Below, in pieces: positions 1-32,000 of a stretch of DNA of 32,000 nt. The notes under the pieces are model-generated. The model had not been told where the DNA came from and searched no databases. It saw nothing but the letters and a program-made list of their open reading frames with translations. Positions within the stretch are counted from its first letter, which is position 1; every line of letters starts with the position of its first letter. Source of the stretch: Pseudoalteromonas translucida KMM 520 (GTDB lineage Bacteria > Pseudomonadota > Gammaproteobacteria > Enterobacterales > Alteromonadaceae); NCBI RefSeq assembly GCF_001465295.1, contig NZ_CP011034.1:3090001-3122000 (forward strand), written 5' to 3'. The translations under genes were made by a program, and so were the position numbers.

Positions 1-1259
1 TGGATGACAGTACCGTACGCTTAATGATCATCTTAAAAATTAATTCACTGTCGCGTGGTTATTCTGGTATTCGTTTGCAGGTCATTGAATTTTTTATCCA
101 GCTGCTTAATAGCCAAGTGTACCCTTGCGTGCCTAAAAAAGGCTCAGTGGGCGCATCGGGCGACTTAGCACCGCTTGCTCATATGTGCTTACCGTTACTA
201 GCCGAAGGCCACATGCGCCACCAAGGGCAAATAATCAGTGCCGAACAAGGACTTAAAATTGCGGGGCTAAAACCACTTACCTTAGCCGCTAAAGAAGGCT
301 TAGCCCTTTTAAACGGCACTCAAGCCTCTACTGCTTTTGCATTACAAGGGCTATTTAGAGCAGAAGATTTATACGCACAAAGCTGCGTAATTGGCGCTAT
401 GAGTATTGAAGCGGCCATGGGCAGCAGAGCACCATTTGATGCGCGCATTCATGAAATTCGAGGTCAACAAGGGCAAATAGATACAGCGGCCATATTTAGG
501 GCCTTGCTAGGTCCACAATCACAAATTAGTGAATCTCACGTAAATTGCGAAAAAGTACAAGATCCCTACTCTTTACGCTGTCAGCCACAAGTGCTTGGTG
601 CTTGCTTAACCCAAATTCGCCAGGCGGCAGAAGTTTTATTATGTGAGTCTAACGGCGTAACCGACAACCCGCTGGTATTTGCCGATGTGGGTGATATTAT
701 TTCTGGCGGTAACTTTCATGCCGAGCCGGTGGCAATGGCCGCCGATAACTTAGCTATTGCCATTGCTGAAATTGGCGCACTTGCGGAGCGCCGAATTGCT
801 TTACTAATTGACTCTAGCCTATCTAAATTGCCACCTTTTTTAGTTGAAAATGGCGGCGTAAACTCAGGTTTTATGATCGCCCAAGTAACTGCCGCAGCGC
901 TGGCATCTGAAAACAAATCACTTGCTCACCCAGCTTCTGTAGATAGTTTGCCTACCTCGGCGAATCAAGAAGATCATGTGTCTATGGCCACTTTTGCGGC
1001 AAGGCGCTTGAAGGAAATGGCCGACAACACCCAAGGCGTACTTGCTGTTGAATGGTTAGCGGCCGCGCAGGGGTTAGAGTTTAGAAAGCCGCTTACAGCA
1101 GCTGCTAAAGTAGAACGTGCGAAAAGCTTACTGCGCGAGCATGTAAGCTACTACGATAAAGACCGTTACTTTGCCCCCGATATTGAAGCAGCAAATGCGT
1201 TATTAAACGCAGGCACGTTATGCAACTTTATTGAGGGTAACTGCTTAGTCTCTTATTAA
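1..1259 (+). CDS. hutH: Histidine ammonia-lyase, 5' partial (N-terminus outside window)
   Basis: The frame of ORF 24..1259 stays open back to nt 3 ([16 protein letters not shown]). It has the MIO-forming motif [14 protein letters not shown] typical of histidine and aromatic ammonia-lyases. The whole sequence is HutH-like. Confidence 0.92.
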
Positions 1260-2026
1260 ATTGCGTATTGGTAACTAAACCCTAATGCCTCAATGGCTGA
1301 GCCTAGCACTTTGCGCTCAGCCGTATCTGCCCCCGTAAAGCGTGGCATTTCGCCGCCATGTTGTTGGCATTTTTGCGCATAGTAATCGCGCTTACAAGGA
1401 TGCGCCGGATTAACTACATTATAAATGCTCTGCCCTTGATGCCAATGCTCAAGCACCGCAAAAATAGCGTTAATCACGTCTTGCTGATGCACCATATTAA
1501 CGACTTGCTCGGCAGAGGTATTTAGCTCTTTTCCTGCAATAAAGCGCCCAGGCTCTCTATTGGGCCCAACTAAACCAGCTAAGCGTAGCACTTTACCGTT
1601 TTGCTCTAGTACTTGCTCTTCAGCTTCATATAGTTTTATTTGTCGCTCGTTTGTACACGAAATATCGCTGCTTTCGCTATATACACCTGGCTCTTGATCG
1701 TACACTCCCGTTGATGAGCAAAGTAAAAAGCCTTTAGCATTCAATTTTTTTGCCAGCGTAAGTGCCGCCGTTAATGTTTGCGCATAATTACTTTCACTGT
1801 GGCGACTACGTGGAGGAATAGCGTACACCCAGTAGGCATTTTGTAAATCAATTTGATGCGTTAACTGGCCATTTTCTAGCAAAAACTGGCGTTCAAAATC
1901 ATGTTCATGCACTGCTGAGCGGTGTGTACCCTGCACTTGCCAACCTGCTTGCTGTGCATTAACGCATAAAGCACTGCCTAGCCAACCCGCGCCTAGTACC
2001 ACTAAGTTGTTACTCTGATGATTCAA
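1256..2026 (-). CDS. NAD(P)-binding Rossmann-fold protein (SDR / epimerase-like family)
   Basis: 256-aa ORF with an N-terminal GxGxxG-type motif ([10 protein letters not shown]). The start at 2026 is TTG; a GTG 8 codons downstream is an alternative. Its stop overlaps the hutH stop within TTAA (convergent genes). Confidence 0.7.
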
Positions 2027-2138
2027 TTTATATGACCCCGTTTATTAAAAATAATGTAATTTTTAACTCATTTCATAGAGTTATAAAATTAAATATGCTT
2101 AGATATCTGTTACAAAAACAATAACAACATGTGCACTT

Positions 2139-4174
2139 ATGCTAAATAATTTATCATTAAGAAAAAAAATATTATTATTGATTGGCGGAACAATTACTAT
2201 TTTACTGCTCATTGCCTCTACTTTTTTTGTTAACCATATTGCCAAACTATCCAGAGTTAATATAGAGCGTGAGGCTCAAAGCTACTTACAAAGCGAGCAA
2301 TTATCAATGCAAAGTTACTTTGCTATATACGGTAAAGTGGTTGCTACCTTTATTAATAATCCGCATTTAGTGAATTTTTTTACCGCATGGGATAAGCGCG
2401 ATCAAGCCCTAGAAAATGCCAACGGCTACTTGGCTATAAATCAAGACTTTGTACGCATAAGTGCAAATGATGAAAATATTTTATCCGCTTTTTTTGCCTC
2501 CGCCACTACCGGCGAATACTTTAAAGAAAACGAGCGTACAGCTTATTATAATGGCGAACCTTACTACGCGTACAAACGAGGTTGGTGGCAAGAAGCAATG
2601 CAAATTAATAAGCTTTACGTAGGCCCTATTTCGGTAGACTTAACCACCGGCGATGCCTCAGCAGTTGTACAACAACCCGTTTATAACCCGCAAGGCAAAT
2701 TAATTGGTGTAGGCGGCGTTGACTTACAACTTAATAAAATTAACGACATGGTCGAAAACATTCGCTTTAACGGCCAGGGCTATGGCTTTTTATTAGATGA
2801 TCAACAAAAAGTAGTGCACTTTTCAAAAGCATCTGGCCATAAACTCTCTATCACCGACGAAGGCCCTAACGGTAAAGACGGACTCGATGCGCTTGAACAA
2901 CAATTTAATAATACCTCAGGGTTTAAAACACTTAACAGCGCAATGCAAAATAACCTCGCGGGTAGCCAAACTGTTATGCTTAAAGGCGAGCAATTTTATG
3001 TGGTTTATAACCGCCTACAATTAGAGCAGCCTCATTTAAATTGGTATGTGGGCTTATTAATTCCAACCAGTATGATTGAAGCCCCGGTAAATGCTGCGGT
3101 TACAACCACTACGACCGCCGTTATCATTATTTTAGTGATTATTTTAGCGATGATTTTATGGGCCACCCATATGATTTCAAAACCAATCACCACACTCACG
3201 CATATTATGCGCGACATTGCTTCTGGCGAGGGTGATTTAACCCAAAAAATTAATATTGATAGCCAAGACGAAGTAGGCCAACTGGCTAATCATATGAATA
3301 CCTTTATTGATAAGTTGCGAGCGATGATGCTAGACACCGCAGCGCAAGCTGAGCAATTAAGTGCCGCTGCCGATCAGCTTAAAACGGTATCGCAACAAAC
3401 AAATTCAGAAATTCAGAAATTCAGCAAGAAAAACAACAAGTAGATAGTGTTAGTGCAGCGGTGACAGAAATGGCCACAACCGTGCAAGAAATATCACGTA
3501 ACGCGCAACAAACAAATACCGCAGCAGAGGAAGTACAAGCAATTACTGCCGATGGTGCAAGCCGTTCAAGCCAAGCACAAAGTGTAATGAGTGCGCTGGC
3601 TGAACATATTGGCGAAGCCTCTAAGGTGGTTGCCGGACTTGAGCAAGAAAGTAATAACATAGGCGCACTGGTTGATGTAATTAACTCAATTGCCGATCAA
3701 ACCAACTTACTCGCGCTTAATGCAGCCATAGAAGCGGCCCGCGCCGGAGAACATGGCCGCGGCTTTGCCGTTGTTGCCGATGAAGTTCGCTCTTTGGCGA
3801 GTCGTACACAAGAGTCAACCGACGATATTCGCAATATGATTACCCGTTTACAGCAAATTGCTCAGCAAGCCTCAAGCATGATGCTACAAGGGCAAAAGCA
3901 AACCGAAGAATCTGTGTTGCAAACACAAGAAGTACTTAGCTCACTGCAAAGCATTGCCCTGTCGGTAACTAAAGTACAAGATCAAAGTCATCAAATTGCC
4001 ACCTCTACCGAGCAACAAACGGTAGTAGCAGAAGATATTAATACCAGCCTTAGTGCCATTAATAGCTTAGTTAATAGTACCGCAGAGCATGCACACACAC
4101 TAGCCAATGAAGCGCATGATTTAAGTGACCTTGCAGAGGCATTAAATAAAACGGTAAACCAGTTTAAACTATAA
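2139..4174 (+). pseudogene. Methyl-accepting chemotaxis protein, frameshifted (split into ORFs 2139..3443 and 3461..4174)
   Basis: The first ORF carries an N-terminal TM, a Cache-like periplasmic domain, a second TM (AVIIILVIILAMILWA) and a HAMP domain. The second ORF, in another frame, carries the MCP signalling hairpin ([35 protein letters not shown]). Removing one copy of the AAATTCAG x3 repeat at 3401..3424 joins them into ...[32 protein letters not shown]..., a protein of about 675 aa. Confidence 0.85.
3401..3424 (+). repeat. Perfect tandem triplication of the octamer AAATTCAG at the MCP frameshift point
   Basis: Read directly: copies at 3401-3408, 3409-3416 and 3417-3424. Because 8 mod 3 = 2, two copies would restore the reading frame. 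Confidence 0.95.
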
Positions 4175-4591
4175 ACGTCGGCTACTTATATTTAAGCGCT
4201 TGAGGATAAACTTTAAGCGCTTATTACCCCCTTGTTTTTAATTTATTCAGCACCATATCTTTGAGTGGCTGTTGATATTTCACAGTGAAAACTTACTCAA
4301 TATCACTAGCTTTGCTAGCAGTTTTCACCTCGTATAAAAATATATAGCAATTTTATGTACTAGATTAAGTTTTTCTATTTTTAATCCATATCTTTTGAGT
4401 GAGATGGTTTGTTGTTTAGCAGAGTCTGGTATAGTAGCACACGTAATAAACAGTGCTTTTTGAACGGTTTAATACAAAATTGCTAATTAATGTGTCCTCG
4501 GTGTTACTTTAAAGAATACATTAATTATCAATTGTTAAAAATGGGTTAGCCGATGTACGGCTGGCAAAAAATACATTGTAACGGTTTTATC

Positions 4592-7300
4592 ATGATATCT
4601 AATTTATTTACCAAGATTTTTGGTAGTCGCAATGACCGCACTATTAAAAACCTAAGAAAGACGGTCGCACTGATCAATGCACTTGAAACGCAATTAGAAG
4701 CGCTTTCTGATGACGATTTAAAAGCGAAAACAGCAGAGTTTAGAGAACGTTACGATAACGGACAAAGCCTTGACGACTTATTACCTGAAGCATTTGCTGT
4801 GGTACGTGAAGCATCTAAACGTGTAAATGGCATGCGTCACTTTGACGTACAGCTACTCGGTGGCATGGTACTGCACCAAGGCCGCATTGCAGAAATGCGT
4901 ACCGGTGAAGGTAAAACACTCACAGCTACATTACCTGCTTACTTAAATGGTTTAACTGGTAAGGGCGTACACGTAATTACCGTGAACGACTACCTAGCTA
5001 AACGTGATGCGGAAACTAACCGTCCGTTATTTGAGTTTTTAGGCTTAACAGTAGGCTGTAACGTACCGGGTATGATGCCACAGCAGAAAAAACAAGCTTA
5101 TGTTGCCGATATTACTTACGGTACTAATAATGAGTTTGGTTTTGACTACCTGCGTGACAACATGGCCTTTAGCATAGATGAGCGTGTACAACGTCCATTA
5201 TTTTATGCTGTTGTCGATGAAGTGGATTCTATCTTAATTGATGAAGCCCGTACGCCCCTTATTATTTCAGGCCCTGCTGAGGACAGCTCAGAGCTATACA
5301 CTGAAATTAATACCATGGTGCCTTTACTTGAACTACAAGAAAAAGAAGACGAAGAAGGTATTGAAGGCGATGGCGATTTCACTATTGATGAAAAATCTAA
5401 GCAAGTTCATTTAACTGAACGTGGCCAAATTAAAGTAGAAGAGCTACTTACTGAGCGCGGCTTAATTGCAGAAGGCGATTCGCTTTACTCTGCAGCCAGC
5501 ATTACGCTACTAAGCCATGTTTATGCAGCGCTTCGTGCTCATAAGCTTTATCAAAAAGATGTTGATTACGTTGTAAAAGAAAACGAAGTTATCATTATTG
5601 ATGAGCACACTGGTCGTTCAATGGAAGGTCGTCGTTGGTCAGAAGGTTTACACCAAGCTGTTGAAGCTAAAGAAGGCGTAAATATTCAAAACGAAAACCA
5701 AACGCTTGCATCTATTACCTTTCAAAACTATTTCCGCTTATACGAAACACTTGCGGGCATGACAGGTACAGCCGATACAGAAGCATTTGAGTTTCAGTCT
5801 ATTTACGGCCTAGACACAGTTGTTACACCAACTAATAAGCCAATGGTTCGTGATGATCGCGCCGACTTAGTGTACCTAACGCAAGAAGAAAAATACGAAG
5901 CTATTTTAGTTGATATTAAAGACTGCCAAGAGCGCGGACAACCTGTACTTGTAGGTACTATTTCAATTGAAAGCTCTGAGTATTTATCACAGTTTTTACG
6001 TAAAGAAAAAATTAAACACAACGTGCTTAATGCTAAATTTCATGCGCAAGAAGCTGATATCGTTTCAGATGCTGGCCTACCAGGCACAGTAACTATTGCC
6101 ACTAACATGGCTGGCCGTGGTACCGATATTGTACTTGGTGGTAATTGGCACAGCGAAGTTGAAAAGCTTGAAAACCCAACTGATGAACAAATTGCTGAGA
6201 TTAAAGCAGCATGGAAAATACGCCATGACGCAGTAATTGATGCAGGTGGTTTACATATTATTGGTACTGAACGCCATGAATCTCGTCGTATAGATAACCA
6301 ATTACGTGGTCGTTCTGGTCGTCAAGGTGATGCCGGCTCAAGCCGTTTTTACTTATCGATGGACGATGCGTTAATGCGTATTTTTGCTGGCGAGCGCATG
6401 ACTAACATGATGCGTAAACTAGGTATGCAACGCGGTGAAGCGATTGAACATCCATGGGTTAACCGTGCGATTGAAAATGCACAGCGTAAAGTAGAAGCAC
6501 GTAACTTTGATGTGCGTAAGCAATTACTTGAATACGATGATGTAGCAAACGATCAACGCCGTGTGGTTTACTCACAGCGTAACGAACTACTTGAAGAAGG
6601 CGATATTTCAGAAACTATCACGGTTATTCGTGGTGATGTGCTGAGTAATATTATTGATCAGTACATTGCACCGCAAAGCTTAGCTGAAATGTGGGATGTA
6701 CCAGGCCTTGAAGAGCGCTTAAAACAAGACTTCTTAATTGAACTGCCAATTACTCAGTGGTTAGCTGATGACAATAAACTCTATGAAGAAAAACTTCGTG
6801 AGCGCATTGAAGAGTCGGTTGGGCAAGCATATAAGCAAAAAGAAGAGATGGTAGGCGATTCAGTACTACGTCAATTCGAAAAAGCGATTATGTTACAAAG
6901 TCTAGATCAGCATTGGAAAGATCACCTGGCAGCAATGGATCATTTACGCCAAGGTATTCATTTACGTGGTTATGCGCAAAAAAATCCAAAGCAAGAGTAC
7001 AAGCGTGAATCGTTTGAGCTATTCGCTGAAATGCTAGAAAACTTAAAAATAGATGTAGTAAGTATTTTAAGCAAAGTACAAGTACGCGCCGAAGAAGATG
7101 TTGAAAAAGTAGAAGAGCAACACCGTAAAAGTGAAAACGCTCCTCGCGAATATCAGCATGAAGAAGTTGAGCATGTAGGCGGCGAAGCACCACAAAGCGC
7201 AACTGTAATGGCACGTAGCGAGCCAAAAGTAGGCCGTAACGATCCTTGTCCTTGTGGCTCAGGTCAAAAATTTAAGCAATGTTGTGGTAAATTAAAATAA
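4592..7300 (+). CDS. secA: Preprotein translocase ATPase SecA
   Basis: The start is set at ATG 4592 because [21 protein letters not shown] matches the canonical SecA N-terminus. It has Walker A MRTGEGKT, a DEVD box and the C-terminal zinc motif [14 protein letters not shown]. mutT lies directly downstream, as in E. coli. Confidence 0.97.
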
Positions 7301-7323
7301 TCCAATAGTGTAATAAATTTCGT

Positions 7324-7351
7324 AAAAAGCGGCGCTTGCGTCGCTTTTTTT
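7324..7351 (+). terminator. Intrinsic terminator after secA
   Basis: AAAAAGCGGCGC-TTGC-GTCGCTTTTTTT: a GC-rich stem of about 7 bp (one G-U) with a 4-nt loop, followed by a T7 run. Confidence 0.75.
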
Positions 7352-7372
7352 ATGGTGTTTAAGGGAGATAAA

Positions 7373-7771
7373 ATGACTAGTATAATTGTAAATGTGGCTG
7401 TTGGCGTAATTAAAAAAAATAACGCTCTGTTTATTTGCAAGCGAGCAAATGATCAACATCAAGGAGGTTTGTGGGAGTTTCCTGGTGGTAAAATTGAAGC
7501 CGGTGAAAGTGTTTTTAGAGCACTTAAGCGTGAACTTCAAGAAGAGATTGGCATCACTATTTTTAGCTCCAGTGAGTTGCTAACAATAAAACACGATTAC
7601 GATGATAAAACGGTAAAGCTGAACGTGCATGTGGTGAGTAACTTTAGTGGTGAAGCACATGGCGCAGAAGGGCAAGATAATGCTTGGGTAAGTATTGACG
7701 AGCTAGATAACTACGAGTTTCCAGCAGCTAACGCCGATATTATTAGCGCTATAAAAGCGAAATATATTTAA
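7373..7771 (+). CDS. mutT: 8-oxo-dGTP diphosphatase (Nudix hydrolase MutT)
   Basis: Nudix box GGKIEAGESVFRALKRELQEEIGI. ATG 7373 is preceded by a GGGAG Shine-Dalgarno 6 nt upstream. Conserved position after secA. Confidence 0.85.
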   Translation: MTSIIVNVAVGVIKKNNALFICKRANDQHQGGLWEFPGGKIEAGESVFRALKRELQEEIGITIFSSSELLTIKHDYDDKTVKLNVHVVSNFSGEAHGAEGQDNAWVSIDELDNYEFPAANADIISAIKAKYI

Positions 7772-7841
7772 CGCTTAATATTTGGCTATATTCATCTAGT
7801 AAAATAATAATAACAATAAACCGCCATTATTAGGCAGCTAT

Positions 7842-7877
7842 AAAAAGGCCAGCAAGTTAACACTTGCTGGCCTTTTT
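7842..7877. terminator. Bidirectional intrinsic terminator between convergent mutT and the M13 peptidase gene
   Basis: AAAAA-GGCCAGCAAG-TTAACA-CTTGCTGGCC-TTTTT: a perfect 10-bp stem flanked by an A-run and a T-run. Confidence 0.85.
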
Positions 7878-7907
7878 AGTTAGGTACTTCCTAGTTAGGT
7901 AATTAAA

Positions 7908-9980
7908 TTACCAAATTTTTACGCGGTCCTCTGGTTTAATATACATTTTGTCGCCTTCCTTAACGTCAAATGCTTTATAAAACTCAGGCATATTCGATAA
8001 AATACCAATTACGCGGTAATGACTAGGCGAATGCGGGTCGGTCATTAGACGGTTACGCAGCGCTTCATCGCGATACTTACGACGCCAAATTTGTGACCAG
8101 CCCATAAAGAAACGCTGATCGCCAGTGTAGCCATCAATTACTGGAGCCTTAGAATTACCTAAAGATAGCATATACGCTTTATGCGCAACCGTAAGGCCGC
8201 CTAAATCGCCAATATTTTCACCTAACGTCAATTCACCATTTACGCCAGCATCGGGAAAAGGTTTGTATTCATTATACTGAGCTACTAAAGCCGCGGTACG
8301 CTGTTCAAACTGCTTAAGGTCAGACTCGCTCCACCAGTTACGTAAATTACCGTCGCCGTCGTATTTAGCACCTTGGTCGTCAAAACCATGGCCTAACTCA
8401 TGGCCAATTACCGCGCCAATAGCACCGTAATTTACTGCATCATCTGCTTCTAAGTTAAAAAATGGCGGCTGTAAAATAGCTGCTGGAAATACAATTTCGT
8501 TATTTACTGGGTTGTAGTATGCATTCACAGTTTGTGGTGTCATGTGCCACTCTGAACGGTCTACCGGTTTATCCAATTTAGCAATCATATCGCTGTAAGC
8601 CCATTCGCTATAACGAATGTAGTTACCGACTAATTCATCAGGGTTAATCTCTAACGCTGAGTAGTCTTTCCACTTATCTGGGTAGCCAATTTTAGGCGTA
8701 AACTTGTCTAGTTTTTCTTGAGCGGCAATTTTAGTTTCCGGGCTCATCCACTCTAAATTTTCAATCGCAACACCGTAGCCTTTAATTACGTTATCAACCA
8801 ACTCTTCCATACGCGCTTTCGCTTCTGGTGGAAAGTTCTCTTTAACGTACACTTTACCTAAAATCTCACCTAGCACACTGTTTGAAGCATCAACCGCTTG
8901 CTTCCAAAGTGGTGCTTGTTCTTCTACACCACGTAAAGTTGTGCTGTAAAAATTAAACTTAAGGTCCACCAACTCTTTATCGAGTAGCTGAGCGTAGTTA
9001 CTTACAAAGTGAAACTTAAGGTAATTTTGCCATGTTGCTAAATCGGTGTTTTTATAAATAGTCGCAAATTTTTCAAAGTAGCTCGGCTGGCTAATAATTA
9101 ACTCTTCGGGGTTTATGCCTATCGCTTTAAAGTAACTAGCAAGATCAAAGTCACCCATTAGTTTATTTGCTTGTGCAAGGCTCATTTTATTATAAGACTT
9201 GGTTGCATCACGGCTCTCTACTCGACTCCACTGCGCCTCAGCAAGGTTTTTTTCCAGCGCTAATATATTTTTAGCCACTGCCTCTGTATTTTCAACCCCT
9301 GATTTGGCTAAGATTTTCGCAATGTAAGCTTGATAAGAAGCACGAATTTTAGTGAATTTTTCATCATCTTTTAAATAATAATCACGATCGGGCAAACCTA
9401 ACCCGGCTTGATACGCATACAATGCATTTTCGCTGGAGTTTTTAGCGTCATTATTTACATACCAACCAAATGGCAAGTCGCCGCCTTTAATCTGTAATTG
9501 CGCCATTAAAGTAACTAAATCTTTTTTACCTTTAACGGCGTCAATGCTTGCCAATGATGGCTCAAGTGGCTGGATGCCAAGTTCTTCGCGCGCTTCTTCT
9601 GCCATGTAGCTATTATAAAATGCCGCTAACTTAGCCTCATCACTGCCTTTTTCAACATTGCTATTTGCTGCCGCACTTTCAAGTACTGTTTTCATCGCCT
9701 TTTGCGATTCGTCATATAATTGCGAAAACGAACCGTAGTTAGATTTATCGCCAGGAATTTCGGTTTTAGCTAGCCATTGACCATTTACATGGTAATAAAA
9801 ATCGTCTTGAGCACGTACCGATTTATCCATATTTTCCAGCTCAATACCTAAGGCAAAAGGAGCTGGAACTGGAGCGCTAACCGCGGCGGTTTCGTTTACT
9901 TTAATTTCTTGTTGTTCACCACAACCAACCAACCCAAGTGCCAGCGCAATACCTGCGGCGGTCATTGTTATTTTAATCAT
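7908..9980 (-). CDS. M13-family zinc metallopeptidase (PepO / endothelin-converting-enzyme-like), lipoprotein
   Basis: HExxH zinc motif in VIGHELGHGF and the downstream GENIGDLGG motif. The N-terminal signal has a lipobox (ALGLVGC). Confidence 0.9.
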   Translation of the reverse strand: MIKITMTAAGIALALGLVGCGEQQEIKVNETAAVSAPVPAPFALGIELENMDKSVRAQDDFYYHVNGQWLAKTEIPGDKSNYGSFSQLYDESQKAMKTVLESAAANSNVEKGSDEAKLAAFYNSYMAEEAREELGIQPLEPSLASIDAVKGKKDLVTLMAQLQIKGGDLPFGWYVNNDAKNSSENALYAYQAGLGLPDRDYYLKDDEKFTKIRASYQAYIAKILAKSGVENTEAVAKNILALEKNLAEAQWSRVESRDATKSYNKMSLAQANKLMGDFDLASYFKAIGINPEELIISQPSYFEKFATIYKNTDLATWQNYLKFHFVSNYAQLLDKELVDLKFNFYSTTLRGVEEQAPLWKQAVDASNSVLGEILGKVYVKENFPPEAKARMEELVDNVIKGYGVAIENLEWMSPETKIAAQEKLDKFTPKIGYPDKWKDYSALEINPDELVGNYIRYSEWAYSDMIAKLDKPVDRSEWHMTPQTVNAYYNPVNNEIVFPAAILQPPFFNLEADDAVNYGAIGAVIGHELGHGFDDQGAKYDGDGNLRNWWSESDLKQFEQRTAALVAQYNEYKPFPDAGVNGELTLGENIGDLGGLTVAHKAYMLSLGNSKAPVIDGYTGDQRFFMGWSQIWRRKYRDEALRNRLMTDPHSPSHYRVIGILSNMPEFYKAFDVKEGDKMYIKPEDRVKIW

Positions 9981-10177
9981 AAGGATTCCGTTTGTTAGTT
10001 AAAATAAATACCTATTTCATTAACTAAAGCTGCGTAATGACATTTTATGTACTTTTACTTAATGAAATAAGCATCAACTGCAACCTAATAAATAGGCCTA
10101 TTAAGTAACTATCATAAACCTCATTGGGGTAACAATAAAATTGAATATGTAACAAAGTATTATAATGCGATGAGTGA

Positions 10178-10207
10178 CTCACATAGTGCTATCAATAACT
10201 ATGTGAG
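10178..10207. repeat. Perfect 10-bp inverted repeat CTCACATAGT-N10-ACTATGTGAG
   Basis: Read directly. It lies 23 nt downstream of the DUF721 gene stop and upstream of the M13 peptidase gene. No U-tract follows on either strand. Confidence 0.9.
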
Positions 10208-10229
10208 CTTATAAACGCGCTATTAGCCG

Positions 10230-10709
10230 CTAGGTTTTACGCTTTGCGTGCAGTGCTAAACGCTCTAACTTTTCTTTTAACGAAGGGGGGGCTGAGGCGG
10301 CTATAGCATTTAAGTAATCGGCTGTTTGTTCGCTCATTTTACGCGAATTAGTTATTGGGGTATTAATGGTTTTACTTACTGCGCCCAAGCGTTGTGTTGC
10401 TTGTGGATTAGCGGTAATTTTTATTTGTCCAAGCTCTGCCATGCCCGCGGCTCTAAAATGCGAGAGCATATCCATTTTTAAGTAATTAAGCCTAAGCGCA
10501 ATAGGCGCAGATACCGCTTCGATCATTAAAGTACCATCGCGGTAGTTACTCACGCGGCATTTATCACCGAGTTTGGGGCCTAAAAAGTCTTTAAGTAAGG
10601 TTTGCTGGGTATCGAGTGCTTGGCTTTTACCTGCATAAGCCGACAAGCGGTTATTCAGTCCTGCCATAATGTCAGTTAATGGTTTTGGCGCATACCTGTC
10701 TTTAGCCAT
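10230..10709 (-). CDS. DUF721 / DciA-like protein
   Basis: 159-aa ORF whose core (LLKDFLGPKLGDKCRVSNYRDGTLMIEAVSAPIALRLNYLKMDMLSHF) fits the DUF721 pattern as I recall it. The functional assignment as a DciA helicase-loader is inference. Confidence 0.65.
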   Translation of the reverse strand: MAKDRYAPKPLTDIMAGLNNRLSAYAGKSQALDTQQTLLKDFLGPKLGDKCRVSNYRDGTLMIEAVSAPIALRLNYLKMDMLSHFRAAGMAELGQIKITANPQATQRLGAVSKTINTPITNSRKMSEQTADYLNAIAASAPPSLKEKLERLALHAKRKT

Positions 10710-10789
10710 TTAACACCTCGTAAAAACTCAATAATGCGGTTACTCAAATCGAAATAACCCTCGACTTGAGTATACACTGAGCGCAGTGA

Positions 10790-12139
10790 CTAAGCGCCCG
10801 CTATTTGCATTTGTTCAATTAACACAGAGCCAGTTTGAATACCACCACGGCGCTCTATGTCGCCACCAATGGCTGATATTCCTTTAAACATATCTTTTAA
10901 GTTACCGGCAATTGTAATTTCGCTTACTGGATATTGAATTTCGCCATTTTCTACCCAAAAACCAGCCGCACCACGCGAGTAATCACCGGTTACTGTATTT
11001 ACGCCCTGCCCCATTAGCTCAGTTACTAATAAGCCTGTGCCCATGGTTTTAAGTAGCGCGGTTAAATCGTTATGTGTTTGCTCCACTAACCAGTTATGTA
11101 TACCGCCAGCGTGCCCTGTTGGTGTCATATTCATTTTACGCGCAGCATAGCTTGCAAGTAGGTAAGTTTGTAACTCGCCACCTTGAATGATTTCTCTATC
11201 AAAGGTTTTAACACCTTCGCTGTCAAACGGCGACGATGCGAGCCCTTTGAGTATATGCGGACGCTCGGCAATATTTACGCAATTGCTAAATACTTGCGTA
11301 CCTAGGCTATCGAGTAAAAAACTCGATTTACGATACAGCGCACCACCGCCAATGGCCGACACTAAATGACCAAACAATGAATTAGCAATGTCAGCTCTAA
11401 ATATTACCGGTACTTTCATGGTGCCTAATTTTTGGCTATTTAATTTAGCTAAGGTTTCGGCTGCGGCTTCAAGCCCCACTGCTGCGGCATCATTTAAACC
11501 AGCTTGATCGCGTGCTACTGTGTAAGCAGAGTCGCGTTGCATTTGCTCGCCATCCTTACCAATTACCATAGTACTTATGCTGTGGCGAGTACGCGGAAAA
11601 CCGGCAATTAAACCATGGCTATTGCCATAAACACGCAAACCTTGGTGCGATGAAAAACTTGCTCCGTCTGAGTTAACAATGCGCTCATCGGCATTTAACG
11701 CTGCTTGCTCTGCAGCATGACAAAACTCAATGCCTTGCTCTGGGCTTACATCCCATGGATGGTATAAATCGAGATCTTTGGGTGCAAACTCAAGTAGTTC
11801 TTTATCTGCAACACCGTTAAAAGGGTCGTCTGAGGTGAATTTTGCAATATCTATGGCTTTTTCAACCACAGTGCGTAGCGTTTTCGGGCTTAAATCTGCA
11901 GTAGACGCAGAGCCTTTATTATTACCTACATACACACTAATGCCTAAACCGCCATCTTGGTTAAACTCAATGGTTTCTACTTCGCCCATGCGAGTGCTAA
12001 CCGATAACCCTGAAGTGCTAGACATAGCCGCTTCTGCCGCTGTGGCACCGAGTTTTTTCGCATGCTCGAGCACTTCTGCTACCGCATCTTTTACTTGAGA
12101 TATTTGAGAATAAATTGGATCGTGTTGTTGGCTTTTCAT
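10790..12139 (-). CDS. pmbA: Metalloprotease PmbA (TldE)
   Basis: 449-aa ORF, PmbA/TldD family over its full length. It is divergent from yjgA, as in E. coli. Confidence 0.92.
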   Translation of the reverse strand: MKSQQHDPIYSQISQVKDAVAEVLEHAKKLGATAAEAAMSSTSGLSVSTRMGEVETIEFNQDGGLGISVYVGNNKGSASTADLSPKTLRTVVEKAIDIAKFTSDDPFNGVADKELLEFAPKDLDLYHPWDVSPEQGIEFCHAAEQAALNADERIVNSDGASFSSHQGLRVYGNSHGLIAGFPRTRHSISTMVIGKDGEQMQRDSAYTVARDQAGLNDAAAVGLEAAAETLAKLNSQKLGTMKVPVIFRADIANSLFGHLVSAIGGGALYRKSSFLLDSLGTQVFSNCVNIAERPHILKGLASSPFDSEGVKTFDREIIQGGELQTYLLASYAARKMNMTPTGHAGGIHNWLVEQTHNDLTALLKTMGTGLLVTELMGQGVNTVTGDYSRGAAGFWVENGEIQYPVSEITIAGNLKDMFKGISAIGGDIERRGGIQTGSVLIEQMQIAGA

Positions 12140-12284
12140 AAATTAAGTCCTGAGCCTTGAAGGCAATGTTGCACACATTTTTTATATTTAAATGCTAACA
12201 CACTCAATGCATCACATCAGCTAATATTCCTCTGTATGATAATCATGTATAATGGCAGAAGTTATTTTTATTTAAGAGCACCCC

Positions 12285-12818
12285 ATGGCGAAGAAAAAAA
12301 GCAAGCCTGCTGATATTGAAGAAGAAATTGAATATGTCTCAAAAACCGAACTGAAGCGTGAAGCACAAGAATTTCATCAGTTAGGGACTGAAATTGCCAA
12401 AATGGGTAAAAAGCAGCGTGAGCGCTTGCCATTAAATGATGATTTAAAAGCCGCAATGGTTGTTGCCGATAAAATTAGCAATAAAAGTGATGCTTATCGT
12501 CGTCATTTAAACTACATAGCTAAAACACTGCGCACCGTAGAGAACATCGATGCTATAAGATCAATTATCGATGTTATGCTTAATAAAAATAACCAAGCTG
12601 AAGTGTTGGTCAAAAAAATTGAGCAATTACGTGCAGACCTAATTGAACAAGGCGATGACCTAATCAATGAGACTATAGAGCAGTTTCCATCGCTTGATCG
12701 TCAACAAATGCGCCAGCTAGTTCGTAATGCAGCTAAAGAAGCGAAAGATGAAAAACCTGGTAGAGGTTACAAAGAGCTATTTCAATATTTGAAAGATGCC
12801 CATCAAGTTACTTACTAA
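12285..12818 (+). CDS. yjgA: Ribosome-associated protein YjgA (DUF615)
   Basis: 177 aa. Clear similarity to E. coli YjgA as recalled (VSKTELKREAQE..., DRQQMRQLVRNA..., FQYLK). Conserved divergent pairing with pmbA. Confidence 0.88.
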   Translation: MAKKKSKPADIEEEIEYVSKTELKREAQEFHQLGTEIAKMGKKQRERLPLNDDLKAAMVVADKISNKSDAYRRHLNYIAKTLRTVENIDAIRSIIDVMLNKNNQAEVLVKKIEQLRADLIEQGDDLINETIEQFPSLDRQQMRQLVRNAAKEAKDEKPGRGYKELFQYLKDAHQVTY

Positions 12819-12838
12819 CAGATTAAAAAACATACTTT

Positions 12839-12863
12839 AAAAAGGTGCTACGGCACCTTTTTT
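12839..12863 (+). terminator. Intrinsic terminator after yjgA
   Basis: AAAAA-GGTGC-TACG-GCACC-TTTTTTT. Confidence 0.8.
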
Positions 12864-12875
12864 TGTTGTAGATCA
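12862..12875 (+). promoter_or_regulatory. FNR/Anr-type box TTGTT-GTAG-ATCAA upstream of hemN
   Basis: 13 of 14 matches to TTGAT-N4-ATCAA. Its centre lies about 30 bp upstream of a TATAAT hexamer at about 12899..12904, which gives roughly the -41.5 class II geometry. hemN is a classical FNR-activated gene. Confidence 0.5.
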
Positions 12876-12936
12876 ACCCGCCCTGCTAAACATTTTTTTA
12901 TAATCAGCACCTAAATAATATACTAAGGTGCGCGTG

Positions 12937-14310
12937 ATGATTAAACTTCCAAAATGGGATCAAACCCTAATAAATAAATATAATGTGTCTGGCCCACGTT
13001 ATACGTCGTACCCAACGGCACTATCGCTAACCGAGGGCTACCAACAACAAGACTTACTCAGTGCGATTGAGTCATCAAACAGCCGTGCATTGTCTTTATA
13101 TATACATATTCCGTTTTGTAGTCAGCTTTGTTATTACTGTGGCTGCAATAAAATTATTACTCGCCATCAGTCAAAAGCCGACACTTATCTTGATTTTTTA
13201 GCCATAGAAATTGCAGCCCAAGCGCCTCTATTTAAAGACTACACCCTAGAGCAACTGCATTTAGGCGGTGGCACACCCACTTTTTTAACTACGCAGCAAA
13301 TGAGCCGTTTAGTTAAACTTTTGGAGCAACACTTTAATTTTACCGACGCTACTGAGCGTGGTATTGAAATTGACCCTCGCTCGCTTGCCGATAATATGTT
13401 GGTTGATTTAAGTAACTTAGGTTTTAACCGTGTATCATTTGGTATTCAAGACTTTAATGATGAAGTACAACTAGCAGTAAACCGTCCGCAAAATGCCGAT
13501 ACCGTAAAACAGTTAATCACTCAAGCCCGTGAATTAGGGTTTAAGTCGATTAATGCCGACATGATTTACGGCCTCCCACTGCAAACACCACAAAGCTTTA
13601 AACAAACCATAGAGCAGTTGCTTGAGCTTAGCCCTGATCGTGTTTCGGTATTTAATTACGCTCACCTTCCAGAGCGTTTTGCAGCACAACGTAAAATTAA
13701 AGATGCCGACTTACCCAGTGCACACAACAAGCTAACTATGTTTAAAAACACCTTAGAGCAAATGACTCAAGCCGGTTATCAATTTATTGGTATGGACCAT
13801 TTTGCTAAAACTAATAACGAACTCGCTGTGGCACAAAATGCGGGACAATTACACCGTAATTTTCAAGGGTATACTACTCACGGAAACTGCGATTTATTAG
13901 GCTTAGGGGTTTCATCTATATCGCAAATTGGCACAGCCATTTTGCAAAATCAAAAAGAATTAAAGCATTATTATCATAGCGTAGAAACGCAAAGCGGCTG
14001 TGCCATCACCAAAGGCATGCACTTAAGTGCCGATGACGTAATACGCGCAGATGCAATTAAACAACTTATATGCCAGTTTGAGTTAGATATGGAGGCATTT
14101 AGTGCCAAGCATGCGCTTAACTTTAACCACTACTTTGCTGATGCACTAACGGCAATTGAGCCTTTAATTGCTGATGGCATGGTCACTATTAAAAATAATA
14201 TGATTAGTGTCACTGCTAGAGGAAATTTGTTTATTCGTATTATTTGTATGTGTTTTGACGCTCACTTACAAAAACAGCTAAATGCAACGCGTTTTTCTCG
14301 GGTTATTTAA
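12937..14310 (+). CDS. hemN: Oxygen-independent coproporphyrinogen III oxidase (radical SAM)
   Basis: Radical-SAM motif CSQLCYYCGC and a HemN-like sequence throughout. ATG 12937 has an AAGGTG SD 6 nt upstream, so it is preferred over GTG 12928. Confidence 0.93.
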   Translation: MIKLPKWDQTLINKYNVSGPRYTSYPTALSLTEGYQQQDLLSAIESSNSRALSLYIHIPFCSQLCYYCGCNKIITRHQSKADTYLDFLAIEIAAQAPLFKDYTLEQLHLGGGTPTFLTTQQMSRLVKLLEQHFNFTDATERGIEIDPRSLADNMLVDLSNLGFNRVSFGIQDFNDEVQLAVNRPQNADTVKQLITQARELGFKSINADMIYGLPLQTPQSFKQTIEQLLELSPDRVSVFNYAHLPERFAAQRKIKDADLPSAHNKLTMFKNTLEQMTQAGYQFIGMDHFAKTNNELAVAQNAGQLHRNFQGYTTHGNCDLLGLGVSSISQIGTAILQNQKELKHYYHSVETQSGCAITKGMHLSADDVIRADAIKQLICQFELDMEAFSAKHALNFNHYFADALTAIEPLIADGMVTIKNNMISVTARGNLFIRIICMCFDAHLQKQLNATRFSRVI

Positions 14311-14338
14311 TCCTCAGCTCAAGTAGTAAATTTAAAAC

Positions 14339-14368
14339 GAAAAAGCAGACCTGAGGTCTGCTTTTGTA
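14339..14368. terminator. Bidirectional terminator between convergent hemN and the DUF2489 gene
   Basis: AAAA-GCAGACC-TGA-GGTCTGC-TTTTGTATTTT. Confidence 0.8.
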
Positions 14369-14397
14369 TTTTGTGCTTTAAATTATTTAAACGCTGA

Positions 14398-14913
14398 TTA
14401 ATTAAATACCACGTTTTCGCTGCCAGGGGCGGCTTTAAACTCAATAATAATTTTAGCGCAGTCAGCTATAATCTCATCTTTATGTGCCTCTTCGGCACGC
14501 CAGCGAGCTGTATCTAACTTAAATATTTCTTTTTTGGTATATTTTTTACGCGCATCATGAGTCGGCATTTCTTTAACTACTTGGTACATTTTATAAATGC
14601 CCGAGTATTTTGTCGTTAAATCTTGCTCGTCTTCAAAACCATATTGCGACATAAGTACCCAAATACGTAAACAGCCTTCTGAAAACTCACACTGCTGTTC
14701 ATGCATTGCACGCGCGATTAAATGAATGCTGTCGGCTAATTTGGCGTTACGCTTTAAACGCGACTGCTTAAGCTTTTGCTGTTGTTCAGCCTGCTTTTTA
14801 GCAATCAGTTTTTTTTGCGCGCTTAACTTATAAAGCAACTGACCCGCATAAAATGCTAAGCCTACTATAATAGCAGCACCTACAAATAAGGCTAAGATCA
14901 CCGCTGTACTCAT
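14398..14913 (-). CDS. DUF2489-family inner-membrane protein
   Basis: 171 aa with one N-terminal TM followed by a K/Q-rich helix. It lies 13 nt downstream of yihI, so they are probably co-transcribed. Confidence 0.72.
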   Translation of the reverse strand: MSTAVILALFVGAAIIVGLAFYAGQLLYKLSAQKKLIAKKQAEQQQKLKQSRLKRNAKLADSIHLIARAMHEQQCEFSEGCLRIWVLMSQYGFEDEQDLTTKYSGIYKMYQVVKEMPTHDARKKYTKKEIFKLDTARWRAEEAHKDEIIADCAKIIIEFKAAPGSENVVFN

Positions 14914-14926
14914 TTAATAACCCTTA

Positions 14927-15511
14927 TTACTTGTCTTCTTCGTCTAACCATTCGTTAGCAAGATCGTTCGATAAATACTGATCGAAGTCTGAATTACTTT
15001 CTTCGCTAAAGTCATCTTCAAACTCTTCTTCATCTTCATCCTCGATACCAAGCAATTTACACAATGCTTGATGACGAGCAATACGACTATTAAAGTACTT
15101 AGCGTCTTTACCCGTTAGCATTTCGCCATTCTCATGACGCTCTACTAATTTAAGTAAGCGCTCATCATTTTCAAGTGCTTCTAGCTCTTGCTCAGGCGTA
15201 AACTCTGGCTCTGCTGACTTTTTAAGCTCAACAGTTGGCTTTAAGTTACGTTTTATTTCTACTTTAGGTGCAGCTGCAACAGCTATTAATGGCACTGGTT
15301 TTTTACTGCCAATGCGTTTATCTTTAGTTCCCGTGTTACTTTTTTGGCTATCATCATTTAATAGCTCAGGTGTATTACGAGATCCAGGCTTAGCACCTTT
15401 GGTTTTTTTAACACGTTGCTCTTTTAATGCACGCATTTCTTTAAGCTTATCTTGGCTTAAACGTACTGGTCCATTTGCTGGGCTTTTGCGTGACTTTTTA
15501 GTTCTACTCAT
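14927..15511 (-). CDS. yihI: Der GTPase-activating protein YihI
   Basis: Basic N-terminus (KGAKPGSRN, DKRIGSKKPVPL) and an acidic C-terminal tail, matching E. coli YihI as recalled. Confidence 0.88.
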   Translation of the reverse strand: MSRTKKSRKSPANGPVRLSQDKLKEMRALKEQRVKKTKGAKPGSRNTPELLNDDSQKSNTGTKDKRIGSKKPVPLIAVAAAPKVEIKRNLKPTVELKKSAEPEFTPEQELEALENDERLLKLVERHENGEMLTGKDAKYFNSRIARHQALCKLLGIEDEDEEEFEDDFSEESNSDFDQYLSNDLANEWLDEEDK

Positions 15512-15680
15512 ATCTTGATCATCTCACTTAAGAGGTTTTGGGCGAGGCGCAAATCAATGGGCATCGCAATGCTGGCCTAGCCAGAAGAATTCAGTTTGCG
15601 CTTTAGAGGCTGGGTTTCTCTATTTAGCGCTTAAAACAGCTTACTGCTCGTTTTTAAACGGTGGCTATTGTAACAGGACA

Positions 15681-15715
15681 AATAAAAAGGCGGTAGAGAA
15701 AACATCTCTACCGCC
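15681..15715 (-). terminator. Strong intrinsic terminator of the GGA-rich sRNA candidate
   Basis: Minus strand reads GGCGGTAGAGA-TGTTT-TCTCTACCGCC-TTTTTATTT: a perfect 11-bp stem followed by a U-run. Confidence 0.88.
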
Positions 15716-16044
15716 TACTAATCTGAGCGCCATTATCTGGACACTTCTCCCTTCGACTTTTTAGTCTTTATTATTGTTATTATTTTTACCTATCCCTATT
15801 ATTATTATTTTTACCTTCCGTGTAGCATTCCATTTTGTTTTTATTATTAAACTTCCATGAGTTTTTATTATTTTCGGTCTTCCTAACGCTTTTTTGTTAT
15901 TTCCTTTGCTAGCACCAATTTGTGCTATGTAGTCGTGTCGCGCTACTGTCCTTATAGCTTATTCCATTTTGTTATTGTTTTTTGCGACAGGGGTTAATGT
16001 ACCTGTTAATAATTTTGTTACAACTAATTTATATATCTTTTATT
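15683..16044 (-). ncRNA. Candidate CsrB/CsrC (Rsm)-family CsrA-sequestering sRNA, about 360 nt
   Basis: ORF-free. There are 9 GGA motifs on the minus strand within 15748..15965 and none on the plus strand (AUGGAAU x2, AAGGACA, AAGGAAA, UAGGAAG, AUGGAAG, ACGGAAGG, AGGGAUAGG, AAGGGAGAAG). Some sit in hairpin loops (GCUA-UAAGGACAG-UAGC at 15942..15958; AAACU-CAUGGA-AGUUU at 15849..15864). A 13-nt internal repeat AACAAAAUGGAAU occurs at 15827..15839 and 15961..15973. The unit has its own TATAAT and terminator. It is upstream of yihI in the same orientation, as csrC is in E. coli. The 5' end is only predicted. Confidence 0.6.
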
Positions 16045-16050
16045 AAAAGG

Positions 16051-16056
16051 ATTATA
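16051..16056 (-). promoter_or_regulatory. Putative -10 hexamer (TATAAT within TTATAAT) for the GGA-rich sRNA
   Basis: Minus strand reads ...GTGTTTTTTG-TTATAAT-CCTTTTAA. The -35 is poor, which is usual for activator-dependent Csr/Rsm promoters. Confidence 0.45.
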
Positions 16057-16112
16057 ACAAAAAACACAAAAACCATTACATTACATCAAGTTAACAATTT
16101 AATACTTTTAAA

Positions 16113-16130
16113 AATAAGACTTATCTCACA
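16113..16130 (-). promoter_or_regulatory. UvrY/GacA-box-like upstream element TGTGAGATAAGTCTTATT
   Basis: The left half TGTGAGA is identical to the E. coli csrB box TGTGAGAGATCTCTTACA (from memory), and the right half TCTTATT matches 5 of 7. It is centred about 77 nt upstream of the predicted TSS. An additional TGTAAG half-site lies at 16149..16154. Confidence 0.4.
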
Positions 16131-16186
16131 GCTATGCATGGTCAATGTCTTACATAAATAAAGACTATAAAAGTAATTTTAAGCAC

Positions 16187-16213
16187 AAAAAAAGCAGCCT
16201 AAGCTGCTTTTTT
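16187..16213 (-). terminator. Intrinsic terminator after cytochrome c4 (palindromic A/T flanks)
   Basis: AAAAAA-AGCAGC-CTAA-GCTGCT-TTTTT. Confidence 0.8.
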
Positions 16214-16261
16214 GTACATATTGTAGTTTATTACATTAATAATAATTAAATAAATACAACT

Positions 16262-16894
16262 TTAGTGTAAGCCACCTAAGTACTGTGAAAGTACTTCAAT
16301 GTCTTTATCTGTTAATTTCTTTGCAATATCTTGCATCACACCATTTAAATCATTTTGGCGTGTGCCATCACGAAATTTTTCAAGTTGCGCTTTAACGTAA
16401 CCTGGATGCTGAAAAGAAACTTTTGGAAATTTTGCAAGTGACGAGCCATTACCACGGGGGCCATGACATGCAGCACATCCTGGAATACCACGATCTGCAT
16501 CACCTGCTTTGTAAAGTATTTTACCGGTTTCAACTACGTCTTTAGGCGTAGCTTCTTCGCTCATGTTTAGTGATGCAAAATAAGCCGACAAATCTTTCAT
16601 ATCCTGTTCGCTTAATGGCATAGCCATTGCGCTCATAACCGGATCCATACGACCTTTTTTGCCACCGGAGGTCATACCTAGTTTTAAGTCTTGAAGTTGC
16701 TTATAAATATAATCGGCATGTTGACCCGCAAGCTTAGGATAGATATTAATCGGTGCATTACCGTCTGGGCCGTGACAAGCCGCACACGTTACTGATTTTT
16801 CTTTACCTGCGTTTACATCGCCTTCAAATGCTGTTGCGTTGCTTGCTGACAACGCACCAAGCAATATAGTTAAAGATAGTGCTATTTTTTTCAT
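16262..16894 (-). CDS. Dihaem cytochrome c4
   Basis: Signal peptide (MKKIALSLTILLGALSASNATA). Two CxxCH haem motifs (CAACH twice), one in each of two similar domains. Confidence 0.9.
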   Translation of the reverse strand: MKKIALSLTILLGALSASNATAFEGDVNAGKEKSVTCAACHGPDGNAPINIYPKLAGQHADYIYKQLQDLKLGMTSGGKKGRMDPVMSAMAMPLSEQDMKDLSAYFASLNMSEEATPKDVVETGKILYKAGDADRGIPGCAACHGPRGNGSSLAKFPKVSFQHPGYVKAQLEKFRDGTRQNDLNGVMQDIAKKLTDKDIEVLSQYLGGLH

Positions 16895-17161
16895 GGTGAA
16901 TTCTCTGTTTCCGACCCTGTATCATCTACAATATGGATGTTGTGATTTTTATATTCTACACGATAATAAATTCTCTGGCACGTTTTCTACTCATATTAAA
17001 CTTATAATTTATAGGGTTTTGCCTTAGGTTAAGCTTTAACTTGGTTTAAATGTACGGTATATGGTGGTTTAACAGCTTTTTAATAACGCCTTTATAGTAT
17101 AAAATACGCCCCATGAGCGAATTTAGCTCAATGTGATCTTTTTTAAGTTTTAGGAGAGCCC

Positions 17162-17830
17162 GTGCTCAAATCTCGTATCAAATATAATACCGCGTCTTTC
17201 GTTACAAGCGCTCCAGACATTACTAAATTACCTGCTGATACGGGAATTGAAGTTGCGTTTGCCGGTCGCTCCAATGCAGGTAAATCAAGTGCTCTTAATG
17301 CGCTTACTGACCAAAAATTAGCGCGTACTAGTAAAACCCCTGGACGTACACAGCTAATAAATACCTTTGAACTTGCTGATGTTGATGACATGCGCCTTAT
17401 CGACTTACCAGGCTATGGCTTTGCTAAAGTGCCAATTGAAATGAAAAAGAAATGGCAGAAGTCGCTAGGCGAATATTTACAAAAGCGCCAGAGTTTAAAA
17501 GGTATTGTAATTTTAATGGATATTCGTCATCCATTAAAAGATTTAGACCGTGATTTAATTAATTGGGCTATTAGCAGTGAAATTCCTGTTTTAGCGCTAT
17601 TAACTAAAGCAGACAAATTTAAACAAGGTCCGCGTCAATCACAAGTACTTAAAGTTCGCCGTGAATTAAGCGCCCTTGATGGTGATATTACGGTACATGC
17701 ATTTTCATCACTAAAAGGTACAGGCTTGCCAGACGTTGCCAAAAAACTTGATGAATGGTTTTTAGGCCCAGTTGTAGCGGTACCACCTGCTGAAAAAATA
17801 CTTAACGATGACACTAACCCAGCAAGCTAA
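17162..17830 (+). CDS. engB: Ribosome biogenesis GTPase EngB (YihA)
   Basis: GTG start with an AGGAG SD. The G1 motif [15 protein letters not shown] and TKADK are present. The N-terminal half is nearly collinear with E. coli YihA as recalled. Confidence 0.93.
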
Positions 17831-17867
17831 TTTATTCTGCAAGGCTTAGAAGCTTACACATTCGATA

Positions 17868-18380
17868 AATAGCCGGGCTTATCTGCCTCGGCTATTTCAG
17901 CCCATTGCATTAATAGCATACATTTCTTGCCACGCGCATATTACAATATGCTAAGCCGTTATTACCCGAGTTTAGGATAAATAAAATGGCTCCCCAGCAG
18001 ATGTTATAAAATAACCCTGTTTATCTATTTCGGCTATTTCAGCCCATTGCATTAATAGTATACATTTCTTGCCACGCGCGTATTACAAACCTTAAGCCGT
18101 TATTATCCGCTATTATCCGAGTTTAAGATAAATCAAACGGCTCCCCAGCAGACGTTATAAAATAACCCTGTTTATCTGTCTGGGCTATTTCAGCCCATTG
18201 CATTAATAGCATACATTTCTTGCCGCGCGCACATTACAAACCCTAAGCCATTATTATCCGCTATAACCCGAGTTTAGGATAAATAAAATGGCTCCCCAGC
18301 AGACGTTATAAAATAACCCTGTTTATCTATTTCGGCTATTTCAGCCCATTGATAAAATACACTTCTTGCCACGCGTGCAC
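17868..18380. repeat. Tandem array (periods 142, 151, 151 bp; about 3.3 units) reiterating the 3' end plus 3' flank of the DUF1285 gene
   Basis: The anchor GGCTATTTCAGCCCATTG occurs at 17890, 18032, 18183 and 18334; the last copy is inside the CDS. The stop-proximal segment TTAGGATAAATAAAATGGCTCCCCAGCAG recurs at 17972 and, diverged, at 18123, and the real gene end is at 18274. The copies differ by a few SNPs and a 9-nt indel. Confidence 0.93.
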
Positions 18381-18792
18381 AGCCCCCATAAGGAAGCTGT
18401 ATATAAGGCACGGCTGCATCTTTGTAGTCTTGTATATATATAGGTTGCTCAGCACTGATGAGCCATTGTCTGTCTAGGTTATCTATACAACAAAGCACTT
18501 GTCCTTGCTCGGTACTTTCAAATCGCCAAGCAACAATAATAAAGGGTGCGTCTTCAACCATGATGGCTATTTTTTCGACTGGCGTTTTTAAATAAAACTG
18601 CTCACCCTCTTTACACAATACCGAGGCAAACAGCTTTACCATAGCTGGGCGTGTTATTTCACTGCCAGCATAAAACCATTGCCCTTGGTCGTTAATAACC
18701 ATTGGCAATGATCCACAGTGAGTTGGCTGCCAACTATCAAAGGGTTTGCTTGGCTCGCTTAATTGCTTGCTTAGTTGGCTAAGGGAAATCAC
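18274..18792 (-). CDS. DUF1285-family protein
   Basis: 172-aa ORF with a DUF1285-like sequence. Its start overlaps the stop of the upstream YceI-like gene by 4 nt (ATGA), suggesting an operon with translational coupling. Confidence 0.78.
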   Translation of the reverse strand: MISLSQLSKQLSEPSKPFDSWQPTHCGSLPMVINDQGQWFYAGSEITRPAMVKLFASVLCKEGEQFYLKTPVEKIAIMVEDAPFIIVAWRFESTEQGQVLCCIDNLDRQWLISAEQPIYIQDYKDAAVPYIQLPYGGCARVARSVFYQWAEIAEIDKQGYFITSAGEPFYLS

Positions 18793-19376
18793 TGCTTTTT
18801 AAATGTCAGTGCAAAAGTAACAGGTACGGCGGTCGCAATTGACGGTAAGCCCGCTAATTTTTGTAATTCCATAATGCCCTCTGTAATTGCAAAATCATTA
18901 CTATTAATAATAATAGGACTGAAAGAAGACACACTTAAATCACCATTTTCTGCACTGCTAACTAGTACATCTATGGTAAGCGGCTTTTTATTACCATGAA
19001 AATCAAGTTCCGCATTAATCCCTTTAAGCACATACTGGCCAGGTTTTTTAATACTGCTGAGCTGCGATGCTAGATCTGCGGTTAATATGGCATTTGCAAA
19101 TGTATCGGCTTCAAATAATAACTTTGTTAAACGCTCATTACGAATAGGGATCAGTGTTTCTGCTGAGGTTAAGTCTACATTTACGCTAAACTCACCTTTA
19201 TCTGATAGCCTGCCTTCAATATTAGTAAAGTGATTTGCTTCAGCAATACTATTTTTTTTGATTGAAACAAAGCTTAATTGGCTTTTATCGTTTACTAACT
19301 GCCAATCGGCCTGCGCAATATTAGAAATAACTAAACTTGATAACGACAAACCTGCAATAGCTAATGCTTTAAACAT
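18789..19376 (-). CDS. YceI-like periplasmic (polyisoprenoid-binding) protein
   Basis: Signal peptide (MFKALAIAGLSLSSLVISNIAQA), YceI-family sequence, and an AGGA SD 7 nt upstream of the ATG. Confidence 0.82.
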   Translation of the reverse strand: MFKALAIAGLSLSSLVISNIAQADWQLVNDKSQLSFVSIKKNSIAEANHFTNIEGRLSDKGEFSVNVDLTSAETLIPIRNERLTKLLFEADTFANAILTADLASQLSSIKKPGQYVLKGINAELDFHGNKKPLTIDVLVSSAENGDLSVSSFSPIIINSNDFAITEGIMELQKLAGLPSIATAVPVTFALTFKKQ

Positions 19377-19522
19377 GACGAATTCCTTCTATAAATGAAC
19401 AATACCCGCATTCATCAGAACCACAAATGAATAGAAAGTACTTTTTATGAGCTTATGATGGTATCACCTAAAGGATTAAGTGTAATTATAGAATAATAAA
19501 TGGGGAATAATTAAGGTTAAGA

Positions 19523-19556
19523 ATAAAAAACGGCCCATCAAATATATGATAGGCCG
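19523..19556 (-). terminator. Strong intrinsic terminator of the polA-downstream sRNA candidate
   Basis: Minus strand reads CGGCCTATCA-TATATT-TGATGGGCCG-TTTTTTATT: a 10-bp stem with one G-U. Confidence 0.85.
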
Positions 19557-19671
19557 GTATAGCAAACTGGGGAGAAGCTATGAATAATTGCATCTTCGCA
19601 GATGCATCATCAACAGGATGTCCTACAGGATGAGGACGGCGCGACTTTAACAAAAGCCAGCGCACTAGTAC
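19526..19671 (-). ncRNA. Candidate independent sRNA (about 146 nt) downstream of polA, at the position equivalent to spf
   Basis: Bounded by a near-consensus sigma70 promoter and a strong terminator, and separated from polA by polA's own terminator. Predicted hairpins are GCGCUGGCUUU-UGUU-AAAGUCGCGC and GCAUCU-GCGA-AGAUGC (GNRA loop). CU-rich single-stranded stretches are present (CCGUCCUCAUCCUGU, CAUCCUGUU, CUUCUCCCC). No sequence similarity to E. coli Spot 42 is visible by eye. Confidence 0.5.
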
Positions 19672-19677
19672 AATAAA

Positions 19678-19706
19678 ATTCTAGATAATTTGTGTATATT
19701 TGCCAA
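19678..19706 (-). promoter_or_regulatory. Sigma70-type promoter TTGGCA-N17-TAGAAT
   Basis: Minus strand has -35 TTGGCA (19706..19701), a 17-nt spacer, and -10 TAGAAT (19683..19678). The predicted TSS is near G at 19671. Confidence 0.55.
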
Positions 19707-19800
19707 CACCTTATGATTTAACATAGGCCTTTTCTTTGGTTAACTTTTATGTAACTAAAGCGACTATTTATTTAAGTAATAAATATTTTTAAACTGGCAT

Positions 19801-19828
19801 AAAAAAAGTGCCCTTAAGCACTTTTTTG
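19801..19828 (-). terminator. Intrinsic terminator after polA (A/T-flanked, bidirectional shape)
   Basis: AAAAAAAGTGC-CCTTAA-GCACTTTTTTG. Confidence 0.72.
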
Positions 19829-19846
19829 TCATTTTATTATATAAAC

Positions 19847-22582
19847 TTAGTGAGCCTGTTCCCAGTTATCGCCTTCATCAGCTTCAACTATAAGTGGCAC
19901 ATCAAGAGTAGCCGCTTGCGACATTAGTTCGCAAATATGCTTTGTGTAAGCATCAACACAGTCTGTTTTAATTTCAAATACCAATTCATCGTGTACTTGC
20001 ATTAATAGCTTAACGGTATTGGGAGCTTGCTCGTATACCCAACTGTGTACACTTAACATTGCCTTTTTAATAATATCGGCAGCAGTGCCTTGCATAGGCG
20101 CGTTGATTGCTGCGCGCTCGGCTCCTTTTCTACGCGCACCATTTTGGGCTTTAATTTCTGGTAAATATAAACGGCGTCCAAAAATAGTCTCTACATAACC
20201 GTTTTCAGCAGCCTTTTCACGCGTTGTTTCCATATATTCTAAAACACCTGGGAAACGCTCAAAATATTTATCAATATAATGCTGCGCTTCATGGCGTGGC
20301 ACATCCAGCTGACGTGCTAAACCAAATGCCGACATGCCATAAATTAAGCCAAAGTTAACTGCTTTAGCTTTACGGCGCATATCGCTGGTCACTTCTTCTA
20401 AACTTACACCAAATACTTCTGCTGCAGTGGCACTGTGCACGTCTAAACCATTAGCGAACGCACTTAATAAACCTTTATCTTGTGAAAGATGCGCCATTAT
20501 ACGTAGCTCAATTTGGCTATAATCGGCAGCGACAATTTTATAACCATCGGCCGCTATAAACGCTTCACGAATACGACGTCCTTCTTCTGATCGAATTGGA
20601 ATATTTTGTAAATTAGGATCGGTTGAACTTAAACGCCCAGTTGCCGTGACTGCTTGATGATACGAGGTATGCACACGCTGCGTTTTTTCGTTAACCATTA
20701 ACGGTAATTTGTCGGTATAGGTTGATTTAAGCTTTGATAAACCACGGTGCTCAATAATTACTTTAGGCAGTGGGTAGTCGTGCGCTAATTCTTGTAATAC
20801 TTCTTCTGCGGTAGAAGGCGCGCCTTTAGGCGTTTTTTTAATTATTGGCAGTTCCAGTTTTTCAAACAACAATACTTGTAGTTGTTTTGGAGAGCTTAAA
20901 TTAAATGGTTCCCCCGCTATTTCATACGCTTCTTTTTCCAGCTCCAATAAACGCTCGCCTAAACGTTGGCTGTGCGCAGCAAGCATTTTGCTGTCTATTG
21001 CTACACCAGTGCGTTCAATATCAGAAATAACATTAACCAGTGGCATTTCTATATCTTCGAATACTGACTTTAGTTTTTCGTCAGCGGCTAATTTGGGCCA
21101 TAGAACTTGGTGTAAACGCAGCGTAATATCTGCATCTTCAGCGGCATAGGGGGCGGCTTTTTCTAGCTCTACTTGATTAAAAGTAAGTTGCTTTTTACCT
21201 TTACCAGCAATATCTTCAAAGCTGATATTTTTATGGCCTAAAAATTTAAGCGCCAGTGAATCCATGTCATGGCGCGTACCCACGCTGTTAAACACATACG
21301 ATTCAAGCATGGTATCAAACTTAATACCGTTTAATTCGTAACCCGCATTTGCTAATACGCTTTTATCGTATTTAAGGTTTTGCCCTACTTTCGCTTTTTT
21401 GGCATCGGCTAGAATAGGTCCTAATTTTTGCATTACAAACTCAAGGCTTAGTTGCTCAGGTGCGCCCGGATAGTCGTGAGCAACGGGTAAATAAGCAGCC
21501 TCACCGGCTTTTACCGCAAAGCTCATGCCTACTAACTGTGCTTGCATGTAATCAAGGCTGGTTGTTTCTGTATCAAAGGCAAATAGCTCAGCATCATTTA
21601 GCTGCTCTATTAATGCATCAAACTGGCTCTCGGTTAAAATAGTTTCGTATTGCGCCTCTGCTACTTTTGGTACTTCGTTAGCCTCAGTGGGAACAGCTAA
21701 GTGTGTTTCGGTATCTTTAGGATTATCGAGTAACTCTGCTAACCAACGACGAAATTCACATTCACCGTAAAGGGCAATTAGCTCATCTTTATTTGGTTCT
21801 TGTAACTTAAAGGTATCAAGATCCGATTCAACCTCAACATCACACTTAATAGTGGCAAGTTGATAGCTTAAAGGCAGATGATCTAGTGCAGCTGCTAACT
21901 TTTCTCCTATTTTACCTTTGATCTCGCTGGCATTATCCATAACGCCCTGTAGCGATCCGTATTTTTCTAACCACTTAACCGCGGTTTTAGGACCACACCC
22001 TTCTACCCCTGGAATGTTATCTACTTTATCGCCCATTAAAGCTAAATAATCGATAATAAGTTCTGGGCCCACACCAAATTTTTCAACCACAGTAACAGGA
22101 TCCGAGATACTGTCGGTCATGGTGTTTATAAGCGTTACATGTTCATTTACCAGCTGCGCCATATCTTTATCGCCGGTAGAAACCAGTACGTGGCGCTTTT
22201 GCTCTGACGCTATGCGCGCAAACGTCCCAATTACATCGTCGGCTTCAACACCTTCAATGCTAATAAGCGGAAAACCCATTGCCTTAATAATACGGTGGAT
22301 TGGCGCTATTTGCGTGCGTAAGTCATCCGGCATTGGCGGACGATTCGCTTTATATTCGCTATACATATCATTTCTAAAGGTTTTGCCTTTAGCGTCAAAT
22401 ATAACCACCATATGCGAGGGATCATATTGTCTGATCAAACTTTTTAGCATGTTGATCACACCATATATCGCTCCTGTCGCCTCACCTTTTGAGTTAGTTA
22501 AATGTGGCGGTGAATGATAAGCACGAAATAAATATGAAGAGCCATCAACTAAAATAAGTGGGTTTTCGGGGATCTGAGCCAT
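19847..22582 (-). CDS. polA: DNA polymerase I
   Basis: Full-length collinearity with E. coli PolA as recalled: MAQIPENPLILVDGSSYLFRAY, the 5'-3' exonuclease, 3'-5' exonuclease and Klenow polymerase motifs, and a C-terminal ...NWEQAH. The start is set at ATG 22582, not the upstream TTG at 22606. Confidence 0.97.
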   Translation of the reverse strand: MAQIPENPLILVDGSSYLFRAYHSPPHLTNSKGEATGAIYGVINMLKSLIRQYDPSHMVVIFDAKGKTFRNDMYSEYKANRPPMPDDLRTQIAPIHRIIKAMGFPLISIEGVEADDVIGTFARIASEQKRHVLVSTGDKDMAQLVNEHVTLINTMTDSISDPVTVVEKFGVGPELIIDYLALMGDKVDNIPGVEGCGPKTAVKWLEKYGSLQGVMDNASEIKGKIGEKLAAALDHLPLSYQLATIKCDVEVESDLDTFKLQEPNKDELIALYGECEFRRWLAELLDNPKDTETHLAVPTEANEVPKVAEAQYETILTESQFDALIEQLNDAELFAFDTETTSLDYMQAQLVGMSFAVKAGEAAYLPVAHDYPGAPEQLSLEFVMQKLGPILADAKKAKVGQNLKYDKSVLANAGYELNGIKFDTMLESYVFNSVGTRHDMDSLALKFLGHKNISFEDIAGKGKKQLTFNQVELEKAAPYAAEDADITLRLHQVLWPKLAADEKLKSVFEDIEMPLVNVISDIERTGVAIDSKMLAAHSQRLGERLLELEKEAYEIAGEPFNLSSPKQLQVLLFEKLELPIIKKTPKGAPSTAEEVLQELAHDYPLPKVIIEHRGLSKLKSTYTDKLPLMVNEKTQRVHTSYHQAVTATGRLSSTDPNLQNIPIRSEEGRRIREAFIAADGYKIVAADYSQIELRIMAHLSQDKGLLSAFANGLDVHSATAAEVFGVSLEEVTSDMRRKAKAVNFGLIYGMSAFGLARQLDVPRHEAQHYIDKYFERFPGVLEYMETTREKAAENGYVETIFGRRLYLPEIKAQNGARRKGAERAAINAPMQGTAADIIKKAMLSVHSWVYEQAPNTVKLLMQVHDELVFEIKTDCVDAYTKHICELMSQAATLDVPLIVEADEGDNWEQAH

Positions 22583-22694
22583 GGTGAATTTGGATCCTAA
22601 ATACAAAAAGTAAGATAATTATAAGCATGCCATAAGGCAGTGAATAAAACGACTGCGAATTAATACTACTGATGTTGATTAATTCAGAACAAAC

Positions 22695-22715
22695 TGTGGA
22701 TAACTTTGTAGATAA
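22695..22715 (-). promoter_or_regulatory. Two tandem DnaA boxes upstream of polA
   Basis: The plus strand reads TGTGGATAA (22695..22703), a perfect reverse complement of TTATCCACA. It is followed by CTT and then TGTAGATAA (22707..22715), which has one mismatch. Both boxes have the same orientation and lie 113-133 bp upstream of the polA ATG. Confidence 0.6.
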
Positions 22716-22919
22716 CAGCCACAGGCCATTCTTCCAAAGCATTAAAAAACGCTTAGAAATAAAGTTAACTGGTTGTTTTTACTAAAAAAGATAATACGAG
22801 GTTCTTTTTTTATTATTTTTTTACCAATGTGGAAAAAAGTTTTAACCGTTACATCCGCTGTTAGTCATTGTCATTATTTGCATCCATTTAAATAACTGGA
22901 CGAGCATTCTAGCATAATG

Positions 22920-22968
22920 GATCAAAGATCATAGCGATCCTTTATAATTTTTTTCACTGTAGTTGATC
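22920..22968. other. GATC (Dam site) cluster
   Basis: GATC occurs at 22920, 22927 and 22936 (three sites within 20 bp) and again at 22965. From base composition I expect roughly one GATC per few hundred bp. Confidence 0.9.
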
Positions 22969-23433
22969 ACCAAATGGCATATACCCTATGTTCACTCGCT
23001 TAGCGAACAATAACTATACAAATAATTTTTCAAACAGATTATTTTTGCCATGTTAAACTTGAAGGTCTGTTGATCTTTCAAGATTGAATTTGCAGCAGTG
23101 TGTTTGGTATTTAGGCAAGGCAGAGCCTATGTGGTGTGGTTATTCCCCATAAATAGGCGATAACACAGCATTAATGCCAAACATGCGCTGCCCGAAGGGT
23201 TCTATCTAGGGGCGTGAGCAAGATGCAAAAGCTTTGCTTGGTTTTTACTTATTTACACATAGATGTAAGCCAGTAGAATAACGCAGGAGCAGTTATCGAG
23301 CCCACTAGGTTACAAACCTCGCGCCGCGATCAAATCGCTCCTAGTTTGAATAAATTTTAATCCGCAAAGGTTAACAGATCCTAATCTATCGAACTAAATT
23401 TTAGTTTGCCGACTTAAACGGAGCAGATAAAAA

Positions 23434-24081
23434 ATGAAAAAAGTTGCAGTAATTTTAGCCGGTTGTGGCGTTTATGATGGTAGTGAAATTAATGAAGCCG
23501 TTTTGACTTTATTACACATAGCAAAAAATGGCGCAAGTTATCAGTGCTTTGCACCCGATATAGCGCAGCATCACACCATTAATCACCTCACTGGTGAAGA
23601 AACCACCGATAATCGTAATGTACTTGTAGAAGCAGCGCGTATTGCTCGCGGCGAAGTAAAAGCCATTACTGATCTGGACGTTACACAGTTTGATGCTTTA
23701 ATTGTACCGGGTGGTTTTGGTGCTGCAAAAAATCTATCTGACTTTGCTATAAAAGGGCCACAGGCAAGTATTAATGCTGACGTGTTAAATGCCTGTAAAG
23801 CGTTTGCCAATACTAATAAAGCGGCGGGCTATATGTGTATTGCTCCTAACTTAATTCCTTTTATTTATCAGCAGGCACACCTAACTATAGGTAATGATAA
23901 TGACACAGCTAATGCACTTAATACCCTAGGTGCTCAGCATGTAACCTGCGCAGTAGATGATATTGTTGTAGATCAGCAGTATAAGCTAGTAACAACACCA
24001 GCCTATATGCTGGCACAATCTATACTCGATGCCGATGCTGGAATAGCTAAACTGGTGAGTAAAGTACTCGCACTAAGCTGA
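23434..24081 (+). CDS. elbB: ElbB (DJ-1/PfpI-superfamily, glyoxalase-III-like / isoprenoid biosynthesis protein)
   Basis: Near full-length similarity to E. coli ElbB as recalled (MKK.AVILAGCGVYDGSEINEAVLTLL, VPGGFGAAKNLS, TTPAYMLAQSI). Confidence 0.9.
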   Translation: MKKVAVILAGCGVYDGSEINEAVLTLLHIAKNGASYQCFAPDIAQHHTINHLTGEETTDNRNVLVEAARIARGEVKAITDLDVTQFDALIVPGGFGAAKNLSDFAIKGPQASINADVLNACKAFANTNKAAGYMCIAPNLIPFIYQQAHLTIGNDNDTANALNTLGAQHVTCAVDDIVVDQQYKLVTTPAYMLAQSILDADAGIAKLVSKVLALS

Positions 24082-24311
24082 TTTTTGATCAATATGATCT
24101 ATTTAGATTTTTGTAACTTAGAATAACAGTTACTCTGTTTAACTATTAAGTAAACTGCTGTTTTTATTGAGTTAACACAATCTTTGGTCGATTTAATCAA
24201 TAAAATCTACTCTGAGCATTTTATAAATTGCTTAGGGGAGTTATAATTGTTTTAAATTCCGTCATTTACAATCGTGATTGATCACGTTCAAATTGAAGTG
24301 GGCAAGGCAAA

Positions 24312-24707
24312 ATGAAAAAACTATCAGCTGCAGCATTACTAATGCTAGCAACCACCGCATACGCACAGCCATATGATAACTCTATGACTGCCGATGCAAT
24401 CAAAAAACGTCTCGCACCGATTGGTGCTGTATACCTTGAAGGTGACAAAGTGGCCGCTCCTGCAGCCCCTACTGGCCCACGTTCTGGCGAGCAAGTATAT
24501 CAAGCTTCATGTTTTGCGTGTCACGGTACTGGCGCGTTAGGCGCACCTAAATCGGCTGATGACTGGTCACCTCGCCTTGCTAAAGGTAAAGATGTATTAC
24601 TCGATCACGCACTGAATGGTTTTAATGCAATGCCGCCAAAAGGTACTTGTATGGATTGTTCTGAAGACGAAATTAGTGCCGCAATTAACTTTATGACAAC
24701 TAAGTAA
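24312..24707 (+). CDS. Monohaem cytochrome c5-family protein
   Basis: Signal peptide, a single CFACH haem motif, and a C-terminal Cys pair (GTCMDC) typical of the c5 class. Confidence 0.85.
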   Translation: MKKLSAAALLMLATTAYAQPYDNSMTADAIKKRLAPIGAVYLEGDKVAAPAAPTGPRSGEQVYQASCFACHGTGALGAPKSADDWSPRLAKGKDVLLDHALNGFNAMPPKGTCMDCSEDEISAAINFMTTK

Positions 24708-24730
24708 AAACCTACTAAAGATCAGTAAAT

Positions 24731-24761
24731 AAAAAGGTTTACCTATGGTAAGCCTTTTTTA
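24731..24761 (+). terminator. Intrinsic terminator after cytochrome c5
   Basis: AAAA-AGGTTTACC-TAT-GGTAAGCCT-TTTTTT (one G-U in the stem). Confidence 0.8.
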
Positions 24762-24877
24762 ATGTTTTTTATCAACTTTTAACCGCTAATTTAACGAATA
24801 TATACTTGACGCTAATAATTAAAAATGAAATTATAAGCGCAATTAGTATACAATAAAAACACAGCTGGTTAACATCA

Positions 24878-27448
24878 TTGGAAGATAAATTAACAGTACC
24901 TAGTAACTTAGCGCATCAAAATAAACGCCTGAAAGCGCTACTTAAAAAGTACAAGCATGCACATCATCTACAAAATGCCCTGATCCTATTATCAGAGCAA
25001 GCCAGCACGGTTGCAGAACTTTCCTTACTCTATCCCGCTATCCACGATATTTTGCAAAAGTACGTACCAAGCAAAAGTTTTTATGTTGTACTTTCTAACA
25101 GACACACAAACTTATTAGAACTTTCTTATTTTTCAGATGAAAAAGATGGTCTTGCTGTTGCCCTTAATCAGCATAATAGTTTTAACGAAGGTGCAACCGG
25201 TTATGTATTTAAACAAGGTAAAACAACCTACTTTTCTAAGCAACAAATGCAAGATGCTGCTAATAATGGTTTATTTAAAGCTTTAGGTACGCCTGCTGAG
25301 CATTGGATTGGCGTGCCGGTATATCAAGAAAAAAGCATTATAGGCGTACTTGCAGCACAAAGTTACGACACGGCACAAGGATATAGCCCTCAACAAATAC
25401 AATTACTTGAGGTTATGTCGCTGTACTTAGCTACCGCAATAGAGCGAGTAAAAAAGCGCGAGCAACTCGAAGCCGAAGTTAAAATTCGCACCCAAGCACT
25501 TACGCAAAGTAACGCTGCGCTGAATGTAGAAGTTGAACAACGTAAACGAGCCCTACAACGCCAACAAATTTTATTTAAAATATCAGAGCTCGCCACTCAA
25601 ACTAAAAACATTGATGATGTATATTTACAGCTGCATGAAATTATAAAGTCGATAACCTATGCAGATAACCTTTATATTGCACTTTATAACAAGGATTCTG
25701 GCTGGCTAAGTTTTCCTTATTACGTAGATGAATTTAAAAAGAACCCCCAATCGAGACGTTTTGCTAAAGGCTATAGTGAGCTGGTAATCAGCACCGAAGA
25801 AACTCAGCTTATTCAACTCGATAGAGCTAAAACTCTTATACAAGATGGCACAGTACAACGCACTTCGCCTGTGCCTGAAAAGCAAATGGCTACTAGTTGG
25901 CTTGGCGCACCATTAAAAACATCACAAGGTGTTATTGGTTTAATTGTTTGCCAAGCGTATAACAATAAACATATTTTTAGCCAAGATGATTGCGAACTCA
26001 TCACCTTTGTATCCCATCAAATTGCTACAGTATTACAAACAAAATTAGCTAACATCGCACTTAAAAAGAGTCATCAGGAGCTTGAGTTTCGGGTTGACGA
26101 AAAAACCAAAGAGTTACGCCAAGCTAATCTACATTTACAGATGCAAATTGATGAGCGAAAAAAAATAGAGCAGCAGCTTTATCACGACGCGCACCACGAC
26201 TCGCTGACCGGTTTAGCTAACCGAAGCTTATTTTTAACTCAACTTGAAAAAACCCTGCAAGAGTATCATCGCTTTGTAGAGCAACATTTTGCCGTATTAT
26301 TTATTGATTTAGATAAGTTTAAAAATATTAACGACCAGCTTGGTCATCATGCCGGGGATCAGTTTTTAATTAGCGTGAGTAAGCTATTTTCGCAGTGTAT
26401 TCGCGAGCACGACTTATTAGCGCGCTTAGGGGGAGATGAGTTTGTAATTTTATTGACTCATTTAACCGAGCCTCAACAAGCTGAAGATGTTGCAAATAGA
26501 ATCATTAACTTAATGGCAGAACCATTTTGTTTTAAAGGTTCGTCGCTGCAAAGTGGTGCAAGTATTGGTATAACTTACTCTAACCAAAGCTATAAAAATA
26601 CGGATGAAATAATTCGTGATGCCGATGCCGCTATGTACTACGCTAAAAACTCAGGTAGAAACCGCTATGAGCTATTCCACCCGCTATTAACGCAAGCAAT
26701 ACCAGAGCAGCAATCACCAGTACTGCATTACCTTGAACAACTACCGATGAACTTTAGAAGCTCTGAGATCATTACTCTTGATGAAAATTGCCAGTCTGAG
26801 TCATTGCTAGAAGCATTTGGCGAGCACCCTATATTAGGCTATACCAGTTTTGATATTCTAAAAAAGTTTGCCTGCGATAAAGAGCAACATCTTAATGTCG
26901 AACTTCAGCTACTACAACAAGCATACACGCAAACAAGTAACGCTAATTTAAACGTCGGCTTACTACCTTGCTCTGGTTTGTTATTGGCCCATCCTGAATT
27001 TGATTTATTTACTGATGCTTTGAGCCAATGCGAAAACAAAACACAACTTTGCTTACTCTTTGACGAGCAAGAAATACGCTATGCTAGTGCAACACAAATT
27101 GAAAATTTAAAGCTATTATCTTTAAACGGCTACTCTATTGGTTTAAATAATTTTGCTAAAGATAAATGCGAGCTTAACTTACTTAGCGAAATTGATTTTG
27201 ACTACCTATTACTTAGCTCGACGTTTAGTAAGCGTATTTTGCAGCAAGCCAGCTACGACCTACAACTGCAGGGCGTACTTGCCATTACTAAAATTAAAAA
27301 CACTAAAGTAATAGCAAAAGGCCCTGCTATATTAAATTTTAGAGCCCTATTAGATAAACATGGCCTAGGGTTTTTTATCGGTAAACAGTCTGCACTTAAC
27401 AGTAGTTTGCAGCCCTCAATTAGTCACTCTGAATCACTGCAACGTTAA
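24878..27448 (+). CDS. GAF-GAF-GGDEF diguanylate cyclase with a degenerate C-terminal EAL-like domain
   Basis: Two GAF-like sensory regions are separated by a coiled coil. The GGDEF motif is intact and has an I-site (REHD-LLARL-GGDEF). The C-terminal ~250 aa align to an EAL fold, but the catalytic positions are replaced (see findings). The only in-frame start before the domains is TTG 24878, with no obvious SD, so the start is uncertain. Confidence 0.82.
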   Translation: MEDKLTVPSNLAHQNKRLKALLKKYKHAHHLQNALILLSEQASTVAELSLLYPAIHDILQKYVPSKSFYVVLSNRHTNLLELSYFSDEKDGLAVALNQHNSFNEGATGYVFKQGKTTYFSKQQMQDAANNGLFKALGTPAEHWIGVPVYQEKSIIGVLAAQSYDTAQGYSPQQIQLLEVMSLYLATAIERVKKREQLEAEVKIRTQALTQSNAALNVEVEQRKRALQRQQILFKISELATQTKNIDDVYLQLHEIIKSITYADNLYIALYNKDSGWLSFPYYVDEFKKNPQSRRFAKGYSELVISTEETQLIQLDRAKTLIQDGTVQRTSPVPEKQMATSWLGAPLKTSQGVIGLIVCQAYNNKHIFSQDDCELITFVSHQIATVLQTKLANIALKKSHQELEFRVDEKTKELRQANLHLQMQIDERKKIEQQLYHDAHHDSLTGLANRSLFLTQLEKTLQEYHRFVEQHFAVLFIDLDKFKNINDQLGHHAGDQFLISVSKLFSQCIREHDLLARLGGDEFVILLTHLTEPQQAEDVANRIINLMAEPFCFKGSSLQSGASIGITYSNQSYKNTDEIIRDADAAMYYAKNSGRNRYELFHPLLTQAIPEQQSPVLHYLEQLPMNFRSSEIITLDENCQSESLLEAFGEHPILGYTSFDILKKFACDKEQHLNVELQLLQQAYTQTSNANLNVGLLPCSGLLLAHPEFDLFTDALSQCENKTQLCLLFDEQEIRYASATQIENLKLLSLNGYSIGLNNFAKDKCELNLLSEIDFDYLLLSSTFSKRILQQASYDLQLQGVLAITKIKNTKVIAKGPAILNFRALLDKHGLGFFIGKQSALNSSLQPSISHSESLQR

Positions 27449-27453
27449 CCAAT

Positions 27454-29472
27454 TTATTCAGGTTTTTTAAGCATAGCGCGTAAATTAGCTACACGCGCCT
27501 GACCTTTTTCCATTCGCTCGGCTTGGCTATTAGGTGCTTTTTTATTCTCGAATGCTAAATCATCTTGTGGTAGCTCTTGCACAAAACGACTGAGCTCTGT
27601 TTGTGATGTTTCGCCAAATTGACGACGTATTTTGGCATAGGTTAAGGTGAGTTCTTGTTGAGCTCGGGTGATCCCAACATACGCAAGGCGACGCTCTTCA
27701 TCTACGTTGTCCTCATCAATACTTACCTGATGCGGTAACAAGCCCTCTTCCATGCCCACCATAAACACGTACGGATACTCTAGTCCTTTTGATGCATGCA
27801 AGGTTGATAACTGCACCGCGTCGGCTTCATCTTCTTCTTCGTTACGCTCTAACATATCGCGTAATGTAAGTTTGCTCACTACTTCGGCCAAAGTCATGGG
27901 TTCGTTATCGGCGTCGCCGGTTAGCATATCGGTGATCCACCGATATAACTCCGATACGTTTTTCATCCGCATTTCAGCCGCTTTGGCACTGGGTGATGAC
28001 TCGTATAAATACGCTTCGTAGTTAATGTTACGTACTAAATCTTTAACCGCTTCTAGGGTATCACCGCGCACCGCGTTGTCAGATAGCTCCACAACCCAAC
28101 GTGCAAACCCAGTAAGTGCGTTCAAACCACGCCCTTTTAGTCTATAACCTAGGTCATTATCAAAACAGGTAGCAAATAAACTCATGTGCTTTTCGTTTGC
28201 GAGCGTGCCCAGCTTTTCGAGTGTCACCGTGCCTATTTCGCGCCGTGGCGTATTTACTATACGTAAAAATGCATTGTCATCGTCTTGATTAACCAACAGT
28301 CGTAAATAGGCCATAATATCTTTAATTTCTGAGCGCGAGAAAAACGACATACCACCGCTAATTTTGTATGGAATACGGTTACTCATTAACGATTTTTCAA
28401 AGCCTCGCGCTTGATGATTACCACGATATAAAATAGCGTAATCTTTGTAGCTAGTGCGTTTCATAAACTTATGCGAAATAATTTCAGCCACTACGCGCTC
28501 AGACTCATGCTCTTCATCACGACAACCAATTACTTTTATTGGCTCACCATAACCGAGCTCACTAAACAGCTTTTTTTCAATGTCGTGCGGATTGTTGGCA
28601 ATTAATATATTAGCCGCTTTAAGAATACGCCCTGCACTACGATAGTTTTGCTCCAGCTTAATAAGTCTAAGCCCGGGGAAGTCTTTACTTAATAACACTA
28701 AGTTTTGCGGACGCGCACCGCGCCATGAGTAAATTGATTGATCGTCATCGCCTACCACAGTAAAACGGGCGCGCTCACCTACTAACAGCTTAACAAGTTG
28801 GTATTGGCTGGTATTGGTATCTTGGTACTCATCCACCAGCAAGTATTTAAAGCGTTGCTGCCAGCGCACCCGGGAAGTGGCATTATTAGTAAGGAGCAAA
28901 GTAGGGATCATTATTAAGTCGTCAAAGTCTAGTGCATTGTATGCACGTAACTGGTTTTGATAACGCCCATAAAGCTGTGCAAATAATGCTTTTTGTGGCT
29001 CTTGCGCTTCGCGGATTGCTTGCTCTGGTAAAATTAATTCGTTTTTCCAGCTACCTATTGCCATTTTTAATAGCTTGAGTAGGTCTTTATCATTTTTAAG
29101 TTCGTCTTCGGTTAAATCATTTAATAACTGGTTGGTATCTTGATCGTCAAATAGCGAAAAACCCGGCTTAAAGCCCAGTGTACTAAGCTCTTTTTTGATA
29201 ATTTCTAAACCCAGCGTATGAAATGTAGATACCCAAAGCCCTTTGGCATCTTGCTTGCCAAGTGTTTGCAAAACACGCTCACGCATCTCTTTAGCGGCTT
29301 TATTGGTAAAAGTAACCGCGGCAATATTCCGCGCTTTATACTCACACTTTTTCACTAAATATGCGATTTTATTAGTAATAACACGCGTTTTACCAGAGCC
29401 AGCTCCAGCAAGCACTAAGCATGGCCCACTAATATATTTTACCGCTTCATCTTGTTTAGGATTGAGTTTCAT
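27454..29472 (-). CDS. rep: ATP-dependent DNA helicase Rep
   Basis: [39 protein letters not shown] matches the E. coli Rep N-terminus. The 672-aa length fits Rep rather than UvrD. SF1 helicase motifs are present throughout. The start is taken at the MKLNP Met. Confidence 0.94.
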
Positions 29473-29635
29473 AACGACCAAAGAGATTTTAAAAGACGGG
29501 CAATTTTAACGTAACCATTACAGCGAGCATAGCAATTGCACTAATTAATTAGATAAAGATCAACCTGTGTTAAATACACTGGCTATAAGGTAATATTAGT
29601 TATTATAAATTCTGGGCAACTGCCAAGGGACGAAC

Positions 29636-29899
29636 ATGATTAATCCAGCAAAACTTGAAGAAATTGCAAAGCAAATCACTAGTAATATGCCACAAGGCGT
29701 AAAAAACTTAGCCGATACACTCGAAGGTAAAACCAAACAAGTTTTACAAAACAAGCTTGCTGAGATGGACTTTGTAAGTCGTGAAGAGTTTGATGTACAA
29801 AGCCAAGTACTGATCCGTACACGCGAAAAGCTAACCGAACTTGAAGCTAAAGTTGCACTGTTAGAACAACAACTTAGCATTCAGCCAGATGCTGAATAA
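29636..29899 (+). CDS. ubiK: Ubiquinone biosynthesis accessory factor UbiK (YqiC/BMFP family)
   Basis: 87-aa coiled-coil protein. VSREEFDVQSQVLIRTREKL matches E. coli YqiC as recalled. Confidence 0.88.
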   Translation: MINPAKLEEIAKQITSNMPQGVKNLADTLEGKTKQVLQNKLAEMDFVSREEFDVQSQVLIRTREKLTELEAKVALLEQQLSIQPDAE

Positions 29900-29914
29900 T
29901 AAATGCGCTTAAAG

Positions 29915-29943
29915 TAAAAAAGCAGCCTTGGCTGCTTTTTTTG
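29915..29943. terminator. Bidirectional terminator between convergent ubiK and the oxidoreductase gene
   Basis: AAAAAA-GCAGCC-TT-GGCTGC-TTTTTTT. Confidence 0.82.
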
Positions 29944-29956
29944 TTTTGTAATAGTG

Positions 29957-30601
29957 CTAATGAAATAGCTCATCAAGTACATAGTAAGCTAAATTGCTCT
30001 GCTGCGCGCAACTCACAACCAGCATTTTTTGCGCTACTTGCTCCCCAGTTATTGGTTTATAGCGTTTTAAAAGTGGCAGACAAGTCATAATAGGTAAAAT
30101 AACACTGCCTATTTTCTCAGCTACTCTAAACTGCTTACGGTTGCCTAATAATAACGACGGCTGAAAAATACTGATCCGTGCAAAAGGCAGTTGCTTAATC
30201 TGCTGCTCTAGTTGCCCCTTCATTTTTAAATAAGGGCTAGTGCTGTGCGCATTTGCACCACTTGATGACACCAAGCAGTAATGTTGCACACTATTACTTG
30301 CGGCTAATTGCGCGGCAATAAATTGATAATTGAAATCAACTCTTCGCTGCGCCGCAATTGAGCCGGCTTGCTTTTTAGTAGTACCTAAGCAAGAAAAAAA
30401 CACATCGCCTTTAAATAGTGCAGCGTATTGAGTTAACTCATCAAACTCAATTATATGATTAACGAGTTTTGGATGACGCATGCTTAACGCGCGGCGGCTT
30501 AAGGCAATCACATTAGAAAAATAGGCGCTTTGTAGTAACTTTTTTAATAACTCATTTCCTACTAACCCTGTTGCACCTATGATCACCGCCGTTTTTGTCA
30601 T
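29957..30601 (-). CDS. NAD(P)H-binding oxidoreductase (YraR / HTATIP2-like atypical SDR)
   Basis: N-terminal IIGATGLVG Rossmann motif. 214 aa. Confidence 0.72.
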   Translation of the reverse strand: MTKTAVIIGATGLVGNELLKKLLQSAYFSNVIALSRRALSMRHPKLVNHIIEFDELTQYAALFKGDVFFSCLGTTKKQAGSIAAQRRVDFNYQFIAAQLAASNSVQHYCLVSSSGANAHSTSPYLKMKGQLEQQIKQLPFARISIFQPSLLLGNRKQFRVAEKIGSVILPIMTCLPLLKRYKPITGEQVAQKMLVVSCAQQSNLAYYVLDELFH

Positions 30602-30609
30602 CGCGTTAA

Positions 30610-31269
30610 TTATCCATGGCCAAGTTTTGAAAACACATGTTGCACGGCTTTTTTATAAGTGTCGGCTTCTTCTGATGCACAAGTCACTACTGACTCTAGG
30701 TCATGTAGGTGGCCATTTTCTAGGCCGTAAACCCAACCGTGAATCGATAAATTTTGTCCACGTGCCCATGCGTCTTGTACTATATTAGTACGCGCTACAT
30801 TACGTACCTGCTCAATTACATTAAGCTCTATTAAACGGCTTAAACGCTCTTTTTCAGGCACTGCATTTAATTGCTCCAGGTGTTTTTCTTTTACATCACC
30901 AACATGGCGCAGCCAATTATCAATAAAGCCAAAGCGGGCTTCATCTAGTACTGCTTGTACACCACCACAACCATAATGCCCCACCACCATAATGTGTTTA
31001 ACTTTTAATACTTCAACAGCATATTGCATTACCGATAAACAGTTATGATCTGTATGTACAACCACGTTTGCTACGTTACGATGTACAAATAGCTCACCGG
31101 GGAGTAAATCTACAATTTGATTGGCTGGCACACGAGAGTCGGAGCAACCAATCCATAAGTACTCTGGATTTTGCTGCATTGATAATATTTTAAAAAAGTC
31201 AGGATCTGCTTTACTGGTGCGATCTGCCCAACGTTTATTATTGTCGAATAAATTTTTTAGCTTTCTCAT
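30610..31269 (-). CDS. can: Beta-class carbonic anhydrase
   Basis: Motifs LWIGCSDSRVPA and VVGHYGCGGV, with near collinearity to E. coli Can as recalled. The start is set at ATG 31269 (MRKLKNLFDNNKRWA) because the ORF-track start at 31344 would overlap the upstream gene by 64 nt. Confidence 0.92.
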   Translation of the reverse strand: MRKLKNLFDNNKRWADRTSKADPDFFKILSMQQNPEYLWIGCSDSRVPANQIVDLLPGELFVHRNVANVVVHTDHNCLSVMQYAVEVLKVKHIMVVGHYGCGGVQAVLDEARFGFIDNWLRHVGDVKEKHLEQLNAVPEKERLSRLIELNVIEQVRNVARTNIVQDAWARGQNLSIHGWVYGLENGHLHDLESVVTCASEEADTYKKAVQHVFSKLGHG

Positions 31270-31280
31270 TGCATCTCTTT

Positions 31281-32000
31281 TCAGTTCGAAGACGGATAAT
31301 TTGCCAAGATCAAAATATTGCGCGGTGTTAACTGCTTTGCGCAAAACGTTTTAATACTGACTTGATAGCCTTGTTGCTGTAAATATAAAGCACGATCGAG
31401 CACAAGCCAAACTTCTATTGCTCTTCTGAACACATGTCGAACCAGTTCAACACGGTCAGTTACTTTCATTCTGGCCTGCCCAATAAGTAAAAATTTATTA
31501 TAATCAATTTCTTGCGTTAACTTTAACGACTTTTTGTCTGCAGCCCATGCACAAAATGATTTAAATGAATCTGAAAATACCGCCTTGTTAACCGACGGCA
31601 CACTGACGTAATGTTGCTCATTAGTAATCGATTTTCGCAGGGCATCAAACCCGAGCCGCCATGCAACTTCAGTGTTACGCACTTTAACTATGCGTGAAGG
31701 CGCGGTTACCATTTCTTGAAGTGCGAGCTTTAAGTCGCGATGGGTTAAGTTAAGAGGACTTTGCTGTGCAAGCGTACTCATTGCTAGGTAATTATCTGGA
31801 GTAAATAAATGATAACAACAAGGAGAGAAACTAATGTTAGAGACTTTAGCTACACTGGCCTGCTGCATAAAAGCTTGATGTAAACCGCCGCAAGCATGTA
31901 GAGCTACTGCGTGCATATCGGCTTTAAAAAAATCAGTAATATCATCGCTTAGTACATCAGCTTGGCTAAAATGCATAGCTAAGCCTTGCTGCTTTGCACT
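31281..32000 (-). CDS. SAM-dependent methyltransferase-like protein (Methyltransf_32-like), 5' partial
   Basis: The reading frame stays open to the window edge upstream of the Met at 31976. It has the motif VALHACGGLH but no SAM motif I within the visible part, so the N-terminus is probably outside the window. The gene ends 11 nt before can. Confidence 0.6.
   Translation of the reverse strand, partial: SAKQQGLAMHFSQADVLSDDITDFFKADMHAVALHACGGLHQAFMQQASVAKVSNISFSPCCYHLFTPDNYLAMSTLAQQSPLNLTHRDLKLALQEMVTAPSRIVKVRNTEVAWRLGFDALRKSITNEQHYVSVPSVNKAVFSDSFKSFCAWAADKKSLKLTQEIDYNKFLLIGQARMKVTDRVELVRHVFRRAIEVWLVLDRALYLQQQGYQVSIKTFCAKQLTPRNILILANYPSSN

Follow-up and report, generated by a model that had tools for sequence, protein, structure and literature searches.

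The gap between cytochrome c4 and yihI in Pseudoalteromonas translucida KMM 520 very probably encodes an orthologue of the CsrC-class small RNA Pf3

The cytochrome c4-yihI locus

The window, i.e. the whole stretch of DNA analysed here, comprises 32 kb of Pseudoalteromonas translucida KMM 520. It contains a gap of 750 bp (15512..16261) between the genes for cytochrome c4 and YihI. According to Pfam, its neighbours encode YihI (PF04220), a di-haem cytochrome c, an EngB-type GTPase and HemN. Strain TAC125 has identical copies of YihI and cytochrome c4 (CAI87799.1 and CAI87800.1 / Q3IJF1_PSET1). A preliminary description of this DNA had given the gap as ~740 bp and free of ORFs. The size is slightly larger, and a mechanical search returns a single 59-aa ORF with a TTG start on the plus strand; no ORF in the gap is credible.

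The minus strand of the gap carries a predicted sRNA of ~305 nt (15682..15988). This sRNA is oriented like yihI, from which it is separated by 170 nt on the upstream side. Promoter alignment (see below) gives its putative 5’ end, while the 3’ end falls within the U-run past the terminator. The preliminary description took the region for a Csr/Rsm sponge RNA at the locus equivalent to csrC, i.e. between yihA (engB) and yihI and in yihI orientation. The RefSeq annotation of E. coli with the order yihA(-) csrC(+) yihI(+) hemN(+) backs this placement, and the sponge assignment agrees with both the Pf3 alignment and the synteny described by Kulkarni 2006. The latter study predicted a ‘csrC’ in P. 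haloplanktis TAC125 between PSHAa2751 and PSHAa2752, with the sRNA and both neighbours on one strand, and found csrC always near yihI/yihA. The synteny argument is thus theirs. All five features by which Kulkarni 2006 recognised such sRNAs are present in the window element: an intergenic position, a high density of AGGA/ARGGA, a Rho-independent terminator, GGA in loops or free regions and an upstream site of the csrB, csrC or rsmY type.

The element corresponds to Pf3 of P. fuliginea

Pf3 is a Csr sRNA of P. fuliginea BSW20308 (Duan et al., Commun Biol 2025, PMC11882849). It binds CsrA according to EMSA and RIP-seq and antagonises it in a glycogen assay; the same study used promoter-GFP fusions and deletion mutants (PMC11882849). 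Transcription is driven by its own promoter, and Pf3 acts in trans if expressed from a plasmid (PMC11882849). In CsrA RIP-seq its peak is the third-strongest in the wild type and the strongest in a Pf1 Pf2 double mutant (PMC11882849). Neither Pf1 nor Pf2 lies in the window.

The 460 nt of Pf3 map to NZ_JJNZ01000017.1 37490-37948 (2374..2832 of our locus L007), immediately ahead of yihI (3001..3591 of L007) and in the same orientation; the window has the same gene order. By blastn the window (16045..15677) matches Pf3 with 90.885% identity over 373 nt (E = 2e-142). For a Pf3 match, Duan 2025 required 75.6% identity or more and E < 1e-5 (PMC11882849), and the window lies within both limits. It aligns with Pf3 end to end and shares the cytochrome c4 - sRNA - yihI locus, the strand relationship, nine GGA, the terminator and the upstream box. 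The differences are that the window belongs to the TAC125 / P. translucida / P. nigrifaciens group and that the upstream 90 nt of the 460-nt reference, which are promoter DNA, have diverged from it. The published unit begins at the upstream box and therefore takes in non-transcribed DNA.

Based on this comparison we are highly confident that the gap encodes the Pseudoalteromonas orthologue of the CsrC-class sRNA which Duan 2025 described as Pf3 of P. fuliginea. As such the element is already known, with a prediction from 2006 and an experimental demonstration in a sister species from 2025. Supplementary Data 1 of Duan 2025 lists TAC125 (row NC_007481.1) with alignment statistics identical to those of the window (PMC11882849), so the same sequence is part of that supplement and the RNA is not undescribed; the preliminary description had considered an unannotated family member. 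Nor is it specific to the lineage. Enterobacterial csrC has a homologous promoter and UvrY site, and a recognisable homologue of the RNA itself occurs in Rheinheimera. Within Pseudoalteromonas, nhmmer found an orthologue in 75/75 loci. As a find the locus hence adds little, with the sRNA predicted in 2006, validated in 2025 and its sequence in a supplement. New here are the placement of promoter and transcription start site (TSS), the upstream box B and the phased AAN tracts, but not the sRNA itself. Rfam 15 has no Pf3 entry, which means that annotation pipelines will continue to show an empty gap; the 70-sequence alignment used below together with its structure could seed a family.

Promoter and upstream boxes

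The putative -35 hexamer TTGTAA (16018..16023, minus strand) is part of GTTGTAA, which is invariant in 70/70 sequences. The putative -10 hexamer TACATT (15996..16001, minus strand) reads TAAATT or TAGATT in relatives, and the surrounding G-TA-n-ATTA is again invariant in 70/70. The spacer between both has a fixed length of 16 nt and a variable sequence. In the alignment, the counterpart of TTGTAA is TTGTTT in E. coli csrC and TTGCCA in Rheinheimera, and that of TACATT is GCGTAAAGT, which in E. coli csrC lies 7 nt before the annotated +1. When aligned to this +1, the TSS of the window copy would lie at ~G15988.

Judged by this conserved -35/-10 pair and its counterpart in E. coli csrC, the RNA should measure ~305 nt and not ~360 nt, the length proposed earlier. 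The TTATAAT suggested as -10 element at that time (16057..16051) is physically there. It is however not conserved in orthologues and thus probably not the -10. A further candidate, TATAAAT (16033..16027), is fairly well conserved. We rank it second because TTGTAA-N16-TAnATT shows the promoter-like pattern of invariant blocks with a variable spacer and aligns with E. coli csrC.

Two predicted inverted repeats of the UvrY/GacA type are located further upstream on the minus strand. Box B (TGTAAGACATTGACCATG, 16137..16154) is of the csrC type and centred at about -157 from the presumed TSS. At 16/18 positions it agrees with the SirA site that was mapped in Salmonella csrC (TGTGAGACATTGACCATT), and it also resembles the E. 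coli csrC UvrY site TGTGAGACATTGCCGATA, which is centred at -159.5 (PMC4682653). Box B is conserved in Pseudoalteromonas and Rheinheimera. With the mapped UvrY site retained at the same distance, the Csr system of Pseudoalteromonas can be linked to the BarA-UvrY paradigm. Box C (TGTGAGATAAGTCTTATT, 16113..16130) is centred at about -133 and agrees with TGTAAGN6CTTACA at 9/12 specified positions; orthologues keep TGTRAG-N6-CTTAT. It is this box (16130..16113) that had been noticed before as similar to a UvrY/GacA site.

Secondary structure and terminator

The predicted fold of the sRNA has an MFE of -56.6 kcal/mol (z = -3.2). Its 5’ domain (15936..15989, minus strand) is closed by a stem of UGUCGC (15989..15984) with GCGACA (15941..15936). 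This stem surrounds the single-stranded first GGA and the hairpin GCUA-UAAGGACAG-UAGC, which presents the second. The outer stem shows pairing in 98.3% of cells, and all its changes are wobble-compatible. The hairpin has compensatory changes in 4/4 pairs. Both this hairpin and AAACU-CAUGGA-AGUUU were part of the preliminary description and are indeed present, as are the two copies of a repeated module AACAAAAUGGAAU given there.

An almost invariant 3’ module (15717..15767, minus strand; GACUAAAAAGUC-GAAGGGAGAAGUGUCC...GGCGCUCAGAUUAG) precedes the terminator. Here AGTCGAAGGGAGAAGTGTCC is identical or nearly so in 70/70 sequences, and a hairpin at alignment columns 358-382 is 99.8% paired. The Rho-independent terminator (15679..15716, minus strand; stem 15716..15688, then UUUUUAUUU) consists of a 12-bp stem, 7 pairs of which are G-C, and a loop of 5 nt, with TTTTTATTT coming next. 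Compensatory changes were found in 5/11 tested pairs, and 99.7% of cells are paired. A perfect stem of 11 bp with a U-run had been reported before; terminator and U-run are there, and the stem is one pair longer.

RNAalifold on the MAFFT alignment called three helices only because this alignment does not align the variable hairpins structurally. A hand-derived structure was therefore scored instead. Its partners are paired in 89.9% of cells as compared to 34-51% with partners slid, and 18 pairs show compensatory change. The observed values were reached by 0/500 shuffles. Whole-molecule MFE folds starting from the 5’ end of the preliminary description are noisy.

The GGA array

Nine GGA are found on the minus strand at 15748-50, 15793-95, 15817-19, 15829-31, 15854-56, 15881-83, 15902-04, 15949-51 and 15963-65. 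They represent predicted A(N)GGA motifs for CsrA binding, whose first G is at 15965, 15951, 15904, 15883, 15856, 15831, 15819, 15795 and 15750, respectively, in the direction of transcription. On the plus strand GGA does not occur within 15748..15965; the nearest ones are at 15739 and 16049. Our recount hence gives the same nine and zero as the preliminary description. A 218-nt sliding count over the whole window peaks at the sRNA with 9, the mean being ~1 per strand and the runner-up 6. Mononucleotide shuffles of the 218 nt contain 4.4 +/- 1.7 GGA (P(>=9) = 0.009), so the expectation of 2-3 stated earlier is too low for the local composition and the enrichment by itself is moderate (~two-fold).

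It is positional conservation and not enrichment that makes the array compelling. Each GGA site is kept at its position in 55-70/70 orthologues, almost always in the context A-N-GGA. The 70 distinct Pseudoalteromonas copies contain 8-11 sense GGA versus 1-3 antisense GGA. A lack of conservation in orthologous gaps had been named as a refutation of the sponge RNA; column by column, all nine sites are conserved across the 70 copies.

In the predicted fold the GGA are unpaired with a mean probability of ~0.8, as compared to 0.59 for the RNA in total. When folded locally, sites 2, 4, 5 and 7 come to lie mainly in hairpin loops; sites 1, 3, 6 and 8 are mainly single-stranded, and site 9 is paired. 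In whole-molecule MFE folds, hairpin loops hold only some of the GGA.

Relation to CsrC and other Csr/Rsm RNAs

CsrC of E. coli and Salmonella (RF00084) likewise lies between yihA/engB and yihI in yihI orientation, and has multiple GGA and a terminator. The promoters are alignable, with a -35 TTGTnn, a 16-nt spacer and a -10 G-TA-A-nT 7 nt before +1, and the csrC-type UvrY/SirA inverted repeat is shared, as described for box B. There are differences, too. CsrC has 14 GGA compared to nine in the window; the window RNA has 33% G+C and long (AAN)n spacers, which are not found in CsrC; and a cytochrome c4 gene separates engB from the sRNA in the window.

On the RNA level the Rfam CsrC model reaches 10.9 bits (E = 1.2) at the 3’ end only, as compared to a gathering score of 61, and the CsrB model gives no match. 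This is in line with the earlier statement that no similarity to enterobacterial CsrB or CsrC is visible. No Rfam model matches the whole window at its gathering threshold, and E-value mode yields only sub-threshold matches to terminators and A-rich stretches. Because of the low covariance score the element is not filed under RF00084, though locus and promoter point to orthology. Conversely, a search with a Pf3 profile misses E. coli csrC (best E = 0.56, wrong strand). A local alignment of AAAUGGAAU..ACACGGA with E. coli CsrC scores 28 with a shuffle maximum of 29. Direct homology of the RNA bodies was therefore not demonstrable. By its sequence context, Pf3 is a positional and promoter-level orthologue of enterobacterial CsrC rather than a novelty of the genus. 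CsrB, RsmX, RsmY and RsmZ resemble the element by many A(N)GGA in loops or single strands, a GacA/UvrY upstream activating sequence and a terminator, but they lie at other loci and show no sequence or covariance-model match to the window.

Proposed mode of action

In our model a response regulator of the GacA/UvrY type would bind the tandem inverted repeats ~130-160 bp upstream (16154..16137 and 16130..16113) and activate a sigma-70 promoter (-35 16023..16018, -10 16001..15996). Transcription would begin near G15988 and stop at the terminator 15716..15688, giving an RNA of ~305 nt. This RNA would display nine A(N)GGA, four or five of them in loops of short hairpins and the others in single-stranded A-rich stretches. 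CsrA dimers would bind these motifs and thereby be titrated off their mRNA targets. The orthologue with 91% identity has been shown to bind CsrA in vitro and in vivo, to have an active promoter and to relieve glycogen synthesis from repression by CsrA (PMC11882849). For the window copy we infer the transcript ends, the dependence on GacA/UvrY and the same activity.

A-rich tracts and a possible link to Hfq

The spacers between the GGA contain six (AAN)n tracts on the minus strand (within 15768..15982), namely 15982..15969, 15901..15891, 15872..15862, 15848..15835, 15812..15799 and 15787..15768. Three of them lead in fixed phase to a GGA according to (AAN)k-A-N-GGA. The 32-kb window has 31 matches to (AAN)3AA with 8.5 expected, and 12/31 are located within 215 nt here. 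In the five tracts followed column by column (all but 15901..15891) the AA is invariant or nearly so, mostly in 70/70 sequences, while the third base may be U, C, A or G. A phase-free permutation test of triplet conservation in these five tracts gives p < 5e-5. Moreover, the tracts are predicted to be unpaired with probabilities of 0.80-0.92.

This triplet-periodic A-rich conservation corresponds to the pattern of the Hfq distal face and suggests a putative second ligand. The distal face reads A-R-N triplets through A-specific, purine-specific and non-discriminating sites, and CrcZ titrates Hfq via six such A-rich stretches (PMC4063720). The window RNA shares with Pseudomonas CrcZ (RF01675) the several unpaired A-R-N tracts (n >= 3), here as six tracts of conserved phase. 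This is a likeness of motif and not membership, and CrcZ has no GGA array. The three local CrcZ matches returned by cmscan are weak (best E = 0.011, 18.8 bits) and far below the gathering score of 95 bits.

By analogy, the RNA may be bifunctional, binding CsrA and additionally the Hfq distal face via the six tracts, and being stabilised by Hfq or co-titrating it as CrcZ does. We regard this as possible but rather doubtful. The terminator with U-run at the RNA end would offer the usual proximal-face site, which adds to the conservation, clustering and accessibility of the tracts. In P. aeruginosa, RsmY is bound and stabilised by Hfq. On the other hand, Hfq binding to Pf3 is not reported in the Pf3 paper (PMC11882849). 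The tracts may also have started as an (AAT)n microsatellite whose sole retained role is that of an unstructured spacer keeping the GGA single-stranded. Neither the Rheinheimera homologue nor E. coli CsrC has long AAN runs. A literature search on Hfq binding by such an RNA in Pseudoalteromonas returned nothing. A sponge or scaffold for two proteins, in which the six AAN tracts, maintained in strict triplet phase by purifying selection, bind the Hfq distal face and GGA binds CsrA, is only tentatively put forward for Pf3/CsrC. If true, one GacA-controlled RNA would couple CsrA and Hfq or need Hfq for its stability. The periodic spacers in any case provide a concrete handle on Csr-Hfq crosstalk, which the authors of Duan 2025 raised in general terms only. 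As Hfq binding extends the best explanation, it would not replace the identity as a CsrA sponge.

Independence from yihI and origin of the patterns

Given its orientation and its position upstream of yihI, the region might merely be a long 5’ leader of this gene with the GGA acting in cis, and any terminator may allow some read-through. We consider this very unlikely. The terminator is strong and shows compensatory changes. Members of the pigmented clade as well as Rheinheimera have a methyltransferase gene (200 aa) between the sRNA terminator and yihI, so that the element is split from yihI, yet it still adjoins cytochrome c4 and the terminator is kept. From this gene order the sRNA is a unit independent of yihI. 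In addition, the activity of plasmid-borne Pf3 in trans speaks against a cis-acting leader (PMC11882849). A long yihI 5’ UTR without its own termination, which the preliminary description had named as fatal to its proposal, is thus very unlikely.

The triplet periodicity could in principle reflect a small ORF starting at AUG 15833 and giving MECYTEGKNNNNRDR, with 15 codons in the window and 14 in close relatives, and triplet-periodic conservation would fit coding. There is hardly any probability left for this reading. The start is lost (ACG or AGG) in 19/70 orthologues, the peptides range from 2 to 23 residues with unconserved sequence, and the AAN phase is locked to the downstream GGA instead of any reading frame and recurs in separate tracts. 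A small ORF as the source of the periodicity was therefore ruled out.

That the GGA cluster is a product of chance in a functionless A+G-rich spacer, as the 4.4 GGA predicted from local composition might hint, is next to impossible and already refuted by conservation: all nine sites persist at their positions in a genus where YihI drops to 50% identity, stems co-vary, and the orthologue is experimentally validated (PMC11882849).

The orthology with enterobacterial CsrC also accounts for the ‘zebrafish homologues’ reported for Pf3, which are explained as low-complexity AAT matches.

Identity of the GGA-rich element

The element is already known: it is Pf3, a CsrC orthologue. It occupies the minus strand of a 750-bp gap between yihI (14927..15511, minus strand) and the gene of a di-haem cytochrome c (cytochrome c4, 16262..16894, minus strand), in which no credible ORF was found. 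YihI homologues place the window in the genus Pseudoalteromonas. The preliminary description had proposed a Csr sponge RNA at the csrC-equivalent locus, and this interpretation is supported; its assumption that the element was undescribed does not hold, since Pf3 has been catalogued. In P. fuliginea BSW20308, Pf3 is an sRNA that is encoded between genes and bears nine GGA motifs; it was confirmed with a promoter-GFP fusion, a deletion, EMSA with CsrA, enrichment in CsrA RIP-seq and a heterologous glycogen assay (Duan et al. 2025, PMC11882849). Supplementary Data 1 of that study locates the 460-nt RNA at NZ_JJNZ01000017.1 37490-37948, which corresponds to 2374..2832 of our P. fuliginea locus (L007), immediately upstream of yihI and in the same orientation. 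The window can be aligned with it from the upstream box past the terminator; blastn yields 90.885% identity over 373 nt (27 mismatches, 4 gaps; query 91-460, window 16045..15677).

The same alignment numbers are listed for NC_007481.1 in Supplementary Data 1 (PMC11882849), and YihI and cytochrome c4 of the window are identical to CAI87799.1 and CAI87800.1 (Q3IJF1_PSET1), consecutive proteins of the TAC125 group. The window sequence thus already figures among the catalogued Pf3 homologues. The 'genome description' column of this supplement seems to be shifted against the accession column (e.g. NC_007481.1 appears as P. prydzensis DSM 14232 and NZ_JJNZ01000017.1 as P. haloplanktis ATCC 14393), so that only accessions and coordinates are trustworthy. 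Even earlier, a 'csrC' of P. haloplanktis had been predicted, flanked by PSHAa2751 and PSHAa2752 with all three on one strand, and csrC homologues were stated to lie always near yihI and yihA (Kulkarni et al. 2006, PMC1488887). Orientation and stated neighbourhood fit the window's yihI and cytochrome c4 genes. Our additions are modest: a corrected promoter and 5' end, csrC orthology shown by promoter and UvrY site, the occurrence of the element in Rheinheimera as well as in all Pseudoalteromonas loci examined, and phased AAN tracts, from which a testable Hfq hypothesis follows.

The strand bias noted beforehand is confirmed, with nine GGA on the minus strand at 15748..15965 and none on the plus strand of this span. 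Across the whole 32-kb window nine is the maximum of any sliding 218-nt stretch (mean ~1, second peak 6). By itself this enrichment would be weak evidence, because the excess over local composition is only about two-fold (shuffled A+G-rich sequence: 4.4 +/- 1.7 GGA, P(>=9) = 0.009). Both hairpins named in the preliminary description and the upstream box TGTGAGATAAGTCTTATT (box C, 16130..16113) were found. The Rho-independent terminator also exists (15716..15688, minus strand), with a stem of 12 bp instead of 11 bp, containing 7 G-C pairs and followed by a U-run. A symmetric A-run/stem/T-run hairpin AAAAAAGCAGCTTAGGCTGCTTTTTTT (16188..16214), which directly follows cytochrome c4 and precedes the control region of the sRNA, looks like the cytochrome c4 terminator; it draws several spurious sub-threshold Rfam sRNA matches.

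Promoter and upstream boxes

The csrC upstream region of E. coli was aligned with those of the window, P. fuliginea, two distant Pseudoalteromonas clades and Rheinheimera. Three blocks are in register. The upstream box (box B, 16154..16137 in the window) reads TGTGAGACATTGCCGATA in E. coli, TGTAAGACATTGACCATG in the window and TGTAAGACATCGCTTACA in Rheinheimera; the -35 is TTGTTT, TTGTAA and TTGCCA, respectively, and the -10, after a 16-nt spacer, GCGTAAAGT, AGGTACATT and GAGTAGATT. The annotated +1 of E. coli csrC aligns to G15988. The box distances agree, with the centre of box B at -157.5 in the window and at -159.5 in E. coli. In csrC the equivalent of box B is a UvrY/SirA binding site by ChIP-exo and footprinting (Zere et al. 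2015, PMC4682653), and the window box matches the Salmonella csrC site TGTGAGACATTGACCATT (PMC4682653) at 16/18 positions. A second site, box C, follows 23 bp downstream of box B. A third, GTGAGATATATCTCAC, forms a perfect palindrome in Rheinheimera and the distant clades and has decayed in the clade of the window.

All 70 of 70 Pseudoalteromonas sequences share GTTGTAA and G-TA-n-ATTA without change, and the intervening 16 nt differ in sequence but never in length, a signature of promoter hexamers, not of RNA. The TTATAAT at 16057..16051, previously taken for the -10, has no conservation in the orthologues. We thus infer a promoter at 16023..15996 and a 5' end near 15988; the promoter alignment with E. 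coli csrC would give an RNA of ~305 nt in place of the ~360 nt proposed before. The first bases from this predicted 5' end form a conserved 5' stem. TATAAAT (16033..16027) is a possible alternative -10.

Conservation and structure in Pseudoalteromonas

Using the window sequence as nhmmer query, an orthologue was found upstream of yihI in 75/75 Pseudoalteromonas loci fetched (E 1e-76 to 1e-14), a wider distribution than the BLAST-based prevalence of 69.9% of genomes published for Pf3. The 70 distinct copies carry 8-11 sense and 1-3 antisense GGA each, and every one of the window's nine GGA sites is kept by alignment column in 55-70/70 sequences, nearly always as A-N-GGA. Local folding mostly places sites 2, 4, 5 and 7 in the loops of hairpins, and sites 1, 3, 6 and 8 in single-stranded stretches.

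A fold drawn up from the window sequence was then scored against the 70 aligned copies; its elements are a 5' stem (UGUCGC/GCGACA), five hairpins that present GGA or act as spacers, a 3' hairpin and the terminator. Paired cells amount to 89.9% versus 34-51% with slid partners, a measure that favours a structure taken from one member; compensatory changes, which are free of such bias, occur at 18 pairs. The observed values were reached by 0/500 shuffles.

In the P. denitrificans group the orthologue (L062 2249..2595, Pseudoalteromonas sp. C2R02) contains a tandem 46-nt unit (7.3 copies, 89% matches) at the position of a hairpin variable in other species. The array is also present in L063, and single units in L045 and L064. 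Each unit folds as CUGAAU...AGUUCAG with UCC instead of GGA in the loop, so that UCC is about as frequent as GGA in the array-bearing RNA. Masking of GGA motifs, or binding of some other factor, would be conceivable roles of the array.

Relation to CsrC and to yihI

E. coli MG1655 has the arrangement yihA(-) csrC(+) yihI(+) hemN(+), in agreement with the synteny described before. Upstream box, -35, -10 and box distance are common to E. coli csrC and the window element, whereas the RNA body of CsrC has no match detectable by a Pf3 profile. The lack of RNA-level similarity to enterobacterial CsrC had been anticipated, and the Rfam CsrC model likewise reaches only 10.9 bits on the window. We conclude that locus and control region are orthologous to csrC and that the RNA body has turned over. 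A twin motif AAAUGGAAU-(3-4 nt)-ACACGGA is common to Pf3 (window 15833..15817) and E. coli CsrC (L079 ~1645..1666); its local alignment scores 28 at a shuffle maximum of 29, so that either coincidence or shared descent may explain it.

The Pf3 profile detects an sRNA in Rheinheimera (E = 5e-5). The locus is the same, which indicates that the Pf3 family extends beyond Pseudoalteromonas. This match and the control region alignable with csrC speak against the lineage-specific family suggested initially. In R. soli (L076 1824..2290; also L077 and L078) the sRNA is GGA-rich, has a terminator and is preceded by two perfect UvrY/GacA palindromes, TGTGAGATATATCTCACA and TGTAAGACATCGCTTACA; the gene order is cytochrome c4 - sRNA - methyltransferase - yihI.

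This SAM-dependent methyltransferase gene (~200 aa, PF13489) lies between sRNA terminator and yihI in the pigmented clade (L042, L047, L065, L074 ~2330..3000) and Rheinheimera (L076 2300..2947), where the sRNA with its terminator still adjoins cytochrome c4. A mere yihI leader is ruled out by this separation, and the gene order points to an independent sRNA gene. Since the methyltransferase gene is absent from the window's clade, it was presumably lost in the non-pigmented lineage.

A-rich tracts and a possible link to Hfq

Six A-rich spacers run between 15982 and 15768 (minus strand), of which the five other than 15901..15891 were scored for per-column conservation. All five show strict 3-nt periodicity: the AA of each AAN is invariant or nearly so (mostly 70/70) and the third base is free (permutation test, p < 5e-5). 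Three tracts enter a GGA in fixed phase, as (AAN)k-A-N-GGA, which accounts for the twice-occurring 13-mer of the preliminary description, found again here. Out of 31 (AAN)3AA matches in the whole window, 12 fall within the 215 nt of these tracts.

The pattern is that of the A-R-N sites which the distal face of Hfq recognises and by which CrcZ titrates Hfq (PMC4063720); weak CrcZ model matches in the element reflect this type of motif only. By this analogy the tracts might bind Hfq, though we consider this less likely than not. A literature search retrieved no report of Hfq binding to a Pseudoalteromonas Csr sRNA, and the authors of Pf3 discuss Csr-Hfq crosstalk generally, not for Pf3 (PMC11882849). 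Alternatively, an (AAT)n repeat may have given rise to the tracts, with selection keeping them as A-rich linkers free of structure. A small coding ORF as source of the periodicity was rejected, with the start codon lost in 19/70 sequences and peptide lengths of 2-23. The AAT-rich stretches were noted by the Pf3 authors only as the source of zebrafish 'homologues' (PMC11882849), which are most simply low-complexity matches.

Another (AAN)5 tract, AATAATAATAACAATAA, is located at 7803..7819 (plus strand) in the short gap behind an ORF whose end is at 7771; a terminator hairpin (~7849..7875) follows shortly downstream.

A further candidate region

The 470-bp intergenic region 19377..19846 carries six plus-strand GGA, two of them as CAGGAUG. 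An Rfam search of this region gave no significant match. Its minus strand has a promoter-like site (19706..19678, 10/12 matches) and a strong terminator (19556..19531), and could encode a putative sRNA of ~145 nt containing CCUCAUCCUGUAGGACAUCCUG.
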